Origin: Clostridia bacterium
GTDB taxonomy: Bacteria; Bacillota; Clostridia; TANB77; CAG-508
Assembly: GCA_022794615.1 (NCBI GenBank)
Contig: JAAWFD010000021.1
Location: 12,808 to 76,807, forward strand
Direction: 5' to 3'
Length of the DNA stretch: 64,000 nt
Shown: positions 1 through 64,000 of the stretch, one piece after another
Position numbering within the stretch: position 1 is the stretch's first letter
How the letters are laid out: each line of letters starts with the position of its first letter
Position numbers and translations under genes: made by a program
Notes under the pieces: model-generated
What the model was told of the DNA's origin: nothing
What the model saw: the letters and a program-made list of their open reading frames with translations, nothing else
The model's database searches: none

Positions 1-66
1 GCAAAACAAGGATATGCTGTGTTTGGAGAAATATTAATAAAACAATTAAATAATTTAGGCAATTAA
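1..66 (+). CDS. 3' end of an upstream gene (..AKQGYAVFGEILIKQLNNLGN*); product unknown
   Basis: Open frame running off the window start; stop TAA at 64-66; too short to identify. Confidence 0.2.
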   Translation, partial: AKQGYAVFGEILIKQLNNLGN

Positions 67-156
67 TGTGTCATGGGGACGTTCTTTTTGACACAGTTTA
101 TTATATTTTATTATTATAAAATTTTGTGTGTCAAAAAGAACGTCCCCATGACACAC
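67..156. mobile_element. REP/MITE-like element: two perfect 29-bp inverted repeats (TGTGTCATGGGGACGTTCTTTTTGACACA) separated by a 32-bp AT-rich spacer; identical to the termini of the RayT element at 46112..46989
   Basis: 67-95 and 128-156 are exact reverse complements; same 29-mer bounds the transposase gene at 46276..46959. Confidence 0.7.
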
Positions 157-174
157 AAAAAATAAAAGCGTGTA

Positions 175-1566
175 TTAATTACACGCTTTTATTAACATTG
201 GACCAATTTCAGTAACTGTACCAGCACCTAAAGTTAACACAATATCATTTTCAGAAATATTATCTTTTAAGAAATTAACACAATCATTAAAGTCTGGAAT
301 ATAAATAGCTTTTTTGTTAAACTTGTTAATTTCATTAACTAAATCTTCAGCGGATACACCAAATCTATTAGATTCTCTAGCAGCATAAATATCAAGAACA
401 ATTACATTATCAAAATTAAGTAAAGCTTTAGTAAAGTCAGAAAGTAGCATTCTAGTTCTGCTATAAGTATGAGGCTGAAATACAACCCAAGATTTGTTAT
501 ATTTTTTAGACATTAGTGCTTTAGCAGTAGCAATAATTTCAGTAGGATGATGACCATAGTCATCATAAACGCTAGCCCCATTAGCTAATCCTTTAAACTC
601 GAAACGTCTAGCAGCACCTTTAAATTTTAAAACAGCATTCTTAATATCTTGTTTAGAAATACCATAATAATCACATAAAGCAATACAAGATAAGCAATTT
701 AAAACATTGTGCATACCAGGTACTGAAAGCTTAATTCTTTCATAAAATTCATTGTTGTGATATACATCAAATTCTGCATAACCATTATCATCAAAATTAA
801 TATTAACTGCAAAAAAGTTGGTATTTTTATTAGTAATACCATAAGTAATGCATGTAGCATTAGTATGTTGTGATAAATCTAAACAATTAGAATCATCTCC
901 ATTTACAACTAAAAGACCATCATCAGGTAAAATCTTAACATATTTTACAAAGGCATTTTTTATATTCTCAAAATTTTTAAAATAATCTAAATGATCATTA
1001 TCAATATTTAAAATAATTTCTGCTCTAGGACTAAACTTTAGAAAACTTTCAACATATTCACAAGACTCAATTATAAAATACTCACTATTTCCAACCATAT
1101 AATTACCACAGATTTGTGACAAATATCCACCAACTTGAATGCTAGGTTCTTTAAGAGCCTCTAAAAAACAAAGTGCAACCATTGAGGTAGTAGTAGTTTT
1201 ACCATGAGTACCTGAAATTGCAATAGTATCATTATAACATCTTGTAATTTCACCTAAAAAGTCAGACCTTTCAATAGTAGGAATGCCAAGCTCTTTAGCA
1301 TGGATAAGTTCTGCATTATCTTGGCTAATTGCAGCTGTATATACAACAACATCAATATCTTTTGTAATGTTTTCAGAATTATGACCTATAAAAACTCTAA
1401 TACCATTTGCGTCTAATTTATTTGTAATTTCGGATACAGCATTATTACTTCCAGTAACTTCAAATCCCCATTGATGAAGTATTTCAGCAATACCACTCAT
1501 ACTTACGCCACCAATTCCTATCATATGTATTTTTTTGTACTTTTTAATTCTATCTATATTTGGCAT
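175..1566 (-). CDS. murC: UDP-N-acetylmuramate--L-alanine ligase
   Basis: 463 aa; N-terminal IHMIGIGGVSMSGIAEIL and Mur ligase central GTHGKTTTTSM motifs. Confidence 0.9.
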   Translation of the reverse strand: MPNIDRIKKYKKIHMIGIGGVSMSGIAEILHQWGFEVTGSNNAVSEITNKLDANGIRVFIGHNSENITKDIDVVVYTAAISQDNAELIHAKELGIPTIERSDFLGEITRCYNDTIAISGTHGKTTTTSMVALCFLEALKEPSIQVGGYLSQICGNYMVGNSEYFIIESCEYVESFLKFSPRAEIILNIDNDHLDYFKNFENIKNAFVKYVKILPDDGLLVVNGDDSNCLDLSQHTNATCITYGITNKNTNFFAVNINFDDNGYAEFDVYHNNEFYERIKLSVPGMHNVLNCLSCIALCDYYGISKQDIKNAVLKFKGAARRFEFKGLANGASVYDDYGHHPTEIIATAKALMSKKYNKSWVVFQPHTYSRTRMLLSDFTKALLNFDNVIVLDIYAARESNRFGVSAEDLVNEINKFNKKAIYIPDFNDCVNFLKDNISENDIVLTLGAGTVTEIGPMLIKACN

Positions 1567-1804
1567 AAAGGCACTTCCTTTTCAATTTATATTCTACTTT
1601 TAATTTTTTCCCTTTTTGATTTTAATATACGCATTATATAATTATACTATGGAAAATTCAAGTATTTTGTGATATAAAAATATTCTATTAAGAGAAAAAC
1701 ATAAATATTATTTGCATATAATGAATATTGTGGTAAAATATAGATATTAAAATAATATTTTCAAGTAAAATAAAAATCAGAGCTTGAAAAAATAGGAGGA
1801 GAAC

Positions 1805-2491
1805 ATGAGAAACAAAGAAAACATAGTATGGGGAATATTACTAGTAGTATTAGGAGTGATATTCGGATTAAATGCAATGGGAGTAACACACATAAACATA
1901 TTTTTTAGAGGATGGTGGACATTATTTATTATTCTACCAAGTATAACTGGTATAATAAAGAATCCTAGAAAAATAGGAAGTTATATATGGCTAGTAATAG
2001 GTGTAGCTATACTATTAAACATAAGAGGATTGATACAATTAAATCATATATCAAAATTAATATTTCCAGCGATATTAGTATTGATAGGTTTAGGAATAAT
2101 ATTTAAAGAACAAGTGGGAACAAAAGTAAATGAAAAAATAAAAGAATTAAACTCAAAGACAGGAAAAGAAGGATTAGAAGAATATTATGCAACATTTTCA
2201 GGGCAAGAATTAAGCTTTAAAGGAGAGGAGTTCAAGGGAGCTAATTTAAACGCCATATTTGGTGGAATAGAAATCACATTAAAAGAAGCAGAAATAACAC
2301 AAGACACATTAATAAATGCAAATTCAGTATTTGGAGGAATAGATATTATTGTTCCAGAAAAGATAAATGTAAAAGTAAAATCAACATCAATTTTTGGAGG
2401 AACAACAAATAAGGTTAAAGATGAAAAAGAAAATGCACCAACAATATATATAAAATCTTTCTGCTTATTTGGAGGAGTTGAGATAAAATAA
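1805..2491 (+). CDS. LiaF-like membrane protein (cell wall-active antibiotic response family), TM N-terminus plus repeated IFGG/VFGG C-terminal repeats
   Basis: 4-5 predicted TM helices followed by repeated xFGGxEI motifs typical of LiaF/YvqF C-domain; SD AGGAGGAG upstream. Confidence 0.5.
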   Translation: MRNKENIVWGILLVVLGVIFGLNAMGVTHINIFFRGWWTLFIILPSITGIIKNPRKIGSYIWLVIGVAILLNIRGLIQLNHISKLIFPAILVLIGLGIIFKEQVGTKVNEKIKELNSKTGKEGLEEYYATFSGQELSFKGEEFKGANLNAIFGGIEITLKEAEITQDTLINANSVFGGIDIIVPEKINVKVKSTSIFGGTTNKVKDEKENAPTIYIKSFCLFGGVEIK

Positions 2492-2529
2492 AAGAAGCTT
2501 TTTTGGATATTAAGCAATAAAGCTATGAT

Positions 2530-3363
2530 ATGGAGGTTAAGATGAGTCAAGCACAAAAAATAATAAAATACTTAGCAATAGGATTAGGATTATTTTTAGC
2601 AATAAGTATAATTGGATGGATAGTATCAGGACTATTTTTCATAACAGGAATGAATCAGGTAGTTAATTTTGGTGGAGGCAATGTTAACATGATAACATAT
2701 AGCCAAGAATATCAAGAAGTAGAAAACTTAAAAATAGATATAAAGCAAGCAAAATTATATATAAAAAAGGGAGAAACACTTAAAATAGAAGCAGACCAAG
2801 TAAATGAAGATTGGAAAATAAAACAGGATGGAAATACATTAAAAATAAGTAATGTAGGGAAATCATGGAATATGTATAGTGATACACCTGTATTAACAAT
2901 ATATATACCAGAAACTATAAATTTAAACAAAACAGAAATTGACTTTGGAGCAGGAGAAACTGAAATAGAATATTTAGTAAGTAACAGTATAGATTTAGAC
3001 TTTGGAGCAGGAAAAGTTGATATAAACAACATAGAAGCAGAAAAAACCAATATAGAATGTGGAGCTGGAGAAGTAATAATATCAAATGCAGATTTAAATA
3101 ATCTAAAATTAGAGGCAGGAATTGGAAGATTAGAATATTCAGGATATATAAGAGGTAAAAGCGATATAGAATGCGGAGTAGGAGAAGTTGACTTAAATTT
3201 AAAAGGTGGAGAAGCAATTTATAAAATTTTTGTAGAAAAAGGGTTAGGAGATATAACCTTAAATGGAGATAGCATAAAAAATAAGACAGACATAGGAGAT
3301 GGAGAAAACAAAATAGATATAGAAGGCGGAATAGGGTCAATAAAAATAAAGATAGAAGAGTAA
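2530..3363 (+). CDS. DUF4097-like beta-repeat protein (LiaG-like putative adhesin fold), N-terminal TM anchor
   Basis: N-terminal TM helix then repeated DFGAGE/ECGAGE/ECGVGE units. Confidence 0.45.
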   Translation: MEVKMSQAQKIIKYLAIGLGLFLAISIIGWIVSGLFFITGMNQVVNFGGGNVNMITYSQEYQEVENLKIDIKQAKLYIKKGETLKIEADQVNEDWKIKQDGNTLKISNVGKSWNMYSDTPVLTIYIPETINLNKTEIDFGAGETEIEYLVSNSIDLDFGAGKVDINNIEAEKTNIECGAGEVIISNADLNNLKLEAGIGRLEYSGYIRGKSDIECGVGEVDLNLKGGEAIYKIFVEKGLGDITLNGDSIKNKTDIGDGENKIDIEGGIGSIKIKIEE

Positions 3364-3451
3364 ATATTTTAAAAATAAATATAAAAAATGGAATAATATT
3401 AATCCCTCATAAATATATTTTGGTAAAGATATATTTAAGGAGGGATTAATT

Positions 3452-4999
3452 ATGGTTGTAGATGTAAACAAAGAGCAACTAACATTAAACAAACTAATAT
3501 GTGAAAAGAAAGAAACAATAATTGTACAAGGTGATATGATAGTACCAGATGCTAAACCTGACATAATAAATACAATAGATACAAGCGGAATAATAAGTAT
3601 ATATAAAAAAGAAGTATTAGATGGAAAAGTAAGAATAGATGGAAATGTAAATATATATATTATGTATTTAGCAGACAATGGAGAAGATAAAATAAGGGGG
3701 CTAAACACAAATTTAGACTTTTCAGAGAATTTTATAATTCCTGAATGTAGAGGCGAGATGAAAGCGGTACTAGAAACAAATATAAAATTAATAGAATGTA
3801 AAGTATTAAACGGAAGAAAAATAAATGTAAAAGCATCTGTAGAAACAAAAGTAAAAGTATTTGCAAGTGAAGAAACTAGTGTAATATCAGATATAAATAA
3901 CAGCAATATACAAACTTTAAAACCAACATATAAAATAAATACACTAGTAGGTGCAGGAGAGGCAAAAACATATTTAAAGGAAACAATGTCAATAGATAAC
4001 ACAGATAATTTAGCAGAAATACTAAAGGCAAATGTCAATTTAATAGACAAAGATATCAAAGTAAGCTATAACAAGATATTAGCAAAAGCAGAAGCGGAAA
4101 TACAAATAATGTATTTAACAGAAGATAATAGAGTAAACACAACTACAAGCAAATTACCTATTGTAGGATTTGTAGACATACAAAATGTTTCAGAGAATAA
4201 CATATGTGATTCTTCATTTGAAATAAAAAATATAGTATTAAAGCCAAATAGTATAGAAGAACACTCAATATATATAGAAATGGAGATAGAAATATCATGT
4301 CAAAGTTATGAAGAGAGGGAAATTAGCATAATAGAAGATTTATATAGTATATGCAGTAATTTAGATTATACAAAAAATATAATCAGAACAATGGCAAACA
4401 AATGCAAAAGAAAAGAAATGCTAAGCATAAGAGAAAAAGTAAATGTGCCTGAAATTGGAGATAATAGAATTATAGATGTAGAGGTAGTACCAGTTATTCA
4501 AGAAGAAAATAGAATGAATACAAGAGTTAGATATCAAGGAGAATTAAGCTTAACTATAACATATGTAGATAATTCAAGTATAGGCATAAGTAATAAAAAT
4601 GTAAAAGTTCCATTTGACTTTACAGTTGATAATATAAATGTGCCAGAAAACACAGCATTAGATACAGAAATGGAAGTAAAATCAAAAGATTTTATAGTAC
4701 AATCTGGAGGAGATATAAATTGTAATGTAGATATTGAATTTGGAATGGATAGATATGATGATATACAATTAGATATAATAGATGCAGTAAATGAGGAAGA
4801 AGTAGAAGATGAACAAGATTATAGTGTTGTAATATATGTTGTAAAACCTGGTGACACATTATGGAAAATTGCTAAGCAATTTAAAAGTACAGTTGATGAT
4901 ATAGTAAGGGTAAATGGAATTGAAGATTCTAATAAAATAATGGCAGGAGAAAAATTATATATTCCTAAAACTGTTAAAACAAGAGTAAGCTATGTATAA
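3452..4999 (+). CDS. DUF3794 (SPOCS) domain plus C-terminal LysM protein, SipL/SpoVID-like sporulation protein
   Basis: C-terminal LysM signature (VVKPGDTLWKIAKQF...NGIEDSNKIMAGEKLYIP); long N-terminal region resembling clostridial SipL; SD AAGGAGGG. Confidence 0.5.
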   Translation: MVVDVNKEQLTLNKLICEKKETIIVQGDMIVPDAKPDIINTIDTSGIISIYKKEVLDGKVRIDGNVNIYIMYLADNGEDKIRGLNTNLDFSENFIIPECRGEMKAVLETNIKLIECKVLNGRKINVKASVETKVKVFASEETSVISDINNSNIQTLKPTYKINTLVGAGEAKTYLKETMSIDNTDNLAEILKANVNLIDKDIKVSYNKILAKAEAEIQIMYLTEDNRVNTTTSKLPIVGFVDIQNVSENNICDSSFEIKNIVLKPNSIEEHSIYIEMEIEISCQSYEEREISIIEDLYSICSNLDYTKNIIRTMANKCKRKEMLSIREKVNVPEIGDNRIIDVEVVPVIQEENRMNTRVRYQGELSLTITYVDNSSIGISNKNVKVPFDFTVDNINVPENTALDTEMEVKSKDFIVQSGGDINCNVDIEFGMDRYDDIQLDIIDAVNEEEVEDEQDYSVVIYVVKPGDTLWKIAKQFKSTVDDIVRVNGIEDSNKIMAGEKLYIPKTVKTRVSYV

Positions 5000-5026
5000 T
5001 GCAATTATTCTAGAAAAGGGTAAACT

Positions 5027-5743
5027 ATGTATAAAATTTATTCAAGAAAAAGATTAAGATTTGGAATACATAATAATGGAACAAGTATTAATAATAGAAA
5101 GAGACAGTTTAAGTTTGGAAAGATAATAGTTATAGCAATAATAGCATTTGAGACTATAAAAATATTGTTAAATTATATAAACCCCATATATGAAAAGATT
5201 GCAATTGAATCGGCAAAATCATTAGCTACAATAGTTACAAATGAGCAGTCAACAATTGTTATGAAGCAACATACTTATGATAATATGTTTTCAATTGAGA
5301 AAGATAATAACGGAAATATAAGTATGATAAAATCAAATATATCTGAAATAAATGAAATTATTTCAGATATTGCTAATTTAGTGCAAGAAAATTTAAATGA
5401 CTCTAGAGAAAATGAAATTAAAATTCCACTAGGTAGCTTTTCAGGTATATCTCTATTCTCAGGAACGGGACCTAGAGTGAAGATGAATGTAGTTTTACTA
5501 GGAAATGTTGATACAGAACTAAGAAGCGAATTTATATCTAAGGGGATAAATCAAACATTACATAGAGTATATCTGCAAATAGATTGTAAAGTAAAAGTCT
5601 TATCTGCTTATAAAGATTTGAATTCGAATATTTCAAATCAAGTTTTGCTTATTGAAAATGTGATAGTTGGTCAAATTCCATCAACTTATTATAATTTAGA
5701 GGGATTACAAACATATGAAGATACACTTAATATAATAGATTAA
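5027..5743 (+). CDS. yunB: sporulation protein YunB
   Basis: 238 aa, N-terminal TM, central/C-terminal region typical of YunB family (GSFSGISLFSGTGPRV..VLLGNVDTEL). Confidence 0.55.
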   Translation: MYKIYSRKRLRFGIHNNGTSINNRKRQFKFGKIIVIAIIAFETIKILLNYINPIYEKIAIESAKSLATIVTNEQSTIVMKQHTYDNMFSIEKDNNGNISMIKSNISEINEIISDIANLVQENLNDSRENEIKIPLGSFSGISLFSGTGPRVKMNVVLLGNVDTELRSEFISKGINQTLHRVYLQIDCKVKVLSAYKDLNSNISNQVLLIENVIVGQIPSTYYNLEGLQTYEDTLNIID

Positions 5744-5975
5744 ATGTTTTGCAAGTAGCTTTTTTGGGAGTAGAACAAGATTCTTGATCTACTTTCAGAA
5801 AAGTAATTTTTTAGAAAACAGATAATTTTTCAAGTGGGGGTAATTACCAGCACCTAGAAGAAAAGCATTCCTTAGAGATAATATATATTAGTATCAAAGG
5901 CTTATACCAATTTTCAAAAAAATATTGACTGAATACTATATTTGTGATATAAATAGCAAGAACAAGGAAGAAAAA

Positions 5976-6050
5976 GGCCCCTTGGTCAAGCGGTTAAGAC
6001 GCCACCCTCTCAAGGTGGAATCATGGGTTCGATTCCCGTAGGGGTCACCA
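5976..6050 (+). tRNA. tRNA-Glu (anticodon CUC)
   Basis: Cloverleaf by eye: acceptor GGCCCCT/AGGGGTC, D-arm GGTCAAGCGGTTAAGAC, anticodon stem CCACC/GGTGG with loop CTCTCAA, T-arm GGGTTCGATTCCC, 3' ACCA encoded. Confidence 0.75.
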
Positions 6051-6120
6051 ACTACATTCTGTTCGAACTTTTTATAGAACAGAGATATACAAATATCATT
6101 CTGAAAAGGATGGTATTTTT

Positions 6121-7536
6121 TTGCTTTCAGAAAGAAATTGTTTCGTACAGCCCCCATGTTATGTGCCGTTGGTCATAACATATAGGGGGTTAGGACTTAT
6201 GGCAAAGTCAAAGTCCTGTGCTACGAAGAAAGTTCAAAGGAGGGATTTTATGGAGCAAGAATTGGCATATTCTTTTCACTTGGGTAGTGATAAAAACAAA
6301 AGTAAATTAGCAAAGAAAGTTGCAAAAGAAAATGTATCTGGTTCAACTTCTCTATCTAATAATGCAATTCAAAATGCAAAAGATTTATCAGATGTTAATA
6401 AACACAATTTAAGAGATTATGATAATCAAAGAGAGTTAATTAGAACAATTTATGGAACAGATGATATTGTAAATGATGTTAAGCAAGTATATTTAGATGA
6501 GTTTGAACAAGCTAGAACTGAATATAACCAGAAGCAAACTCGTGAAGATAGAAAAATTGAAGATTACTTCAAAAAGGTATGCGAATCTCAAAACGATATA
6601 GCTTGTGAAATTATAATAGAACTTGGAGATATGGACTTTTGGAACAATACACTTTGACGAAACTTCTCCTCATATGCACATTGTAGGTGTTCCAGTAACT
6701 ACAAATTGTACTAGAGGAATGAAAAAGCAAGTAGGAAAAAGTAAATTGTTTACAAAAGCAATACTAGCTGAAATACAAGACAAAATGAGAAATGCTTGTA
6801 TTAAGTCATATAACAAGTTTTATGAGGTCAAACACGATTAAAAGAAAAGCAAAAAGGTAGAAATCAAGATATTTATGTTAATGATATGAGTAATTACAGA
6901 GAAATAAAGAAATAACTAGCTAAAAAAGAGCAAAAACTTGAAAAAGCTAATAATCAAACAAAACAACTTGATAATACTAGCAATGATGTAAATAAAATAT
7001 TAGACAATTTGAAACCTACTCTAATGAATAAAAATAATATGGTTATTTCAAACGAGGATGTCCAGAAAATCAGAAATTATACAAAAGATGTAAAAGATAT
7101 TACACAAACAGTTAGAAGTGTAAACGACTTAAATATGGCTATTAAAGATTTTGAACGCTCTGCTTTTGAAATAGAAAAGGAAAATCGTTCACTTAAATAT
7201 GAAATAGAACTAAAAGATAATGAAATTGGAAGTTTGAAAAAGGAACTATCTACTAAAGACAATATTATTAGCAAATTACAAGCTGAAAAAGAAAAACTAA
7301 AACAAGAATTACACAAATTTAAAGGCTTTTGGCATAGCTTAATGAAACATTTTCATAAAAGAATTTGCTATGATAAAGATAACAACTATAAAATTGTAAG
7401 TGATGACCTATACAAAAATGGAATTTTTGATAACAACGACAATGAAATTGCAAATAATATTTTAAGAGAAGTAACTATATCAGATGAAAACAAGCAAACC
7501 AAGAATAAGAAGAAAAATAATGATACCAGATTTTAA
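6121..7536 (+). pseudogene. MobV/Pre family plasmid mobilization relaxase, disrupted by frameshifts/stops (pieces 6121..6657, 6623..6841, 7009..7536)
   Basis: Middle fragment carries relaxase motif III HFDETSPHMHIVGVP (HxDExxPHxH); adjacent fragments in different frames; C-terminal fragment is coiled-coil like MobM C-terminus. Confidence 0.6.
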
Positions 7537-7551
7537 AGGGAGGAAAATGTT

Positions 7552-7863
7552 ATGGAAGAAGATAAAATTGAAAATGTAATAAATATAATTAAAGGTATGG
7601 ATGTAAAAGACAGGTTAAGACTTGCAATATGTATGAACGATAGCCAGTGGCTTACTTTAGACTATGACAGAAAAGAAATGTATAATAAATTTGATACACA
7701 CTTAAGAAAAATTGATAAGGAATATAGAACAACTCTAATAAATTTTGGACAAAGCAAATATTTTATTATAAATTTTACTATGGCAAAACTTATGGAAATG
7801 GAACAAACTGATAGAAATAAAATAGCACTATATTTATTTAATAGCATGCCTACATTATGTTAA
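7552..7863 (+). CDS. hypothetical protein (103 aa) in tRNA-Glu-adjacent islet
   Basis: ORF with SD AAGGGAGG upstream; no recognisable motif. Confidence 0.3.
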   Translation: MEEDKIENVINIIKGMDVKDRLRLAICMNDSQWLTLDYDRKEMYNKFDTHLRKIDKEYRTTLINFGQSKYFIINFTMAKLMEMEQTDRNKIALYLFNSMPTLC

Positions 7864-8000
7864 TTTGTTTTTTTAATCAAAATATGTTATAATAAGATTA
7901 ATCTATTGTACTTTACACAGCAAAGTACAGAAGAAATTAATCATTTTTTCTGGAGGGGCTGTGTAAAACCTCCAGAAGATAATTTCAGGAGGTAAGCAGT

Positions 8001-8234
8001 ATGGCAAAGGTTATAGTTTTCGAAAAAAATGGTGAAATTCGGTTAGCGACTTTAATCGATGACCACAAGAGCGTGTGCAGGGAGAATTTCACAGATGTTG
8101 TTCCGTGTCCTGAGGAATTGTTGGCTTATGTGCCGAGCGAGATTGCAGGATTCTGCAAAGAAACAGCTCCACATTACCTGTACCTCAACTCTGAGGGCGA
8201 GTGGGAATCAACTACGGATCCTATTCCTGTATAA
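8001..8234 (+). CDS. hypothetical small protein (77 aa) with atypically high GC / codon usage
   Basis: SD AGGAGGTAAG 7 nt upstream; local GC clearly above surrounding AT-rich DNA; followed by hairpin 8248-8282. Confidence 0.4.
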   Translation: MAKVIVFEKNGEIRLATLIDDHKSVCRENFTDVVPCPEELLAYVPSEIAGFCKETAPHYLYLNSEGEWESTTDPIPV

Positions 8235-8585
8235 CCAGTATTGGCTTCTCCATCACATTTGCCACTAATTATGTGATGGAGGGGCTACTTATTATTAATT
8301 TTGTATCTTATTTTTGTTAAAAGTATTGATAATTTAAGGAAGTTATGTTAAAGTAAAGATAATAAATTGATTGATATTTGTATCAATTGTCAAGAGAGCC
8401 AACGAGTTGTAAATAACTACGTCGTTGGCACCAAAACATTCCAAAAACGAACTTTACATTTGTTAAACGGTTTAGTTCACCAAAAAAAGCTTATACTAAC
8501 ATAAGTATAAGAAATAAAAACATCTAAGCTTACATTTTATGTATTTGGAGATTTTTTTTACTAAAATTATCAAGCTAAAAAATTA

Positions 8586-8614
8586 TTGACATATAAATCA
8601 AGAAATGATAATAT
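8586..8614 (+). promoter_or_regulatory. sigma-A-like promoter (TTGACA-17-TAATAT) at the start of a ~450-nt leader preceding the P-type ATPase gene
   Basis: Consensus -35 TTGACA at 8586-8591, 17-bp spacer, TAATAT at 8609-8614. Confidence 0.4.
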
Positions 8615-9062
8615 AATTTCAATAAATATAGAATTAAAAGGGAGTAGCTATAAATTACTAATCAACAATCGCGATGAAAATCTGGTTAGTAAGCTTTATA
8701 AAAAACGAGCCTAAGATTTGCTAACAAATGCAAATTTTAAGCAAATCTAAGGCTTGTTATAATTATTCTCTACAAAAACTTATCCTACAAGGATAACTTT
8801 TTAAGAGAATAAAAAAAAAGAAGCAAGACTTTTAAAAGAGAAGGAACAAAAAGTAGTTCTAAGCTCTTTTAAAAGTCTAATTTTTTTCAAAAAGGATATA
8901 ATAAGAAAAGTGGATGTTAGCAAAAGCAAAGCTTTCTACGCCCACATGTGCATTTTGCTTCGCAAATATGCAAAGACTAATGAAACTTAACCTTATTGTA
9001 TACGAAAAAACCTTCGATTTTTCCTATACAATAAAAAAGAAATTAAGAAAGAGAGGAAAGAG

Positions 9063-11792
9063 ATGAAAGAACAAAAAAACTGGTTTAATCAAACAATTGA
9101 AGAAGTAGAACAAAATTTAGAAACAAGTACAAAACAAGGACTAACAACAGAGCAAGTAAAAGAAAGACAAGAAAAGATAGGACTAAATGAATTAAAAGAA
9201 AACAAAAAGAAAAGTACACTACAAAAACTAATTGACCAATTCAAAGACTTTTCAATCATAATACTAATAATAGCTGCAATAGTATCAGGAATAGTAGGAA
9301 TAGCAGAAGGAGAAGGAATAACAGACACAATAGTAATATTAATAGTAGTAGCTATCAATGCAATAATAGGTGTAGCACAAGAAAACAAAGCAGAAAAGTC
9401 ATTAGAAGCATTACAAAAGTTAAGTAGTCATGCAGCAAAGGTATTAAGAAACGGAAAAATAGAAGTAATACCAGCAAGAGAATTAGTACCAGGAGACATT
9501 GTCACAATAGAAACAGGAGACTATATATCAGCTGATTTAAGAATAATAGAGGCAGTAAACTTAAAATCGCAAGAATCTTCATTAACAGGAGAATCAGTAC
9601 CAGTAGAAAAAATGACAAACACAATAGAAGCAAAAGAAATAGGAGTAGGAGATAGGACAAATATGCTATTCTCATCAAGTCTAATTACATATGGAAGAGG
9701 AACAGCAATAGTAGTAGAGACAGGAATGAACACAGAAGTAGGAAAGATAGCAGAAATGTTAAGCACAACAGAAGAACAGAAAACACCATTACAAAACAAA
9801 TTAGACAAACTAGGAAAAACATTAGGAATAGCAGCAATAGGAATATGTATATTCATATTTTTAATAGGAATAATACAAGGAAAAGAGCCAATTAATATGT
9901 TCATGACAGCAGTAAGTTTAGCAGTAGCAGCAATACCAGAAGGATTAGTCGCAGTATCAACAATAGTATTAGCAATAGGTGTACAAAAGATGGTAAAGAA
10001 AAATGCAATAGTAAAAAAATTACCAGCAGTAGAAACGTTAGGAAGTAGTACAGTAATTTGTTCAGACAAAACAGGGACACTAACACAAAACAAAATGACA
10101 GTAAAAAAAGTATTTTGGAACAGTAAATTAGAAGACATAGAAAAAGTAGAAATGGACCATGAATTACAACAACTAATATATGATGCAATATTATGTAATG
10201 ATACAAAAATACTAGAAGATGGAACATTGGCAGGAGACCCAACAGAAACAGCACTAACCGAAATGGCATTCAACTTAAAATTAGATTCAAGCATATATGA
10301 AGATATGCCAAGAATATCAGAAGTACCATTTGATTCAGACAGAAAATTAATGACAACAGTACACAAAATAAATGACAATCTATATAGAGTATTTACAAAA
10401 GGTGGAGTAGATGAGTTATTAAAAAGATGTAAGGGGTATGGGTTAAACGGAAATGTAAGAGAAGACTTAGAAAGATATAAAAAAGAAATAGAGAAAAGCA
10501 ATGAAGAAATGGCAAAAAATGCATTAAGAGTATTAGCATTTGGATATAAAGAAATAGAGCATAAACCAACAAAAGAAGAAATCGAAAATATAGAAAGTGA
10601 ATTAATATTCTTAGGAATGGTAGGAATGATAGACCCACCAAGACAAGAAGCAAAAATAGCAGTAGAGAAATGCAAGACCGCAGGAATAAAAACAGTAATG
10701 ATAACAGGAGACCACAAGATAACAGCAACAGCAATAGCAAAACAATTAGGAATATTAGAAAACGAAGAAGAAGCAATAACAGGAGCAGAATTAGAGCAGA
10801 TGACAGATGAAGAGCTAACAAAAAATGTAAGACAATATTCTGTATATGCAAGAGTATCACCAGAACACAAAGTAAGAATAGTAAAAGCATGGCAAGCAAA
10901 TGGAGAAATAGTAGCAATGACAGGCGATGGAGTAAACGATAGTCCAGCCTTAAAAACAGCAGACATAGGATGTGCCATGGGAAAAGTAGGAACAGAAGTA
11001 GCAAAAGAAGCAGCAGATGTAATATTAACAGATGACAATTTTGCAACAGTAGTATCAGCAGTAGAAGAAGGAAGAAGGATATATGATAATATACTAAAAG
11101 TTATACAATTTTTAATATCTTGCAATGTAGGAGAAGTAATAACATTATTTTTAGCAACACTACTAACGCCTTTATTTGCAAAATGGTTTGGAATAGCAGA
11201 CAGTACATTAATAGAAGTATTATTACCAATCCATATATTATGGATAAACTTAGTAACAGATACTTTACCAGCATTAGCATTAGCATTTGACCCAGCAAAC
11301 AAAGATATAATGCAAAGAAAACCTTTAAAACCAACACAAGGTGTATTTACAAAAGGAATGGTATTTAGAATAGTATATCAAGGAATAATGGTAGGAGTAG
11401 TAACATTATCTGCATTTATGATAGGATTAGCAACAACAAATGCACCAATAGGAGGATTAACATTAGATGAATCTAAAGTAGAAGTAGGTCAAACAATGGC
11501 ATTTGTCACATTATCATTATTAGAATTAGTACATGTATTTAATATAAGAGACAACAAAAATTCACTATTTAAAACAAAAGTATTTAACAATAGTAAATTA
11601 ATATTAGCAGTATTGGCATCATTAGCATTAGTACTAATAATATTATTTGTACCAGCATTAAGAACAATATTTAGTATACCATTATTACCAGTAGGAAATA
11701 TATTAGAAATAGTTGTATTGATATTAATACCAGTTGTAATAGTAGAGATGTTTAAGTTGTTAAAAATAAATACTACAAAAGATGAAGAATAG
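9063..11792 (+). CDS. P-type cation-transporting ATPase (Ca2+/Mg2+-type, P2A-like)
   Basis: 909 aa; phosphorylation motif CSDKTGTLTQN, hinge TGDGVNDSPALKTADIGCAMG, 10 TM pattern. Confidence 0.9.
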   Translation: MKEQKNWFNQTIEEVEQNLETSTKQGLTTEQVKERQEKIGLNELKENKKKSTLQKLIDQFKDFSIIILIIAAIVSGIVGIAEGEGITDTIVILIVVAINAIIGVAQENKAEKSLEALQKLSSHAAKVLRNGKIEVIPARELVPGDIVTIETGDYISADLRIIEAVNLKSQESSLTGESVPVEKMTNTIEAKEIGVGDRTNMLFSSSLITYGRGTAIVVETGMNTEVGKIAEMLSTTEEQKTPLQNKLDKLGKTLGIAAIGICIFIFLIGIIQGKEPINMFMTAVSLAVAAIPEGLVAVSTIVLAIGVQKMVKKNAIVKKLPAVETLGSSTVICSDKTGTLTQNKMTVKKVFWNSKLEDIEKVEMDHELQQLIYDAILCNDTKILEDGTLAGDPTETALTEMAFNLKLDSSIYEDMPRISEVPFDSDRKLMTTVHKINDNLYRVFTKGGVDELLKRCKGYGLNGNVREDLERYKKEIEKSNEEMAKNALRVLAFGYKEIEHKPTKEEIENIESELIFLGMVGMIDPPRQEAKIAVEKCKTAGIKTVMITGDHKITATAIAKQLGILENEEEAITGAELEQMTDEELTKNVRQYSVYARVSPEHKVRIVKAWQANGEIVAMTGDGVNDSPALKTADIGCAMGKVGTEVAKEAADVILTDDNFATVVSAVEEGRRIYDNILKVIQFLISCNVGEVITLFLATLLTPLFAKWFGIADSTLIEVLLPIHILWINLVTDTLPALALAFDPANKDIMQRKPLKPTQGVFTKGMVFRIVYQGIMVGVVTLSAFMIGLATTNAPIGGLTLDESKVEVGQTMAFVTLSLLELVHVFNIRDNKNSLFKTKVFNNSKLILAVLASLALVLIILFVPALRTIFSIPLLPVGNILEIVVLILIPVVIVEMFKLLKINTTKDEE

Positions 11793-12028
11793 TATACAAA
11801 TATTATATAGGGGTACATTTAACGAAATGTACTCCTTATATATTATAAAGAAATGAGATACAAAAGATTTATTATTTTGGAGAATCTCTGCCTTTATTTT
11901 TTATACAATTAAAATTCTATTTTTTTATAAATAAACTATACAAAATTTAAAAATAACATGATATAATAAAAAAGGCAGTAGTAAAAAACGCTAAAACTAA
12001 TGAAAAAACAAAAGAAAGAGGAGATTAA

Positions 12029-13135
12029 ATGAAAAAAGTAATAAAAGTATTAGTTTCAATAATAACAACAATACTATCGATAGTAATACTATCAGTATTG
12101 GGATTAATAATATATACAGAAATAAACAAAGAAGACAAGTTTGCGGCAGACCTTATACAAATTGGATATGAAAAAGTAACTGAATTTTTATTTGGAAAAC
12201 AAGAAGTAAAAGAAGAAAAACCAAAAGACTTAGGAAGTATAATAACAAATCCAGAAGAAATAACCAAATACTATTTTTATGAACAATTAGAAGACTATTC
12301 AAAAATAATATATAACAAATTATTAGAAAACAAAGAAAACATGAAGACAGGAACATATACAATAAACTTTGGAGAATCATTTAGTGTATTATTAGAACAA
12401 CCAAATGGTTCAGACCTATTACAAGACTATTATCAATCAGCAATAGAAACATATTTATATGACAATCCAGATGTATTCTATTTAAATCCAAAAAAGATGT
12501 ATATAAACATACAAACAACGAAGAGTAAATTCAAAACAAAGTATGAGGTATATTTAAACAGTGGAAATGAAGCAAATTATTTAGCAGATGGATATACAAC
12601 AAAAGAAGAAGTAGAAATAGCAGAACAAAAAATACAAGAAATAAAAAATCAAATAATATCAAGTATAGAAAACAAAAGTGAATACGAAAAAATAAAATAC
12701 ATACATGACTATTTAGTAGAACAAATAGAATATGATGAAACACTATCAAAGAACAATATATATGACATATATGGAGCATTAGTAAATAAAGAATGTGTAT
12801 GTGAAGGATATGCGAAGTCATTCAAATACTTACTAGATGAAGCAAGAATAGAAAATGTAATAGTAATAGGAAAAGGAACAAATTCAGATGGACAAACAGA
12901 GAGTCATGCTTGGAACTATGTAAAATTAGAAGGAGCATGGTATGCAGTAGATGTAACTTGGGATGACCCAATAGTAAAAGGATTTGTAGGATATGTAGCC
13001 CAAAAATTAAAATACAAATATTTCTTATTAGGAAGTAAAGACATAAGTAAAGACCACATACCAAGGACACAATTTGTAGAAGGGGGAAAAGAATACACAT
13101 ACCCTATACTAAACGAAAACAATTATATAGACTAA
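12029..13135 (+). CDS. transglutaminase-like superfamily protein with N-terminal TM anchor
   Basis: Cys-His-Asp core: KECVCEGYAKSF ... SHAWNYV ... AVDVTWDD. Confidence 0.55.
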   Translation: MKKVIKVLVSIITTILSIVILSVLGLIIYTEINKEDKFAADLIQIGYEKVTEFLFGKQEVKEEKPKDLGSIITNPEEITKYYFYEQLEDYSKIIYNKLLENKENMKTGTYTINFGESFSVLLEQPNGSDLLQDYYQSAIETYLYDNPDVFYLNPKKMYINIQTTKSKFKTKYEVYLNSGNEANYLADGYTTKEEVEIAEQKIQEIKNQIISSIENKSEYEKIKYIHDYLVEQIEYDETLSKNNIYDIYGALVNKECVCEGYAKSFKYLLDEARIENVIVIGKGTNSDGQTESHAWNYVKLEGAWYAVDVTWDDPIVKGFVGYVAQKLKYKYFLLGSKDISKDHIPRTQFVEGGKEYTYPILNENNYID

Positions 13136-13185
13136 AAAAGTTATATATATTTTCCTAAGATTGAAAAAACTAAAGAAGGTGTGAA

Positions 13186-15462
13186 ATGAAAAAAAAGAAC
13201 GAAAATGAAAGCGATGTAAAGAAAAAATTAGATTATATAGGACTAGATTTAGATAATGTACCAGAAACACTAAAAATATTCGAGCCATTAAATTATAGAA
13301 CAAGCAAAACAATTGAAGGGAACAGATACAAACAATACAGATATGTACCAATAAAGGACATTGAAATACTATTATCACCAACAAACAGATTAAACACAAT
13401 AGAAGAAAAATACTCAAAAGCAAGTCCAATATATACATATTTAGTACCAGATGAAGAAGAAAATATAATAAAGCATGCTAACTTTTTACAAATGCTAAAA
13501 AAAGTAAAAATAGAAGATATAGAAAAAATAGAAGAGGAGCAAAAAGTACTTAACACAAGAATACCATTCAGAGTCAAATATCCAGGAAACTATTTATGGC
13601 AAATATACTATTCAGAAAATGCAGATAAATATTTTATGCTAGTACCAATAGAAGACTCAGACTATTCAGCATTTTTCTATTTATTAAAGAAACAATTAGA
13701 AAAAAGAAAAATAGGGAAAATATTCATACCAATAAGTGGACAAGACTATTCAAGAGAATTTTTTACTAAATCGGAAATAGAGGACATAGAAAATTATATA
13801 TGGTTATTCACAAAAGATTGGCCAAGTATATATGAGATACATGACAAGACAGAAAAAACAAGTTTTCAAATTGTAGGAGAGACAGAAGTATACGAAAACA
13901 TAAAAACACCATATAAAGTCACTCTAAAAACTAAAGAAGAAGCAAACCAATTTTATAAATTACTAAAAGCCCTATTTATATTACAAACCCAGTTACAGCA
14001 TTATTATAAATTTGAAACAAACATAAGTAGTAATGGAGAATTAGAATTATATTTTAATAATAAACAAATAACATATGAAAAGATAGGAAAATTCATAAAT
14101 TCAGAATACATAAGATTAATAAAAAATGAAGAAGAAAAAGAAGAAGAAATAACAAAATCAGAAAAAAGATTGCAAGTATTACAAGAGCAAGTAAAACAAT
14201 TAGAAGTAGAATATATTGCAAAAGAAAAACAAATATCAACATATTTAGAATACAAAAAGACATTTTTAGGAAAAGTGAAATACTTTATAAAATACAGTAA
14301 AAAGGTACAAAAAAATACAATACAGATACCAGAAGAAGTAGAAGAGGAAGCAAAAGAGACAATTCAAAAGAAAGAGAAAGAAGAAATAGACAACGAAAAA
14401 AGATATACATTAGAGGACCTAGTAGAAAAAAGTAAAGAATATGAAGTAAAAGAAAACAAACATAAAAAATTAGTAATGGATATAAATGCAATAAAACTAA
14501 GAATAAAAAATATAACTAAGAAAATAGAAAACGCAACAAAATTTATAGAAGAAATAGACAAGCACAAAAGAAGTATATTTGAATTTTGGAAATATGCAAA
14601 CAAAGATGAGTTGGCAAGTTTACCAGAAGGAGAAGAAGAAGTAATAAATGTAGAGCCACATATAAAAAGGAAATTCAGTTATAAAGATGATATCGAAAAA
14701 TTTGGTGAATACTTAGATACTAAGCAACGAAAAGAACTAACAAGAGAAGAACTAGAAAGTATATATGTAGGAACAACTAATGTAATAAATGCAATAAATT
14801 CATTAATGGCAACAAAAGAAACAGCAAGAAAAGAAACAGAAAATAGTTTAAAAAATCTAAAAGAAAATATGTCAAAAGATAGTCAAGAAAAAGAGGAATT
14901 TGATATATTTGGAGGACTAATAGAGGACAATAGAAAAATAAAAACAATAGCGAACAAGAGCCACAGAGAAATTGCAAGAGACATATATAACATATTAGGA
15001 ATAAGTAAGAACACTAAAATTACAGAATATAAATTCGAACTAGATAGAATAATAAAAAATATAAAAAATGCTATAACAAAAATCAAAACTAATCAAAACC
15101 TAATAGCATATAAAGCAATAGATGAAGAACTAAATCCAAGCAATATAAATGTATTTGATTTAAACTTAGAAAAAGAAATAAAGGAAGTATTAGAAAGCAC
15201 AGAAACAAAGATAAATTTATATAAAATAGAAATAGAAAAAGATACAAATTTAGTAGGATTTACAAATAACGTATTTTATGATAATAAAAATAATACCTTA
15301 CCAATAGGAATGGACTTAAGTACAAAAGTAATGATTTATGATACAGAAATAGTAGAAAAAATCAGCCAAAAGCCAAGTAAGACATTTAAGATAGCATATT
15401 TTGAAGAAAATAAAGATGAATTATCAAAAGTAAAAATAAAAACAGTAAATGTATATGAATGA
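13186..15462 (+). CDS. large hypothetical coiled-coil protein (758 aa), Lys/Glu-rich
   Basis: Long ORF with consistent codon usage, no NTPase or TM motifs; sits directly downstream of the transglutaminase-like gene. Confidence 0.4.
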   Translation: MKKKNENESDVKKKLDYIGLDLDNVPETLKIFEPLNYRTSKTIEGNRYKQYRYVPIKDIEILLSPTNRLNTIEEKYSKASPIYTYLVPDEEENIIKHANFLQMLKKVKIEDIEKIEEEQKVLNTRIPFRVKYPGNYLWQIYYSENADKYFMLVPIEDSDYSAFFYLLKKQLEKRKIGKIFIPISGQDYSREFFTKSEIEDIENYIWLFTKDWPSIYEIHDKTEKTSFQIVGETEVYENIKTPYKVTLKTKEEANQFYKLLKALFILQTQLQHYYKFETNISSNGELELYFNNKQITYEKIGKFINSEYIRLIKNEEEKEEEITKSEKRLQVLQEQVKQLEVEYIAKEKQISTYLEYKKTFLGKVKYFIKYSKKVQKNTIQIPEEVEEEAKETIQKKEKEEIDNEKRYTLEDLVEKSKEYEVKENKHKKLVMDINAIKLRIKNITKKIENATKFIEEIDKHKRSIFEFWKYANKDELASLPEGEEEVINVEPHIKRKFSYKDDIEKFGEYLDTKQRKELTREELESIYVGTTNVINAINSLMATKETARKETENSLKNLKENMSKDSQEKEEFDIFGGLIEDNRKIKTIANKSHREIARDIYNILGISKNTKITEYKFELDRIIKNIKNAITKIKTNQNLIAYKAIDEELNPSNINVFDLNLEKEIKEVLESTETKINLYKIEIEKDTNLVGFTNNVFYDNKNNTLPIGMDLSTKVMIYDTEIVEKISQKPSKTFKIAYFEENKDELSKVKIKTVNVYE

Positions 15463-15504
15463 AGATTTTAGAAGGGAGATATATATAAGCTCTAAAGCTT
15501 ACAT

Positions 15505-16419
15505 ATGCCAAAAATAATGGAAGAATTTAAGTCAGGATTTGTTGCATTAATAGGAAGGACAAATGTAGGGAAATCAACACTACTAAATATGTTAGTAGGA
15601 GAAAAGATAGCCGCAACAGCAAATAAAGTGCAAACTACAAGAAATGCAATAAAGGGAATAGTAAACACAGAAAAATCACAAATAATATTTATAGATACCC
15701 CAGGAATACACAAACCAAAGACAAAACTAAATGAAACAATGGTAGAGACGTCATTTGGAGTAATACCAGATATAGATATAATATTATTTATGATAGAAGC
15801 AACAAGTGAAGAAATAGGAAGAGGAGACCAAAGAATACTTGAGAAAATAAAAGAATCAGGAAAGAAAGCAATTCTATTAATAAACAAAATAGACTTAATA
15901 AAAAGGGAAAAACTATTATCACTAATAGAAATATATAGTAAAGAATATCCATTTGAAGCAGTAATACCAATAACTTCGTTAAAAGACAAATATGCACAAG
16001 CAATACTTGATGAGATAGAAAAGCACTTAAAGCCAGGACCTGCATATTATGATATAGAAGAATATACAGACCAAACAATGAGACAATTAGCAGAAGAAAC
16101 TATAAGAGAAAAAGCATTAATTCTATTACAAGATGAAGTACCACATGGTATTTTAGTAGAAGTAACAAAAATGAATTTACGAAAAAATAAGGAAAAACAA
16201 GAAATATATGATATAGAAGCAACTATATATTGTTTAAGAAATTCACATAAAGGAATAATAATAGGAAAAAATGGGGAAATGCTAAAAAGAATAGGAAGTT
16301 TAGCAAGGACTGATATGGAAAGAAACTTTAGAACTAAAGTAAATTTAAAAACATGGGTAAAAGTAAAAGAAGATTGGCAAGAGAGTGACTCTATAGTAAA
16401 AAAATTTAAACTAAACTAA
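15505..16419 (+). CDS. era: GTPase Era
   Basis: G1 motif GRTNVGKSTLLN, DTPG, NKID; C-terminal KH domain. Confidence 0.9.
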   Translation: MPKIMEEFKSGFVALIGRTNVGKSTLLNMLVGEKIAATANKVQTTRNAIKGIVNTEKSQIIFIDTPGIHKPKTKLNETMVETSFGVIPDIDIILFMIEATSEEIGRGDQRILEKIKESGKKAILLINKIDLIKREKLLSLIEIYSKEYPFEAVIPITSLKDKYAQAILDEIEKHLKPGPAYYDIEEYTDQTMRQLAEETIREKALILLQDEVPHGILVEVTKMNLRKNKEKQEIYDIEATIYCLRNSHKGIIIGKNGEMLKRIGSLARTDMERNFRTKVNLKTWVKVKEDWQESDSIVKKFKLN

Positions 16420-16520
16420 AAAAAATAAGAAAAATTCAAATTTATTGTATATGAAAAATTTTCTTGAAATAGAATAAAAAAATATAAAATGCTAAAGATA
16501 AACTTAAAGGAGTGAGGCAA

Positions 16521-16670
16521 ATGATTAAAAAAATTGCATGGGATACATTTAAGAATACAGGAAATATAGATACATTTTTAGAATTTAAACAAATAAAAGA
16601 TATAGAAAACAAAATACAAAAGGTGGAGCAAGATGGGGATAATAAAAACAAATGGAATAATAATTTCTGA
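16521..16670 (+). CDS. yqzL: YqzL-like small protein (49 aa) between era and recO
   Basis: MIKKIAWDTFKNTGNIDTFLEFKQIK... with SD AAGGAGTGAGG upstream; conserved era-yqzL-recO arrangement in Firmicutes; overlaps recO start. Confidence 0.5.
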   Translation: MIKKIAWDTFKNTGNIDTFLEFKQIKDIENKIQKVEQDGDNKNKWNNNF

Positions 16671-17352
16671 AAATAATTTTGGAGACTTTGATAAAATGCT
16701 TACAATGCTGACACCAGGCATAGGAAAAATATCATGTGTAGCAAAAGGTGCTAGAAGACCTAGAAGCACCTTACTTGCAGGTACACAATTACTATGCTTT
16801 GGTGAGTACATAATGTATAAAGGAGCAGATACATATAATATAAATTCGTGTGAAACAATTGAGATATTTTATAACTTGCGTACAGACTGGGACAAGCTAA
16901 AATATGCTACACATATTACTAAAATAATACATGATGTGACAGGTGAAAATGAGAATAGTTATAAAATATTGCAGTTATATTTAAATACATTGTATACAAT
17001 GTCTGAAACAGATAAAAATTTAGATTTAATTGTTAGTATTTTTAAAATGAGATTGTTATGTATATTAGGTTTTAAACCTAGAATTGAGGAATGCGTAAAC
17101 TGTAGTGAAAAAGAAGTATTAACGCATTTTAGTTTAAAAGATAATGGTTTTAAATGTGAAACTTGTAGTAGATTAGATAAAGGTAGCATAAAAATGAGCG
17201 AGGGAACGGCAACTGCTATTAAATATATTGTTATGTCTCCTCCTAAAAAGCTGTTTTCGTTTAGTTTAAAAAATGATAGTGTTAATGAATTGAAACTTAT
17301 ATCTGATTTATATTTTAATGAAAAAATGGAAAGACAATATAAAATGGGGTAA
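16633..17352 (+). CDS. recO: DNA repair protein RecO
   Basis: 239 aa; N-terminal OB-fold region and C-terminal Cys4 zinc motif (CVNCSEKE...CETCS); synteny with era. Confidence 0.8.
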   Translation: MGIIKTNGIIISENNFGDFDKMLTMLTPGIGKISCVAKGARRPRSTLLAGTQLLCFGEYIMYKGADTYNINSCETIEIFYNLRTDWDKLKYATHITKIIHDVTGENENSYKILQLYLNTLYTMSETDKNLDLIVSIFKMRLLCILGFKPRIEECVNCSEKEVLTHFSLKDNGFKCETCSRLDKGSIKMSEGTATAIKYIVMSPPKKLFSFSLKNDSVNELKLISDLYFNEKMERQYKMG

Positions 17353-17368
17353 AATAAGGAAAAATCTA

Positions 17369-17397
17369 TTGACAAAACTAAAAAAAGTCTGTATAAT
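17369..17397 (+). promoter_or_regulatory. sigma-A-like promoter TTGACA-17-TATAAT upstream of rpmF
   Basis: Perfect consensus hexamers with 17-bp spacer. Confidence 0.5.
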
Positions 17398-17518
17398 CGT
17401 ATAGTGACAAATAAAAATTGGCAAGAAAAAATGTAAAAGCCAATAATAAAGGTTATAAATGAAAGAGTTAATAAATGAAAAGATATATACACATATCTAA
17501 AACGAGGAGGGAATAACA

Positions 17519-17704
17519 ATGGCACAACCAAAAAGAAGATGGTCAAAAGCAAGAACACATTTAAAAAGATCAACATGGAAAAAAGAAACACCTACATATG
17601 CAAGTTGCCCACACTGTCATGAAACAATATTACCACACAGAGTATGTTCAAATTGTGGATATTATGCAGGAAAAGAAATAGTAGCAAAAAAAGAAGAAGA
17701 ATAA
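17519..17704 (+). CDS. rpmF: 50S ribosomal protein L32
   Basis: MAQPKRRWSKARTHLKRSTWKK.. plus CxxC...CxxC zinc ribbon. Confidence 0.9.
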   Translation: MAQPKRRWSKARTHLKRSTWKKETPTYASCPHCHETILPHRVCSNCGYYAGKEIVAKKEEE

Positions 17705-17833
17705 AATTAACAATAGAGAGTTGTATAGTAATATACAGCTTTTATTTTTTAAAACTAATGAAAAGACTTGCAATTTATATGTTTTCATGATTAAATAGAA
17801 AAGTAATAAAAACGAAAAAGGGATGATATAAAG

Positions 17834-20497
17834 ATGAAAGAAAAACATAAATTATCAGAAAAATACAATCCAAAAGAATTTGAAGAAAAATTATATAAAG
17901 AGTGGGAAGAAAAAGGAAACTTCAAGCCAAGTATGAACAAAGAAAGAGAATCATACTGTATAATGATGCCACCACCAAATGTAACAGGAAAATTACATAT
18001 GGGACATGCATTAGATGACACGCTACAAGACATATTAATAAGAACAAAAAGAATGCAAGGATATAACACGCTATGGTTACCAGGAACAGACCATTCAGCA
18101 ATATCAACAGAAATGAAAGTAGTACAAAAAATAAAATCAGAAGGAAAGACAAAACAAGAATTAGGAAGAGAAAAATTTTTAGAAGAAGCATGGGAATGGA
18201 CACATAAATATGGAACAACAATACAACAACAACAACGAATGTTAGGATGTTCATGTGATTGGGAAAGAAACAGATTTACATTAGACAAAGGATTATCAGA
18301 AGCGGTATTAGAGCAATTTGTAAAACTATACAAAGATGGTCTAATATATAAAGGAAAAAGAATGGTAAACTGGTGTCCAAGCTGTAACACAGCAATATCA
18401 GATGCAGAAGTAGAATATAAAGAAGAAGAATCACACTTATGGCATTTAAGATATCAAATAAAAGGCGCAGATAAATATGTAGAAGTAGCAACAACAAGAC
18501 CAGAGACAATGCTAGGGGACACAGCAGTAGCAGTACATCCTGATGATGAAAGATATACAGATTTAATAGGAAAAACATGTATAGTACCAATAGTAAACAG
18601 AGAAATACCAATAATAGCAGACAGATTTGTAGAAAAAGAATTTGGAACAGGGTGTGTAAAGTTAACACCAGCACATGACCCAAATGACTATCAAGCGGGG
18701 CTAACACATAACCTAGAAATAATAGAGGTATTTGATAATAATACGATAATGGGAGATTTAATGCCAGAAGTTAAAGGAATGTTAGCAATAGATGCTAGAA
18801 AAGTAATAGTAGAAAAACTAGAAGAGATAGGAGCATTAATAAAAACAGAAAAATACACACATAATGTAGCAAAATGCGAAAGATGTAAAACAACAATAGA
18901 GCCACGAATATCAGACCAATGGTTTGTAAGCATGAAGAAAATAACAGAAGAGGCAATAAAAGTAGTAAAAGAAGGAAAAGTAAAATTCGTACCCCAAAAA
19001 TACGAAAAAGCATACTTTAATTGGACAGAAAATATAAGAGATTGGTGTATATCAAGACAAATATGGTGGGGACATAGAATACCAGCATATTACTGTGATG
19101 AATGCGGACATATAACAGTATCAAAAGAAAACCCAGAAAAATGTGAAAAATGTGGAAGCACAAAAATACAACAAGATGAAGATACATTGGATACATGGTT
19201 TAGTTCAGCACTATGGCCATTTTCAACGTTAGGTTGGCCATCAAAAGAAGCAGAAGATTTAAAAACATTCTTCCCAACAAACACATTAGTAACAGGATAT
19301 GACATCATAACATTTTGGGTATCAAGAATGACAACAGCAAGTTTATACTTAATGAATGATATACCATTTAAAGATGTAGTAGTACATGGACTTGTAAGAG
19401 ATTCACAAGGAAGAAAAATGTCAAAAACATTAGGAAATGGTGTAGACCCAATAGAAGTAATAAATGAATATGGAGCAGATGCATTAAGATTTTCTGTAAT
19501 ATCAGGAACAACAATGGGAAATGACATAAAATATATGCCAGAAAAATTAGATCAATCTGCAAATTTTGCAAACAAAATATGGAATGCAGCAAAATTTATA
19601 ACAATGAATATGGCAGAAGATGAAGATATAATCAAATTCAAAAAAGATAACTACGATGAAAAAACACATGAATATAAAGAAAATAGCTTAAGATTAGAGG
19701 ATAAATGGATAATAAGCAAATTAAATAAAACAGTTGCAGATATTACAACAAATATAGAAAAATATGAGCTAGGGGTTGCATTAGACAATATATATAGTTT
19801 CATATGGAATGAATTTTGTGATTGGTATATAGAAATAGTAAAAACTCGTTTATATAGTGAAAATCAAGAGGAAAAAATACGAGTAAGCTATGTGCTAGAT
19901 TATGTATTTAGAATGGCACTAAAATTGCTACACCCATTTATGCCATTTGTAACATCAGAAATCTATAGCAAATTAGTACAATATGATGATATAAATTTAA
20001 TGATGTCAGATTGGCCGAAATATAATGAAACAAATAATTTCGAAAAAGAAGAAAACATAATAGAAAACTTCAAAAAAATAATAGTAGGGATACGAAATAA
20101 CCGTGCACACTATAATGTACAAAATTCAAAGAAGACAGAACTAGTATTTGTAACAAAAAAATACCAAAGAGAAATTGATGAAGCAACAGAATTCTTAAAG
20201 AAGTTAGGATATGCAGAAAAAATAAAAATCCAAGAAAACAAAGAAGGAATTGGAGAAGAAGCAATATCAATAATATCAGATGGAATAGAAGTATATATAG
20301 AATTAAACGAATTAGTAGACTTAGAAGAAGAAAAGCAAAGAAAAGCTGAAGAAAAGAAGAAAATAGAAGCAGAAATTGAAAGAGCAAGTAAAATGCTTTC
20401 AAACCCAGGATTTGTAAATAAAGCACCACAAGCAAAAATTGAAGAAGAAAAAGCAAAGCTTGAAAAGTATAAAGAAATGTTAAAATCTTTTAAGTAG
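17834..20497 (+). CDS. valS: valine--tRNA ligase
   Basis: Class I HIGH-type motif PPPNVTGKLHMGHAL, KMSKT motif (KMSKTLGN), C-terminal coiled coil. Confidence 0.95.
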   Translation: MKEKHKLSEKYNPKEFEEKLYKEWEEKGNFKPSMNKERESYCIMMPPPNVTGKLHMGHALDDTLQDILIRTKRMQGYNTLWLPGTDHSAISTEMKVVQKIKSEGKTKQELGREKFLEEAWEWTHKYGTTIQQQQRMLGCSCDWERNRFTLDKGLSEAVLEQFVKLYKDGLIYKGKRMVNWCPSCNTAISDAEVEYKEEESHLWHLRYQIKGADKYVEVATTRPETMLGDTAVAVHPDDERYTDLIGKTCIVPIVNREIPIIADRFVEKEFGTGCVKLTPAHDPNDYQAGLTHNLEIIEVFDNNTIMGDLMPEVKGMLAIDARKVIVEKLEEIGALIKTEKYTHNVAKCERCKTTIEPRISDQWFVSMKKITEEAIKVVKEGKVKFVPQKYEKAYFNWTENIRDWCISRQIWWGHRIPAYYCDECGHITVSKENPEKCEKCGSTKIQQDEDTLDTWFSSALWPFSTLGWPSKEAEDLKTFFPTNTLVTGYDIITFWVSRMTTASLYLMNDIPFKDVVVHGLVRDSQGRKMSKTLGNGVDPIEVINEYGADALRFSVISGTTMGNDIKYMPEKLDQSANFANKIWNAAKFITMNMAEDEDIIKFKKDNYDEKTHEYKENSLRLEDKWIISKLNKTVADITTNIEKYELGVALDNIYSFIWNEFCDWYIEIVKTRLYSENQEEKIRVSYVLDYVFRMALKLLHPFMPFVTSEIYSKLVQYDDINLMMSDWPKYNETNNFEKEENIIENFKKIIVGIRNNRAHYNVQNSKKTELVFVTKKYQREIDEATEFLKKLGYAEKIKIQENKEGIGEEAISIISDGIEVYIELNELVDLEEEKQRKAEEKKKIEAEIERASKMLSNPGFVNKAPQAKIEEEKAKLEKYKEMLKSFK

Positions 20498-20556
20498 TAG
20501 GAAATAAATATATTCTAAAATGCTTATATATGTACATATGAAAGGACTTAAATAAA

Positions 20557-21579
20557 ATGAATGTATCAGATTTTAATTATTATTTACCAGAAGAATTAAT
20601 CGCCCAAGTACCAATAAGCAAAAGGGATGAATCAAGACTAATGGTACTAAATTGTAAAAAACAAACAATAGAACATAAGGTATTTAAAGATATAATAGAT
20701 TACTTTGAAGAAGGAGATTGTCTAGTAAGAAATAACACAAAAGTATTACCAGCACGATTATATGGGCAGAAAGAAACAGGAGCGAAAGTAGAATTTCTAT
20801 TATTAAATCAAATAGAAGGAGACATATGGGAAACAGCCGTTAGACCAGGAAACAAGCTACATAAAGGAGCAAAGGTAATATTTGGCAATGGACTATTAAA
20901 AGCAGAAGTAATAGACACAATGGAAGGTGGAACAAGAAAAGTAAAATTCGAATATAAAGGAATATTCAATGAAATATTAGACAAACTTGGATTAATGCCA
21001 TTACCACCATATATACATGAAGAATTGAAGGAAAATGACAGATATCAGACAGTATATGCAAAATATCGAGGCTCAGCGGCAGCACCAACAGCTGGATTAC
21101 ATTTTACTGAAGAGCTAATAGAAAAACTTAAACAAAAAGGTGTAAAAATTGCTAATGTTACATTACATGTTGGAATAGGAACATTTAGACCTGTAAAAGT
21201 AGAAAAGATTGAAGAACATCATATGCATTCAGAGCATTTTTATATAAAACAAGAGGATGCAGAAATAATAAACGAAACAAAAAGACAGGGAAAACGCATA
21301 ATCTCAGTAGGTACAACATCTACTAGAGTATTAGAAACTGTAGCAGATGAAAAAGGACTTGTAAAAGAAACAGAAGGAGATACACAAATTTTCATATATC
21401 CAGGGTACACATTCAAGTGTATAGATGGACTAATAACTAATTTTCATTTACCAGAATCAACACTACTAATGCTAGTATCAACATTAGCAGGAAGAGAATA
21501 CATATTAAAAGCATATGAAGAAGCAGTAAAACAAAAATATAGGTTTTTCAGCTTTGGAGATGCCATGTTTATAAGTTAG
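20557..21579 (+). CDS. queA: S-adenosylmethionine:tRNA ribosyltransferase-isomerase
   Basis: [19 protein letters not shown]... typical QueA N-terminus; 340 aa. Confidence 0.9.
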
Positions 21580-21836
21580 CCGTTCGAACGAAGTGAGTTA
21601 CGGATAACTTATGTAAATAACATGAAATGTTATTTACATACATTTAAAAAGCCATTCGAACAAAGTGAGTTACGGATAACTTATGGAAATAACATGAAAT
21701 GTTATTTCCATACATTTAAAAAGCTGTTCGAACAAAGCGAGTTAGGATAACTTATGTAAATAACATGAAATGTTATTTACATACATATAAAAAGCCATTC
21801 GAACAAAGCGAGTTAGGATAACTTATGGAAATAAAA
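21580..21836. repeat. tandem repeat, ~71-72 bp unit x 3.6 copies, each with an 11-bp-stem palindrome (gtaaataacat gaa atgttatttac / ggaaataacat gaa atgttatttcc)
   Basis: Units start at 21580, 21651, 21723, 21794 (gccRttcgaacaaagYgagtta(c)ggataacttatg...); contiguous, no spacers. Confidence 0.8.
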
Positions 21837-21932
21837 TCCAACCATAATTCATTAGAGACAGAAAAAAATCATCAACAACAAAATAAAGAAGAAATTGAAA
21901 ATGAAATATAGAAAATAAACAGAAAGGGATAA

Positions 21933-23060
<1,128 letters not shown>

Positions 23061-23082
23061 ATAACAGGAAAATACAAAAGAA

Positions 23083-24447
23083 TTGAAAGAAAGGGTGAAA
23101 AAAATGGATTTATTTGGAGATGTAGAACAAAAAATAAAACCAAAACAAAAAAAGCAGATAAAACCAACTACAATATTATTGATATTTATAGCAGTATTAG
23201 TAGTAATAACAATACTAATATTCTGTTTATTAATATATTTAAAAGGGAATATATTAAAAATAAGTATAAATGGTGTAAAAAGTGAAGAACTAAAAGAAAT
23301 TATAATAATAAAAGAAGATAAAGTAGTAGTACCAATAAAAGCAATAGCTAGGTACTTAGGATATGAAGCATATAGTGGGGACTATAAAACATTAGAAGTA
23401 GATGAAACAAAAAGCTATGTAAAAAGTGAAGATGAAGTAACGATGTTTACAGCTGGATCTAAAATAATTCAACAGATATTACTTGAAAATAATAGTTTGC
23501 AAGAAATAGTCATAGATGAAGAGATAATAGAAAAAGATGGAGAATTTTATACAACAATAAGTGGAGCTAGAAAAATTTTTAGTATATATTTTAATTATGA
23601 CAAAAATAAAAATGACATAATAATAATGACATTAGACTATTTATATGCAAACAACTTAAATTATTATATGCAAAATGGATTTGCAGAGATAAATGAAAGT
23701 TTCCAAAACAAGAAAGCATTATTAGAAAATATGATGATACTAAAAACAAGCAATAATAAATATGGAGTTATAAATGTAGCTACTGGTAAAATGATACTAG
23801 AGCCACAGTATGAAAATATAGATTATATACCTAAATTATCAAAATTTATAGTTACAGGAAATGGTCTAAAAGGAGTAATATCAAAAGATAAAGAGATGGT
23901 AGTAAAAATAGAATACAAAGATATACAAGTAATAGAAAACGAAAAAGACAATAGTAGTTATTATTTAGTAACTACAAGTAATGATTTAATGGGACTAATA
24001 GACAAAGATGGAAAAGAAATTATATATCCAGAATATAGTCAAATAGGATATAATATGAAGAATTTTACAGATAATGATATAGAAAGTGATTATATATTAT
24101 TTGGAAAATTAGTGCCAGTAAAACAAAATAATTTATGGGGGATATTTGATTTACAAGGAAATCAAATAACAGATTTTGAATTTTCTAATCTAGGATGTAC
24201 AACAAAATTATCAAATGCATACAATATTATACAAGTTCCAGAATATGAATTAATAATAGTAAGTTCAACAAATGGAAAATATGATATTATAAGAACAGAT
24301 GGAACAAAATTGTTTGGTTTTGTATTAGACTCAGTATACAAAACTATAAATACTGGAAAAAGCTACTACTACATGGTAGTTAATGGAACAACAATAGATT
24401 TAGTAACATATTTAGAGGAGCATGGAATAACAAAGGTAAGTCAATAA
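23083..24447 (+). CDS. membrane-anchored WG-repeat protein (hypothetical)
   Basis: N-terminal TM helix; repeated ~40-aa units with WG/YG motifs (LWGIFDLQGNQI, KYGVINVATGKM, LMGLIDKDGKEI). Confidence 0.45.
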   Translation: MKERVKKMDLFGDVEQKIKPKQKKQIKPTTILLIFIAVLVVITILIFCLLIYLKGNILKISINGVKSEELKEIIIIKEDKVVVPIKAIARYLGYEAYSGDYKTLEVDETKSYVKSEDEVTMFTAGSKIIQQILLENNSLQEIVIDEEIIEKDGEFYTTISGARKIFSIYFNYDKNKNDIIIMTLDYLYANNLNYYMQNGFAEINESFQNKKALLENMMILKTSNNKYGVINVATGKMILEPQYENIDYIPKLSKFIVTGNGLKGVISKDKEMVVKIEYKDIQVIENEKDNSSYYLVTTSNDLMGLIDKDGKEIIYPEYSQIGYNMKNFTDNDIESDYILFGKLVPVKQNNLWGIFDLQGNQITDFEFSNLGCTTKLSNAYNIIQVPEYELIIVSSTNGKYDIIRTDGTKLFGFVLDSVYKTINTGKSYYYMVVNGTTIDLVTYLEEHGITKVSQ

Positions 24448-24608
24448 AAAGCTAATAGAAAAAATATATTCAAGTACAAAATAGATATATTATATTTTTA
24501 AATTTAACTAATTCTCAAGAATACTCATTTTTGCGTAACCTTGAGAATTAGTTGTTTTCTAAAATAAATACATATAATTCTTCACAAAATGTTTTTTATA
24601 AAAAATTA

Positions 24609-25274
24609 TCAATACAAAAGAGTTACCTTATTGGCAGACCTTCTAATAAAACCATCATCTTCTAAAAATTTAAGTTCTCTCATCATAGCACTTCTATCAA
24701 CATTTAAGTAATCAGCCAAATCAGTATAAGAAAATGAAATAAAAATAGTTTTACTATGTTTTTTCGAAGACTTTAAATTAAAGTATGAAAGAAGCTTATC
24801 TCTTGTATTACGTTTAGTCAAATGCTCAATTCTAGTATTAAGATTAATAATATTATTCAAAAACAGCTTATTAAAATTATCATATAATTCCTTATGGAAT
24901 GGACAAGTTTTTTTACATTTAGAAAATAAATCATCATAAATATAAAACAAAACTTTACAATCTTTTTTTGCCAAAACGAACAATTCATTATTAGTATTAG
25001 TAACATGAAAGATTTCACCGAAAATATCATTTTTAATAAAATGTCGAATAATAGTCTTATTACCATTAATATCATAACGAATTAAATCTGCTTCTCCTTC
25101 CATAAGAATACATACCTGATTTCTTTTTTCAATATATGTAGTAATTACATCATTTTTAGAAAAAAGCTTAACCTGAGCCTTTGAACATTGATTAGCGAAA
25201 GACTCTACAAAATAGCTATCTTCAGCGTTTAACCCCATAATATAAACCTCCAATATTACAAAAATATTACACAA
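24609..25274 (-). CDS. Crp/Fnr family transcriptional regulator
   Basis: N-terminal cNMP-binding-like beta-roll, C-terminal HTH (ISFSYTDLADYLNVDRSAMMRELKFLEDDGFI). Confidence 0.7.
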   Translation of the reverse strand: MCNIFVILEVYIMGLNAEDSYFVESFANQCSKAQVKLFSKNDVITTYIEKRNQVCILMEGEADLIRYDINGNKTIIRHFIKNDIFGEIFHVTNTNNELFVLAKKDCKVLFYIYDDLFSKCKKTCPFHKELYDNFNKLFLNNIINLNTRIEHLTKRNTRDKLLSYFNLKSSKKHSKTIFISFSYTDLADYLNVDRSAMMRELKFLEDDGFIRRSANKVTLLY

Positions 25275-25374
25275 ATATTACATTTGCATTATATTATAAT
25301 TTTGTTGCTTTTGCAACAGCGAAAATAAAAAATAGATATATAATGTGAGTATAAAAAAGAAGGAGGAAGTAAAA

Positions 25375-27501
25375 ATGAAAATAATAAAAAGAGATGGAAG
25401 AGCTGTAGATTATGATAGACAAAAGATAGTAATAGCAATTGAAAAAGCAAATCAAGAAGTAAGAAAACATGAAAGAGCAAGTAAGGAAGATATCAAGCTA
25501 ATAATTGACTATATAGAAGATTTAGACAAAAAAAGAATGTTAGTAGAAGATATACAAGATATAATAGAAGAAAAATTAATGGAATTAAATAAATATGAAT
25601 TAGCCAAAAAATATATAGTATATAGATATACAAGAGCACTAGTAAGAAAACAAAACACAACAGATGAATCAATATTAGGACTAATAAGAAAAACAAATAC
25701 AGAATTAATGGAAGAAAACTCTAACAAAAATGCAATAATAGCATCAACACAAAGAGATTTAATTGCAGGAGAAGTTTCAAAAGATTTAACAAAAAGAATG
25801 CTATTACCAGAAAAAATAACAAAAGCTCATGAAGATGGAGTTCTACATTTCCATGATGCAGATTACTTCCTACAACCAATATTTAATTGTTGCTTAATAA
25901 ATATAGGAGACATGTTAGACAATGGAACAGTAATGAATGGAAAGTTGATGGAAACACCAAAAAGTTTCCAAGTAGCATGTACAATAACAACACAAATTAT
26001 AGCCTCAGTAGCAAGTAGCCAATATGGTGGACAATCAGTTGATATAAAACATTTAGGAAAATACCTAAGAAAAAGTTACAACAGATTCAAAAAAGAATTA
26101 ACAGAAGAGTACAAAGACAAATTAAGTGAAGATTTAATAGAAGACTTAACACAGACAAGATTAAGAACAGAACTAAGACAAGGTGTACAAACTATACAAT
26201 ATCAAATAAATACATTAATGACAACAAACGGACAATCACCATTTGTAACATTATTCCTAAACTTAGAAAAAGATGATGAATATATAAAAGAAAATGCAAT
26301 GATAATAGAAGAGATATTAAAACAAAGATATCAAGGAATAAAAAACGAAAAGGGAGTATATGTAACACCAGCATTTCCTAAGTTAATATATGTATTAGAC
26401 GAGCATAACTGTTTAAAAGGTGGAGAGTATGACTATTTAACAAAATTAGCTGTAAAATGTTCATCAAAGAGAATGTATCCAGATTACATATCAGCAAAGA
26501 AAATGCGTGAGAATTATGAAGGAAATGTATTTAGTCCAATGGGATGTAGAAGTTTCTTATCACCATGGAAAGATGAAAATGGAGAATATAAATTTGAAGG
26601 AAGATTCAACCAAGGTGTAGTAAGCATCAATTTACCACAAGTAGGAATAATAGCAGATGGAGATGAAGAAAAGTTTTGGAAACTACTAGATGAAAGATTA
26701 GAACTATGTAAAGAAGCATTAATGTGTAGACACTATTCATTAATAGGAACATCATCAGATGTAAGCCCAATACATTGGAGATATGGAGCGATAGCAAGAT
26801 TAGAGCCAGGGGAGAAAATAGACAAATTATTAAAAGGAGGATACTCAACATTATCATTAGGATATATAGGAATATATGAACTAACAAAAGGAATGAAAGG
26901 CGTATCACAAACAGCCCCAGAAGGTCGTGAATTCGCATTAAAAGTAATGAAACATTTAAATGAGACAGTTGCTAGATGGAAAAAAGAAAGTGGGCTAGGA
27001 TTTGCACTATATGGAACACCAGCAGAGAGTTTATGCTATAGATTTGCACGTATAGACAAAGAAAAATTTGGAAATATAGAAGACATTACAGACAAAGGAT
27101 ATTATACAAATTCATATCATATAGATGTAAGAGAAAAGATAGATGCATTCAGCAAATTATTATTTGAAAGTGAATTCCAGAAATTATCTACAGGGGGAGC
27201 AATATCATATGTAGAAATACCAAATATGGAAAAAAATCTAACAGCATTAGAAGATTTAGTACAATTTATATATGACAATATACAATACGCAGAATTCAAT
27301 ACAAAATCAGACTATTGCCATATATGTGGATATGATGGAGAAATAATAATAAATGACAATAATGAATGGGAATGCCCACAATGTGGAAATAAAGACCATA
27401 GCAAAATGAGTGTAACAAGAAGAACATGTGGATATTTAGGTGAAAATTTCTGGAATGCAGGAAAGACAAAAGAAATTAAATCAAGAGTATTACATTTATA
27501 A
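25375..27501 (+). CDS. nrdD: anaerobic ribonucleoside-triphosphate reductase (class III)
   Basis: C-terminal zinc ribbon (CHICGY...CPQCG) and glycyl-radical motif RRTCGYLG; start chosen at MKIIKRDG behind SD AAGGAGGAAG (ORF track begins 10 codons earlier). Confidence 0.9.
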   Translation: MKIIKRDGRAVDYDRQKIVIAIEKANQEVRKHERASKEDIKLIIDYIEDLDKKRMLVEDIQDIIEEKLMELNKYELAKKYIVYRYTRALVRKQNTTDESILGLIRKTNTELMEENSNKNAIIASTQRDLIAGEVSKDLTKRMLLPEKITKAHEDGVLHFHDADYFLQPIFNCCLINIGDMLDNGTVMNGKLMETPKSFQVACTITTQIIASVASSQYGGQSVDIKHLGKYLRKSYNRFKKELTEEYKDKLSEDLIEDLTQTRLRTELRQGVQTIQYQINTLMTTNGQSPFVTLFLNLEKDDEYIKENAMIIEEILKQRYQGIKNEKGVYVTPAFPKLIYVLDEHNCLKGGEYDYLTKLAVKCSSKRMYPDYISAKKMRENYEGNVFSPMGCRSFLSPWKDENGEYKFEGRFNQGVVSINLPQVGIIADGDEEKFWKLLDERLELCKEALMCRHYSLIGTSSDVSPIHWRYGAIARLEPGEKIDKLLKGGYSTLSLGYIGIYELTKGMKGVSQTAPEGREFALKVMKHLNETVARWKKESGLGFALYGTPAESLCYRFARIDKEKFGNIEDITDKGYYTNSYHIDVREKIDAFSKLLFESEFQKLSTGGAISYVEIPNMEKNLTALEDLVQFIYDNIQYAEFNTKSDYCHICGYDGEIIINDNNEWECPQCGNKDHSKMSVTRRTCGYLGENFWNAGKTKEIKSRVLHL

Positions 27502-27535
27502 AATCAAAAGAAAAAGACTTTGTGTGATAGGGACG

Positions 27536-27600
27536 TGTGTCATGGGGACGTACATTTTGACATAATATAGGTATGTCAAAATGTACGTCCCCATGACACA
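27536..27600. repeat. REP-like perfect hairpin: 29-bp stem, 7-nt loop; variant of the RayT terminal repeat
   Basis: 27536-27564 is the exact reverse complement of 27572-27600; shares TGTGTCATGGGGACGT...TTTTGACA with the 46112/46961 repeats; a degenerate partial copy tgtgtgatagggacg lies at 27521-27535. Confidence 0.75.
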
Positions 27601-27630
27601 AAAAATAAATAGAAAGAGAAATATTAAAAT

Positions 27631-28680
27631 ATGAAAAGAGTATTATTAGGAATGAGTGGTGGAGTAGATAGTAGTGTATCTGCTATCTTATTAAAAGAAC
27701 AAGGATATGAAGTAATAGGAGTAACTGCTAAATTATATGAAGAAGAAAATCAAAATTGCTGCGACTCTAATAATCCTAGTTTAGATGCAAAAAAAGTATG
27801 TGACTATTTACAAATACCACATTACACAGTAAATTATAAAGAAGAATTTGAAAAAAATGTTATACAAGACTTTGTAATAAACTATAAAAATTGCAGAACA
27901 CCTAATCCTTGTATAGAATGTAATAAATACCTAAAATTTGGTAAATTATATCAAAAAGCATTAGAACTGCAATGTGATTATATTGCAACAGGACATTATG
28001 CCAATATTGAATATGATGAAAAATATCATAAAAATATGCTAAAAAAAGCAAGAGCTATAGAAAAAGACCAAAGTTATGTTTTATATAGTATACCGCAACA
28101 AATATTAGATAAAATAATATTACCATTAGGTAATTTCAATAACAAAGAAGAAATAAGAGCAATAGCAAGAAGTTATAATTTGCCAGTAGCGAATAAGCCT
28201 GATAGTGAGGATATATGTTTTATACCACATGGAAATTATAAAGAGTTTTTAGAAAATAGGGGAGTAACACAAAAATCAGGTGATATAATATTAAATAATG
28301 GAAAATTAGTAGGAAAGCATAATGGATTATATAATTATACAGTAGGACAGCGTAGGGGACTAGGAATAGCTTATGAAGTACCATTATTTGTAATAGGTTT
28401 TAACAAAGAGAAAAATCAAGTAATAGTTGGAAGGGAAGAAGAACTGTATAAAAAAGAAATAATAGTAGATAGTGTAAATTGGTTATATGATATAGAATTG
28501 CCAAACAAGGTTAAAACTAAAATAAGATATTCAAAAAAAGAAGCGGAATCTATAATAGAGAAACTAGCAGATGGGAATATAAAAGTTACTTTTGAAGAGC
28601 CTCAGAGAGCACCTACACCAGGTCAATCAGCAGTATTTTATATTGATGATGCTGTAATTGGTGGAGGCAAAATTATATAG
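27631..28680 (+). CDS. mnmA: tRNA-specific 2-thiouridylase
   Basis: PP-loop LLGMSGGVDSSVSA, catalytic Cys region NPCIECNKYLKF. Confidence 0.9.
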   Translation: MKRVLLGMSGGVDSSVSAILLKEQGYEVIGVTAKLYEEENQNCCDSNNPSLDAKKVCDYLQIPHYTVNYKEEFEKNVIQDFVINYKNCRTPNPCIECNKYLKFGKLYQKALELQCDYIATGHYANIEYDEKYHKNMLKKARAIEKDQSYVLYSIPQQILDKIILPLGNFNNKEEIRAIARSYNLPVANKPDSEDICFIPHGNYKEFLENRGVTQKSGDIILNNGKLVGKHNGLYNYTVGQRRGLGIAYEVPLFVIGFNKEKNQVIVGREEELYKKEIIVDSVNWLYDIELPNKVKTKIRYSKKEAESIIEKLADGNIKVTFEEPQRAPTPGQSAVFYIDDAVIGGGKII

Positions 28681-28739
28681 GAAAAAATAAGTTTTTTTAT
28701 TGTAAAACACTAAAAAATGTGATAATATAAATAAAAAGT

Positions 28740-28946
28740 GTGGGAGGTTATATAATGTCTGAAAAGAATGATAATAAAAGAAAAATAGAGATAGTATCAG
28801 AAGATGATGGTTCAACATTAGAAATATCACCATTATATGAGAATATTAATACAGTAAAACCAAAAGATGAAGAAAACAAACCAAAAAATATTGTTATACC
28901 AGAAGAAAGAAATAAAGATAAAAAAAAGAAAGAAGATAATAAATAG
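28740..28946 (+). CDS. hypothetical small Lys/Glu-rich protein
   Basis: 68-aa ORF behind SD GGGAGG; no motif; weak. Confidence 0.25.
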   Translation: MGGYIMSEKNDNKRKIEIVSEDDGSTLEISPLYENINTVKPKDEENKPKNIVIPEERNKDKKKKEDNK

Positions 28947-28982
28947 AAAAATGCAACATTCAATGATTTTTCTATACAATAA

Positions 28983-29011
28983 AAAACTACCCATCATGGG
29001 TAGTTTTCATA
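28983..29011. terminator. bidirectional intrinsic terminator hairpin (aaaactacccatcatgggtagtttt) between convergent genes
   Basis: Perfect palindrome flanked by A-run/T-run, immediately 3' of hup (-) and the 28740 ORF (+). Confidence 0.6.
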
Positions 29012-29034
29012 TATTTATATAATATCAATAAAAA

Positions 29035-29313
29035 TTAGTTTCCGTTTACTAAATCTTTTAATGCTTTACCAGCTTTGAATACTGGAGCTTTAGATGCAGG
29101 TATTTTTATTTCTTCTTTAGTTTGTGGATTTCTACCTTTTCTAGCTGCTCTTTTTCTTACTTCGAAAGAACCAAATCCAACTAATTGAACTTTGTCTCCT
29201 CCTTTAAGTGCTCCTGTTACAACTTCAACAAATGCGTTTACAGATTCTTCAGCTGCTTTTTTTGTTGCACCTGTTTTTGCAGCTACTGCTGCTACTAATT
29301 CAGCTTTGTTCAT
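29035..29313 (-). CDS. hup: DNA-binding protein HU
   Basis: [11 protein letters not shown]...[20 protein letters not shown].. canonical HU sequence. Confidence 0.95.
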
Positions 29314-29427
29314 TTTACTACCTCCTATAAGATTTATGTTTTATGTAGTATTAGATAGCTATGTTGGCAGTATCTACACTACTAATTACTTTTATTCGCC
29401 ATAATTAGATAAAATCCCTCTAAAATT

Positions 29428-31045
29428 TTAATAAATTCTTAATTTTTCTAGAAAAAAGCACAAATTTTGTCCAAATGGGAATAAATATAGTTCTTCTTTT
29501 GTAAAAATTTTCAAAACAATAATTGAAATAAAGTAAATAGCTATAGCTGATAAGATTGATATTATTGTAGCCAAATTTTCCGCTAATATACAATTTAACA
29601 TCATAAAAATAAAATAAGAGCAAATTCCCATAATAAAATTAGCAACAATAGGCTTTAAAATAAATTTTGAAAACGAAATTTTTAATTTTGCAATCTTCTT
29701 TAAAGCTACAAAAGCAATAACAAAAGAAATAATATTACAACAAGCAGTTCCTATTGAAGCACCATAAATATTTAGTTTAGGAATTCTAAGCAAAATTAAA
29801 TTTAAAATTAATTTTATAACAACACCTATACCTAAAGAAAGGGTAGGTATAAAAAATTTTCCAAAGCCTTGGAGTGCACCATTAGTGGTTTGTATAAGAA
29901 GAGAGAATATTATTGATATAGAAGCAATTTGTAATAATAAAGCACCACTATTAGCATTGGGATAAAGCAAATTAAGAATAGGTTGAGCAAAAATACAAAA
30001 TCCTAATGTACATGGAAGACCAATTAAAATAGAAATCAATATAGAAAAGCTAGATGTATTTTTTGCCGTTTCAGTATTTCTTTTAGCAATGGCAGCAGAT
30101 ATGGTAGGAATTAATGCAGTTGAAAATGCCATATTAAAAGATAGTGGTAGTGCAATTAATGTTTCAATTTTTCCACCTAATATTCCATACTTTTCTATAG
30201 CAATTTCAGGTGGCAAATATGTAGATAGTATCTTATTTACAGTAAAAGCATCAATATTTTTTGTAACAGAAGAAAGAATAGAGCTTATGGTCATAGGAAT
30301 AGATACCAACAAAACATTTTTTAATATAGTATGTACTTTTTCATACTTATAATTAATAGTAGATTTTATTTCTTGAGCAATTTCAGATTTTCTTTGATTA
30401 TAGTAAAGTAATAAATAAGAAAAGCTTGAGAAAGTGGCTAGTGTAGTAGCTATGTTAGCACCAGCTGCCATGAATTTAGTAGATGTATTAGTAAAAATAG
30501 CAACAAGTTCTACAATCAGAATCGTAAATCCGGTTTTAAAAAACTGCTCAATAAATTGTGTTTTTGCAGTAATTTCTAGATTTTTTCTACCATTAAAGTA
30601 ACCTCTCATAACTGAAGAAACAGCAACAAAAAATATAGCAGGGGAAAGGGCAACTAATGTCATTTCTGCTTCTGGAATTTCAAGCCATTCATTTGCAATT
30701 ACAGAGGCACTAGAAAATAGTAAAAATGTGCCTAATAAGCCTATGAATGCAAAAACAATAAAAGCCACTTTAAATATTTTATTTGCTCCACGATGATTAC
30801 CGAATTGCGACTCTTTCTGCAACTAATTTAGAAATTGCATTTGGTACTCCAATAGAAGAGACAGTAAGCAATAAAGAGTATATTTGATATCCACTAGAGT
30901 AAATTGCATTTCCTACATCACCAAAACCATTTTTATTTGTTAAATATAATGTATGGATTAGACCTAATACTTTGATTAAAACTTGAGAAAATATTAAAAC
31001 AAATATGCCTTGCATTAATCCATTAGTTTTATGCTTTTTTTTCAT
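29428..31045 (-). pseudogene. SpoVB/Wzx-type polysaccharide-biosynthesis (MOP superfamily) flippase, interrupted by a +1 frameshift near 30800
   Basis: ORFs 30797..31045 and 29428..30822 overlap and together form a 14-TM MOP flippase; joint ..KLVAERVAIR* / ..QFGNHRGANKIFKV is restored by removing one nt in attcGgtaat. Confidence 0.55.
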
Positions 31046-31312
31046 TATACCTCCATTTTTATTCTATGGTTACGGTTGATTTGAAATTGTATTCGGTTAA
31101 ACAGGACTATATAATTTTAACCTGAACTGTAACCCATCAAGCAGATATGTTCAACAAATTTTAGAAAAAATATTGACAAACTGCTTATTTTGTATTAAAA
31201 TTATTCAGTATTATGTATAAATATGATTTAAATATAAAACTTCTCCCCGGTAGTTTCTTATTTAAATTTCATATATAAATAATTATATAAAAATAGGAGG
31301 GTTAATATTACC

Positions 31313-31747
31313 ATGAATAATATTACATATAGTGCTAAAAAGAGCGAAATTCAAAGAAAATGGTATATAATAGATGCAGCTAATAAACCAATGGGTAGAG
31401 TTGCTACAGAAGCTGCAAAATTATTAAGAGGAAAACATAAGCCAACATTTACACCTAATATAGATACAGGTGACCATGTTATAATAATTAATTGCAAAGA
31501 TGCAATCTTAACAGGAAATAAGATAAATCAAAAAGTATATAGACATCATTCAGGATATATTGGAGGAATGAAAGAAATTTCTGCCAAAGTAATGATGGAA
31601 AAAACTCCAGAAAGAGCTATGATGTTAGCTGTAAAAGGAATGTTACCACACAATTCTTTAGGAAGAAAAAGTCTTACAAAATTAAGAGTATATGCTGGTA
31701 GTGAACATGAAAATCAAGCACAACAACCAGAAATATGGAATTTTTAA
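31313..31747 (+). CDS. rplM: 50S ribosomal protein L13
   Basis: 144 aa, KxWYIIDA...GRVAT..LRGKHKP signature. Confidence 0.95.
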
Positions 31748-31765
31748 TAGGGAGGAAGTACAATA

Positions 31766-32164
31766 ATGGCAGATAAGAAAATAGTATTTTATGGTACAGG
31801 TAGAAGAAAAAGCTCAATTGCTAGAGTTAGGTTAGTAGAAGGTAAAGGAGCAATAACTGTAAATGGTAGAAAATTAGATGAATTTTTTGGTGAAGAAACA
31901 TTAAAAGTTATAGTTAAACAACCTTTAACAGTTACAAATACATTAGACAAATATGATGTAATTTGTAAAGTTTGTGGGGGAGGTTTCTCAGGTCAAGCTG
32001 GAGCTATTCGCCATGGTATTGCTAGAGCTTTAAATGAAGCAAATTCTGAATACAGACCAGAATTAAAATCAAATGGTTTCTTAACTAGAGATTCTAGAAT
32101 GAAAGAGCGTAAAAAATATGGTCTTAAAAAAGCTAGAAAAGCACCACAATTCAGTAAGAGATAA
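31766..32164 (+). CDS. rpsI: 30S ribosomal protein S9
   Basis: [13 protein letters not shown]...C-terminal [14 protein letters not shown]. Confidence 0.95.
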
Positions 32165-32206
32165 AAAAGAGCCCATTTGGGCAAGAGGTCAAAAACCTAT
32201 ATACAA

Positions 32207-32238
32207 AGCGGTAATCTATTTCGATTACTGCTTTTTAT
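32207..32238 (+). terminator. intrinsic terminator after rpsI
   Basis: Hairpin agcggtaatc..gattactgct followed by TTTTT. Confidence 0.5.
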
Positions 32239-32369
32239 TATCTTTATAAAAGTCATTAAAATCTGATAAAAGCTCTCAAAAGCGACTAGCTAATATACAC
32301 ACAATATACAAATTTAAAAAAGAGGTCATATTTTACTTTATTGACCTCCTCCATCTTTTCTTAACTTAT

Positions 32370-33746
32370 TTATCTCTCAATTTCTTTATATCTTTCGTTT
32401 ATCAATCTATATAGTTCTATTAAAATATCTCCTTTTATTTCTTTTTCACATTTCACAACTGGGATACTAAAGTGAAAAAAACTATCTACTTCTCCAGGAT
32501 AACTTATTATTTTTCCATTTGGATAATGATATAATACTCTTTCAAATTTCCTTATCATTCCTTCTGTTTTTATTTCGCTTATTAAATCTTGTTTATTATA
32601 ATTGCGTTCTAAATAATAAGTTTTTTCTCGATACATCAATGGTGAACGCTTCTTTCTGTCCTTTGTCCAATTTTTATTAAAATCTTCTAAAAGTTTCTTA
32701 CTTATTTTTTCATGATACTCATAATCTAAAACATACATACAAGGAATTTCAATCTCTGTAATTCCTTCTTTGTTTAAAATATCGATAAATAAACTTAATG
32801 CTAATATACTTTTTGATTCTACTTTATCTTTGTATTCTTCAGGAACTTCAGAATTTACTTTATATTTTTTTCTGTTTAATTTTTTATTTATATCCTGTCT
32901 TTCGTATAATTCTTTGTCTGCTAAAGATTGACTCTTATTTTGTACAGATCCAATATAGCAAACCTTTTTTCCATCTTTTTCATATATTCCATATCTTATC
33001 AGAGGAAGAGTACAATGAGGTCTATCAAATAGTTCCATATTATTATAATATTTTTTATCATAAATTGTTATCTCAAATTCTCTAGAATTTTCATCCCATG
33101 TTTTTGCTATACCATTTTTTATGCAAATTATATTATCATCTAAAAAATCTAATTTTCCTAAATAAGTTTCTTTATCATATTTCTCCAAAGTTCTGTCTCT
33201 TATCATATCTACCTGTTTTGTTAAAAACTCTTCTGGACTATTAAAATCATCTGGCGTGGCTCTTAACCAAATTTGTTCAAAACAGTTGTCTTTTTCATAT
33301 ACAGGAAATCCTGTCATTTTCGTTCTTAAAAAATATAATTCTATATCTCTTTCATAGAATTGTCTTAACAATTCAAAAAACTTTTTATAATTACTTATTA
33401 TCATTACTGGCTGTGTAATATTGTCATTAAATCTTTGCTTTATTGCTTGTACTATTCTTTTATGTTCATCTTCCAATTCCTTAATAAATGACTCATCTCT
33501 AAATTGATTTCTATAATCTTGCAATGTTTTTTCTATAAAGGTTATTGCTTCGTCTTCTCTAAAATCAAATTTAAAGTTAGGCAATTCATCACTAAATAAT
33601 ATTTTATATAAAGTATTTGTTATAAATTCTCTTGTTACATTTTCAAAAGTTGGTTTTAAGCTATCTGATATTGTTCTATTCTTCATTGATTTCTCCTTGT
33701 ATATATTTTTAAATATTATATAACAATAATAATCTTTTGTGAACAA
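32370..33746 (-). CDS. hypothetical protein (458 aa), no recognisable domain
   Basis: Long ORF with typical codon usage; likely true start at MKNRTISD (internal Met); no motifs recognised. Confidence 0.35.
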   Translation of the reverse strand: MFTKDYYCYIIFKNIYKEKSMKNRTISDSLKPTFENVTREFITNTLYKILFSDELPNFKFDFREDEAITFIEKTLQDYRNQFRDESFIKELEDEHKRIVQAIKQRFNDNITQPVMIISNYKKFFELLRQFYERDIELYFLRTKMTGFPVYEKDNCFEQIWLRATPDDFNSPEEFLTKQVDMIRDRTLEKYDKETYLGKLDFLDDNIICIKNGIAKTWDENSREFEITIYDKKYYNNMELFDRPHCTLPLIRYGIYEKDGKKVCYIGSVQNKSQSLADKELYERQDINKKLNRKKYKVNSEVPEEYKDKVESKSILALSLFIDILNKEGITEIEIPCMYVLDYEYHEKISKKLLEDFNKNWTKDRKKRSPLMYREKTYYLERNYNKQDLISEIKTEGMIRKFERVLYHYPNGKIISYPGEVDSFFHFSIPVVKCEKEIKGDILIELYRLINERYKEIER

Positions 33747-34033
33747 TTTTAATACCTATTTCTTTATATAATCTCTGTATAAATAATGTGATATATTTTT
33801 TAAAATTTTTTATTCATACTAAAATAAGTATGAATTTACTTTTATTCTCTTAAATCCTTTAAAACCTAAATTCTAACGTCATTTAACACCTCAAAACATA
33901 GCTTATTAATATACATACAATATACAAAACTTACTCAAAATGCTTAAAAACAAACCTTTGCAATTAACAAAAAGATAAAATTTTATACAAAAAATATGGA
34001 GAAGATTTCCATCTTTTTAATATATATAGAATT

Positions 34034-35428
34034 TTACCTATATTTTATACCTTCTAACAATTTATTAACAATATTATTAAATCCCATTTTATTAGAAGCC
34101 TTTAAATAAACCAAATCACCAGGGGAAATAATATTAATAAGTTCATTAATTAAATCATCTTGATTTTCGAAATTAATAACTTTATCAGTCTTTATAAACT
34201 TTTTTGCAGACTCACAGATATATTTTGTATTTTTACCTTGTGTAATCAAAATATCAAAGTTCAGATTTCTAAAAGTTTCTCCAACTTGGGAATGTAAATC
34301 GATAGCAAAATCTCCTAAATCAAGCATTTCACCTAGTACAGCAATTTTCCTTTTACAATTTTGCATATTGTTTGCACTTTTTAATCCAGCTTGCATAGAA
34401 GCTAAACTAGCATTATATGTATCATCAATAATAGTAAATCCATTTTGTTGTATTATATTAAATCTTCTATTTACATTTTTATATTCTTTAATACCTTTAA
34501 TTATATTTTCTATACTAATATTCAAAAGATTAGCTATTTTTATTGCACAAACAGCATTAGAAACATTATGCTTACCAAAAGCATTCATAACAAAGTGGGT
34601 AGATTTACCATAAATATTTGTATCAAAAGTTAATACAGTATTTTCCTGATTGATATTTGTTGCCTCATCAATGCTATATCTAATAGTATTATATTGATGG
34701 TTATCTAATTTCAGATTTTCAAGTAGAGAATCATTATTATTTAAAAATACTATTTTATCATCTTTCATATATTTAGTAAGAAGAAGTTTTTCTGCTAAGA
34801 TATTTTCTTGACTTCCCAAATTACCTATGTGAGCTGTACCAATATTGTTGATAACTACAATAGATGGCTGTAATAATTTGGAGATAGGTTCCATTTTTCC
34901 TTTACTTGCAATACCAGCTTCTAAAACAGCAATATCATAACTATCTATATCTAAAAGAAGCAAAGATAACAATAACCTAGTATTATTATTTCTGTTGTCT
35001 GAGAATATCTTTCTTTCTTGTTTAAGTATACTAGCAATCATTTCACAAGTACTAGTTTTTCCGACACTTCCTGTTACTGCAATTATTGGAATATGAATAT
35101 TTTTTTGTCTATTATATTTTCCTATTTTATATAAAGTATCATTTACATTATCAACTTTTAAGATGATAAGATGAGGGTTAATTTTCAAGCTTTCTTTTAT
35201 TATGTGTTCATAATCTTTACAAGAAGAACTAATCATAAATCCAATTGCACCATTTTCTACAGCATTTAAAATATATTGATGTCTATCTGTGTGCAAAAAT
35301 ACTGGAAGATAAAAAGCTCCATTAAAGTGATTGGTGCAACTTATATTAAAATCTTTTAACTCTGTATTGTCTGTTCCATTTATAATTTCAGCATTTGCTA
35401 TTTTTTTTATTTCATTTACAGTTAACAT
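34034..35428 (-). CDS. murF: UDP-N-acetylmuramoyl-tripeptide--D-alanyl-D-alanine ligase
   Basis: Mur ligase P-loop AVTGSVGKTSTCEMIASIL; length 464 aa and domain order typical of MurF. Confidence 0.75.
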   Translation of the reverse strand: MLTVNEIKKIANAEIINGTDNTELKDFNISCTNHFNGAFYLPVFLHTDRHQYILNAVENGAIGFMISSSCKDYEHIIKESLKINPHLIILKVDNVNDTLYKIGKYNRQKNIHIPIIAVTGSVGKTSTCEMIASILKQERKIFSDNRNNNTRLLLSLLLLDIDSYDIAVLEAGIASKGKMEPISKLLQPSIVVINNIGTAHIGNLGSQENILAEKLLLTKYMKDDKIVFLNNNDSLLENLKLDNHQYNTIRYSIDEATNINQENTVLTFDTNIYGKSTHFVMNAFGKHNVSNAVCAIKIANLLNISIENIIKGIKEYKNVNRRFNIIQQNGFTIIDDTYNASLASMQAGLKSANNMQNCKRKIAVLGEMLDLGDFAIDLHSQVGETFRNLNFDILITQGKNTKYICESAKKFIKTDKVINFENQDDLINELINIISPGDLVYLKASNKMGFNNIVNKLLEGIKYR

Positions 35429-35767
35429 TTAAAGACTCCTTTTTTTATTTGATAGTATTATAATATGTATAAAGAAAAAAGGCAAGACTGAAATATGTAT
35501 TAAGAACAGTGTATACAGTTAAGAGTTTTTTATAAAAATTACAATTGTACTTTATATAAAATCGTGATAAAATAATTAGTAGACATATTTTATTTGTCAA
35601 TAATCTAATTCAAAATTGAAAGGAGATGATTGTTTAAGTTTCATTTAAGTAGTAATTTAAAAATAGCAAGGAGGGCCTATTGAAAATTAAAAGTGTTAAT
35701 ACATGATGGAGATGACTTTTATTATCACAACTGGAACACAAAATAAGAACTAATAGGGGGAATAGAT

Positions 35768-36034
35768 ATGACAACTTCTACAGATGCAGATGGAAAAGTA
35801 GATGAAAGACTTAATGCTGCTTTAAAAATCTTATCAGATAAGAGCACTCTTGAAATGTTTGATTGTGCAATGAATGCATATAGTATGGCAAGTGAACTAA
35901 TTCAAGAGTCTACTCAAGTGGACGGTATTGCGATAGGAAGTTTGTATGATGAATTTATGAAAACCTTTAAGGAATTCAAGAAGACGCAACGAATATTGCA
36001 TGATATATCAGAAGCTAAAAGAGATTTTACATGA
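35768..36034 (+). CDS. hypothetical small protein (88 aa)
   Basis: ORF behind SD GGGGGAATAG; followed by hairpin/T-run near 36117-36165. Confidence 0.3.
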   Translation: MTTSTDADGKVDERLNAALKILSDKSTLEMFDCAMNAYSMASELIQESTQVDGIAIGSLYDEFMKTFKEFKKTQRILHDISEAKRDFT

Positions 36035-36296
36035 TGGACAAAAAATTTTATACAAAACATTGCTAATTTTGATGACTAAAAGAAAAACTACTTTCAAAAA
36101 GTAAACTTGAATAATTAAAAGAAAACTCTCTTGAGAGGCATAATGCCTTGCTAGAGAGTTTTTCCTGTCATAAGTATGCTAAATAAATTTGCAGAAATTT
36201 GTAAATAGTGTTATAATACAAAATATAATTTACTATTTTGACAAGTACAAAAGCACTTGACTCTATAAATAATTTATTTTAGGAGGAAAAAATAGG

Positions 36297-36584
36297 ATGA
36301 AAAGATTTTTTAAGAAGGTTAGGACATTTACTAATGATTTACTATACAAAAGAGATACAACATCATGTATAATAATGTTATTAATAATTATTGTACCTGG
36401 TATTATAGCTAATAAAATGTTGGAAAATAATGATTTAATAATGCCAAGGAGAGAAACATTATTATTATTATTCATCGGACCTCTATTTTTTGCCTTGTTA
36501 AATTGTATTGCTAGACTTTACTTAGCAATTAAAAGCTCTAAGGAACAAGGTATTAGTATAAAAGAGGCCTGGGAGCAGTCATAA
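36297..36584 (+). CDS. hypothetical small membrane protein (95 aa, 2 TM)
   Basis: SD AGGAGGAAAAAATAGG; two hydrophobic helices. Confidence 0.3.
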   Translation: MKRFFKKVRTFTNDLLYKRDTTSCIIMLLIIIVPGIIANKMLENNDLIMPRRETLLLLFIGPLFFALLNCIARLYLAIKSSKEQGISIKEAWEQS

Positions 36585-36665
36585 TGTTTAAATGTATGAT
36601 ACTGACACAAAAAAATCTTATAAGCACCTAATATTCTTATTAAGAATATTAGGTGCTTATATATT

Positions 36666-38801
36666 TCAAACAAACAAATTAAATACTAAGTTAGTACACA
36701 TACAAAGAATAATACCACAAACAGTAGGAAGAAGGAAAGCTACAAAAGTCCATTTCCAACTACCAGATTCTTTTTTTATAGTAAGTAGGGTAGTAGTACA
36801 AGGAAAATGAAGAACAGTAAAAAGCATAACATTAATAGCAGTAAGTAAAGTCCAACCATTATTCATTAATATAGAGCTAATTGCAAAATTATCAGAAATG
36901 TTAGTTAATGAATTACCTCCTAAATAGCACATTAAAATAAGAGGTAAAACAATTTCATTTGCAGGGATACCAAAAATAAAAGCAGTTAATATATAGCCAT
37001 CTAATCCCATTAATTGAGCAAAAGGATTTAGAAAATTAGCAATCATATTGAGTAAAGAGACACCATTAAATCCAATATTAGCAAAAAGCCAAATAACAAG
37101 TCCTGCAGGAGCAGCAACGGCAAGAGCTCTACCTAATACAAAAATTGTTCTATCTAAAATTGACCTTACGATAATTTTACCAAATTGAGGTTTACGATAA
37201 GGTGGAAGTTCTAATACAAAAGAAGAGGGAATACCCTTTAAAATTGTGTGTGATAATATTTTAGAAATGATAAGCGACATCAAAATTCCTAAAATTATTA
37301 CAATAACAACAGATAAAGTGGCTAATAAAGAAGCACCAAACCCAGTAAATTGACTGGCTATAAAAATTGTAGCAATTGTTATTAAAAAAGGATATCTTCC
37401 ATTACAAGGAACAAAGCTATTAGTTAAAATTGCAATTAAACGTTCTCGTGGAGAATCTATTATTCTACATCCTGTTACACCACATGCATTACAACCAAAC
37501 CCCATGCACATGGTAATCATCTGTTTACCTGAGGTGCAAGCCTTTTTAAAATAATTATCCAAATTAAAAGCTATACGAGGAAGATAGCCCAAGTCCTCCA
37601 AAAAAGTAAATAAAGGAAAGAATATAGCCATAGGAGGGAGCATAACTGCTATAATCCAAGTTAAAGTCTGATAAATACCTAAAATAAGCATGTCAGAAAG
37701 CCAAGTAGGAGTACCAATGTTAGATGCAAAAGTAAGTAGTTTATCTTGAATAAAAGCAAAGAAATCCGATAAAAGTTGTGATGGATAATTGGCACCAACA
37801 ATAGTAATCCAGAAAATCAAAGCTAAAAAAAGTAGCATAATAGGTATTCCAAACTTTTTAGAAGTTAAGATTTTATCTAATTTTCTATCTAAAGAAGAAT
37901 TAGAACTACGTTTAAAAGTAACTACATCATTACAAATAGACTCAGCATAACAAACAATAGAAGAAACTACATCATCTTTAAAATTATTTATTTTTACATT
38001 ATAATTAAGAGTACTAGAACAATATTCTTTAATTTCACGAACATTTAGTACATCGAAATTAATATCATAATTATTTTCAATTGAATTTATAATAACTGGC
38101 TCATCATCTAATAGCTTAAGAGAAATCCATCTATATAAATATGTAGGAATATTAGGAAAAACTAAAAGTTTAGAAGAAGTATAAGAAATACAGTTTTCAA
38201 TTAAATCATTATAATTAACTTGAATAGGATTAGGTTTGATTTTTCCAATACATATTTTATAAGTTACATCTAACAGCTGGTTTAAAGTTTTCTTATCTCT
38301 TGCGATAGTTCCAACAACAGGAACACCTAATTTTTTAGAAAGTAATTTTAAATCAATGTGAATACCTTTTTTCTTAGCTTCATCAAGTAAATTTACACAG
38401 ACAACAATGTTTTTAGTGATTTCCATAGCTTGAAAGACTAAGTTTAATTGTCGCTCTAGGCAAGTTGCATCCACAACAATAATTGTAACATCAGGATTAC
38501 CAAAGCAAATAAAATCACGAGCAATTTGTTCCTCCTGAGAATTTGACATTATAGAATATGTACCTGGAATATCAACTAACAAGAATTTCTTATTTAAGTA
38601 AGAACAGAAACCTGTAGCATTACTAACAGTTTTTCCAGCCCAATTACCAGTATGTTGATGCATACCAGTTAAATTATTAAAAATAGTGGATTTACCAACA
38701 TTAGGGTTTCCACCTAAAGCTATACAATAGTCACAATTTTCATCAAAAGTACTATCAGAAGAAGTATATGACTTTCTAGAACTCGAAGAATTAATACTCA
38801 T
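36666..38801 (-). CDS. feoB: ferrous iron transport protein B
   Basis: N-terminal G-domain IALGGNPNVGKSTIFNNLTG, DIPGTYS, followed by large polytopic membrane domain; 711 aa. Confidence 0.9.
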   Translation of the reverse strand: MSINSSSSRKSYTSSDSTFDENCDYCIALGGNPNVGKSTIFNNLTGMHQHTGNWAGKTVSNATGFCSYLNKKFLLVDIPGTYSIMSNSQEEQIARDFICFGNPDVTIIVVDATCLERQLNLVFQAMEITKNIVVCVNLLDEAKKKGIHIDLKLLSKKLGVPVVGTIARDKKTLNQLLDVTYKICIGKIKPNPIQVNYNDLIENCISYTSSKLLVFPNIPTYLYRWISLKLLDDEPVIINSIENNYDINFDVLNVREIKEYCSSTLNYNVKINNFKDDVVSSIVCYAESICNDVVTFKRSSNSSLDRKLDKILTSKKFGIPIMLLFLALIFWITIVGANYPSQLLSDFFAFIQDKLLTFASNIGTPTWLSDMLILGIYQTLTWIIAVMLPPMAIFFPLFTFLEDLGYLPRIAFNLDNYFKKACTSGKQMITMCMGFGCNACGVTGCRIIDSPRERLIAILTNSFVPCNGRYPFLITIATIFIASQFTGFGASLLATLSVVIVIILGILMSLIISKILSHTILKGIPSSFVLELPPYRKPQFGKIIVRSILDRTIFVLGRALAVAAPAGLVIWLFANIGFNGVSLLNMIANFLNPFAQLMGLDGYILTAFIFGIPANEIVLPLILMCYLGGNSLTNISDNFAISSILMNNGWTLLTAINVMLFTVLHFPCTTTLLTIKKESGSWKWTFVAFLLPTVCGIILCMCTNLVFNLFV

Positions 38802-38904
38802 TATATATCACCCTGATTTATAGTATGTAAATAAAGTAAAAACGTGCTATAAATAGCACGTTTTTATGTGTAATAATATTAATAGCTTTGATTATTGCTT
38901 AAAA

Positions 38905-39027
38905 TTAGCAACATCCACCTCTATCACCACCACAGCAGCAACATATTAAAAGTATTAATATTATTATCCAACAGCAGTTATCACCAAAACCGAAACCGCA
39001 TCCGCATCCTCCTCTGTTCTCTGGCAT
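38905..39027 (-). CDS. Cys-rich small membrane peptide (40 aa) encoded immediately upstream of feoB; resembles the FeoB-associated Cys-rich membrane protein family
   Basis: MPENRGGCGCGFGFGDNCCWIIILILLICCCCGGDRGGCC; strong SD GGGGGG 8 nt upstream; GC-rich codons in AT-rich context; hairpin/T-run (38838-38868) separates it from feoB. Confidence 0.45.
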   Translation of the reverse strand: MPENRGGCGCGFGFGDNCCWIIILILLICCCCGGDRGGCC

Positions 39028-39300
39028 ATTGTTTCCCCCCTCTCGTTATGATATATAATATGTATAATCAAAAATTGTGTTACAAGAAACTAAAAAAGTT
39101 TTTTAAAAAATAATATACTTTACTAATGCCAGAGCTCATAACAGCTATCAAAATTAATTATACTTTTTTAAATTAAGTATTGAAAAATAAAATCAAATTA
39201 TATATAATGAAAAAGTAATAGTGTATAGACTACTGTTTATATGCACAAACTAAGCATTATGTAAAAATAATACAAAAAAGAATTAAGGGGGAACGTAAAG

Positions 39301-40437
39301 ATGAAAAAAATTGCTATATTAACAAATGGAGGAGATGCTCCAGGTTTAAATGCAGTAATAAGAGCAATAGTAAAAACAGCTGAAACAAATGGGATAGAAT
39401 GTTATGGATTTATAGAAGGATACAAAGGACTTCTAAAAAATGAATATGTAAGATTAGATACAAAAACAAATGCATCTGGATTATTGCATAGAGGTGGAAC
39501 AATAATAGGAACATCAAATAATACAAATGTTTTTAATTATAAGATTGAAAAAGAAAATGGAGATGTAGAATATAAAGATTTATCAGACCAATGTGTACAA
39601 AATATAAAAGATGATGGATTTGATTGTTTATTTACATTAGGAGGAGATGGAACACAAAAATCAAGTAGAGACTTTTCATTAAAAGGTTTAAAATGTATAG
39701 GAATTCCTAAAACAATAGATAATGATGTAGCACACACAGAGATGACTTTTGGTTATAATACAGCGGTATCAGTAGCAACAGAGGCGGTAGATAGACTTCA
39801 TACAACAGCAGAATCACATCATAGAGTAATGGTTTTAGAAGTAATGGGAAGATATGCAGGATGGATTGCTCTAGAGTCAGCAATAGCTGGTGGAGCAGAT
39901 ATTGTATTAATACCTGAGATTCCTTATGACATCAATAAAGTAGTAGAGAAAATAGAACAGAGAAGAAAAGAAGGAAAGTCATTCTCTATAGTAGTAGCTT
40001 CCGAAGGTGCAAAACCAAAAGATGGAGATATTGTTATTAAAAGAACATTAGATAGTGGAAGTGGATTAGATAATATTAGACTAGGTGGAATAGGGGACAA
40101 GTTAGTAAATGATATCGAAGCTTTAACAGGATATGAAGCTCGAAATACAGTACTTGGATATGTTCAAAGAGGTGGAACTCCTACTGCATTTGATAGAGTT
40201 CTTTCGACACAATACGGTGCTAAAGCTGTTGAACTTGCCATGAATGGTATATTTAATGTATTAGTAACATATAAGGGTGGAGAATTTGGTTATGTTACAC
40301 TTGAAGATGTTGTTGGAAATAATAAAAAGGTGGGTGCAGCATCAGGAAATACAGCTGAGAGCAATATTAGAAAAATAACTATGGACCATAGTTTAATAAA
40401 AACTGCTAAAAATATTGGAATTTGTTTAGGGGAATAG
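39301..40437 (+). CDS. pfkA: 6-phosphofructokinase
   Basis: ILTNGGDAPGLNAVIRAIV, GGDGT (TLGGDGTQ), PKTIDNDV, MGRYAGWIAL motifs. Confidence 0.85.
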   Translation: MKKIAILTNGGDAPGLNAVIRAIVKTAETNGIECYGFIEGYKGLLKNEYVRLDTKTNASGLLHRGGTIIGTSNNTNVFNYKIEKENGDVEYKDLSDQCVQNIKDDGFDCLFTLGGDGTQKSSRDFSLKGLKCIGIPKTIDNDVAHTEMTFGYNTAVSVATEAVDRLHTTAESHHRVMVLEVMGRYAGWIALESAIAGGADIVLIPEIPYDINKVVEKIEQRRKEGKSFSIVVASEGAKPKDGDIVIKRTLDSGSGLDNIRLGGIGDKLVNDIEALTGYEARNTVLGYVQRGGTPTAFDRVLSTQYGAKAVELAMNGIFNVLVTYKGGEFGYVTLEDVVGNNKKVGAASGNTAESNIRKITMDHSLIKTAKNIGICLGE

Positions 40438-40550
40438 ATTTTTACTAGTGGGCGGTAATAACCGCTCACTAGTAAAAAAGTTGAATTGCTTGATTCATGT
40501 AAACAGTTTTAGTATGTGGCATAGCCTTTTTATGCATTTTGTAATTATTT

Positions 40551-40626
40551 GCCACTATAGCTCAGTTGGTAGAGCAACGGATTCGTAACCCGTAGGTCAG
40601 CAGTTCGATTCTGCTTAGTGGCTCCA
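40551..40626 (+). tRNA. tRNA-Thr (anticodon CGU)
   Basis: Acceptor GCCACTA/TAGTGGC, D-arm GCTCAGTTGGTAGAGC, anticodon loop TTCGTAA, T-arm GGTCAGCAGTTCGATTCTGC, encoded CCA. Confidence 0.75.
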
Positions 40627-40654
40627 ACGACGTTTCTGTTCGAACTAATAGAAC
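40621..40654. repeat. 34-bp direct repeat copy 1 (last 6 nt of tRNA-Thr plus 28 nt downstream); exact second copy at 43449..43482
   Basis: gctccaacgacgtttctgttcgaactaatagaac identical at both positions; similarity continues ~20 bp further. Confidence 0.8.
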
Positions 40655-40738
40655 AGATAAGATATGAAAATCAATCAGTAAAATGGTTGATTTTTTTGTT
40701 TGTGAAGAAACCTTCCAACAGAAAGGAGGATTATTTTT

Positions 40739-40948
40739 ATGGTTAAGATAATTAAGCAAGAATTTGAAATAGAATTTTATGAATTATTTTCAAAAAATGT
40801 GAATGAAAATAAAGAAGAAATTGAATTAAAATTGAACAAAGAAAAACAAAAACTGATTCGATTAGTTGCTGTAAAAGATAACAAAACTTTTTCAAAATCT
40901 ACGAAAGAAATTTATAAAATAGGTGCAGTAATTAGTAATCAAAAATAG
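40739..40948 (+). CDS. hypothetical small protein (69 aa); N-terminus paralogous to ORF at 43525
   Basis: MVKIIKQEFEIEF.. vs MKIIKQKLEFEE.. at 43525; SD AAAGGAGGA. Confidence 0.35.
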   Translation: MVKIIKQEFEIEFYELFSKNVNENKEEIELKLNKEKQKLIRLVAVKDNKTFSKSTKEIYKIGAVISNQK

Positions 40949-41047
40949 AAAAATTAGAGGAAAAATTCAAGTTAAAGGTGATTTTTGTACTCCTATATAT
41001 TTCATAACAAGCACTGAATTTTTCCTCCCTAGTCAAAATTCGAAATT

Positions 41048-41073
41048 TTGGGACTAAGTCCCAACCCTTTTAT
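41048..41073 (+). terminator. intrinsic terminator (ttgggactaagtcccaa + CCCTTTTAT)
   Basis: Perfect 7-bp stem hairpin plus T-run. Confidence 0.45.
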
Positions 41074-41219
41074 AAAATAATAAAAGAAACAAGAAAAATA
41101 ATAGTGCAAAAGTTGATATATATTTTCTATTTTGGAAAATTATATAGGAAATTTTTATTCTTTCGAATAATTACTTTTATGATAAACTTTTTATAATTAT
41201 TAAATATTAGGAGCAACAA

Positions 41220-42376
41220 ATGAAAGAATATTTTTATAAAAAAGAATATAAATATATGTATTTAGGTACTGTATCATATAGCTTTGCAAATGCTTTAATT
41301 GGAACATTTGGAACGGTTATGCTATATAAAAATGGAATACCAATATGGCTTATACTTTTAGTCTATGGGCTAAGATTTGGAATAACAGGATTTATTACAC
41401 CACTATTCGTAACAATATCTTCAAAATTTGGAATAGCAAAGTGTATTTTGATATCTAACATTTTAGTATTATTTGTGCTTATATGATGTTAGATGGAACA
41501 AATTTATATAGAAATATAGTTATATTTATATTAGCAATGGGATGTATGGGACTTTCTAATCCATCAACTGATACATTGTCTAGTAAATATGTAGATAAAG
41601 AGCATAGAGGAAGATATAATAGTTTTATAAATATAAGTAAAATATTAGGAACAGTATTAGCAAGTTGTTTAGTTGCATGGGGCGTAATAACAGATAATAA
41701 CTTTATATTATTTTCAATAATTTTTGTATTCTTTTTGTTACAATATATATTTATTAGAAAAATAGATTACAAGGTAGAAAATAAAACAAATGCATTTAAG
41801 TCAACAATGAAATATCTTTTTAAGAATAAGAGCCGATATAAGATTATTTATGCTTTAACAACAAATCAAATAATAGAAAGACAATTTGCTCCACTATATT
41901 TGTATATAGTTTTAAAGGACTTTTCTGTATTTTCTTCTATAATTGTAGTATCACTGTTATTACAAATAATTACTATAACATTGATTGGGAAATATTCAGA
42001 TAAAAATTTATCAAAATCCAATACTTTAGTTACAATTATTAAGACTATGAATACAGGAATATACTTATTTGCAAGAAATAAAGTCATAATATCATTAAAT
42101 AATATGTTAAGTGATAATTTTACAAAAGTATATGAAACATCTATTCAAACATCAATACAGAATATTATAAAAGAATCAAAGGAAGATAATGACCTTTTGT
42201 CATCAGTAGGACAAATGAGTTTATGTTTTACAGAAGTAATCATATTTATAATACTTGCAATATTAAGTAATTTTATAGGAGAGAAAATATTTTATATAAT
42301 ATTTATGCTATCGATAATTTCAACAGTTGGAATTAACTTAAACATCAAAAAAGAGCAATTAAAAAATGAAAATTAA
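41220..42376 (+). pseudogene. MFS-type transporter split into two ORFs (41220..41486 and 41483..42376) by a frameshift/ATGA overlap
   Basis: 88-aa fragment with 2-3 TM plus 297-aa fragment with ~9 TM together make a ~385-aa 12-TM transporter; frames differ. Confidence 0.4.
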
Positions 42377-42561
42377 TGTATATTAAGCAATGTATAAATT
42401 TTAATAAATAATCATATAATGTTAGTGTCAATTTAGTTTGACAAGTTAAATATTATATGTTAAAATATATTTAACTTAACCCTCTACTACTTTTGTAGTA
42501 AGACGGGAGCCTAAATGATTTTGGAGAGTTCTAGCAACTCTCCTTTTTAAGTTATATATTA

Positions 42562-43257
42562 TTATTTCGTGAAAAACTTTATAATTTGTTTATCAATTAA
42601 ATCAAGTGATACACTAGATATTTTTACATTTCTTCTTATAGTATCTTTAAAAATTCTTTGTTTACTAATTGTTGTTATTTGATTGATTAACGCAATGCTA
42701 TCTTTCTTCATTTTAGAAATTTCTTGTTCCATTTTTTCAATATATTTTTGTTCTTTTTCTATTATATTTTGAATGTTAATAGGTACGTCTTTTATCTTTT
42801 CTAATTCATCTAATATTTGCTGTAACTTTTGTTTTTCTTTTTCAATTTTATCTTGAAAAACATTATAAAGTTCCTTTCCAAGATTTACAGAAGAAGAGTC
42901 ATATTTCTTTCCATCTTTTCTTGATGTTAAAGGAATAACATTTAAGGCTCCATTTTTTGTATTATCATATTTATTTAGAACAATACAATAGTGTAGTCCA
43001 CCTAATTCATTTCCAATATTGAAACCTAAATTTACTTTAATAATATCACCACGAGAATACATTCCAGATTTTGCAATATTAAATGTTTTTTCTTCATCAT
43101 GATACGTAGCAAAGTCATTAATCCAATAAGCTAATAAATTACTTTTTTTATATTCATTTAATTCTATATGTTTCAAAAAAGATAAATCTAGTCTATTCAA
43201 TGAATTATCCTTATGTATAATAGCATTATTTTTTAATTCGATTTCATTTTCATTCAA
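42562..43257 (-). CDS. MazF/PemK-like endoribonuclease toxin domain protein with long N- and C-terminal (coiled-coil) extensions
   Basis: RGDIIKVNLGFNIGNELGGLHYCIVLNKYDN...NVIPLTSR aligns with EndoA/PemK core (RGDV..DL.P..GSEQGG.RP.LVI...I.A.TSQ); 231 aa total, no adjacent antitoxin ORF. Confidence 0.5.
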   Translation of the reverse strand: MNENEIELKNNAIIHKDNSLNRLDLSFLKHIELNEYKKSNLLAYWINDFATYHDEEKTFNIAKSGMYSRGDIIKVNLGFNIGNELGGLHYCIVLNKYDNTKNGALNVIPLTSRKDGKKYDSSSVNLGKELYNVFQDKIEKEKQKLQQILDELEKIKDVPINIQNIIEKEQKYIEKMEQEISKMKKDSIALINQITTISKQRIFKDTIRRNVKISSVSLDLIDKQIIKFFTK

Positions 43258-43448
43258 GGTATCATCTCCTAGTATTTTTTATAGAAACAGTATATCAAAC
43301 ATTTGTTTAAAATACAATATCTATTGAAAAATAATTTTATTATGTTATAATTTATACATCAGTTTATTAATCGAATTATTTTTTTGAGCAAAATATGGGA
43401 GGAACACTATGAAAAATAAGCGATTTTTTCCCAAATAACCTCCTAAAA

Positions 43449-43482
43449 CGCTCCAACGACGTTTCTGTTCGAACTAATAGAA
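43449..43482. repeat. 34-bp direct repeat copy 2 (att-like), identical to 40621..40654
   Basis: Exact match; downstream sequence also resembles the region 3' of tRNA-Glu (6057-6120). Confidence 0.8.
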
Positions 43483-43491
43483 CGGATAGAT

Positions 43492-43794
43492 ATGAATATC
43501 ATTCTGAAAAGGATGGTATTTGAAATGAAGATAATTAAGCAAAAACTAGAATTTGAGGAATGTCTAAAGCAAAGGCTGGAATTTATATGTGAGTTTTCTA
43601 AAGTTACTCCTATTTTTATCAAAGGTAGCATTAGAAAATTAGAGAGAACTAATCTTACATATATTGAAACACATAGAGTTATTATTAAAAACATTACTTT
43701 TTTAGTGTTTAATTACTCTAATGATGTGTATATTACTAACTTAACTAAAAAGATTAAATTATCAGAGTTAGAAGAATATTTCAAAAACAAATGA
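43492..43794 (+). CDS. hypothetical small protein (likely start at 43525, MKIIKQK..)
   Basis: ORF; N-terminus paralogous to 40739 ORF; no motif. Confidence 0.3.
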   Translation: MNIILKRMVFEMKIIKQKLEFEECLKQRLEFICEFSKVTPIFIKGSIRKLERTNLTYIETHRVIIKNITFLVFNYSNDVYITNLTKKIKLSELEEYFKNK

Positions 43795-43832
43795 TTGTAA
43801 ATATTTGACATTTCTTTCATAATCTACTGTAA

Positions 43833-43904
43833 TTTTCTTAAATAGACTCTGTCGATGATTTTCTTAAATAGACTCTTGACATCACAAAAAAAATATAGTA
43901 AAAT
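43833..43904 (+). promoter_or_regulatory. two 18-bp direct repeats (ttttcttaaatagactct, 26-bp phasing) overlapping a TTGACA-17-TAAAAT promoter upstream of the uracil permease leader
   Basis: DR1 43833-43850, DR2 43859-43876; -35 at 43876-43881, -10 at 43899-43904. Confidence 0.45.
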
Positions 43905-43921
43905 TTCCAAGGGTGTAAAAA

Positions 43922-44029
43922 ATGAGAAAAATTGTAGAAAAAATAAAAGCTAATACAATTGCAAAAAGCAAAGAAAATTTGCTTATATTAATAATTACTA
44001 CAATTAATTTCATTATATATATGTATTAA
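43922..44029 (+). CDS. possible 35-aa hydrophobic leader peptide ending 1 nt before a terminator hairpin
   Basis: MRKIVEKIKANTIAKSKENLLILIITTINFIIYMY; weak SD; stop abuts hairpin 44030-44065. Confidence 0.25.
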   Translation: MRKIVEKIKANTIAKSKENLLILIITTINFIIYMY

Positions 44030-44072
44030 TAAATCACTAAAAAGAAAAAAAATCTTTTGGTGATTTATTTTT
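44030..44072 (+). terminator. intrinsic terminator / attenuator in the leader of the uracil permease gene
   Basis: aaatcactaaaaaga ... tcttttggtgattt followed by ATTTTTA. Confidence 0.5.
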
Positions 44073-44115
44073 ATATAAGAAAAATAAAAACCAAGAATAT
44101 AAAGGAGGAAAGTTT

Positions 44116-45456
44116 ATGAAAAATAGCAAAATGATTTTAGATGTAAATGAAAAGCCAACAATTCCAAAATGGATAATATTAGCATTCCAACATGTATTTG
44201 CAATGTTTGGAGCAACAATTTTAGTACCAATCTTAGTAAACGCACAAGCAGGTGAGACAGTATTAACAATACCAGTAGCATTAGTAACATCAGGTATAGG
44301 AACATTAATTTATATATTATGTACAAGAGGAAAATCACCAGTATATTTAGGAAGCTCATTTGCCTTTATAGCACCACTAGTAGCAGCATATGCAAAAGGT
44401 GGGTCATCAGGAGCTATGACAGGAATAATGGCAGTAGGACTAGTATACATAGTATTTGCAATACTAATAAAATTCATAGGAAAAAATTGGATAAACAAAT
44501 TATTACCACCAATAGTAATAGGACCAATGATAATGATAATAGGATTAAGTCTTGCACCTTCAGCAATAACACAAATGGGACTTAATGCACAAGGAGTAAT
44601 GGAATGGAAGACAATTTTAGTAGCAGTGGTTTCATTCTTAGTAACAGCAATTGTAGCAGTAAGAGGAAAAGGATTTCTAAAAATAATACCATTTTTAGTA
44701 GGAATAATAACAGGATATATAGTATCAATATGTGTTGGTCTAGTTGATTTCAAACCTATAGCAGAAGCAGCATTTTTCAGTATGCCACAATTTATAATAC
44801 CATTCATAAATTACACACCAAGTTTTAGTGCATTATTGACAATTGCACCAATAGCATTAGTAACAATGGCAGAACATATAGGAGACCATACTGCATTAAG
44901 TACAATAATAGGAAAAGATTTATTAAAAGAGCCAGGACTAGATAGGACATTATTAGGAGATGGAATAGCAACATTTGTAGCAGGATTATTAGGAGGACCA
45001 GCAAACACAACATACGGAGAAAACACATCTGTAGTAGGAATGACAAAAATAGCATCAGTTTGGGTAATTGGATTAGCAGCAATATTTGCAATATGTTTAG
45101 GATTTTTAGGAAAATTCACAGCATTAGTATCAACAATACCAAATGCAGTATTAGGAGGGGTATCATTACTACTGTATGGATTTATAGCAGTTAATGGACT
45201 AAAAGTGCTAATACAAAACCAAGTAGATTTTGGAAAGACAAAAAATGTAATAGTAGCATCAGCAATGCTTGTATTAGGACTAGGAGGAGCAGCAATATCA
45301 ATAATTAATGGAGACTTATCAATAACAATTTCAGGAATGAGTTTATCAGCAATAGTAGGAATACTAATAAATTTCTTATTACCAGAAGAAAAAGAAGAAA
45401 CAAACAAAAAGGAAGAACAAAAAAAAGAAGAAAGTAAAGAAGTAGAGCATGTGTAA
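44116..45456 (+). CDS. uracil/xanthine permease (NCS2 family)
   Basis: 446 aa, ~13 TM; NCS2 signature region (FQHVFAMFGATILVP); operon with upp. Confidence 0.85.
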   Translation: MKNSKMILDVNEKPTIPKWIILAFQHVFAMFGATILVPILVNAQAGETVLTIPVALVTSGIGTLIYILCTRGKSPVYLGSSFAFIAPLVAAYAKGGSSGAMTGIMAVGLVYIVFAILIKFIGKNWINKLLPPIVIGPMIMIIGLSLAPSAITQMGLNAQGVMEWKTILVAVVSFLVTAIVAVRGKGFLKIIPFLVGIITGYIVSICVGLVDFKPIAEAAFFSMPQFIIPFINYTPSFSALLTIAPIALVTMAEHIGDHTALSTIIGKDLLKEPGLDRTLLGDGIATFVAGLLGGPANTTYGENTSVVGMTKIASVWVIGLAAIFAICLGFLGKFTALVSTIPNAVLGGVSLLLYGFIAVNGLKVLIQNQVDFGKTKNVIVASAMLVLGLGGAAISIINGDLSITISGMSLSAIVGILINFLLPEEKEETNKKEEQKKEESKEVEHV

Positions 45457-45480
45457 AAAAAAGAAAAAGGAGGAGAAGAA

Positions 45481-46107
45481 ATGAAGGCGATAGAAATAAA
45501 ACATCCACTAATAGAACACAAAGTTGGAATAATGAGAGACAAAAGAACAGGAACAAAAGAGTTTAGAGAGCTTGCTAGTGAAATTGCGATGTTTTTATGT
45601 TATGAAGCAATGAGAGATGCACAAACAGAAGAAATAGAAATAGAGACACCAATAACAAAAACAGTAACGAAAAAAGTAAATGAAGACAAATATGCATTTA
45701 TACCAATATTAAGAGCAGGAATGGGAATGTCAGAAGGAATAATAAGAATTATACCAAATGCTAAGATAGGAGTAATTGGGTTATATCGTAACGAGGAAAC
45801 ATTAGAACCAGTAAGATACTATTACAAAGTACCAAAAGACATTAAAGAAAGAGAAGTAATATTATTAGACCCCATGCTTGCAACTGGAGGATCAGCAATA
45901 GATGCTATAAAAATGATAAAAGAAGACGGAGTAAAGAAAATTAAGTTTTTATGCTTGATAGCAGCACCAGAAGGAATAAAAAGGGTAGAAGAAGCCTATC
46001 CAGATGTTCAAATATATTGTGCACAAATAGATGACCATTTAAATGAAATAGGATATATAGTACCAGGTTTAGGAGATGCAGGAGATAGAATATTTGGAAT
46101 AAAATAA
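45481..46107 (+). CDS. upp: uracil phosphoribosyltransferase
   Basis: HPLIEHKVGIMRDKRTGTKEFRELASEIA.., PRPP-binding VILLDPMLATGGSA. Confidence 0.9.
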   Translation: MKAIEIKHPLIEHKVGIMRDKRTGTKEFRELASEIAMFLCYEAMRDAQTEEIEIETPITKTVTKKVNEDKYAFIPILRAGMGMSEGIIRIIPNAKIGVIGLYRNEETLEPVRYYYKVPKDIKEREVILLDPMLATGGSAIDAIKMIKEDGVKKIKFLCLIAAPEGIKRVEEAYPDVQIYCAQIDDHLNEIGYIVPGLGDAGDRIFGIK

Positions 46108-46111
46108 TTTT

Positions 46112-46989
46112 TGTGTCATGGGGACGTTCTTTTTGACACACACCAATAAATACTTCAAAAAAATCATAAAATTAGAAAATAGAACAAATTTCGACACAAC
46201 AACAAGGAATAATATGATATAATAAAGATAATTTTTATATCATATTATTTTTTATCTAATTTAAAAGGAGGCACAATGCCAAGATTTCCAAGAAGTTATA
46301 TCAAAACATTTTTATTTCATATAGTAACCCAAGGAATTAACAAGAGTTACATATTTGAAAATTCAAACGACATAAAATATTATATAAACATAATGAATCT
46401 ATTAAGTGAAAACTGCGAAGTTAAAATACTAGCATATTGTGTGATGAATAATCATACACATATGCTAGTAGAAACTGAGCAGGTTGAAAAATTAAGTAAA
46501 TATATGCAACGATTAAATACAAAGTATGCAAAATATTACAACAAGAAATATGAAAGAGTAGGATATGTATTTAGAAATAGATATTGTTCACAAGGAATTT
46601 ATAATGAAGAACAGTTATATAATTGTATGATGTATATTTACAATAATCCAGTAAAAGCAGGTATATGTAAAGAAGCAAAAGACTATCCATATTCTAATTA
46701 TAAAGAAATAAAAGTAAAATTAAAAGAAGAATATACATTTATAGATGCAAATGAAGAGCCACCTATCGAATGTAAAAATATAATAAAAAAGTTTTTAAAA
46801 GAAAATAATATAAATTTACAAGAATTAAAAGAAGATAGCCAAAGACTTGAAGAGCTGATAACCATATTGAAAAAAGACAATGGTATATCATTAAGAAAGA
46901 TATCTGAACAATTAGAGCTAAATAGAGAAAAAGTAAGAAGACTATATAATAAGCAATAAGTGTGTCAAAAAGAACGTCCCCATGACACA
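46112..46989 (+). mobile_element. RayT-type (IS200/Y1 HuH) transposase element bounded by perfect 29-bp inverted repeats
   Basis: IR-L 46112-46140 TGTGTCATGGGGACGTTCTTTTTGACACA; IR-R 46961-46989 is its exact reverse complement; single gene inside. Confidence 0.75.
46276..46959 (+). CDS. REP-associated tyrosine transposase (RayT/TnpA_REP, IS200-like Y1 HuH), with C-terminal HTH-like extension
   Basis: HuH motif NNHTHMLVE; Y1 motif MMYIYNNPVKAGI (YIxxNPVKAG); 227 aa. Confidence 0.7.
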   Translation: MPRFPRSYIKTFLFHIVTQGINKSYIFENSNDIKYYINIMNLLSENCEVKILAYCVMNNHTHMLVETEQVEKLSKYMQRLNTKYAKYYNKKYERVGYVFRNRYCSQGIYNEEQLYNCMMYIYNNPVKAGICKEAKDYPYSNYKEIKVKLKEEYTFIDANEEPPIECKNIIKKFLKENNINLQELKEDSQRLEELITILKKDNGISLRKISEQLELNREKVRRLYNKQ

Positions 46990-47140
46990 TCCCATTGACA
47001 TTGAAACAAAATGTGGTAAAATATAAAAAAACAAAAAATAAGAAAAGGAGAAGTTAGTTTATAATATGTAATATATATATGTACATATAAAATTTAAGGC
47101 ATATAAATTATTAACATAATAACTAATGTAAAAAATAAGA

Positions 47141-48046
47141 ATGGGATTTTTTGATAAATTAAAACAAGGGTTAAGCAAAACAAAAACATCATTTGATGAA
47201 AAAATAAACAATGTATTCAGTAATTTCAGAAAAGTAGATGAAGACTTTTTAGAAGAATTAGAAGAGGCATTAATATTATCAGATATAGGAATAGAAACAT
47301 CAGTTAAAATAATAGGAAGACTAAGAGAAAGAGTAAAAAAAGAAAAGATAGAAGATGAAGAACAAGTAAGACAAACACTAAGAGAAGAAATAATAAAAAT
47401 ATTAGATGTAGAGAACAAAGAATTAAAACTAGAAACAAAACCATCAGTAGTATTAGTAATAGGAGTAAATGGAGTAGGAAAAACAACATCAATAGGAAAA
47501 ATAGCAGCAAGACTAACAAAAGAAGGGAAAAAGGTAGTAATTGCAGCAGCAGATACATTTAGAGCAGCAGCAGTAGAACAATTAGAAATATGGGCAAAAA
47601 GAAGTAACTCAGAAATAGTAAAAAGAGAAGAAGGAATAGACCCAGCTTCAGTAGTATATGAAGCAATAAAAAGAACAAAAGAAACAAATGCAGATGTTTT
47701 AATTTGCGATACAGCAGGAAGATTACACAACAAGAAATACTTAATGGATGAATTAAATAAAATACAAAAAGTAATTAATAAAGAAATGACTGAATGCTCA
47801 AAAGAAGTATTATTAGTAATAGATGGAACAACAGGACAAAATGCTATATCACAAGTAAAAGCATTCAAAGAAGAAGCAGATATAACAGGACTAGTATTAA
47901 CAAAATTAGATGGTACTGCAAAAGGTGGAGTAGTAATAGGAATAGTAGAAGAAAATAAGATACCAGTTAAGTTTATAGGTGTTGGTGAACAAATTGATGA
48001 TATGGAAATCTTTAATTCTAAAGATTTTGTAAAAGCAATTATATAA
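47141..48046 (+). CDS. ftsY: signal recognition particle receptor FtsY
   Basis: SRP GTPase motifs VIGVNGVGKTTSIGK, DTAGR, TKLDG. Confidence 0.9.
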   Translation: MGFFDKLKQGLSKTKTSFDEKINNVFSNFRKVDEDFLEELEEALILSDIGIETSVKIIGRLRERVKKEKIEDEEQVRQTLREEIIKILDVENKELKLETKPSVVLVIGVNGVGKTTSIGKIAARLTKEGKKVVIAAADTFRAAAVEQLEIWAKRSNSEIVKREEGIDPASVVYEAIKRTKETNADVLICDTAGRLHNKKYLMDELNKIQKVINKEMTECSKEVLLVIDGTTGQNAISQVKAFKEEADITGLVLTKLDGTAKGGVVIGIVEENKIPVKFIGVGEQIDDMEIFNSKDFVKAII

Positions 48047-48091
48047 CTAAATAGGTTGTATCTACGAAAAAAGAAAATAAACCTAATATAA

Positions 48092-50881
48092 ATGTGGAGG
48101 AAGACATTGGAGAAAATAAAAGAAATATTAAAAAATAAAAATTCAAGAGTGATATTAGTAATATTATTTTTAATAATATTTATATTAACAACAATAATAG
48201 TCCAAAGAGGAACATACTTAGAATATAAAGAATTAGGAGACCAATATATAAGCATTTTTGAAATGAATCTAAAATGTAAGTATATGATAATGGCAATAAG
48301 TTTTGTAATAATATATATAATAGTATATCTAATAAATAGAGGAGTAAAAAAGGGTATAAAACCATTTCTAGAACAAGATAACGTACAAATGCCCAAATTT
48401 TTAAACAAATCATTAGCATTAGTAATAGCAGTTATAGGAAGTGTAATAATATCAAACATGTTACAAGAAAAGATATTAATGCTAATGAGTAATGTAACAT
48501 TTCAAACAACAGATCCAATATTTAATCTAGATATATCATATTATATGTTTATAAAACCAGTAATAGAATTAGGAATACAATTATATATAACATCTGTAAT
48601 ATTGACAAGTATATATATGTCAGCATATTATATCATAATATTTAGTATATACTGTAATGGAGTAGATAGAGAATTACTAAAGAAGAGTTTATTATTCAAA
48701 AAATTGCAAAGAAATGTAATACTAATAGCTATAGGAATAGCAACAGCCACATTTGTAAACACACAAAATATAGTGCTAGAGCCATTCTTAAAATTAAAGA
48801 ATGAAGCAGAAACAGAATTAATAGGTGCAGGATTTATAGAATCAACAATAAAACTAATAGGATATCAAATATTTTCAGTAGTAGTAATAATAGTAGGAAT
48901 ATTAGGAATAAAATATTTCAAAAAAAATCAAGCCAAGAAAGTATTAGCAAGACTAGCAATAATACCTTCATATTTAATAATATTTTTTTTAACAACACAA
49001 GGATTTTATTATATTTATATGAATTCAAATGAATTAGACAAGCAATGGGAATATATATCAGATAACATAGAATTCACAAAAAAGGCATATAACTTAGAAA
49101 TAACAGAGCAAAATTTAGACTATACAGGAATAATTAGATTACAAGAGATAGAAGAAAATCCTCAAGTAATAAGCAACATACCATTAGTAAGTAAAACAAT
49201 GGTACAAAACACATTAGAAGATACACAAACACAAACAGGGTATTATACATATAAAAATGTAGCTTTAGCACAATATAAAATAGCAAACAAGAACAGATTA
49301 GTATATATCGCCCCAAGAGAAATATCAAGTGGTAATGCCACATATAATTATAAAACATATGAATATACACACGGATTAGGGGAAATAATAGTATCAGCAA
49401 CAGATACAACAGAAAGGGGAACAGTACAATATATACAAAAAGATATAGAAGGGAATAACAACGCAGTAAAAATACAGCAACCCAGAATATATTTTGGCTT
49501 AGAAACTAATGAAACAATAGTAACGAATTCAAAAAACAAAGCAGAATATGATTACACAGACTCTGAAGGAAACCAGTATACATTTGAATATACAGGGAAA
49601 GCAGGTTTACAACTAGGATTTTCCGATAGACTTATATTAGCCACGAAACAGGGGAATTTCAAATTAGCTTTTTCAGACTCAGTAACAAATGAAAGCAAAA
49701 TACTAATAAATAGAAACATTAGACAAAGAGCAAAAAGAGCATTACCATATTTAATGTATGATGAAAATCCATATACTGTAATAGATGATAAAGGAGATAT
49801 ATATTGGGTAATAGATGCATACACAACATCAAGTGAATATCCATATTCAACATATACAGAAATCCAATATGAAGGACAAAAACATAGAATAAATTATATA
49901 AGAAATTCTGTAAAAGTAATAGTAAATGCATATGATGGAACAATGAAATTTTATATAACAGATAGAACAGACCCAATAGCGATAGCATACAACAAGTTAT
50001 ATCCAGATTTATTTGAGGATAAAGATGCAGTAATACCAGAAGATATATCAAGTAAATTTATATATCCAAAATTTTTATATGATGTACAAGCGAAAATGCT
50101 TGAAATATATCATAATGTAAAACCTGAGGTATTATACAGAAGTAATGATGTATGGAAATTTGCAACATACAATACAAACCAAACAAATAAATCAGTAGGA
50201 GAAACATTAGATTCATATTACACTATGCTAAAGACAACAGATTCAGAAACAGAAAAATTAGGACTAGTACAAATGTATACTAAAGATGGTAAATCAAATA
50301 TAATTTCATACTTAGTAGGAGAATGTAATGGAACAAATACAAAGCTAAGCATATACAAATTTTCAGCAGATACAAATTTGCTAGGACCAACACAGTTAGA
50401 TAAGCAGATAGAACAAGATGAAACAATATCTAAGCAGTTAAACAGCTTAAACATAACAGGTTCAAAAATTTCAAAAAATATAATAATAGTGCCAATAGAA
50501 AATACATTATTATACATAGAACCAATATATCAAACCATGATAAACGAATCTGATGTACCAAGCTTAAAAAAGGTAATAGTAGCATCAGGAACTAAAATGG
50601 CAATAGGTGATAACATCACCGAAGCACTTGAAAATTTGCTTTCACAATATGCACTTAATATACAAATAGATAGAACAGAAGATATTGATGGAATGATACA
50701 ATCAATAATTCAGGCAAATAAAAATTTAAAAGAATCTAGCGACAGTAAGAACTGGGAAATAATGGGTAGGGACATACAAGAATTACAAGATTTAATAGAC
50801 ATATTAGAAAAGTTGATTGATGAAAAGGAAAAGACTGAATTTCAAGAAACAGCACCAGTTAACGACACAGTAAATGAATAA
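48092..50881 (+). CDS. UPF0182 family membrane protein
   Basis: 929 aa; N-terminal ~7 TM helices then large extracytoplasmic domain; architecture typical of clostridial UPF0182 proteins. Confidence 0.55.
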   Translation: MWRKTLEKIKEILKNKNSRVILVILFLIIFILTTIIVQRGTYLEYKELGDQYISIFEMNLKCKYMIMAISFVIIYIIVYLINRGVKKGIKPFLEQDNVQMPKFLNKSLALVIAVIGSVIISNMLQEKILMLMSNVTFQTTDPIFNLDISYYMFIKPVIELGIQLYITSVILTSIYMSAYYIIIFSIYCNGVDRELLKKSLLFKKLQRNVILIAIGIATATFVNTQNIVLEPFLKLKNEAETELIGAGFIESTIKLIGYQIFSVVVIIVGILGIKYFKKNQAKKVLARLAIIPSYLIIFFLTTQGFYYIYMNSNELDKQWEYISDNIEFTKKAYNLEITEQNLDYTGIIRLQEIEENPQVISNIPLVSKTMVQNTLEDTQTQTGYYTYKNVALAQYKIANKNRLVYIAPREISSGNATYNYKTYEYTHGLGEIIVSATDTTERGTVQYIQKDIEGNNNAVKIQQPRIYFGLETNETIVTNSKNKAEYDYTDSEGNQYTFEYTGKAGLQLGFSDRLILATKQGNFKLAFSDSVTNESKILINRNIRQRAKRALPYLMYDENPYTVIDDKGDIYWVIDAYTTSSEYPYSTYTEIQYEGQKHRINYIRNSVKVIVNAYDGTMKFYITDRTDPIAIAYNKLYPDLFEDKDAVIPEDISSKFIYPKFLYDVQAKMLEIYHNVKPEVLYRSNDVWKFATYNTNQTNKSVGETLDSYYTMLKTTDSETEKLGLVQMYTKDGKSNIISYLVGECNGTNTKLSIYKFSADTNLLGPTQLDKQIEQDETISKQLNSLNITGSKISKNIIIVPIENTLLYIEPIYQTMINESDVPSLKKVIVASGTKMAIGDNITEALENLLSQYALNIQIDRTEDIDGMIQSIIQANKNLKESSDSKNWEIMGRDIQELQDLIDILEKLIDEKEKTEFQETAPVNDTVNE

Positions 50882-51022
50882 CAAATAAGAAATTCATTTA
50901 TACATATATAATATTTTATATGTGTATAAGTGAATTTTTATTTTTTCTTATTGATAGGAGAAATCAAGGATTTTAACTATTCAAAAGATTAGTATTTTTA
51001 CACAACAAAAAGGAGTTATATA

Positions 51023-51328
51023 ATGTCTGAGAAAAAAGAAGATAAAATAGAAGAAAAATTAAATATTTTAGAAGTAGGAATTGATAAAATTAACAAAACT
51101 CTAAAAAAGAGAGAATTGCACGACTTAGTATATATTTTAGGAAGTAAAAGAGAAATTTTAAGGCGAAATTTGCTAGCAGGAATTTCAAGAGGAATTGGAA
51201 CAGGTATAGGATTTACAATAATAACAGCAGTAATAATATATTTCTTACAAAAAATTGTAAGACTAAATATACCAGTCATAGGAGAATATATTAATGATAT
51301 TATACAAATCGTACAACATTCAAAATAG
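51023..51328 (+). CDS. hypothetical small membrane protein (101 aa)
   Basis: SD AAAGGAG; one C-terminal TM segment; no motif. Confidence 0.3.
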   Translation: MSEKKEDKIEEKLNILEVGIDKINKTLKKRELHDLVYILGSKREILRRNLLAGISRGIGTGIGFTIITAVIIYFLQKIVRLNIPVIGEYINDIIQIVQHSK

Positions 51329-51464
51329 AAGAATTTATAAAGTATAATGTTTTAAAATTTACTTGCTATTTTAATTGAATATGATAAAATACAAGTATTA
51401 AATAAAATGTAAAATATTAAAATTAGACAAAATAAACAATCCAAACCAAAAAGGAAGAGAAAAG

Positions 51465-53690
51465 ATGATAGCAGAAGTAATAATAGAAAGTACAGCAAAG
51501 CAACTAAATAGAACATTTGATTACAATATACCCAAAAATCTAGAAGAATATATAGGAGTAGGCAGTGCTGTACTAGTACCATTTGGGAGAAAAAAGGAAT
51601 TAGAAGAAGCATATGTAGTAGGAATAAAAGAGAATACAGAATATGAAGTAAAAGACATAGCAAAATTAAAACATAATCTAACAGAAAACCAAATAAGACT
51701 AGCAAGATGGATGTCAAAAAAATACTTTTGCAATGTATCAGAATGTATCAAATTAATGTTAGCACCAGGGACTAAAAGGAAAAATGAAGTACAAGAAAAA
51801 AAGATAAATGTAATATATTTAAAAAAAGAAGCAGAAGATATAGAAAATGAAATAGAACAAGGAAAAATAAAATCAGAAAAACAAAAAAGGGTATTACAAT
51901 TTTTAAAAGCAAATGAGGGGGCATCAGCATCAGAGATAGAAATTTTTACAGATTGTTCAAATGCAATATTAAAGACTTTAGAAAAAAATGGATATATAGA
52001 ATTCATAGAAAAGAAGATAGAAAGAAACCCATTAATAAGTAAAACAGTGGAAAAGACAGAAAAGCTAGAATTAACAGAAGAACAACAACAAGCATTTAAC
52101 AAAATAGAAAAAGCAATAGATAATGAAGAGAACAAAGAATATTTAATATATGGAGTAACAGGGTCAGGAAAGACAGAAATATATCTACAATTAATAGAAA
52201 AAACAATAAAAAAAGAGAAAGTTGCAATGATGTTAGTGCCAGAAATATCTCTAACGCCACAAACAGTAGACAGATTTATTGGAAGGTTTGGAAAAGAGAA
52301 GATTGCTATATTACACAGCAAGTTATCAATAGGAGAAAGGTATGATGAATGGAACAAAATAAAAGAAGGCAAAGCAAACATAATAATAGGAACTAGGTCT
52401 GCAATATTTGCTCCAACAGAGAATATAGGAATAATAATAATAGATGAAGAGCATGATAGCTCATACAAATCAGAAAGTACACCAAGATATAATGCCAAAG
52501 AAATAGCAAGCATATTAGGAAAACAAGCAAAATTTCCAGTAGTATTAGGAAGTGCAACACCAGATATAAACACATATTATCAAGCACGAATAGGGAAAAT
52601 AGAATTACTAATATTAACAAAAAGGGCAAATAAATCAACATTACCACAAATAGAAATAGTAGACTTAAAACAGGAATTAGCAAATGGAAATAGAAGTATG
52701 TTAAGTGTATCTTTATATCAAAAGATAGAAGAAAATTTAAAAAACAAAAAACAAACAATACTATTTTTAAATAGAAGAGGGTATTCAACTTTCATCATGT
52801 GCAGGGACTGTGGATATACAATAAAATGTAAGAACTGTAATATAAGTATGACATATCACAAAAAAGAAAACAAACTAAAATGTCATTACTGTGGAGCAGA
52901 ACAAAAAATAGCTACAATATGTCCTAGTTGCAAAAGTACACGCATAAGATATTTTGGTACAGGAACGCAAAAGTTAGAACAAGAAATAAATAAAATATTT
53001 CCAAATGCACAAACAATAAGAATGGATGTAGATACAGTAACTAAGAAAAACTCACATGAAGATATATTAAATCATTTCAAAAGAGACAACATAGATATAT
53101 TAATAGGAACACAAATGGTAGTAAAAGGACATCACTTTCCAAATGTAACATTAGTAGGGGTAATAGCAGCAGATAGCAGTTTAAATATAGATGATTACAG
53201 AGCAAATGAAAGAACATTTCAAATATTGACACAAGTAGCAGGAAGAGCAGGTAGAGAAGAAACAGAGGGAAAAGTAATACTACAAACTTACAATCCAGAA
53301 AATTTTTGCATAGAACTAGCAAAAAAGCAAGATTATGATGAATTTTATAAAACTGAAATAGCGTTAAGAAAACAGTTGAAATATCCACCCTTTTGCGATA
53401 TAATCATAATTAGTTTTAACAGCAAAAAAGAAGAAGAATTAGAAAAGGCAACAAAGTTCGTATATAAATATTTAAATACAAAATTGGACAAGCAATACTA
53501 TGCAGTGTATCAACCAATGCCATCACCAATTGACAAAATACAAAATAAAATAAGATGGAGGATGATAATAAAGGGAAACATGAAAAAAGAAGCATATGAA
53601 ATAATAAATGAATGTTTAAAAGAAGTTTATAATTTAAATTTAAGAAATACAGCAATCTATGCAGATATAAATCCAAATAATATGATATAA
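51465..53690 (+). CDS. priA: primosomal protein N' (replication restart helicase PriA)
   Basis: Walker A GVTGSGKTEIY, DEEHD, zinc-binding CxxC x4 region (CRDCGYTIKCKNC...CHYCG). Confidence 0.9.
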   Translation: MIAEVIIESTAKQLNRTFDYNIPKNLEEYIGVGSAVLVPFGRKKELEEAYVVGIKENTEYEVKDIAKLKHNLTENQIRLARWMSKKYFCNVSECIKLMLAPGTKRKNEVQEKKINVIYLKKEAEDIENEIEQGKIKSEKQKRVLQFLKANEGASASEIEIFTDCSNAILKTLEKNGYIEFIEKKIERNPLISKTVEKTEKLELTEEQQQAFNKIEKAIDNEENKEYLIYGVTGSGKTEIYLQLIEKTIKKEKVAMMLVPEISLTPQTVDRFIGRFGKEKIAILHSKLSIGERYDEWNKIKEGKANIIIGTRSAIFAPTENIGIIIIDEEHDSSYKSESTPRYNAKEIASILGKQAKFPVVLGSATPDINTYYQARIGKIELLILTKRANKSTLPQIEIVDLKQELANGNRSMLSVSLYQKIEENLKNKKQTILFLNRRGYSTFIMCRDCGYTIKCKNCNISMTYHKKENKLKCHYCGAEQKIATICPSCKSTRIRYFGTGTQKLEQEINKIFPNAQTIRMDVDTVTKKNSHEDILNHFKRDNIDILIGTQMVVKGHHFPNVTLVGVIAADSSLNIDDYRANERTFQILTQVAGRAGREETEGKVILQTYNPENFCIELAKKQDYDEFYKTEIALRKQLKYPPFCDIIIISFNSKKEEELEKATKFVYKYLNTKLDKQYYAVYQPMPSPIDKIQNKIRWRMIIKGNMKKEAYEIINECLKEVYNLNLRNTAIYADINPNNMI

Positions 53691-53751
53691 TGCAGATGAT
53701 ATAAAATGAATGATATCAAGAAAAGAGAACTATCGAGAAAGGATGAGAAAA

Positions 53752-54264
53752 ATGGCTATAAGAACAATAAGAGAAGAAGGAGACGAAATATTAGGTAAAA
53801 AATCAAGAGAAGTAGATAACATCCAAGATTCTAAAATACAAGAATTAATAGATGACATGTTAGAGACCATGTATAAAGCAAATGGGGTAGGACTAGCTGC
53901 TGTACAAGTAGGTATATTAAAACAGATAGTAGTAATTGATGTAGAAGAAGATTGCAGTAATCCAATAGTATTAATAAATCCCAAAATAACAAAAGAAAAA
54001 GGAACACAAGAAGTAGAAGAAGGATGTTTAAGCTTTCCAAACAAGTTTGCAAAAGTTGTAAGACCAGCAGAAGTTATAGTAGAAGCATTAGATAGAAATG
54101 GAAAGAAAATAAAAATAAAAGCAAAAGAGTTGTTAGCACAAGCAATTAGTCATGAGTTAGACCATTTAAATGGAATAGTTTTTGTAGACAAGATAATACC
54201 TGGAACATTAGAAGTAGTAAAACAAAATGATAATACAGTTAAAAAAGATTTAAAAAATAATTAA
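53752..54264 (+). CDS. def: peptide deformylase
   Basis: GxGxAAxQ (GVGLAAVQVG), EGCLSFP, HELDHLNG motifs; start at MAIRTIRE behind SD (ORF track begins 14 codons earlier). Confidence 0.9.
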   Translation: MAIRTIREEGDEILGKKSREVDNIQDSKIQELIDDMLETMYKANGVGLAAVQVGILKQIVVIDVEEDCSNPIVLINPKITKEKGTQEVEEGCLSFPNKFAKVVRPAEVIVEALDRNGKKIKIKAKELLAQAISHELDHLNGIVFVDKIIPGTLEVVKQNDNTVKKDLKNN

Positions 54265-54279
54265 AATAAGGAGTAATAT

Positions 54280-56118
54280 ATGAATAATGAAGAAAATAAA
54301 AGTGAAGGAATAAACAACAATGAGAGTCAAGAGATAGGAAATGGTACAAATGATAACTTAAATACTAATTTAAAAAAACAAGCAAGCAATAACAAAAAAG
54401 AAAAAACAAAAAGGGAAAATCCAAGCACGTCAAAAAGAATTTTTGGAATAATAAAAAGAATAGTAATAATAGGAATATTATTATGTATGGTAGCTTTTGT
54501 ATTGCTATATGCATCTAGATATTATAAAAATGATTCTATAAAAGATAAAACAAATTTAGTATTAAACAGCAATAATGTAACTGCAAAATTAAAAGAAGAA
54601 ATAATAATAGAAGATGATATAATATATTTATCTATGAAAGATATAAAGAACTTTTTAGACTATTATATTTATGAAGAAGAAGAAACTGAGCAAATAATAA
54701 CAACAACAGATAGGAAAATAGCAGCGATAAATTTTAAAAGCAAAACAATGGTTGTAAATGGAGCAAATACAAAAATAAAAGCTACAGCAATAAAAAGAGA
54801 TGATAGAATATATTTACCAATTTCTGAATTAGCAGATGTATATGAAATAGAGATAAAATACATAAAAGAAACAGACACAGTAACAATAGACTCATTAAGC
54901 AGGGCACTAGAGAGAGCAACAATAATAAAAGATGTAAGTGTTAAGTCACATACTAGAACATTATCAAGAACAATTGACAAAATAAAAGAATCAGATAGTG
55001 TAGTAGTTATTAGAGATATGACTAATGGATGGACAAAAATAAGAACAAAAAATGGAAAGATTGGATTTGTCCAGACAGATAAATTAAAAGATTATGTACA
55101 GGTAAGAGAAGCAGAAGTAGAAGAAAAGCAGATAACAGAAAAGATAAATATGTTTTGGGATTACTATTCAGAAAGTAGAACAGCTCCAGATAGAACAGGG
55201 GAAAAATACGAAGGTGTAAATGTAGTCTCACCAACATTTTTCTACATAAACGCAAATGCTGAGTTTGTTGAAAAAGGCGGAGAATCTATCAAACAATATG
55301 TAAAATGGGCAAAAGATAATGGATATAAAGTTTGGCCATCATTATCAAATGATGTAGCATCAAATGCTGGTATAGGAGTAACATCAAGTATTTTAAATAG
55401 TTATGAAAAAAGACAAGAATTAATTGATAACATTATTGAAGTTTGCAAAAAGTATGAATTAGACGGAATAAATATAGATTTTGAATATATGTATGAAAAA
55501 GATAAAAATCTATTTTCAAGATTTATAATAGAATTAACACCACGAATGAAAGAAATGGGATTAGTTACATCTGTTGATGTAACAGCGCCAGATGGCTCAC
55601 CGAATTGGTCTTTATGTTATGACAGATATGTATTAGGAAAAATAGCAGACTATATAATATTCATGGGATATGACCAATATGGTACATCAAGTAAAACAGC
55701 AGGGACTACAGCAGGATATAACTGGGTAGAGATAGCCTTGAAGAAATTTATAACAACATATGAAGTAGATTCTAAAAAGATAATTTTAGCAATACCTTTT
55801 TATACAAGAATATGGACAGAAACTACAGATGGTAAACTTTCAAGTAAAGCTGTAAAAATGAAGGATATTGAAAACACAATTATTAAAGAAATATCTAGTG
55901 ATGTAGAGAAAGTTTGGTTAGATGATGTAAAGCAATATTATGTAGAAGGTAAGTCTGGTTCAAGTATAAAGAAAATGTGGATTGAAGATGAAAAATCAAT
56001 AAAGGAAAAGCTATCTCTTGTATCTGAGTATAATTTAGCAGGAGTTGCGAGTTGGCAAAAAGGTTATGAACTTGATACAATTTGGGAAGTTATAGACAGA
56101 GAATTAGATAATAAGTAG
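54280..56118 (+). CDS. glycoside hydrolase family 18 protein (YdhD/SleL-like), N-terminal TM anchor
   Basis: GH18 catalytic motif LDGINIDFEY; 612 aa; basic N-terminus with TM helix. Confidence 0.6.
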   Translation: MNNEENKSEGINNNESQEIGNGTNDNLNTNLKKQASNNKKEKTKRENPSTSKRIFGIIKRIVIIGILLCMVAFVLLYASRYYKNDSIKDKTNLVLNSNNVTAKLKEEIIIEDDIIYLSMKDIKNFLDYYIYEEEETEQIITTTDRKIAAINFKSKTMVVNGANTKIKATAIKRDDRIYLPISELADVYEIEIKYIKETDTVTIDSLSRALERATIIKDVSVKSHTRTLSRTIDKIKESDSVVVIRDMTNGWTKIRTKNGKIGFVQTDKLKDYVQVREAEVEEKQITEKINMFWDYYSESRTAPDRTGEKYEGVNVVSPTFFYINANAEFVEKGGESIKQYVKWAKDNGYKVWPSLSNDVASNAGIGVTSSILNSYEKRQELIDNIIEVCKKYELDGINIDFEYMYEKDKNLFSRFIIELTPRMKEMGLVTSVDVTAPDGSPNWSLCYDRYVLGKIADYIIFMGYDQYGTSSKTAGTTAGYNWVEIALKKFITTYEVDSKKIILAIPFYTRIWTETTDGKLSSKAVKMKDIENTIIKEISSDVEKVWLDDVKQYYVEGKSGSSIKKMWIEDEKSIKEKLSLVSEYNLAGVASWQKGYELDTIWEVIDRELDNK

Positions 56119-56140
56119 TATATTTTTTAGAAAACAGCTA

Positions 56141-56179
56141 ATTTTGCAGTGAGCGTGAATTACCGCTCACTGCAAAATT
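56141..56179. terminator. bidirectional terminator-like GC-rich palindrome (15-bp perfect stem) between convergent GH18 gene and tyrS
   Basis: attttgcagtgagcg / cgctcactgcaaaat with 9-nt loop; T/A runs on both sides. Confidence 0.5.
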
Positions 56180-56285
56180 ACTTGTAAATAAAAAAACATA
56201 TACACAAAGTAGTATATGGTAAGCTAAAAATTGTAGTAAAGTCATATAATGTAAAAGGCAAAGTATTTAATACTTTGCCTAAACT

Positions 56286-57497
56286 TTATTTAATTAACTT
56301 ATGGAAAATTTTCTTACCTTTTTTGATAATGGCAAATCCATTATCAAAGTCTTTATCAGAAAGAGCATAAGAAACATCATCGATTTTTATATCATTTAAA
56401 GAAATTCCACCTTGCTCAATCAAAGTTTTAGCTTGACCTTTAGAAGGAGCAATACCTGAAAGAATAATTGCATCAACTAAAGAAATATTAATATTATCTA
56501 ATTTAGAAGAAGGCATACTGTCTGTATTGCCTTGACCACCAAATAAAGCGCTTGAGGCTTCTTCAGCTTTTAAAGCTTCGCTTTCGCCATGAATAAGTTT
56601 AGTAATTTCAAAAGCTACAATTTTTTTTGCTTCATTTATTTTAGCATCTTGTAAAGAAGAAAGTCTATTAACTTCATCCATAGGTAAAGTAGTTAATAAG
56701 CAAAGGACATTTTTAACATCACTATCTGCAATATTTCTCCAATATTGATAAAATTCATATGGTGAAGTTTTTTCACTGCTTAACCATAAAGCACCCTTTT
56801 CAGTCTTTCCCATTTTTTTACCTTCTGAATTTGTAAGCAATTTAAAAGTTAGACCAAAAGAATCATCTTTACCAATTTTTCTTATTAATTCAACTCCTCC
56901 AATAATATTAGACCATTGGTCATTACCACCAATTTCAAGTTTACAACCATAAGTATTATATAGATGTAGAAAATCGTAAGATTGCATAAGCATATAACCC
57001 ATTTCAAAAAAAGTTAAACCTGTATCTAATCTATTTTTATAACATTCAGCAGATAACATTTTGTTAATAGAAAATAAACTACCAATATCACGCATAAATT
57101 CGATATAATGCAAATCTAAAAGCCAATCAGCATTATTAACAATAATTGCTGCATTTTCACCTTCAAAACTTAAAAATTTAGCAATTTGTTTTTTTATAGA
57201 TTGAATATTTTTATCAATATCTTCGCGAGTTAACATTTTTCTCATATCAGTTTTTCCAGATGGGTCACCAATAATAGCAGTTCCACCACCAACTAATATA
57301 ATAGGTTTATGACCACATTTTTGTAAGTAAGATGCCACCATTAGAGATATAAAATGTCCTATATGAAGACTATCAGCAGTAGGGTCTATACCTAAATAAA
57401 ATGATATTTTTTTATTTGCAAATAATTCTTTCATTTCTTGTGGATGTGTCATTTGTTCAATATATCCACGTTCTTCTAATATGTCTAGTGCATTCAT
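56286..57497 (-). CDS. tyrS: tyrosine--tRNA ligase
   Basis: HIGH-type motif (DPTADSLHIGH), KMGKT, C-terminal S4 domain. Confidence 0.9.
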   Translation of the reverse strand: MNALDILEERGYIEQMTHPQEMKELFANKKISFYLGIDPTADSLHIGHFISLMVASYLQKCGHKPIILVGGGTAIIGDPSGKTDMRKMLTREDIDKNIQSIKKQIAKFLSFEGENAAIIVNNADWLLDLHYIEFMRDIGSLFSINKMLSAECYKNRLDTGLTFFEMGYMLMQSYDFLHLYNTYGCKLEIGGNDQWSNIIGGVELIRKIGKDDSFGLTFKLLTNSEGKKMGKTEKGALWLSSEKTSPYEFYQYWRNIADSDVKNVLCLLTTLPMDEVNRLSSLQDAKINEAKKIVAFEITKLIHGESEALKAEEASSALFGGQGNTDSMPSSKLDNINISLVDAIILSGIAPSKGQAKTLIEQGGISLNDIKIDDVSYALSDKDFDNGFAIIKKGKKIFHKLIK

Positions 57498-57572
57498 TAT
57501 AATTCCTCCTATTTAAAATAGCTAAGTTATTAATAAAAATCTTAGCTATATAACTTATCTTATTAAAGTTTT

Positions 57573-57833
57573 TTAAAGTGTAGTAATATTATTATCTCCT
57601 AAATTTCCAATTCCATCAACATTTAAAAATCTATTTAAATTTTTTGTAGATATTCCAGTTCCAGCTGAAACAACATCAATAGAAGAAAAACCATTTTCCT
57701 CTATATAATTTTTTAGAGTTGATAATTCTAAAGCATCTTTTGGACTACATTTTGGACAAACATTTCCTCCAGATACATAAAACGCCCCACAGCGACTACA
57801 TTTATTAAAATCCATATAAATTCCTCCATTCAA
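57573..57833 (-). CDS. small zinc-ribbon protein (YvyF/TIGR03826-like)
   Basis: CSRCGAFY...CPKC four-Cys motif at N-terminus; 86 aa. Confidence 0.35.
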   Translation of the reverse strand: MNGGIYMDFNKCSRCGAFYVSGGNVCPKCSPKDALELSTLKNYIEENGFSSIDVVSAGTGISTKNLNRFLNVDGIGNLGDNNITTL

Positions 57834-58118
57834 TTAATGTATATAATAGTATATTAATATTTACTGTTTGACAAATTGTATCATAAAACATTAAAAATAG
57901 GAAGAGTTTTTGAAAAAAATATTATAGTAGTTACAACAAGTTAACATCTGATACAAATAAACATTTTGTTCACATGTGTAGAAGAGTAAGTAAAAACATT
58001 TATGATTATGTGAAATATAAAATGAATTTAAAAGTTGATATATTAGGGTAAGTGTGCTATAATTTAGAGTAAGTTGTGCAAACTTGCCAACCAAAAAATA
58101 TATAGGAGGGTGGAATTT

Positions 58119-58574
58119 ATGAAACCACTAAAAGTTAAAGGAAGGACACTACGGGAAAGAGGCACTATAAGTGCATGGTTACAAAATGATTTCGCAATCG
58201 GTGATTGGGATTTCATCAGAGTGGGAGACGATAAATCCGCTGAAGGAGAACTATATCACAGGGAATTACTAATTAAAGGTGGCATACTTGGAAGTAATGA
58301 AATGCCGGTAAACAATCCGGGACAACTCATTACAGCGATAGCCAATCGGACCAAAGTCACTGTGAATTATGGTAGACCTGGAGATTCAGTAAATATCTTC
58401 TTCAGTAGAAAGATGATTGCCGATGCTAAAATCATACGGTATGTTGATGAGGATACTGATGATTCGGAAAATCAGATGGAATATTTTGATGAAGAAGAAG
58501 ATGATCAGTGCATAGGAGACATGATGAGCTGTACCGAAGAGGAACATGGATATGATGATGTCCCGGAGGACTGA
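58119..58574 (+). CDS. hypothetical protein with acidic C-terminal tail, in a GC-rich islet (paralog A)
   Basis: Start at MKPLKVKG behind SD GGAGGGTGG; codon usage (CCG, CGG, GAC) foreign to host; shares NNPGQLITAIANRTK region with paralog B. Confidence 0.45.
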   Translation: MKPLKVKGRTLRERGTISAWLQNDFAIGDWDFIRVGDDKSAEGELYHRELLIKGGILGSNEMPVNNPGQLITAIANRTKVTVNYGRPGDSVNIFFSRKMIADAKIIRYVDEDTDDSENQMEYFDEEEDDQCIGDMMSCTEEEHGYDDVPED

Positions 58575-58811
58575 TAATCATATTCTGCAGTAGATTCATG
58601 GCATAGCCTCATTAGTCCAAAATAACCTTTAACAAAACACAGATGGGAGCGAGAGCTCCTATCTGTGTTTTGTTAAAAAGGAAAATTATTAATGCAAAAG
58701 GATTTTATAAATTAAAAATCAGATAAAATTGACTATTTTATGGAATTTTGATACAATAATATTAAGTTGGCAAATAGTCAGCAAATAAAATACACAGGAG
58801 GGTGCAAGATT

Positions 58812-59144
58812 ATGGAAGCACTTACAATTGAATCAAATTCCCTGAGAGACAGTAGTCGGGGAATAAAAGTATCTGAATTTTACGAAAAGGATTTTTCAAT
58901 AGGAAAGTATAAATTCAGATGGGAAAAAACAGGTGAGGATGACCAAAAACTATATGTTTCGTCAACGGAAATATTTGGAGAAAACACAAAGTTTCTGGTC
59001 AAGAACCCTGTTCAGTTGATTTTCACTCTTGCTATCAATACCAAGGAATGTCTTGTATATATTGGTGAAGAGGGCTATGAAGTAGCAATCAAGATTAAGT
59101 GGGTATTAGAAAAAGATGGACCCATGTTGAGTGCTGAGGAGTGA
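58812..59144 (+). CDS. hypothetical protein, paralog B of 58119..58574
   Basis: Start at MEALTIES behind SD GGAGGGTGC; VKNPVQLIFTLAINTK aligns to paralog A. Confidence 0.45.
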   Translation: MEALTIESNSLRDSSRGIKVSEFYEKDFSIGKYKFRWEKTGEDDQKLYVSSTEIFGENTKFLVKNPVQLIFTLAINTKECLVYIGEEGYEVAIKIKWVLEKDGPMLSAEE

Positions 59145-59317
59145 TCAACCATAGAGGGACAGATGAGATTTTTTTGTAAATCATCTGTTCCTCTTTTCCT
59201 TCAAAAAGGATACGCAAAAAATCATGTCCATATACAACAACAAAGCAATGAAAAATATTGACAAAAAGCTCTAAAATAGTATAAAATAAAACAAGTTAGA
59301 AAAGAGGAAAAGTAAGG

Positions 59318-60736
59318 ATGAAAGCAGAAATAGAAAAACAAAAAGAATATATACAACAAGTAAAAGATATAAACAAAAATAAGAAGCCAAAGTACATAAT
59401 ACAAACATTCGGATGTCAACTAAACGAAAATGACTCAGAAAAACTATCAGGAATGGTAGAAGAGATGGGGTATAAAAGAACAGAAGATGCAAAAGAGGCA
59501 GACTTAGCAATATTTAATACTTGTTGTGTAAGAGAAAATGCAGAAGACAAGTTATTTGGAAAGATAGGAGAATTAAAAAAAGTAAGAGAAACAAGAGGAA
59601 CAATAATAGCAATAGGTGGATGCATGATGCAAGAAAAGCATATGACAGACAAGATACAAGAATCATATCCATATGTAGATATAATATTTGGAACACATAC
59701 ATTACACAAAATACCAGAGAATATCCATAAAATATTAGAAAAAAGAAAGAAAGTAAAAGATGTAATAGATATAGATGGAGAGGTATATGAGGGAATACCA
59801 ATAAAGAGGGAAAATAACATAAAAGCATCAGTAACAATAATGTATGGTTGTAATAATTTTTGCAGTTATTGTATAGTACCATATGTAAGAGGAAGAGAAA
59901 GAAGTAGACATCCAAAAGACATATTAGAAGAAGTAGAAGAATTAGCAAAAGGAGGATACAAAGAAATAACACTATTAGGGCAAAACGTAAATTCATATTT
60001 AGTAAGTGAAAATTGGAAAGAAGCAGGAAAACAATATAAAGGAATAAACTCATTTGCAACACTATTAAAAGAAATAAACAAAATACAAGGAATAGAAAGA
60101 ATAAGATTTGTATCACCACATCCAAAAGATTTTACAGATGATGTAATAGAAGCAATTGCAGAAAGCGACAAAGTATGTAAACTAATACATCTACCATTAC
60201 AATCAGGCTCAACAAATATGCTAAAAATAATGAACAGGAAATATTCAAAAGAAAGTTATTTAGAATTAGTAACAAAAATGAAAAGCAAAATAAAAAATCT
60301 AACATTATCAACAGATATAATAGTAGGATTTGCAGGAGAGACAGAAGAAGACTTTGAAGATACACTAGATATAGTAAGAAAGGTAGGATTTGAACAAGTA
60401 TACATGTTCATTTATTCAATAAGAGAAGGAACGCCAGGAGCAAAAATGGAAAATCAAATACCAGAAGAAATAAAACACAAAAGATTTAATAGACTAAAAG
60501 AATTAGTAGAGAGCCAAATAGAACAAAACAATAAAAAATATATAGGAACAATACAAAAAGTTTTAGTAGAAGGAATAAGCAAAAACAATGAAAAAATGTT
60601 AACAGGAAGAACAGACAGTAATAAAGTAGTCATATTTGAAGGAAATAAACAAGACATAAATAAAATTATACAAATAAAAATAGTATCAGAACATATGTGG
60701 TACTTAAAAGGAGAAATAGAAGATGTCAACAGATAA
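59318..60736 (+). CDS. miaB: tRNA-2-methylthio-N6-dimethylallyladenosine synthase
   Basis: UPF0004 N-domain with Cys (TFGCQLNENDSE), radical SAM CxxxCxxC (CNNFCSYCIVP), C-terminal TRAM. Confidence 0.85.
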   Translation: MKAEIEKQKEYIQQVKDINKNKKPKYIIQTFGCQLNENDSEKLSGMVEEMGYKRTEDAKEADLAIFNTCCVRENAEDKLFGKIGELKKVRETRGTIIAIGGCMMQEKHMTDKIQESYPYVDIIFGTHTLHKIPENIHKILEKRKKVKDVIDIDGEVYEGIPIKRENNIKASVTIMYGCNNFCSYCIVPYVRGRERSRHPKDILEEVEELAKGGYKEITLLGQNVNSYLVSENWKEAGKQYKGINSFATLLKEINKIQGIERIRFVSPHPKDFTDDVIEAIAESDKVCKLIHLPLQSGSTNMLKIMNRKYSKESYLELVTKMKSKIKNLTLSTDIIVGFAGETEEDFEDTLDIVRKVGFEQVYMFIYSIREGTPGAKMENQIPEEIKHKRFNRLKELVESQIEQNNKKYIGTIQKVLVEGISKNNEKMLTGRTDSNKVVIFEGNKQDINKIIQIKIVSEHMWYLKGEIEDVNR

Positions 60737-61409
60737 ATTATCAAATGATAAAATTTGGGAAGCATATAGAGATATAATGTCTGGCAAATCCCTAACAAAA
60801 GTTGCTAAAGAACTATCAACAGATAGAGGAGTACTTAGAAAAAATATACAAAAATCAGTAATAGAAAACTTGCCAGAGGGAGAGCAACAAAGATTTCAAG
60901 AAAGAATACATAGAAATTTTAGAGGAAATGGATTACAAGAAGGAAGAAAAGGAAGAGATAAGAAAGCAAAAAATTTACAGAGTGAGGAATATGCTATAGC
61001 AAAACAGCAAATCCAAGAATATGGAATAAGTGAGCAACAAACAAATCAATTATATAGTTTATTAAGAAGTAGAAGAAATACAACATATGCAGAAGGGACT
61101 TATATAATAAAACTTGCAGAATTTCTTAGCTATTTTGGAGAAAAAGGAATAACACCAATGCAAGTAATAGATATGATTACAAGAAGACCACAAATTTTTT
61201 CTGCAGACATAAGAAATACAATAAATCCAATTATAAAATTACTAGAAAAAAATAATGGAGAAGGAGCAAGAATAATATATGAAGCTCCAAGCAAAATAAC
61301 AAAAGGAAAAAATATTATAAAACAAGAAAATCAGAATATAGAAAATGGAAGTGATAAAAATGGCAGAATATTCACCAATGATGCAGAAATATCTGGAGAC
61401 GAAAAATAA
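60723..61409 (+). CDS. hypothetical protein (228 aa) between miaB and mutS
   Basis: ORF overlapping miaB stop and mutS start; no motif recognised. Confidence 0.3.
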   Translation: MSTDKLSNDKIWEAYRDIMSGKSLTKVAKELSTDRGVLRKNIQKSVIENLPEGEQQRFQERIHRNFRGNGLQEGRKGRDKKAKNLQSEEYAIAKQQIQEYGISEQQTNQLYSLLRSRRNTTYAEGTYIIKLAEFLSYFGEKGITPMQVIDMITRRPQIFSADIRNTINPIIKLLEKNNGEGARIIYEAPSKITKGKNIIKQENQNIENGSDKNGRIFTNDAEISGDEK

Positions 61410-63972
61410 ATATAAAGACTGCATATTATTTTATAGACTAGGAGACTTTTATGAAATGTTCTTTGAAGATGCAATAACAGTATCAAGAGAACTAGAATTA
61501 ACACTAACAGGAAAAGATTGTGGACAAGAAGAAAGAGCACCAATGGCAGGTATACCACATCATGCAGCCGAAAACTATGCAGCAAGATTAATAGCGAAGG
61601 GATATAAAGTAGCAATATGTGAACAACTAACTGACCCAAAAACAACAAAGGGAATAGTAGAAAGAGGAGTAATAAGAGTATTAACACCAGGAACAATAGT
61701 AGAATCAAATATGCTAGAAGAAAGAAAAAACAATTATATAATGTCAATATATAAAAGTGGGATATACTTTGGATTAAGTGTATGCGATATATCAACAGGA
61801 GAATTCTATACAACAGAAATAAAAGAAACAAACAATTTTGAAATGCTATTAGATGAAATAGCAAGATTTTCACCAGCTGAAATAATAGCAAATAAAATGT
61901 TATATAGTTGTGATGAAGAAATGGCAAAAATAAAGGAAAGATTTGACATATATGTAACACAATTTGCAGAAGAACACTTTTCAGAAGAGATAAAATTAGA
62001 TACAAAAGAAAAATATGAATTTATAGATAATAGTAAAAAAATAATAGAGAACTTAGATGAAAAACTACTGGCAATAGCATCAATAAACTCATTAATAGAA
62101 TATTTAAATGAAACACAAATGACAAGTTTAGAACACATAAACAAAATAACAATATACAATACTTCAAAATATGTGGCATTAGATATAAATGCAAGAAGAA
62201 ATCTTGAAATAACAGAGAAGCTAAGAGACAAAACAAAAAAAGGAACATTATTATGGGTATTAGATAAAACATCAACATCAATGGGAGGAAGGATGTTAAG
62301 AAGATGGCTAAATGATCCATTAATAGACACCAAAGAAATACAGAAAAGATTAGATGCAGTAAAAGAATTAAAAGATGATATGATGTTAAGAGGAGAAATA
62401 ATAGACACATTAAAGAAAGTATATGATATAGAAAGACTAGCAGGAAAAATGGCATATGGAAATAGTAATGCAAGAGACATGATATCATTAAAAAATTCTT
62501 TATATAAATTACCAGAAGTAAAAAAAGCACTATCAGTATGTAAATCAAACTATTTACAAGAACTATATGAAGAATTAGATGAATTACAAGATATACATGA
62601 ATTAATAGAACAATCGATAGTAGAAGATCCACCAATGACAATAAAAGATGGAGGAATAATAAAATTAGGATATGACCCAGAAATAGATAGATTAAAAACA
62701 GCAACAACAGATGGAAAAAGTTGGTTAATACAGTTAGAACAAGAAGAAAGAGAAAAAACAGGAATAAAAAACCTAAAAGTAGGTTTTAACAAAGTATTTG
62801 GATACTATATAGAAGTAACAAAGTCATTCTTATCACAAGTACCAGAAAGATTTGTAAGAAAACAAACATTAGCAAATGGAGAAAGGTATATAACAGAAGA
62901 ACTAAAAAAAATAGAAGAAGAATTGCTAGGAGCAGAAGAGAAAGCAATAGAATTAGAATACAATGCCTTTGTAGAAATAAGAGGAAAAATAGCACAAAAT
63001 GTAAAAAGATTACAACAATCAGCAAATGTGGTATCAACATTAGATGTAATATGTTCATTTTCACAAGTAGCAGAAGATATGAACTATTGCATGCCGACAG
63101 TAGACAAAAGTGGAATACTAGATATACAAGCAGGAAGGCATCCAGTAATAGAAAAAATGTTACCATATGGAAGTTTTGTAGAAAATGATACATATCTAGA
63201 CAAAGAACAAGACAGGCTATCAATAATAACTGGACCCAATATGGCAGGAAAATCTACATACATGAGACAAGTAGCATTAATAACACTAATGGCACAAGTA
63301 GGAAGTTTTGTACCAGCAACACAAGCACATATAGGAGTAGTAGACAAGATATTTACAAGAGTTGGAGCATCAGATGATTTAAGCATGGGACAAAGTACAT
63401 TTATGGTAGAAATGATGGAGGTAGCACAAATATTAAAAGAAGCAACAGAGAATAGTCTAGTAATATTAGATGAAATAGGAAGAGGAACATCAACATATGA
63501 TGGTTTATCAATAGCATGGGCAGTGGCAGAATATATATCAGATAAAGAAAAATGTGGAGCAAAGACCCTATTTGCCACACATTATCATGAATTAACAGAA
63601 CTAGAAGAAAAATTAGAAGGAGTAAAAAACTATTCAATAGCAGTAAAGGAAAAAGGAGAAGATATCATATTCCTAAGAAAGATAGTATCAGGCGGAACAG
63701 ATGAAAGTTATGGTATACATGTAGCACGATTAGCTGGCGTACCAAAAACTGTAACACAAAAAGCTAATGAAATTTTAAGAACGCTAGAAAGAAAAAGTAT
63801 ATTATCAAATAAGAAAGAAACTGAAAACAAAAAAGCAGTCGAAGGACAATTTGATATGTTTAACTATAAACTAGCAGAAATTGCACATGAAATAGATAAA
63901 ATAAATTTAGATGAACTAACTCCTATAGATGCATTAAATACATTAGTAAAAATAAAAGAAAGAATGAAATAA
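61360..63972 (+). CDS. mutS: DNA mismatch repair protein MutS
   Basis: N-terminal TPMMQQY-like (SPMMQKYLE), Walker A GPNMAGKST, DEIGRGTSTYDG, HELT; start chosen at MAEYSP. Confidence 0.9.
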   Translation: MAEYSPMMQKYLETKNKYKDCILFYRLGDFYEMFFEDAITVSRELELTLTGKDCGQEERAPMAGIPHHAAENYAARLIAKGYKVAICEQLTDPKTTKGIVERGVIRVLTPGTIVESNMLEERKNNYIMSIYKSGIYFGLSVCDISTGEFYTTEIKETNNFEMLLDEIARFSPAEIIANKMLYSCDEEMAKIKERFDIYVTQFAEEHFSEEIKLDTKEKYEFIDNSKKIIENLDEKLLAIASINSLIEYLNETQMTSLEHINKITIYNTSKYVALDINARRNLEITEKLRDKTKKGTLLWVLDKTSTSMGGRMLRRWLNDPLIDTKEIQKRLDAVKELKDDMMLRGEIIDTLKKVYDIERLAGKMAYGNSNARDMISLKNSLYKLPEVKKALSVCKSNYLQELYEELDELQDIHELIEQSIVEDPPMTIKDGGIIKLGYDPEIDRLKTATTDGKSWLIQLEQEEREKTGIKNLKVGFNKVFGYYIEVTKSFLSQVPERFVRKQTLANGERYITEELKKIEEELLGAEEKAIELEYNAFVEIRGKIAQNVKRLQQSANVVSTLDVICSFSQVAEDMNYCMPTVDKSGILDIQAGRHPVIEKMLPYGSFVENDTYLDKEQDRLSIITGPNMAGKSTYMRQVALITLMAQVGSFVPATQAHIGVVDKIFTRVGASDDLSMGQSTFMVEMMEVAQILKEATENSLVILDEIGRGTSTYDGLSIAWAVAEYISDKEKCGAKTLFATHYHELTELEEKLEGVKNYSIAVKEKGEDIIFLRKIVSGGTDESYGIHVARLAGVPKTVTQKANEILRTLERKSILSNKKETENKKAVEGQFDMFNYKLAEIAHEIDKINLDELTPIDALNTLVKIKERMK

Positions 63973-64000
63973 CTAGCTTATAAACAATTAGAAAAACATA

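What the first reader, a model, noticed from the sequence alone, without database searches (positions are those of the whole stretch)
21580..21836. 71-bp tandem repeat (3.6 copies) with compensatory palindromes between queA and tgt
Directly after the queA stop there are four head-to-tail units. Each contains GTTCGAAC, and units 1 and 3 carry gtaaataacat-gaa-atgttatttac (11-bp stem) while units 2 and 4 carry ggaaataacat-gaa-atgttatttcc. The alternation preserves pairing through a t to g / a to c double change. Covariation of this kind implies the hairpin, as RNA or cruciform, is functional. It is not a CRISPR array because there are no spacers. It could encode tandem small RNAs or terminator/antiterminator modules, or be a protein-binding array.
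Basis: seen in the sequence. Interest (0 to 1): 0.55.

Follow-up and report, generated by a model that had tools for sequence, protein, structure and literature searches.

The report
Amplified hairpin repeat element between queA and tgt
The tandem repeat after queA is real, but it is a locally amplified copy of a short hairpin-forming repeat element scattered through the genomes of many uncultured gut Clostridia, so it is probably a selfish or neutral repeat and not a dedicated regulator of the queuosine genes.

Summary
The array is real: window 21578-21834, period 72/72/71, 3.6 copies, 92% match. Details need correcting. The palindrome has a 14-bp stem and a GAA loop, and occurs three times, not four. 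GTTCGAAC occurs only in units 1 and 3.

The conserved heart of each unit is not the palindrome. It is a second hairpin (P1) whose core, AGCYRTTCGAACRAAGYGAGTTA, matched exactly at 61 places in 55 contig stretches from 40 assemblies, about 0.3 expected by chance. Nearly all are uncultured gut Clostridia; one is Listeria and one Desulfovibrio. A variant occurs in Aerococcus. P1 stems covary strongly.

Family copies are intergenic, lie beside unrelated genes, are nested inside one another, and form tandem arrays elsewhere. Filled and empty sites exist: a clean 39-nt indel at this very locus, and an empty ctsR-mcsA site.

The window array reads a-b-a-b-a-b-a, where a is the 42-nt P1 module and b is a 30-nt local spacer. 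The palindrome is the a/b junction, at the position of a variable second hairpin found in about half of family copies.

Only unit 1 keeps a stable P1. No Rfam family matches. I read it as a new REP/MITE-like hairpin repeat family amplified locally by recombination. Transcription and any host function are untested.

The parts
20557..21579 (+). queA (340 aa). Its last codons and stop, ATA AGT TAG (21571-21579), form the outer left arm of the P1 hairpin of unit 1.
   Evidence: ORF; PF02547. The ATAAGTTAG/ATAACTTAT pairing appears in the folds and in the model alignment. More distant QueA proteins end in FIV, FIK, FII, FIQ or FIN rather than FIS. L109 ends ATA ATA TGA.
21568..21619 (+). P1 hairpin of unit 1, a canonical family member. 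Outer stem TAAGTTA/TAACTTA, inner stem CCGT/ACGG, conserved loop TCGAACGAAGTGAGTT.
   Evidence: Covariance model R1 scores 71.6 bits, E 4.8e-17. RNA fold -12.8 kcal/mol, z -3.55; DNA fold -9.6, z -5.5.
21578..21619 (+). Module a1 (42 nt): AGCCGTTCGAACGAAGTGAGTTACGGATAACTTATGTAAATA.
   Evidence: Unit layout. The a/b split comes from comparison with L020 and L109.
21620..21649 (+). Spacer b1 (30 nt): ACATGAAATGTTATTTACATACATTTAAAA. It is homologous to the sequence that spans and follows the queA stop codon in the sister lineage L109.
   Evidence: Read by eye; about 28 of 32 positions are identical for the b2 version.
21650..21721 (+). Unit 2 (a2 + b2). P1 has lost its outer left arm and has an A.C mismatch in the inner stem. 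The palindrome is the G:C version.
   Evidence: R1 scores 42.9 bits. The P1 fold is no better than shuffles, z -0.87.
21722..21792 (+). Unit 3 (a3 + b3, 71 nt). P1 is degraded (T>C in the loop helix, C deleted in ACGG). The palindrome is the T:A version.
   Evidence: R1 scores 25.9 bits. P1 fold z -0.12.
21793..21834 (+). Module a4. It is a complete a module ending in GGAAATA, not a truncated unit, and no b follows it.
   Evidence: R1 scores 22.6 bits over 21784-21833. The a module in L020 ends at the same point...GTGGAAATA|GCTAAG.
21610..21640 (+). Palindrome H2-1 (14-bp stem, GAA loop, T:A at stem position 5). It is formed by the 3' end of a1 and the start of b1.
   Evidence: Inverted repeat I7, 100% complementary. 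RNA fold -12.1 kcal/mol, z -5.45.
21682..21712 (+). Palindrome H2-2 (G:C at stem position 5).
   Evidence: Inverted repeat I9. RNA fold -14.3 kcal/mol. Hypothetical uncompensated versions fold at -8.0 and -7.4.
21753..21783 (+). Palindrome H2-3 (T:A at stem position 5).
   Evidence: Inverted repeat I8.
21835..21935 (+). A-rich spacer carrying the tgt ribosome-binding site (AAAGGGA). It lacks the TTGCAA-17-TAAAAT promoter that precedes tgt, or an inserted gene, in relatives.
   Evidence: No promoter-like site on the + strand in 21580-21935. The promoter is seen in L020, L024, L027 and L109.
21936..23060 (+). tgt (374 aa), same strand as queA. It is probably co-transcribed with queA through the array; this is an inference.
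   Evidence: ORF; PF01702.

Best explanation
The array is a local amplification of one member of a dispersed family of short hairpin-forming intergenic repeats, of the REP/MITE kind, found in a clade of uncultured gut Clostridia.

Shown:
- The family's core is a roughly 40-nt module. It has a hairpin (P1) with covarying stems and a nearly invariant loop, TCGAACGAAGTGAGTT.
- About half of family copies carry a second hairpin (H2) directly after P1. Its stem sequence varies between copies.
- Copies are present or absent between close relatives. They sit inside each other's loops and form tandem arrays at several unrelated loci.
- At this locus the structure is a-b-a-b-a-b-a: four P1 modules alternating with three copies of a 30-nt local spacer.
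- The palindrome is the junction of a and b, at the family's H2 position.
- Only the first P1 is intact.

Inferred:
- A module entered the 3' end of queA in an ancestor and supplied the present Ser-stop codons AGT TAG.
- Two a modules flanking b then allowed unequal recombination or replication slippage. This expanded and contracted the array and shuffled variant sites between units.
- The T:A/G:C difference is one double substitution in a perfect palindrome, copied when a double unit duplicated.
- It was kept either by selection for the hairpin or by hairpin-templated correction.
- The array is read through in a queA-tgt transcript. There the three stems of -12 to -14 kcal/mol may incidentally slow 3' exonucleases, as REP elements do. 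No dedicated function is required.
For: Family membership.
- The 23-nt core pattern matched 61 times in 55 stretches from 40 assemblies, with several loci per genome. My estimate of chance matches in 596 Gb is about 0.3.
- P1 covaries: 96.8% of cells are paired, and 42 cells carry changes on both sides against 6.9 in shuffles (0 of 500 shuffles reach this). Slid controls give 16-43% pairing.
- Window units score 71.6, 42.9, 25.9 and 22.6 bits with the P1 model. The model gave 80 matches at E up to 0.05 in the 57 loci searched, many of them clustered.

Selfish or generic character.
- 59 of 61 copies lie outside ORFs of at least 100 aa.
- Downstream genes are unrelated in function: UPRTase, PNP, FabD, DHH, L10, M24, thioesterase, HAD, NUDIX.
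- Nested copies interrupt a host copy at CGAAGT^GAGTTAC (L056, L057, L078, L074). L040 has head-to-tail 58-nt units. L047 (77 nt), L060/L033/L034 (70 nt) and L057 (138 nt) have arrays in which only the first unit keeps the full P1, as in the window.
- Filled and empty sites exist. A clean 39-nt indel of the P1 core separates L020 from L109 at this very locus, with identical flanks. The ctsR-mcsA spacer is 17 nt and empty in L102/L103 but filled in L067, L092 and L095.
- Orthologous old copies are decayed while dispersed copies share an identical core.

Local amplification.
- The a/b anatomy follows.
- Variant sites form a mosaic across units.
- Assemblies with an identical QueA carry 2.6 (L001) and 1.6 (L005) copies, and many contigs break inside the array.

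Decay.
- P1 folds of units 2 and 3 are no better than shuffles.

H2 as a family module.
- 15 distinct stems occur at a fixed offset after P1, several with a GAA or AAA triloop.
Against: - No transposase or other mobilising enzyme was found. A Y1-transposase motif scan of all fetched loci was negative, and none of 6 Aerococcus copies lies next to a transposase.
- The polarity of the indels (insertion or precise deletion) is not established. No target-site duplication beyond an ambiguous AAA is visible.
- All three palindromes are perfect while P1 decays in the same units. This could mean the palindrome is under selection at this locus for a host function.
- Copies are mostly co-oriented with flanking genes: 19 versus 6 between co-directional genes, not corrected for orthologous loci. 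H2 stems show G.T but no A.C cells, 5 versus 0. Both would also fit an RNA-level role.
- The near-identical loop in Listeria, Desulfovibrio and, as a variant, Aerococcus suggests a specific binding partner that I could not name.
- Copy-number variation may partly be assembly collapse. L005 comes from what I believe is a k=31 assembly, and units 1 and 3 share a 42-nt identity.
Confidence: 0.7

Rival explanations
1. The array acts in the queA-tgt mRNA as an intercistronic stabiliser, processing barrier or insulator. The three perfect 14-bp hairpins protect the upstream queA message or set the queA:tgt ratio, and are kept by selection. The element was domesticated from the repeat family.
For: - No promoter-like or terminator-like site lies between queA and tgt on the + strand, while relatives carry a TTGCAA-17-TAAAAT promoter there. 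The array is therefore probably inside a transcript.
- The palindromes stay perfect while P1 decays.
- There are two compensatory double changes in H2: T:A/G:C within the array, and C:G/T:A against L109.
- Uncompensated versions lose 4-7 kcal/mol.
- Family copies are mostly sense to their neighbours, and several abut stop codons or sit just after -10 boxes.
Against: - There are no expression data.
- Close relatives do without the array (L109, L024, L027).
- Copy number appears variable.
- The same anatomy occurs next to unrelated genes.
- Perfect palindromes can be maintained by templated correction without selection (my own knowledge, not tested).
Confidence: 0.2
2. The array encodes tandem small RNAs, or an antitoxin-like or CRISPR-like processed repeat RNA that acts in trans.
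For: Tandem direct repeats of a structured unit. The region folds far better than shuffles on both strands, z -7.9 and -8.9. Arrays of family units recur at other loci.
Against: - No Rfam family matches. The best hit is RF02920 at 24.6 bits against a gathering score of 52.1, on the opposite strand. None matched at the element positions in 18 other loci.
- No promoter is predicted for the units.
- The downstream gene is tgt, not a ToxN/AbiQ-type nuclease.
- The 'spacer' b is the same sequence in every unit, unlike CRISPR spacers.
- Units 2-4 have lost the family's conserved hairpin.
Confidence: 0.04
3. The array is a DNA-level array of protein-binding sites or cruciforms. For example, a dimeric protein may recognise the GTTCGAAC palindrome or the 31-bp palindrome.
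For: GTTCGAAC is a perfect 8-bp palindrome conserved in canonical family copies. The loop sequence is nearly invariant across distant taxa. The DNA hairpins are stable, -9.9 and -11.0 kcal/mol.
Against: - Units 2 and 4 have ATTCGAAC, which breaks the 8-bp palindrome.
- The invariance of the core among the 61 hits is partly imposed by the search pattern.
- Covariation in the P1 stems points to a folded single strand, not a duplex site.
- H2 stem sequences differ completely between copies, so no sequence-specific duplex site is conserved there.
Confidence: 0.04
4. The array is a private, neutral minisatellite unrelated to anything else, and the paired change arose by chance.
For: No other copy exists in the 64-kb window. 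The window-type palindrome was not found in viral or JGI metagenome contigs except for 5 unrelated AT-rich chance matches. Copy number is possibly variable.
Against: The unit's core occurs at 61 places in 40 assemblies with covarying stems. Unit 1 is a full-scoring family member.
Confidence: 0.02

Closest known systems
REP elements and their clusters (BIMEs) of Enterobacteria and Pseudomonas, with RAYT transposases
   Same: Short (35-60 nt) imperfect palindromes, confined to intergenic DNA and dispersed through the genome. They are often clustered head to tail, often lie inside operons or just after stop codons, and are transcribed passively. Their stems covary. Other elements can insert into their loops; IS1397 insertion into REP loops is from my own knowledge.
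   Different: - There is no GTAG head.
- What is conserved here is the loop, not the stem.
- Clustered copies are all in direct orientation, whereas BIMEs alternate.
- Copy number per genome seems low: up to 5 or 6 exact-core copies per assembled genome, and 6 model hits in 190 kb of Aerococcus.
- No RAYT gene was found.
- The host phylum is Bacillota.
Palindrome-associated transposable elements (PATEs), miniature derivatives of IS200/IS605
   Same: Hairpin-based, with no terminal inverted repeats and no clear target duplication. There is an apparent sequence-specific insertion point (CGAAGT^GAG in nested copies) and a strand bias relative to genes. The GAA triloop closed by C-G resembles the very stable d(GCGAAGC) single-stranded DNA mini-hairpin (PMC13037366).
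   Different: No Y1 (HUH) transposase was seen in any fetched locus. The ends of the mobile unit are not defined. Insertion after a fixed tetranucleotide was seen at only a few nested sites. Mobility itself is inferred from filled and empty sites.
MITE-like repeats of Bacillota and others (BOX, RUP, SPRITE of pneumococcus; Correia; ERIC) and the stem-loop sequence families catalogued by Petrillo et al. (PMC2267715)
   Same: Small, non-coding, structured, dispersed, modular and mosaic repeats. They evolve fast at orthologous sites and can affect neighbouring transcripts.
   Different: No terminal inverted repeats and no TA or other target duplication are visible. The module is much shorter (about 40 nt). 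The exact core sequence gave no hit in a full-text search of the literature.
Type III toxin-antitoxin antitoxin arrays (ToxI and relatives)
   Same: Tandem direct repeats of a structured unit in one orientation.
   Different: The unit is 72 nt rather than about 36 nt. No toxin gene follows; tgt does. The units are decayed copies of a dispersed element.
Rfam RF02920 Fusobacteriales-1 RNA
   Same: A series of AAUGU...ACAUU hairpins in an AT-rich genome. It was the best Rfam hit in bits; mir-4841 had the lower E-value, 0.028.
   Different: The hit is on the opposite strand, scores 24.6 bits against a gathering score of 52.1, and has E 0.55. It arises from the AT-rich palindrome only. The array is not a member.

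Membership tests
Dispersed P1-hairpin repeat family defined here (model R1) | P1 hairpin: outer stem of 7 bp, inner stem CYGT/ACRG, loop TCGAACGAAGTGAGTT. | tested here: met
   Unit 1 scores 71.6 bits, E 4.8e-17. Units 2-4 score 42.9, 25.9 and 22.6 bits. Family covariation is shown.
Dispersed P1-hairpin repeat family defined here (model R1) | A second, variable hairpin directly after P1 (T-R-C/T...stem...loop...stem). | tested here: met
   The window palindromes start at offset 0, like 12 other distinct stems. L056 and L080 also have a GAA triloop.
REP/BIME | Many intergenic palindromic copies per genome. | tested here: inconclusive
   Several loci per assembled genome, but only fragments of genomes were searchable and counts are low.
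REP/BIME | Conserved GTAG head, and alternating orientation within clusters. | tested here: not met
   Copies start TTAAG, and all clustered copies are in direct orientation.
REP/BIME | Cognate RAYT (Y1 transposase) gene flanked by the repeats. | tested here: inconclusive
   A motif scan of the fetched loci and the window found none. Whole genomes could not be searched.
IS200/IS605-derived PATE | Insertion 3' of a fixed short sequence, without target duplication. | tested here: inconclusive
   Nested copies interrupt the host at CGAAGT^GAG in L056, L057, L078 and L074. The 39-nt indel is flanked only by an ambiguous AAA. The queA and ctsR sites differ from this.
MITE | Terminal inverted repeats plus a target-site duplication. 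| tested here: not met
   The inverted repeats are the internal hairpin arms, and no duplication is seen at filled versus empty sites.
Type III toxin-antitoxin | Repeat array followed by a ToxN/AbiQ-type toxin gene. | tested here: not met
   The downstream gene is tgt (PF01702), followed by a protein with a faint WG_beta_rep hit.
CRISPR | Identical repeats separated by unique spacers. | tested here: not met
   The interval b is the same sequence in every unit.
Rfam RF02920 Fusobacteriales-1 | Score at or above the gathering threshold of 52.1 bits. | tested here: not met
   24.6 bits, E 0.55, minus strand.
Intrinsic terminator | G+C-rich stem followed by a T-run. | tested here: not met
   No terminator-like site on the + strand between queA and tgt. 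The stems are A+T-rich and are followed by CATTTAAAAAG.
Minisatellite (VNTR) | Copy number varies among strains. | tested here: inconclusive
   Contigs with an identical QueA carry 3.6, 2.6 (L001) and 1.6 (L005) copies. Short-read assembly collapse cannot be excluded, especially for L005.

The most novel reading that the evidence does not exclude
The P1 module may be an undescribed kind of very small (about 40-60 nt) mobile hairpin element. It would choose its targets by base-pairing: its 3' segment is complementary to the flank it lands next to (ATAACTTAT with queA's ATAAGTTAG; TGGAAATA with TATTTCCA of spacer b). It would also insert into the loop of its own copies, building nested and tandem arrays. 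The near-invariant loop would be the handle for an unknown enzyme shared by Clostridia, Listeria, Aerococcus and a Desulfovibrio contig.
Probability: 0.1. Interest if true: 0.75.

Novelty: new member of a known kind. Interest (0 to 1): 0.42.

Why it matters
For the queuosine genes it matters little. The array is not a queuosine-specific signal such as a preQ1 riboswitch, and close relatives lack it.

The wider point is that a conserved, structured 40-nt module recurs across dozens of uncultured gut Clostridia and reaches Bacilli. It has no Rfam model, and its core sequence gave no hit in the full-text literature search. Such elements have several practical consequences:
- They break short-read assemblies. 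Many contigs here end inside the array.
- They rewrite gene ends. queA and ctsR both acquired AGT TAG.
- They can create or remove hairpins in operon transcripts.
- They can be mistaken for regulatory RNAs by covariation-based screens.

If the element is actively mobile, its self-nesting and flank-complementary arms would be worth a mechanistic study.

Tried and rejected
- Rfam at a permissive threshold on the region, and at gathering threshold on 18 family loci: nothing at the element. The hits were a sub-threshold RF02920, microRNA noise, and unrelated tRNA, LhrA, SRP and RT-14 matches.
- Viral contig scans for the core and for the palindrome: 0 hits each.
- Phage database BLAST: no match.
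- JGI metagenome scan for the window-type palindrome: 5 unrelated AT-rich matches.
- Riboswitch or regulon reading: rejected, because downstream genes are functionally unrelated.
- Small ORF 21622-21750 (42 aa, a repeat-derived peptide): rejected. I saw no ribosome-binding site, and the 71-nt unit 3 breaks the frame.
- Y1-transposase motif scan of all loci: one spurious low-complexity hit only.
- GC and AT skew to separate replication-linked from transcription-linked orientation: uninformative, because at 8 kb skew follows the coding strand.
- G.T versus A.C asymmetry: 5 versus 3 in P1, no signal; 5 versus 0 in H2, weak, and some stems are related.
- 'The left arm of P1 is always native target sequence': rejected as a rule. 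The ctsR empty site and distant QueA C-termini indicate that AGTTAG arrived with the element.
- Aerococcus tenax record: 190 kb examined for transposases beside copies, none found.
- Full-text literature search for the core sequence: 0 papers.

Full report
**Observation**

The stretch after queA (stop codon ends at 21579) is a genuine tandem array. Tandem Repeats Finder reports 21578-21834, period 72, 3.6 copies, 92% matches and score 430, plus a 143-bp double-unit period. Laid out in register, the units are 72, 72 and 71 nt, followed by a 42-nt end piece.

It is TATG[T/G]AAATAACAT-GAA-ATGTTATTT[A/C]CATA, a perfect 14-bp stem with a 3-nt loop. It occurs three times, at 21610-21640, 21682-21712 and 21753-21783. 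The fourth unit ends at GGAAATA and has no right arm.

GTTCGAAC is present only in units 1 and 3; units 2 and 4 have ATTCGAAC. Neither the palindrome nor the core has another copy in the 64-kb window, and shuffles expect none.

The flanking genes are valS, queA and tgt, all on the + strand. The window has 27.9% G+C. The one source name attached to its QueA cluster is 'MAG... Clostridia bacterium'.

**The unit belongs to a dispersed family**

I scanned one representative genome per bacterial and archaeal species for the 23-nt core AGCYRTTCGAACRAAGYGAGTTA. My estimate is about 0.3 chance matches in 596 Gb. The scan returned 55 stretches with 61 matches from 40 assemblies.

Nearly all are uncultured gut Clostridia, from mouse, rabbit, ruminant and human samples, with several loci per genome. 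One hit is in Listeria rocourtiae and one in a Desulfovibrio contig. A variant with a different loop centre occurs at 9 places in an Aerococcus tenax record.

Aligned, the copies share a hairpin that I call P1:
- an outer stem, usually TTAAGTT/AACTTAA;
- a G/A mismatch;
- an inner stem CYGT/ACRG;
- a 16-nt loop, TCGAACGAAGTGAGTT. By inspection this loop can continue the helix as C-G, tandem G.A/A.G, A-T, C-G and a GAA triloop.

The core's invariance is partly imposed by the search pattern, but the stems were free to vary, and they covary. 96.8% of cells are paired. 42 cells have changes on both sides, against 6.9 in shuffles (0 of 500 shuffles reach this). Six pairs show compensatory changes, and slid controls give only 16-43% pairing.

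A covariance model of P1 scores the four window units at 71.6, 42.9, 25.9 and 22.6 bits and finds nothing else in the window. No Rfam family covers the element. The best hit in bits is RF02920 on the opposite strand, at less than half its gathering score. Scans of 18 other family loci found only unrelated RNAs. A full-text search for the core sequence found no paper.

**What kind of family it is**

- 59 of 61 copies lie outside ORFs of at least 100 aa.
- The genes downstream have no common function. A riboswitch or regulon signal is therefore excluded.
- Between co-directional genes the copies are sense 19 times and antisense 6 times. This is not corrected for orthologous loci.
- Some copies abut a stop codon, and some sit immediately after a -10 box.
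- Copies cluster. The model gave 80 matches at E up to 0.05 in the 57 loci searched, many of them side by side.
- In L056, L057, L078 and L074 a diverged copy interrupts a host copy exactly at CGAAGT^GAGTTAC. L040 has three head-to-tail 58-nt units. L047, L060/L033/L034 and L057 hold arrays of 77, 70 and 138 nt in which only the first unit keeps the full P1, as in the window.
- About half of the copies carry a second hairpin (H2) starting directly after P1. It has 15 distinct stem sequences, and several have a GAA or AAA triloop.

**Filled and empty sites**

At ctsR-mcsA, three lineages have P1+H2 straight after ...AAT CTA AGT TAG. One lineage has a deletion derivative that fuses the two similar loops. 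Two lineages have a diverged copy. L102 and L103 have only a 17-nt spacer after ...CTA GAA TAA.

At the queA locus itself, two sister lineages, each with 96% QueA identity to the window, differ by a clean 39-nt indel that is the P1 core. Their flanks are otherwise identical.

QueA ends in FIS (AGT TAG) only in the group at 91% identity or above. More distant proteins end in V, K, I, Q or N. L109 ends ATA ATA TGA. I therefore infer that the element supplied the present last codon and stop of queA, as it did for ctsR. Orthologous copies at ctsR are visibly decayed, while dispersed copies share an identical core. This is the pattern expected of sequences that spread by copying.

**Anatomy of the window array**

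Comparison with L020 and L109 resolves the unit into two parts:
- a is the 41-42-nt P1 module, AGCC...CTTATGGAAATA.
- b is a 30-nt piece, ACATGAAATGTTATTTCCATACATTTAAAA.

By eye, b matches at about 28 of 32 positions the L109 sequence that spans the queA stop codon and continues downstream. The array is a-b-a-b-a-b-a, and the so-called truncated unit 4 is a complete a module. It ends where the a module of L020 ends.

The palindrome is the junction of the 3' end of a with the start of b, at the family's H2 position. Only unit 1 has a stable P1. Its left arm is the end of queA (RNA fold -12.8 kcal/mol, z -3.55). P1 in units 2 and 3 folds no better than shuffles. The palindromes fold at -12.1 (T:A) and -14.3 (G:C) kcal/mol as RNA. 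Hypothetical uncompensated versions fold at -8.0 and -7.4.

**The 'compensatory' change**

Three sites alternate between units (1,3) and (2,4). Three others separate (1,2) from (3,4). No simple tree fits both patterns, so units have exchanged segments.

The T:A/G:C difference is one double substitution copied with a double unit, not repeated independent evidence. A second double change in the same stem (C:G here, T:A in L109) and the family-wide diversity of H2 stems do show that pairing is maintained. Whether selection or hairpin-templated correction maintains it cannot be decided here.

**Strain variation**

Contigs that encode an identical QueA or Tgt show the full array (L002, L015), 2.6 copies (L001, a deposited assembled genome) or 1.6 copies (L005). 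Many contigs break inside the array. L005 could be an assembly collapse across the 42-nt identity between units 1 and 3. L001 would need a jump across only about 23 identical bases and is more likely real.

**Mechanism and verdict**

I commit to a locally amplified cluster of a REP/MITE-like hairpin repeat, expanded by recombination between the a modules (confidence about 0.7).

It is probably read through in a queA-tgt transcript, because the promoter seen upstream of tgt in relatives is absent here and no terminator is predicted. The main rival is that the palindromes have been co-opted as an intercistronic RNA stabiliser (about 0.2).

How the family moves is unknown. No transposase was found near any copy.

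Noticed in passing
L045 3921-4067 (also L066, about 1420 onward): A full-scoring RT-14 RNA (RF02921, 74.9 bits) lies about 120 nt downstream of two family copies. The sequence just upstream of the copies is rich in AAC codons and near-identical between L045 and L066 of the same genome. This looks like the template and variable repeats of a diversity-generating retroelement.
   Followed up: partly
L020/L021 4224-5540 and L109 3696-5033: The closest relatives (96% QueA identity) carry an extra gene of 438-445 aa with no Pfam hit, plus a terminator and a TTGCAA-17-TAGAAT promoter, between queA and tgt. This window has none of these.
   Followed up: partly
L024/L025 4024-4190: A relative with 93% QueA identity has a different tandem duplication (about 85 nt, two copies) after queA. 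Each copy has its own hairpin with a GCAAAG-type loop. Fragments resembling the right half of P1 (GTTACGGATA) lie just after the tgt promoter.
   Followed up: no
L054 220-480: A 23-nt duplicate of the 5' part of a tRNA gene (GCTACTGTAGCTCAGTTGGTAGA) is followed by nested family copies. The intact tRNA lies about 150 nt downstream. It looks as if the elements landed in the tRNA gene and its 5' part was duplicated.
   Followed up: no
L053 322-611: In Listeria rocourtiae the family copy sits 5 nt after the end of the Hfq-binding small RNA LhrA (RF00615, 151 bits).
   Followed up: no
L037 2189-2211 (+) and 5317-5339 (-); L052, L046: P1 is embedded in a longer repeat of about 130 nt (TATATTCTTAGGAAAGTCATCCACG...GGTGAGTTTCCTTAGAAGATA). 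This repeat recurs at several loci and in two genomes. Two inverted copies flank a 3-kb segment that includes a deaminase-like gene.
   Followed up: partly
L096, L097, L101 (upstream of ctsR): A PF04754 (Transposase_31, YhgA/Rpn-like) gene lies about 500 nt upstream of ctsR in several lineages that carry family copies in the ctsR-mcsA spacer. L100 instead has a gene with an IS240-type DDE domain (PF13610) and a weak IS66-type hit.
   Followed up: no
L086, L106-L108 (CP127381.1): The Aerococcus tenax record deposited as a 591-kb plasmid starts at dnaA-dnaN and carries gyrBA, rpoBC and the ribosomal protein operons. Its content looks chromosomal.
   Followed up: no
window 21622-21750 (+): A 42-aa ORF runs through the repeats (MKCYLHTFKKPFEQSELRITYGNN, read twice). 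It starts at the ATG in the palindrome loop. I saw no ribosome-binding site, and the 71-nt unit 3 ends the frame, so I judge it spurious.
   Followed up: yes
window 4981-5050 and 26093-26165: Two other short tandem duplications were reported by TRF: 35 nt x 2.1 copies and 36 nt x 1.9 copies.
   Followed up: no

What the first reader, a model, noticed from the sequence alone, without database searches (positions are those of the whole stretch)
27521..27606. REP hairpin variant with compensatory changes on both arms (29-bp perfect stem) after nrdD
Arms 27536-27564 and 27572-27600 are exact reverse complements. Relative to the RayT-terminus 29-mer, the centre is changed (CGTACATTTTGACATA instead of CGTTCTTTTTGACACA) identically on both arms. 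This implies the unit is copied as a palindrome, or is selected for stem pairing, rather than the two arms decaying independently. A degenerate partial copy (tgtgtgatagggacg) directly precedes it. It may act as the nrdD terminator.
Basis: seen in the sequence. Interest (0 to 1): 0.55.

Follow-up and report, generated by a model that had tools for sequence, protein, structure and literature searches.

The report
Mirror-mutated REP doublet hairpin after nrdD
This is a pair of inverted copies of the short repeat that flanks the genome's single REP-associated (RayT-type) transposase gene. Its two arms carry the same three mutations most likely because the arms of such doublets correct each other, so it is a clear example of a known kind of element and not a new one.

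Summary
Arms 27536-27564 and 27572-27600 are exact reverse complements with a 7-nt loop. Both differ from the RayT-flanking 29-mer at the same three positions (17 T>A, 19 T>A, 28 C>T), and a 13/15 partial copy precedes them.

The element is a REP/TIR doublet (REPIN-like) of a RAYT/TIRYT system in a Clostridia MAG. The transposase at 46276-46959 passes NCBIfam's REP-associated tyrosine transposase cutoff and is flanked by the canonical 29-mers.

Independent decay of the arms is excluded (P about 9e-6). I found no second locus carrying the variant, but the genome itself could not be searched.

The neighbouring doublet (67-155) gives the best clue. In a sister lineage (about 95% DNA identity) its arms are still perfect, both carry a private T>A change, and its spacer is inverted. 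So the arms interact in place, by template switching or arm-to-arm recombination.

The three changes weaken the arm's own small hairpin, which is the likely RayT substrate. The hairpin lacks a U-tract and fails the terminator criteria, though it replaces half of an ancestral terminator. Abutting outer-end stubs like 27521-27535 recur across the family (11/55 units against 0.4% at random).

Mirrored changes in REPINs are already published. This is a new member of a known kind, of modest interest.

The parts
27536..27564 (+). Left arm: variant REP/TIR unit TGTGTCATGGGGACGTACATTTTGACATA. It has 3 changes from the canonical unit, at positions 17, 19 and 28.
27565..27571 (.). 7-nt loop (ATATAGG) between the arms
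27572..27600 (-). Right arm: the same variant unit on the minus strand, an exact reverse complement of the left arm
27521..27535 (+). Outer-end stub: a 13/15 copy of the first 15 nt of the unit, ending after ..GGGACG and abutting the left arm. This is a recurrent family feature.
27510..27520 (+). GAAAAAGACTT: the likely remnant of the 5' half of an ancestral intrinsic terminator. Relatives L141-144 have AAAAGGACTTTAAAAAGTCCTTTT at the homologous place.
   Evidence: inference from aligning the spacers by eye
67..155 (.). Second doublet (D1). It has canonical arms 67-95(+) and 127-155(-) and a 31-nt spacer, and lies between convergent genes next to the murC terminator hairpin.
46112..46140 (+). 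Canonical unit flanking RayT on the left (the outer end points away from the gene)
46276..46959 (+). RayT/TIRYT gene, 227 aa. Y1 HUH transposase with HTH at residues 60-62 and YIYNNP at 120-125.
46961..46989 (-). Canonical unit flanking RayT on the right
46990..47003 (-). TCCCATTGACATTG: a stub resembling the outer end of the TTGTCAA/TTGACAA-type unit found in more distant relatives (L149). It is probably an older generation of the repeat.

Best explanation
The hairpin is a doublet of two inverted copies of the 29-nt repeat unit that flanks the genome's single RayT-type (Y1/HUH) transposase gene. It is a REPIN-like, non-coding relative of that 'TIRtron'.

Each unit is itself a small stem-loop. 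It has a 7-bp stem (TGTGTCA/TGACACA) and a loop that presents the conserved GGGGACG motif, which is presumably what RayT recognises on single-stranded DNA (inferred).

The doublet sits in the nrdD-mnmA spacer on top of a half-deleted intrinsic terminator.

The three changes are the same on both arms because the arms of such a doublet do not evolve independently. A change in one arm is either reverted or copied to the other arm by replication template switching or by recombination between the arms. This process also flips the spacer (shown for the neighbouring doublet, inferred for this one).

The changes shorten the unit's own stem to 5 bp. This copy is therefore probably a poor transposase substrate and is effectively fixed in place (inferred).

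Its effect on transcripts, if any, would be that of a very stable 3'-UTR hairpin, acting as an exonuclease barrier or a factor-dependent attenuator. It would not act as a classical intrinsic terminator (inferred).
For: Identity. The same 29-mer brackets a 227-aa ORF in inverted orientation. That ORF hits Pfam Y1_Tnp at 1.3e-12 and NCBIfam NF047646 'REP-associated tyrosine transposase' at 85 bits against a cutoff of 80. Its only solved relative is E. coli TnpA(REP) 4ER8, aligned across the YIYxNPVK motif. HTH 60-62 and YIYNNP 120-125 are present. In the sister lineage the gene is syntenic (upp-RayT-ftsY) with identical canonical flanks, although the protein is only 88% identical.

Unit structure. 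On 16 unit types, 90.8% of cells pair against 78.5% in shuffles. Six of 8 pairs show changes on both sides, 0 of 500 shuffles reach the observed values, and slid controls give 19-53%.

Non-independence of the arms. P is about 9e-6 for independent decay.

In-place arm interaction. The orthologous doublet D1 in the sister lineage (9 contigs from 9 samples) has perfect arms that both carry T8>A, while that lineage's RayT flanks keep T8. Its spacer aligns to the inverted window spacer (score 12, 0 of 1000 shuffles) much better than to the direct one (score 4, 119 of 1000). In this clade there are 4 mirrored and 0 unmirrored arm changes across 4 doublets, and each variant is private to its locus.

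Spacing. A relative with 57-90 nt between its arms at the same nrdD-mnmA site has drifted arms (87-89% complementary plus an indel). That fits a process that depends on arm proximity.

Weakened substrate. As ssDNA the canonical arm folds at -4.0 kcal/mol (z = -2.25) and the variant arm at -2.0 (z = -0.38).

Literature. Compensatory changes across REPIN hairpins are common (PMC3116915). Template switching creates and maintains perfect stems, makes multi-base 'compensatory' changes in one event and inverts loops (PMC8794818; for E. coli quasipalindromes, PMC7202029).
Against: The genome could not be searched. My only genome-collection scan used a 14-mer that was too short and was swamped by chance hits. 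The metagenome scan found only termite-gut relatives. Other copies of the variant may therefore exist.

The D1 result can also be read as excision and re-insertion of a symmetric unit in the opposite orientation. That would favour transposition of the doublet as a unit over in-place homogenisation.

No ancestral or intermediate state of this hairpin was observed, because the sister lineage has the identical sequence.

The hairpin lies in a 249-nt stretch with no differences, while its flanks differ about every 20-25 nt. This could reflect purifying selection on the structure.

The covariation set was small and assembled by hand.
Confidence: 0.6

Rival explanations
1. The variant is one member of a propagating subfamily. 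RayT copies the doublet as a palindromic unit (a REPIN in the strict sense), so both arms simply inherit the master copy's sequence.
For: In other genomes, whole arm-spacer-arm units recur with the same variable block and a conserved spacer (L010 pairs at 2394/2496 and 5045/5147). Two block types coexist in one locus, each concordant between its arms. REPINs are argued to be the replicative unit in Pseudomonas (PMC3116915). The flipped D1 spacer is also what re-insertion of a symmetric unit in the opposite orientation would produce.
Against: No second locus with the variant block was found in about 1.1 Mb of fetched DNA, which includes 64 kb of this genome and about 57 kb of the sister genome. 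The two doublets in the window have different spacers (7 and 31 nt), so neither is a copy of the other. The variant weakens the unit's own hairpin, the presumed transposase substrate. In the closest RayT relatives most units are singlets or direct tandems and not doublets.
Confidence: 0.22
2. The long stem is functional, as RNA in the nrdD 3' UTR or mnmA leader or as a DNA cruciform. Natural selection fixed compensatory substitutions to keep it paired.
For: The 129-nt spacer, and 249 nt in all, are identical between lineages whose flanking genes are 93-97% identical. Other intergenic regions are 86-99% identical. By contrast the D1 doublet changed between the same two lineages. The element replaces an ancestral terminator. 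E. coli REPs can act as partial Rho-dependent terminators and mRNA stabilisers (bioRxiv 10.64898/2026.03.23.713779).
Against: Three separate two-step compensations with no surviving intermediate are unlikely compared with one templated event. The same alignment contains longer difference-free runs (717, 710 and 511 nt), so a recombination patch could explain the identity. No Rfam family matches. Selection for pairing does not explain the inverted spacer at D1.
Confidence: 0.13
3. It is simply the Rho-independent terminator of nrdD.
For: It is a very stable hairpin immediately after the stop codon. Relatives without the repeat have a classical terminator at the homologous position.
Against: The stem is followed by AAAAAATAAAT with no U-tract, and it is not reported by the terminator scan on either strand. 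The mnmA start codon is only 30 nt downstream with no evident promoter in between, which suggests read-through. The sequence is a member of a dispersed repeat family and not a locus-specific hairpin.
Confidence: 0.05

Closest known systems
REPINs (REP doublets forming hairpins) with their RAYT, as defined in Pseudomonas fluorescens (Bertels & Rainey 2011, PMC3116915)
   Same: Two inverted copies of the unit that flanks a single-copy, vertically inherited RAYT gene form a long hairpin in ssDNA or RNA. Changes mirrored across the hairpin are described there as common. Excision leaves a few bases of the outer end behind, which may relate to the stubs seen here.
   Different: There is no GTAG tag. 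The unit has a short stem with a large 15-nt loop carrying GGGGACG. The spacer is not conserved between copies (7 and 31 nt). The density is low (3 sites in 64 kb). Genome-wide over-representation and mobility could not be tested. The host is a Clostridia MAG.
TIRtrons / TIRYTs (RAYT-like tyrosine transposases flanked by long terminal inverted repeats; Di Nocera et al. 2013, PMC3733652)
   Same: A RAYT-like gene is bracketed by long (29-nt) inverted repeats. The repeats carry a G-rich motif close to the published GGGGWSAS. They also occur elsewhere as singles, dimers and clusters at moderate abundance. The class is found in species without GTAG REPs.
   Different: The window's core GGGGACGT matches GGGGWSAS at 6 of 8 positions. 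Relatives have GGGGACGG (7/8) and GGGGACAG (8/8). I could not see that paper's Figure 9, so I could not check whether this exact TIR type or any Clostridia member is listed.
Group 1 RAYTs (Bertels, Gallie & Rainey 2017, PMC5581495)
   Same: This group is reported in Clostridia, and its flanking 16-mers occur only about 12 times per replicon. That fits the low density seen here.
Quasipalindrome correction / short-range template-switch mutation (PMC8794818, PMC7202029)
   Same: It explains perfect stems, several 'compensatory' changes arising at once, and loop inversion. All three are seen in the doublets of this clade.
   Different: It is a general mutational mechanism and not an element family. 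Its action here is inferred from comparing two lineages and was not observed directly.

Membership tests
REPIN (REP doublet forming a hairpin) | Two repeat units in inverted orientation that pair into a hairpin | tested here: met
   29/29 complementary with a 7-nt loop. -33.6 kcal/mol as ssDNA, z = -13.3.
REPIN (REP doublet forming a hairpin) | The units are the same sequence as the repeats flanking a RAYT gene | tested here: met
   26/29 identity to the 29-mers at 46112-46140 and 46961-46989 that bracket the RayT ORF.
REPIN (REP doublet forming a hairpin) | Over-represented, multi-copy population in the genome | tested here: inconclusive
   There are three sites in 64 kb (7 hits of the 15-mer against 0.12 expected). 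The rest of the genome could not be reached. RayT-bearing Logan contigs all end inside the repeat, as expected for a multi-copy sequence.
REPIN (REP doublet forming a hairpin) | Characteristic, conserved spacing between the two units across copies | tested here: not met
   7 nt here, 31 nt at 67-155 and 34 nt in the sister's D1.
REPIN (REP doublet forming a hairpin) | Evidence of mobility (excision or insertion polymorphism) | tested here: inconclusive
   Both doublets are present in both lineages. Lineages without a repeat at nrdD-mnmA also lack most of nrdD, so they are not clean empty sites. The D1 orientation flip could be re-insertion or recombination.
Classical GTAG-tagged REP (group 2/3 RAYT substrates) | Conserved GTAG tetranucleotide 5' of the palindrome (PMC8266576, PMC3733652) | tested here: not met
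   The bases preceding the stem are TTAA, GACG and TTTT at the three sites. No GTAG appears at the unit ends in any relative.
Classical GTAG-tagged REP (group 2/3 RAYT substrates) | The unit is itself a stem-loop | tested here: met
   The stem of 7-8 bp is supported by covariation. The canonical arm folds at -4.0 kcal/mol, z = -2.25.
RAYT / TnpA(REP) protein | Y1 HUH fold with an HUH motif and a catalytic tyrosine, scoring above the curated family threshold | tested here: met
   Pfam Y1_Tnp 1.3e-12. NF047646 at 85 bits against a cutoff of 80, while the IS200 model scores 23 bits against 55. HTH 60-62 and YIYNNP 120-125. Aligned with 4ER8 across that motif.
RAYT / TnpA(REP) protein | Single copy, vertically inherited at a fixed chromosomal position | tested here: met
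   There is one copy in the window. The gene has the same upp-RayT-ftsY-UPF0182-priA context in the sister lineage at 88% protein identity. Copy number in the whole genome was not testable.
TIRtron / TIRYT (Di Nocera 2013) | RAYT-like gene flanked by long terminal inverted repeats unrelated to GTAG REPs | tested here: met
   Perfect 29-nt inverted repeats lie 135 nt upstream and 1 nt downstream of the ORF.
TIRtron / TIRYT (Di Nocera 2013) | TIRs share the GGGGWSAS motif | tested here: inconclusive
   GGGGACGT matches at 6/8. Relatives have GGGGACGG (7/8) and GGGGACAG (8/8). The motif is stated for 'some' TIRs only.
Rho-independent terminator | G+C-rich stem followed directly by a U-tract on the transcribed strand | tested here: not met
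   The stem is followed by AAAAAATAAAT, and the terminator scan reports nothing there.
MITE of a DDE-type IS | Terminal inverted repeats bounded by a target-site duplication | tested here: not met
   No direct repeat flanks any of the three sites (GGGACG|..|AAAAAA, ATTAA|..|CAAAAA, ATTTT|..|TCCCAT). The associated enzyme is a Y1 transposase.

The most novel reading that the evidence does not exclude
The abutting outer-end stubs always break after ..GGG or after ..GGGGACG, in at least 8 genomes from several phyla. One locus also holds a mini-palindrome made of two such stubs fused at ACGT. Together these may mark where this class of RayT cuts and rejoins DNA: inside the loop-presented GGGGACG motif of the unit itself. 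Studied RayTs instead cut at a flanking dinucleotide chosen by a GTAG guide. If so, this widespread GTAG-less class uses a different rule for choosing its cleavage site, and the stub at 27521-27535 is the scar of an earlier cut-and-join event at this site.
Probability: 0.25. Interest if true: 0.5.

Novelty: new member of a known kind. Interest (0 to 1): 0.3.

Why it matters
REP/RAYT systems have been studied almost only in Proteobacteria. This locus gives a clean, small example from a gut Clostridia lineage. It belongs to the GTAG-less, TIR-type class, whose unit architecture (a short stem plus a loop-presented GGGGACG) is shared across distant phyla.

Comparing two lineages at about 95% identity shows all three footprints of arm-to-arm templating on 65-89-bp elements: perfect arms, private mirrored changes and a flipped spacer. 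This is a caution that 'compensatory' changes in such hairpins are not by themselves evidence of selection for structure.

Practically, it tells annotators that hairpins like this one are repeat-family members sitting on eroded terminators and are not terminators themselves.

Tried and rejected
1. Genome-collection scan with the 14-mer TGTCATGGGGACGT. About a dozen hits were real relatives in other phyla, but the source genome was not recovered.
2. Metagenome scan with a 24-specified-base pattern. It returned only four termite-gut stretches and none from this organism.
3. Viral contigs, plasmids and phages gave no match.
4. Rfam gave only far-sub-threshold matches to generic miRNA-precursor hairpin models. 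I rejected a known RNA family.
5. An nhmmer profile search for decayed units in the window and sister loci found nothing beyond the six arms and the stubs.
6. I considered that Logan contigs running through the variant hairpin show it is single-copy. I rejected this because 29-nt arms are shorter than k-1 = 30, so they would not break a k = 31 assembly in any case.
7. I considered that the variant is the ancestral form, because a distant relative's doublet at the same site (L145: ACGTAGATAG) shares A at two of the three variant positions. Two A/T positions in a 28% G+C genome are too weak a basis, so I left this open.
8. Promoter reading. TTGACA lies in every arm and TGaCATAAT spans the arm-loop junction, but the scan found 5 promoter-like sites against 3.3 expected, which is not significant.
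9. DDE-type MITE. Rejected, because there is no target-site duplication and the enzyme is a Y1 transposase.

Full report
**1. The observation**

The sequence is as described. Arms 27536-27564 and 27572-27600 are 29 nt, 100% complementary and separated by 7 nt. The stem dominates the fold of the region as RNA (-54.5 kcal/mol, z = -12.3) and as ssDNA (-33.6 kcal/mol, z = -13.3).

The 29-mer TGTGTCATGGGGACGTTCTTTTTGACACA occurs four more times in the window. Two copies form a second inverted doublet at 67-95/127-155. The other two, at 46112-46140(+) and 46961-46989(-), flank an ORF. The variant arms differ from this canonical form at positions 17 (T>A), 19 (T>A) and 28 (C>T), on both arms alike.

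The preceding 15-mer 27521-27535 is a 13/15 copy of the arm's outer end. Two Logan assemblies and a sister-lineage ENA assembly carry the same hairpin base for base, so it is not an assembly artefact. If the arms decayed independently, three exactly mirrored substitutions would have a probability of about 9e-6.

**2. What the repeat belongs to**

The ORF 46276-46959 (227 aa) is a Y1/HUH transposase:
- Pfam Y1_Tnp scores 1.3e-12.
- It passes NCBIfam's curated threshold for 'REP-associated tyrosine transposase' (85 bits against 80) and fails the IS200 model (23 against 55).
- Its only solved relative is E. coli TnpA(REP) 4ER8, aligned over the YIYxNPVK motif.
- HTH at residues 60-62 and YIYNNP at 120-125 are present.

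The source is an NCBI 'Clostridia bacterium' MAG. The window is 27.9% G+C.

In a sister lineage (RayT 88%, MnmA 91%, MurC 96% identical; DNA about 95% over 14 kb) the gene lies in the same upp-RayT-ftsY context. It is flanked by exactly the canonical 29-mers. This is the single-copy, vertically inherited behaviour described for RAYTs (PMC5581495).

**3. The unit**

I defined membership only by the loop core GGGGACG in AT-rich loci. On that basis the unit is a 6-8-bp stem, most often (T)GTCA(A)/(T)TGAC(A), enclosing a loop. The loop begins T-GGGGACG and continues with 6-7 variable bases. The same architecture turned up in Coriobacteriaceae, Eubacteriales Family XIII, Lachnospiraceae and Endomicrobium contigs among the hits of an otherwise noisy scan.

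The stems differ between lineages but stay complementary (TGTGTCA/TGACACA, TTGTCAA/TTGACAA, TGGTAAT/ATTACCA, GGCA/TGCC). On 16 unit types:
- 90.8% of cells pair, against 78.5% in shuffles.
- Six of 8 pairs have changes on both sides.
- No shuffle in 500 reaches the observed values.
- Slid controls give 19-53%.

The set is small and was chosen by hand.

There is no GTAG tag, the hallmark of the studied group 2/3 REPs (PMC8266576). The best-fitting published description is the 'TIRtron/TIRYT' class of Di Nocera et al. (PMC3733652). These are RAYT-like genes flanked by long inverted repeats, some with a GGGGWSAS motif. The repeats also occur as singles, dimers and clusters at moderate abundance. 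Group 1 RAYTs are reported in Clostridia with about 12 copies of the flanking 16-mer per replicon (PMC5581495). That matches the low density here.

**4. Why both arms carry the same changes**

Mirrored changes across REPIN hairpins are already reported as common (PMC3116915).

The genome scan was wasted on a pattern that was too short, and the organism is absent from the metagenome collection. In the roughly 1.1 Mb I did fetch, the variant block occurs only at this locus. A profile search found no decayed copies.

The informative result came from the control doublet D1 (67-155). In the sister lineage, nine contigs from nine samples show it at the orthologous site with perfect arms. Both arms carry T8>A, although that lineage's RayT flanks keep T8. 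Its spacer matches the inverted window spacer (score 12, 26 of 31 bases, 0 of 1000 shuffles) far better than the direct one (score 4, 119 of 1000). Fifteen bases at its left edge are also missing, and these are the 3' half and T-tract of the murC terminator hairpin.

So within the divergence of two lineages at about 95% identity, a doublet of this family acquired a private mirrored change and a flipped loop. Across the four doublets of this clade there are four mirrored changes and none unmirrored. Each variant is private to one locus.

These are the footprints of arm-to-arm templating, by short-range template switching or by recombination between the arms (PMC8794818, PMC7202029). A relative whose doublet at the same nrdD-mnmA site has 57-90 nt between its arms shows drifted arms (87-89% complementary, one indel). 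That fits a proximity-dependent process.

I therefore favour in-place homogenisation for the hairpin at 27536-27600. There are two caveats. The D1 pattern could also arise from excision and re-insertion of a symmetric unit. No intermediate state of this particular hairpin was seen.

**5. Consequences of the three changes**

C28>T turns the second stem pair of the unit's own hairpin into G·T. As ssDNA the canonical arm folds at -4.0 kcal/mol (z = -2.25), and the variant arm at -2.0 (z = -0.38, a 5-bp stem). The changes thus degrade the structure RayT presumably reads while leaving the arm-to-arm stem perfect. This copy is probably no longer a good transposase substrate (inference).

**6. Terminator question and local history**

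On the nrdD strand the stem is followed by AAAAAATAAAT. The terminator scan reports nothing there on either strand, and mnmA starts 30 nt downstream.

Two related lineages (MnmA 90% and 86% identical) have no repeat. At the homologous place they have a classical terminator, AAAAGGACTTTAAAAAGTCCTTTT. In the window only the 5' half (GAAAAAGACTT) survives, followed by the stub and the doublet.

The hairpin therefore occupies the site of an eroded terminator but is not itself a canonical one. By analogy with E. coli REP325, which is a partial Rho-dependent terminator and an mRNA stabiliser (bioRxiv 10.64898/2026.03.23.713779), a role as a 3'-end barrier or attenuator is possible. That role was not tested.

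The 129-nt spacer lies in a 249-nt run with no differences from the sister lineage. nrdD and mnmA are 97.1% and 93.0% identical, and other spacers are 86-99%. This hints at constraint, especially since D1 did change. But longer identical runs elsewhere in the alignment leave a recombination patch as an alternative.

**7. The partial copy**

Eleven of 55 unique full units, from at least 8 genomes in several phyla, carry an abutting stub of their outer end. The rate at random positions is 0.41%. The stubs end either after ..GGG or after ..GGGGACG. The copy at 27521-27535 is of the second kind.

The RayT right flank shows the same thing in the sister lineage (CCCATGACACA twice). In the window, an older-type stub (TCCCATTGACATTG) sits outside the current unit. 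Bertels & Rainey saw excision events that leave about 6 bp of the outer end behind, so the stubs may be scars of such events. Whether they mark the RayT cleavage point is an open and testable idea.

**8. Verdict**

The element is a REP/TIR doublet of a RAYT/TIRYT system, so it is a new member of a known kind. The mirrored changes are real and non-random, but they have precedent and a sufficient mutational explanation. Propagation of the variant is not shown, and a classical terminator function is not supported. Interest is modest.

Noticed in passing
L010 2386-2511, 4794-4902, 5045-5150; L026; L033; L065; L103; L133-L136; L003; L096: The same unit architecture (stem TGTGTCA/TGACACA, loop T-GGGGACG plus 6-7 variable bases) occurs in Coriobacteriaceae, Eubacteriales Family XIII, Lachnospiraceae, Endomicrobium and other MAGs with 36-64% G+C. 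The variable block differs between genomes. In most doublets the paired arms carry the same block.
   Followed up: partly
window 27521-27535; L137 right RayT flank; L149; L153 10707-10734; L157 9830-9850; L003 2006-2052; L026 915; L033 7490-7506; L103 132-148; L072: Truncated copies of the unit's outer end abut full units in 11 of 55 unique units, against 0.4% at random positions. The break always falls after ..GGG or after ..GGGGACG. These may be scars of cut-and-join events.
   Followed up: partly
L010 2320-2350: A mini-palindrome, TGTGTCAGCGGGGACGTCCCCCAGACACA, looks like two outer-end stubs fused head to head at the central ACGT. It is as if the inner parts of a doublet had been removed.
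   Followed up: no
window 46990-47003: Just outside the right RayT-flanking unit lies TCCCATTGACATTG. It resembles the outer end of the TTGTCAA/TTGACAA-type unit used by RayT relatives at 63-66% identity, and may be a relic of an earlier version of the repeat.
   Followed up: no
L161 11393-11489 versus window 67-195: In the sister lineage the doublet next to murC has lost 15 nt (CACGCTTTTATTTTT). These are the 3' half and T-tract of the murC terminator hairpin GCGTGTA-ATTAA-TACACGC, which is intact in the window. Both doublets of this clade are thus associated with half-deleted terminators in at least one lineage.
   Followed up: partly
L141 1554-1895, L142, L143 3034-3372, L144: In two related lineages (MnmA 90% and 86% identical) the gene upstream of mnmA is only a 112-113-aa ATP-cone ORF in place of the 718-aa nrdD. 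nrdD appears to be truncated or lost there.
   Followed up: no
L145 9866-9985 (also L146-L148): A more distant relative (MnmA 79%) has a different, partly decayed doublet at the same nrdD-mnmA position (TGTCAATGGGGA[C/T]GTAGATAGTG[A/G]CAA, with 57-90 nt between the arms). Either this spacer is a recurrent landing site or the doublet is old.
   Followed up: partly
L153, L155, L157, L158 (whole loci): In RayT relatives at 63-64% identity the units (TGTCAATGGGGACGGAGAATTTTGACAA) are denser, at 4-7 per locus of 13-21 kb. They are mostly singlets or direct tandems and not inverted doublets.
   Followed up: no
L149 1125-1160 and 1960-1990: The two units flanking this RayT relative differ in their variable block (GTGATTT on the left, TTCTTTT on the right). 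The two ends of a TIRtron therefore need not be identical.
   Followed up: no
window 27556-27566, and every arm: Each arm contains a perfect TTGACA. In the variant, the arm-loop junction reads TGaCATAAT, which resembles an extended -10 element. The C28>T change improves the match from CACAAT to CATAAT. The promoter scan was not significant (5 sites against 3.3 expected).
   Followed up: partly
L123-L132: All ten Logan contigs carrying the identical RayT end 27-30 nt past its stop codon, inside the right-hand unit. This is as expected if a 30-nt repeat shared with other loci breaks k = 31 assemblies.
   Followed up: no

What the first reader, a model, noticed from the sequence alone, without database searches (positions are those of the whole stretch)
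46112..46989. RayT-type tyrosine transposase with perfect 29-bp REP-like termini, plus dispersed transposase-less copies: a REP/RAYT system in a Clostridium-like genome
The 227-aa protein at 46276..46959 carries both signatures of the IS200/Y1 HuH family: NNHTHMLVE and YIYNNPVKAG (the YIxxNPVKAG version typical of REP-associated transposases, COG1943). The gene is bounded by a 29-mer (TGTGTCATGGGGACGTTCTTTTTGACACA) at 46112-46140 and its exact reverse complement at 46961-46989. Each 29-mer is itself an imperfect palindrome (TGTGTCA..TGACACA). The same 29-mer pair without any gene occurs at 67..156, and a compensated variant occurs at 27536..27600. This is the organisation described for REP/BIME and RAYT systems, best known from Gammaproteobacteria. 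The C-terminal ~70-aa extension with an HTH-like tail is longer than classical RayT.
Basis: partly seen in the sequence, partly recalled or inferred. Interest (0 to 1): 0.75.

Follow-up and report, generated by a model that had tools for sequence, protein, structure and literature searches.

The report
Hairpin repeats with their tyrosine transposase
A single-copy tyrosine (HUH) transposase gene sits between two inverted copies of a 29-base hairpin repeat that is also scattered, without the gene, behind other genes in this gut Clostridia genome; this is a clear example of an already described but never experimentally studied class (TIR-associated relatives of REP transposases).

Summary
The 29-mer occurs six times in the window where none is expected by chance. 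It flanks the 227-aa gene as a perfect inverted pair. It also forms two gene-less inverted doublets, at 67-155 and 27536-27600.

The protein is a Y1 HUH enzyme. It passes NCBI's REP-associated tyrosine transposase model and fails the IS200 model. E. coli TnpA_REP (4ER8) is its closest solved structure. It is nevertheless much closer to the published TIRYTs (TIR-associated tyrosine transposases, Di Nocera 2013; subclass 2.1 of Quentin 2018) than to classical RAYTs. It carries a C-terminal DnaA-domain-IV-like helix-turn-helix domain.

The repeat has no GTAG tag. It is a 7-8 bp stem with a 15-nt loop holding an invariant TGGGGACG. The same hairpin sits next to homologues of 27-88% identity in Clostridia, Negativicutes and Coriobacteriia. 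The stem covaries, and adjacent pairs always point heads-out.

The closest genome holds at least 13 copies at 9 loci and one gene. The gene is at the orthologous site and under purifying selection (dN/dS 0.27).

Verdict: a real but ordinary new member of a known kind. Mobilisation of the repeats by the enzyme is inferred, not shown.

The parts
46112..46141 (+). Left terminal repeat of the gene unit (29-mer; the arm is 30 nt). Hairpin TGTGTCA / 15-nt loop TGGGGACGTTCTTTT / TGACACA. It starts 4 nt after the upp stop codon.
   Evidence: Exact match. 30-nt perfect inverted repeat with 46960-46989 (I10). Fold. Identical in the sister genome L011/L036.
46191..46218 (+). Promoter-like site TCGACA-16-TATGAT inside the unit. 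The motif CAAATTTCGACA ... TATGATATAAT is conserved in orthologues of 60-88% identity.
   Evidence: Consensus scan, 10 of 12 positions. Conserved blocks are visible in L011, L013 and L016 upstream regions and in the window/L011 alignment. Function is inferred.
46208..46255 (+). Conserved A+T hairpin (ATAATATGATATAAT...ATATCATATTAT) followed by a T-run. It overlaps the -10 region. It probably stops read-through from upp, as in IS200 (inference).
   Evidence: DNA fold -10.5 kcal/mol, z -5.2. Fully conserved between the window and L011 while flanking non-coding DNA diverges. Present in L013 and L016.
46264..46271 (+). Ribosome-binding site AAAGGAGG, 4 nt before the ATG.
   Evidence: Read directly from the sequence.
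46276..46959 (+). TIRYT-type Y1 HUH transposase gene, 227 aa. The Y1 domain is aa 1-143, with HUH H60/H62 and catalytic Y120 in Y-x-x-x-N-P. The conserved YPYSNY serine motif is at aa 137-142. The linker is aa 144-165. The C-terminal five-helix DnaA-domain-IV-like HTH is aa 166-225.
   Evidence: Pfam Y1_Tnp 1.3e-12. NF047646 85 bits, above cut-off. Invariant residues in 34 homologues. 4ER8 is the best PDB hit by profile and by Foldseek. AF2 models. C-terminal fold match to DnaA domain IV, TM 0.68-0.71. BLASTP to published TIRYTs.
46960..46989 (-). Right terminal repeat, the exact reverse complement of the left one. It starts directly after the stop codon.
   Evidence: All ten independent Logan contigs carrying this gene end at its outer edge.
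46990..47000 (-). Degenerate partial copy of the repeat head (TGTCAATGGGA on the minus strand) abutting the right repeat on its outer side. It supplies the TTGACA of a promoter-like site for ftsY (46995-47022).
   Evidence: Sequence. Promoter scan 11 of 12 positions with TG. L011 has an extra 11-nt copy at the same place.
67..155 (.). Gene-less inverted doublet: two exact 29-mers, heads outward, with a 31-nt spacer. It lies in the 108-bp gap between two convergent genes (upstream stop at 64-66, murC stop at 175).
   Evidence: Fold -35.7 kcal/mol, z -14.
27521..27535 (+). 15-nt partial copy of the repeat head (TGTGTGATAGGGACG, 2 mismatches), directly abutting the next full copy.
   Evidence: 7 matches against 0.12 expected. 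The same arrangement is conserved in the sister genome L065.
27536..27600 (.). Gene-less inverted doublet of a variant 29-mer (T17A, T19A, C28T in both arms) with a 7-nt spacer. It lies between nrdD-like (stop 27501) and mnmA-like (start 27631) genes.
   Evidence: Arms 100% complementary (I13). Fold -34.1 kcal/mol. Orthologous identical doublet in L065.

Best explanation
This is a TIRtron-type unit. A single-copy, chromosomally fixed Y1 HUH tyrosine transposase of the TIRYT class is bracketed by two inverted copies of its own 29-nt recognition hairpin. TIRYTs are the RAYT-related subclass 2.1 with a C-terminal HTH. The same genome carries a small population of the same hairpin without the gene, as heads-out inverted doublets (65-89 bp, REPIN- or MITE-like) and as singlets. 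These lie in intergenic DNA, usually within about 40 nt downstream of a stop codon.

**Proposed mechanism (inferred by homology with E. coli TnpA_REP and IS608 TnpA).**
1. When DNA is single-stranded, for instance at the replication fork, each unit folds into a 7-8 bp stem with a 15-nt loop that displays the invariant TGGGGACG.
2. The N-terminal HUH domain (H60, H62, Y120) binds this hairpin, nicks and rejoins DNA through a 5'-phosphotyrosine, and so moves or copies doublets in trans without target-site duplication.
3. The DnaA-domain-IV-like HTH adds a second, probably duplex, DNA contact.

**Shown here.**
- The sequence anatomy.
- Homology and fold.
- Conservation of the protein-hairpin pairing across phyla.
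- Stem covariation and fixed polarity of pairs.
- Single copy at an orthologous site, with purifying selection.
- Repeats conserved far above neutral expectation.

**Inferred only.** Catalysis, the single-stranded substrate, mobilisation in trans, and the cleavage position.
For: 1. **Enzyme class.**
   - Pfam Y1_Tnp hit.
   - NF047646 passes and the IS200 model fails.
   - H60, H62, Y120, N124 and P125 are invariant in 34 homologues.
   - 4ER8 TnpA_REP is the best solved relative by sequence profile (E 1.5e-4, residues 1-143).
   - It is also the best by structure (Foldseek E 2.5e-7, TM 0.71).
2. **TIRYT rather than RAYT.** BLASTP against the Di Nocera 2013 reference set gives 115, 105, 103 and 94 bits to TIRYTs. 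It gives 55, 53 and 38 bits to RAYTs.
3. **C-terminal domain.**
   - The domain model has pLDDT 89.
   - Its full-length fold match is to DnaA domain IV (3pvp TM 0.71, 1j1v TM 0.68).
   - Its HTH core matches DeoR and LsrR.
   - Weak HTH_23 hits occur in distant homologues.
   - This is as described for subclass 2.1 (PMC6006769).
4. **Protein-repeat pairing is conserved.**
   - Orthologues of 64-88% identity at three different chromosomal sites are flanked by the same kind of inverted hairpin.
   - Homologues of 27-41% identity sit beside GTCATGGGGACG-N5-TTTGAC repeats. They come from Eubacteriales, Tindallia, Syntrophomonas, Sporomusaceae and Coriobacteriaceae.
5. **The hairpin is selected.** On 98 distinct units, the pairs outside the fixed GTCA/TGAC covary (UA 63, AU 21, GC 2 at the first outer pair). 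The covariation score is 0.229 against 0.091 in shuffles, 0 of 500 reaching it. Slid controls give at most 0.11.
6. **Polarity.** 11 of 11 adjacent pairs in six genomes are heads-out, the same as around the gene.
7. **Dispersal.**
   - The window has 3 loci.
   - The GTDB representative CAMUDX01 is 92-97% identical to the window in nucleotides.
   - It has at least 13 copies at 9 or more loci, 11 of them exact.
   - It has one gene. This is a lower bound because the scan was truncated.
8. **Location.** None of the copies lies in a gene. 7 of 10 loci are within 41 nt downstream of a stop codon.
9. **Vertical, constrained gene.**
   - The gene is at the same upp-ftsY site in both lineages.
   - Its dS (0.22) is like that of its neighbours (0.15-0.30).
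   - Its dN/dS is 0.27, against 0.03-0.06 for the neighbours.
10. **Conserved repeats.** There are 0 differences in 116 nt of orthologous repeat arms at that divergence.
11. **No target-site duplication** at any of the three loci (sequence). This is expected for Y1 HUH transposition.
12. **Chromosomal.** Rare on plasmids and absent from viral contigs.
Against: - No transposition event was observed. The two lineages compared share both orthologous repeat loci, so there is no presence/absence polymorphism that proves mobility.
- Known copy number is modest and is only a lower bound. The window's own genome could not be scanned whole.
- The single hairpin is weak on its own (-4 kcal/mol, 15-nt loop).
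- Four of its stem pairs were fixed by the search pattern, so covariation rests on the outer 1-3 pairs only.
- No TIRYT has been characterised biochemically, so every mechanistic step is borrowed from TnpA_REP and IS608.
- The gene sits at different chromosomal sites in different species. The whole unit has therefore moved or been re-acquired at some time, which is IS-like behaviour.
- dN/dS of 0.27 is relaxed compared with housekeeping neighbours.
Confidence: 0.8

Rival explanations
1. The 878-bp unit is an ordinary autonomous insertion sequence: an IS200-like Y1 gene with terminal inverted repeats. On this view it copies itself, and the gene-less doublets are its MITE-type internal-deletion derivatives. 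It would not be a domesticated single-copy enzyme serving a repeat population.
For: - The doublets have exactly the polarity of the gene's termini (heads-out, 11 of 11), as expected for deletion derivatives.
- The gene occupies different sites in different species.
- It has its own conserved promoter and a read-through-blocking hairpin, like IS200.
- Its dN/dS is higher than that of housekeeping genes.
- Bertels 2017 notes that Group 1 RAYTs are the most IS-like.
Against: - Only one copy is in the window.
- Only one copy is among at least 9 repeat loci of the sister genome.
- The site is orthologous, with dS equal to that of neighbours.
- All contigs found for each of three orthologues show a single context.
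- The IS200 model fails.
- The family is very rare on plasmids and viral contigs.
Confidence: 0.12
2. The repeats are primarily host structural or regulatory elements, such as 3'-UTR stabilising hairpins, terminators, promoter donors or protein-binding sites. They would be maintained by selection. The Y1-HTH protein would be a domesticated DNA-binding or processing factor for them, with no ongoing transposition.
For: - 7 of 10 loci lie within 41 nt downstream of stop codons and none is in a gene.
- The doublets make very stable hairpins that would be transcribed into 3' UTRs.
- The repeats are perfectly conserved at dS of about 0.2.
- Each unit carries a TTGACA, and a partial copy supplies the -35 of a promoter-like site for ftsY.
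- Both orthologous doublets are stable between lineages.
Against: - The hairpins are not followed by T-runs, and the scan finds no terminator-like site.
- At 67-155 a separate classical terminator hairpin follows the doublet.
- The catalytic HUH and Tyr residues are invariant across the family, which argues for retained nuclease or ligase chemistry.
- Strain-polymorphic 11-nt and 14-nt duplications occur exactly at the outer repeat ends.
- Partial heads pile up on the outer side, 22 of 143 against 5 of 143 on the inner side. This indicates ongoing DNA processing at the ends.
- Location downstream of genes can equally be a survivorship filter.
- This reading is compatible with the main one rather than exclusive of it.
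Confidence: 0.07
3. The association is coincidental: unrelated palindromic terminators happen to flank a decayed transposase remnant.
For: None beyond the A+T-rich, palindrome-rich background of the genome (443 inverted pairs listed).
Against: - Six copies are found where 0.00 is expected.
- The arms are perfect 30-nt inverted repeats.
- The ORF is intact and under purifying selection.
- The same motif sits beside homologues in several phyla.
Confidence: 0.01

Closest known systems
TIRtrons / TIRYTs (TIR-associated tyrosine transposases), Di Nocera, De Gregorio & Rocco 2013, BMC Genomics 14:522 (PMC3733652)
   Same: - A RAYT-like Y1 gene, longer than RAYTs, flanked by long terminal inverted repeats instead of GTAG REPs.
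- The TIRs share a G-rich motif. The published consensus is GGGGWSAS; here it is GGGGACGT or GGGGACGG.
- In some genomes the TIRs form moderately abundant dispersed families of singles, dimers and clusters.
- The protein's best BLASTP hits in their reference alignment are TIRYTs: gbm_2474 at 115 bits and dau_2153 at 105 bits.
   Different: - Position 7 of the motif is G, not A.
- The C-terminal tail here is an HTH (ISLRKIAEEL-NRE-VRRIY). The published, mostly proteobacterial, examples have a ...GRPxG...F...GRPRK tail.
- Here the TIR is itself a stem-loop with a covarying stem, a point not made in that paper.
- No Clostridia from gut were in their set.
TnpA_Y1 subclass 2.1, probably subgroup 2.1.2, of Quentin, Siguier, Chandler & Fichant 2018, BMC Genomics 19:475 (PMC6006769)
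   Same: - Class 2 signature Y---NP.
- Conserved serine motif just after the catalytic Tyr (YPYSNY here).
- Additional C-terminal HTH related to Bac_DnaA_C, HTH_23 or HTH_28.
- Low copy number.
- Patchy distribution across phyla.
   Different: - They report that no REP-like secondary structure was found near subclass 2.1 genes. Here the flanking repeat is a hairpin with covariation support and is dispersed.
- Placement in their tree was not tested, because no reference profiles were available.
REP / REPIN-RAYT systems (Nunvar 2010; Bertels & Rainey 2011; Ton-Hoang 2012; structure 4ER8, Messing 2012)
   Same: - A single-copy, vertically inherited Y1 transposase flanked by inverted palindromic repeats.
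- The repeats are dispersed as inverted doublets downstream of genes.
- There is no target-site duplication.
- 4ER8 is the closest solved structure.
- It passes NCBIfam NF047646.
   Different: - No 5' GTAG tag.
- The loop is 15 nt with the conserved sequence inside it, rather than a short loop with a tag outside the stem.
- Known copy number is in the tens, not hundreds.
- There is an extra HTH domain.
- Sequence similarity to true RAYTs is low (38-55 bits).
IS200/IS605 TnpA elements (IS200, IS608, ISDra2)
   Same: - The same HUH/Y1 fold.
- Hairpin-dependent single-strand chemistry is expected.
- There is a read-through-blocking hairpin at the left end, as in IS200.
   Different: - It fails the IS200 model (23 bits against a cut-off of 55).
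- It has terminal inverted repeats, whereas IS200/IS605 ends are not inverted repeats.
- No tnpB is present.
- It is single copy.

Membership tests
Y1 HUH transposase superfamily (Pfam PF01797) | HUH metal-binding motif and a single catalytic tyrosine on the alpha-beta HUH fold | tested here: met
   - Pfam Y1_Tnp E 1.3e-12, 48 bits against a cut-off of 23.
- H60, H62 and Y120 are invariant in 34 homologues.
- Foldseek hits to 4ER8 and to IS608, ISDra2 and IS200 TnpA, all with probability 1.00.
RAYT (REP-associated tyrosine transposase, class 2 TnpA_REP) | Class 2 Tyr motif Y-x-x-x-N-P and a score above the curated RAYT model but not the IS200 model | tested here: met
   - The motif is Y120-I-Y-N-N124-P125.
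- NF047646 scores 85 bits against a cut-off of 80.
- NF033573 (IS200) scores 23 bits against a cut-off of 55.
RAYT (REP-associated tyrosine transposase, class 2 TnpA_REP) | Flanking and dispersed REPs that carry the unpaired 5' GTAG tag next to a short-loop palindrome | tested here: not met
   There is no GTAG next to any copy. The conserved sequence TGGGGACG lies inside a 15-nt loop.
RAYT (REP-associated tyrosine transposase, class 2 TnpA_REP) | Closer in sequence to RAYTs than to other class 2 groups | tested here: not met
   BLASTP gives 38-55 bits to RAYTs (eco b228, pfs 3939, sml 2816). It gives 75-115 bits to TIRYTs.
RAYT (REP-associated tyrosine transposase, class 2 TnpA_REP) | One copy per genome, vertically inherited | tested here: inconclusive
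   - One copy is in the 64-kb window.
- One copy is among at least 9 repeat loci of the sister genome.
- The locus is orthologous, with dS like that of neighbours.
- No complete genome could be scanned.
TIRYT / TIRtron (Di Nocera 2013) | RAYT-like protein with TIRYT sequence signatures (MPRxxR..., [AG]YC[LV]MxNHxH, WSS/YSN after the Tyr motif) | tested here: met
   - The best BLASTP hits in their Additional file 5 are TIRYTs: gbm_2474 at 2e-35 and dau_2153 at 2e-31.
- The signatures MPRFPR, AYCVMNNHTH and YPYSNY are present.
TIRYT / TIRtron (Di Nocera 2013) | Gene flanked by long terminal inverted repeats | tested here: met
   30-nt arms, 100% complementary, 818 nt apart (I10). The same holds in orthologues.
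TIRYT / TIRtron (Di Nocera 2013) | TIRs contain the motif GGGGWSAS | tested here: inconclusive
   Here the motif is GGGGACGT, and GGGGACGG in relatives. That fits 6-7 of 8 positions, with G instead of A at position 7. The published TIR sequences are in a figure that is not held, so no direct alignment was possible.
TIRYT / TIRtron (Di Nocera 2013) | TIR copies also dispersed as singles, dimers or clusters in the genome (in some species) | tested here: met
   - The window has two gene-less doublets.
- The sister genome has at least 13 copies as singlets and doublets.
- Multi-copy in Coriobacteriaceae, Mobiluncus, Syntrophomonadaceae and Family XIII genomes.
TnpA_Y1 subclass 2.1 (Quentin 2018) | C-terminal HTH domain related to Bac_DnaA_C, HTH_23 or HTH_28, plus a conserved serine motif after the Tyr | tested here: met
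   - The AF2 C-terminal domain has pLDDT 89.
- DnaA domain IV matches at TM 0.68-0.71 over 70 columns, but with weak E-values.
- HTH_23 scores 1.3e-4 in a distant homologue, below Pfam's cut-off.
- S140 is invariant.
TnpA_Y1 subclass 2.1 (Quentin 2018) | Placement inside the 2.1 clade of their tree or MCL clustering | not tested
   Their profiles and sequence lists are not available in the held supplements.
IS200/IS605 insertion sequence | TnpA of IS200 type; several near-identical copies; ends not inverted; often tnpB | tested here: not met
   - The IS200 model is below its cut-off.
- It is single copy.
- It has perfect TIRs.
- Its neighbours are upp and ftsY, with no tnpB.
Any of the above as an active transposase | Binding, cleavage and strand transfer on the single-stranded repeat | not testable with these tools
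   This requires biochemistry or population sequencing.

The most novel reading that the evidence does not exclude
The 29-nt unit may be the general substrate of the whole HTH-bearing TIRYT clade. It is a stem-loop whose 15-nt loop presents an invariant TGGGGACG, kept from 28%-GC gut Clostridia to 60%-GC Coriobacteriia and Actinomycetes. This would contradict the published view that subclass 2.1 enzymes lack REP-like structured partners.

The enzyme might then nick inside the loop, as Rep proteins and relaxases do, rather than outside the hairpin as IS608 and TnpA_REP do. The outer-side pile-up of truncated repeat heads would be the footprint of that chemistry. Examples are GTCATGGG, GTCATGGGGACG and arrays of CCCATGACTC, some of which are strain-polymorphic.

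That would define a second, mechanistically distinct, vertically inherited repeat-transposase partnership alongside REPIN-RAYT.
Probability: 0.25. Interest if true: 0.6.

Novelty: new member of a known kind. Interest (0 to 1): 0.35.

Why it matters
- **An unstudied but large class.** TIRYT / subclass 2.1 enzymes are reported as the second largest group of Y1 HUH proteins (14.9% of strains in Quentin 2018). About 25,000 representative clusters at 50% identity match here. None has been studied biochemically, and only two papers in the held library use the name.
- **A clean test case.** The locus offers a short, perfectly defined hairpin substrate, one gene, a handful of doublets and close relatives for comparison. 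An in-vitro test of whether TIRYTs act on hairpins, and where they cut, is therefore straightforward.
- **Gut genome evolution.** It shows that REPIN-like repeat populations exist in low-GC gut Clostridia. There they sit in 3' UTRs and can donate -35 boxes, so they may affect gene expression and break short-read assemblies.
- **Limits.** It does not open a new category. The kind of system is already in the literature and in NCBI's annotation models.

Tried and rejected
1. **CGTC-tagged REPs (Di Nocera 2013).** The reverse strand reads CGTCCCC, so I considered this family. I rejected it. Those REPs have 8-9 bp stems and 4-5 nt loops, with CGTC as an unpaired terminal tag and no associated transposase. 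Here CGTC lies inside a 15-nt loop.
2. **Whole-genome copy count.** Counts per genome are therefore lower bounds.
3. **JGI metagenomes.** The exact 29-mer was not found.
4. **Viral contigs.** The two motif hits lack the stem and the gene and look like coding chance matches.
5. **Spacer similarity.** (I1) reports 63 nt at 81% between the 67-155 doublet and the left interior of the gene unit. Beyond the 30-32 nt arm this is only A+T-rich resemblance, so I did not use it as evidence that doublets are deletion derivatives.
6. **Terminator function.** The scan found no terminator-like site in 45900-47200, and the doublets are not followed by T-runs.
7. **DnaA-box idea.** TTTGACACA in this lineage matches TTWTNCACA at 8 of 9 positions. 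The CACA part is not conserved in other lineages' repeats, so I treat it as coincidence.
8. **Logan contigs.** I first read the fact that all ten end at the right repeat as proof of multicopy repeats. It may equally reflect the strain-variable junction just outside the repeat. I keep it as an observation only.
9. **Literature search by sequence strings.** It returned only primers and unrelated genes.
10. **Supplement search (Quentin 2018).** A search for Clostridia members found nothing.
12. **Rfam.** Only two tRNAs were found in the window.
Full report

Yes. The 29-mer TGTGTCATGGGGACGTTCTTTTTGACACA is exact at 46112-46140 (+), 46961-46989 (-), 67-95 (+) and 127-155 (-). A variant carrying the same three substitutions in both arms lies at 27536-27564 (+) and 27572-27600 (-). 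That is six matches where dinucleotide-preserving shuffles give none.

- The arms around the gene are 30 nt and perfectly complementary (I10).
- All GGGGACG heptamers in the window belong to these copies.
- The ORF 46276-46959 encodes 227 aa with NNHTHMLVE and YIYNNPVKAG.
- As single-stranded DNA each unit folds into a 7-bp stem with a 15-nt loop (-4 kcal/mol).
- Each doublet folds into a long hairpin (-34 to -36 kcal/mol, z about -12 to -14).
- A 15-nt partial head (27521-27535) abuts the third locus.
- A degenerate partial head (46990-47000) abuts the right arm of the gene unit.
- All three loci are intergenic. They start 1, 19 and 4 nt after a stop codon.
- None shows a target-site duplication (read from the sequence).

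**2. What is the protein?**

- *Profile searches.* Pfam finds Y1_Tnp (1.3e-12). NCBIfam's equivalog 'REP-associated tyrosine transposase' scores 85 bits, just above its cut-off of 80. The IS200 model scores 23 bits against a cut-off of 55.
- *Conserved residues.* In 34 homologues H60, H62, Y120, N124 and P125 are invariant, as is a YPYSNY motif with S140.
- *Closest structure.* A family profile finds E. coli TnpA_REP (4ER8) as the only significant solved relative, over residues 1-143. An AlphaFold model (pLDDT 84.8) also matches 4ER8 best (Foldseek E 2.5e-7, TM 0.71). The IS608, ISDra2 and IS200 transposases come next.
- *C-terminal domain.* Residues 166-225 form a separate five-helix domain. 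Modelled alone (pLDDT 89), it superposes over its full length on DnaA domain IV (3pvp TM 0.71, 1j1v TM 0.68). Its HTH core superposes on DeoR and LsrR. The E-values are weak, as expected for 68 residues.
- *Distant homologues.* They end in the same ...LSVRxIAELLGVNRxVVER motif and give sub-threshold HTH_23 hits.

**3. Which known class?**

Two papers settle this.

- Di Nocera et al. 2013 (PMC3733652) described RAYT-like genes flanked by long terminal inverted repeats rather than GTAG REPs. The repeats share GGGGWSAS, and some species hold moderately abundant dispersed TIR families. They named these TIRtrons and TIRYTs.
- Quentin et al. 2018 (PMC6006769) equate these with TnpA_Y1 subclass 2.1. 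Its marks are a C-terminal HTH related to Bac_DnaA_C, HTH_23 or HTH_28, and a serine motif after the catalytic tyrosine.

I rebuilt the reference sequences from Di Nocera's Additional file 5 and ran BLASTP. The window protein scores 115, 105, 103 and 94 bits to TIRYTs (gbm_2474, dau_2153, tkm_1558, pca_3049). It scores only 55, 53 and 38 bits to RAYTs (sml_2816, pfs_3939, eco b228).

The repeat has GGGGACGT, one position off the published consensus, and no GTAG. The element is therefore a TIRYT/TIRtron, not a classical REP/RAYT pair, although it is organised like one and very probably works like one. Bertels et al. 2017 (PMC5581495) already note RAYT Group 1 in Clostridia.

**4. Is the gene-repeat pairing meaningful?**

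*Close orthologues.* The exact protein is NCBI's 'MAG: hypothetical protein HFJ47_02755 [Clostridia bacterium]'. Orthologues of 60-88% identity are common in gut metagenomes.

- The 88% orthologue sits at the same upp-ftsY site with identical 30-mers (L011, L012).
- Two 64% orthologues sit at other sites, TraX/radical-SAM and DUF1653/ssrA.
- Those are flanked by GTCAATGGGGACGGAGAATTTTGAC-type inverted repeats, which are also dispersed in those loci.

It found multi-copy families in very distant taxa:

- Coriobacteriaceae RUG14646, at least 16 copies;
- Mobiluncus porci, at least 11;
- a Syntrophomonadaceae MAG, at least 13;
- a Family XIII MAG, at least 10;
- Butyrivibrio and Nitrospira.

In eight of those 8-kb stretches a homologue of the protein (27-41% identity, 246-269 aa, same HTH tail) lies beside the repeat.

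*The hairpin is selected.* On 98 distinct units, the base pairs just outside the fixed GTCA/TGAC covary (U-A 63, A-U 21, G-C 2). The covariation score is 0.229 against 0.091 in shuffles (0 of 500 reach it). With slid partners it is at most 0.11. The four inner pairs were fixed by the search pattern and carry no information.

*Polarity.* Adjacent copies are always heads-out (11 of 11 pairs in six genomes), the same polarity as around the gene.

**5. Copy number and inheritance**

- The GTDB representative CAMUDX01 is 92-97% identical to the window in nucleotides. It holds at least 13 copies at 9 or more loci, 11 of them exact, and one gene. This is a lower bound.
- Together with the window, 7 of 10 loci lie within 41 nt downstream of a stop codon, and none lies in a gene.
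- Between the two lineages the gene has dS 0.22, against 0.15-0.30 for neighbours. Its dN/dS is 0.27, against 0.03-0.06 for neighbours. It is therefore co-inherited at this site and constrained, though less so than housekeeping genes.
- The four orthologous repeat arms (116 nt) show no substitution at that divergence.
- The internal promoter-like TCGACA-16-TATGAT and the hairpin-plus-T-run at 46208-46255 are conserved too.
- The family is large: 25,355 representatives of 50% clusters at E up to 1e-3, and 9,049 at 1e-10.
- It is chromosomal. Matches occur in 17 of 72,556 plasmid records, all below 35% identity. There are no true viral hits.

**6. How it most likely works**

*Shown.* The anatomy, the fold, the catalytic residues, the conserved pairing, the stem covariation, the polarity, the single constrained copy and the conserved repeats.

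*Inferred from TnpA_REP (4ER8) and IS608.* The unit folds when single-stranded. The HUH domain recognises the stem and the TGGGGACG loop and cuts and rejoins through Y120. Doublets are then moved or copied in trans. The HTH adds a second DNA contact.

Because pairs are heads-out, each strand carries a G-loop hairpin at its 5' end and a C-loop hairpin at its 3' end. The same chemistry can therefore act on either strand.

*A hint about where DNA is processed.* Truncated repeat heads pile up on the outer (5') side of full units: 22 of 143, against 5 of 143 on the inner side. Some of these are strain-polymorphic:

- an 11-nt duplication in L011 relative to the window;
- a 14-nt duplication in L013 relative to L015;
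- arrays of CCCATGACTC beside a Syntrophomonas gene.

Their end points vary (after GGG, GGGG, GAC or GACG), so they do not fix a cleavage site. A cut inside the loop remains a speculation.

**7. Rivals**

- *Ordinary IS with MITE derivatives (0.12).* The polarity of doublets and the different sites in different species fit this. The single copy, the orthologous site, the failed IS200 model and the rarity on plasmids argue against it.
- *Host-maintained regulatory hairpins with a domesticated protein (0.07).* This fits the 3'-end location and the strong conservation. It does not explain the invariant catalytic residues or the instability at repeat ends. It is compatible with the main reading rather than exclusive of it.
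- *Chance.* Excluded.

**8. Verdict**

The family label needs refining to TIRYT/TIRtron, subclass 2.1 with an HTH tail. Its occurrence in Clostridia is not new.

What this analysis adds:
- the flanking TIR of this clade is itself a covarying stem-loop with an invariant loop octamer, conserved across phyla;
- pairs have a fixed polarity;
- truncated heads accumulate on the outer side.

These are modest additions to a class that has never been studied experimentally. Novelty: new member of a known kind. Interest: 0.35.

Noticed in passing
window 21578-21834: A 72-nt tandem repeat in 3.6 copies (92% matches) fills the gap between queA (20557-21579) and tgt (21936-23060). Each unit contains a 31-nt palindrome TATGTAAATAACATGAAATGTTATTTACATA. 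In the sister genome the same gap holds a 438-aa ORF instead (L065 6179-7495) and no tandem repeat.
   Followed up: partly
window 6074-6118 and 43477-43521: Two copies of a 45-nt element, 89% identical. One lies just after the tRNA at 5976-6047. The other lies upstream of the uracil/xanthine permease gene (44116). Each is preceded by a TCTGTTC...GAACAGA hairpin and ends in a terminator-like GGATGGTAT plus T-run. Neither matches an Rfam family at gathering threshold.
   Followed up: no
window 46990-47022: A promoter-like site for ftsY (TTGACA-16-TGgTAAAAT, 11 of 12 positions plus TG) takes its -35 hexamer from a degenerate partial copy of the repeat head just outside the right repeat. It is conserved in L011. 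Every full repeat also carries a TTGACA that points into the unit.
   Followed up: partly
window 46191-46255; also L011, L013, L016 upstream of the gene: The 5' leader of the transposase gene is conserved among orthologues of 60-88% identity. It has a promoter-like CAAATTTCGACA ... TATGATATAAT overlapping a hairpin followed by a T-run. The layout recalls the read-through terminator at the left end of IS200.
   Followed up: partly
L011 4975-5030 vs window 46960-47000; L013 vs L015 at 10685-10730; L115 and L054 flanks: Truncated copies of the repeat head stack on the outer side of full repeats, and some differ between strains. L011 has an 11-nt duplication (CCCATGACACA) relative to the window. 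L013 has a 14-nt duplication (CGTCCCCATTGACA) relative to L015. A Syntrophomonas gene has an array of five CCCATGACTC units beside it. Overall, 22 of 143 repeats have a partial head within 30 nt on the outer side, against 5 of 143 on the inner side.
   Followed up: partly
L001-L010 (Logan contigs carrying the exact protein): All ten independent short-read contigs end 27-30 nt after the stop codon, at the outer edge of the right repeat, while they run through the left repeat. This could be a repeat-induced or a strain-polymorphism-induced break in the assembly graph. The two were not resolved.
   Followed up: partly
window 46130-46140 and the other repeat tails: In this lineage the repeat tail TTTGACACA matches the DnaA-box consensus TTWTNCACA at 8 of 9 positions, while the protein's C-terminal domain has a DnaA-domain-IV-like fold. 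The CACA part is not conserved in other lineages' repeats (TGACTCA, TGACTT, TGACAAC), so this is probably coincidence.
   Followed up: partly
L016 10720-10760: In one human-gut relative the gene unit lies directly next to the 3' end of what looks like the tmRNA gene (…GGAGTTCGACTCTCCTCATCTCCACCA on the opposite strand). No RNA search was run on that locus.
   Followed up: no
window 27536-27600: The variant doublet carries the same three changes in both arms, so the inter-arm hairpin stays perfect. One change (C28T) turns a stem pair within each arm into G-T, which would be a tolerated G-U in RNA. The same variant doublet is present in the sister genome (L065 491-555).
   Followed up: partly
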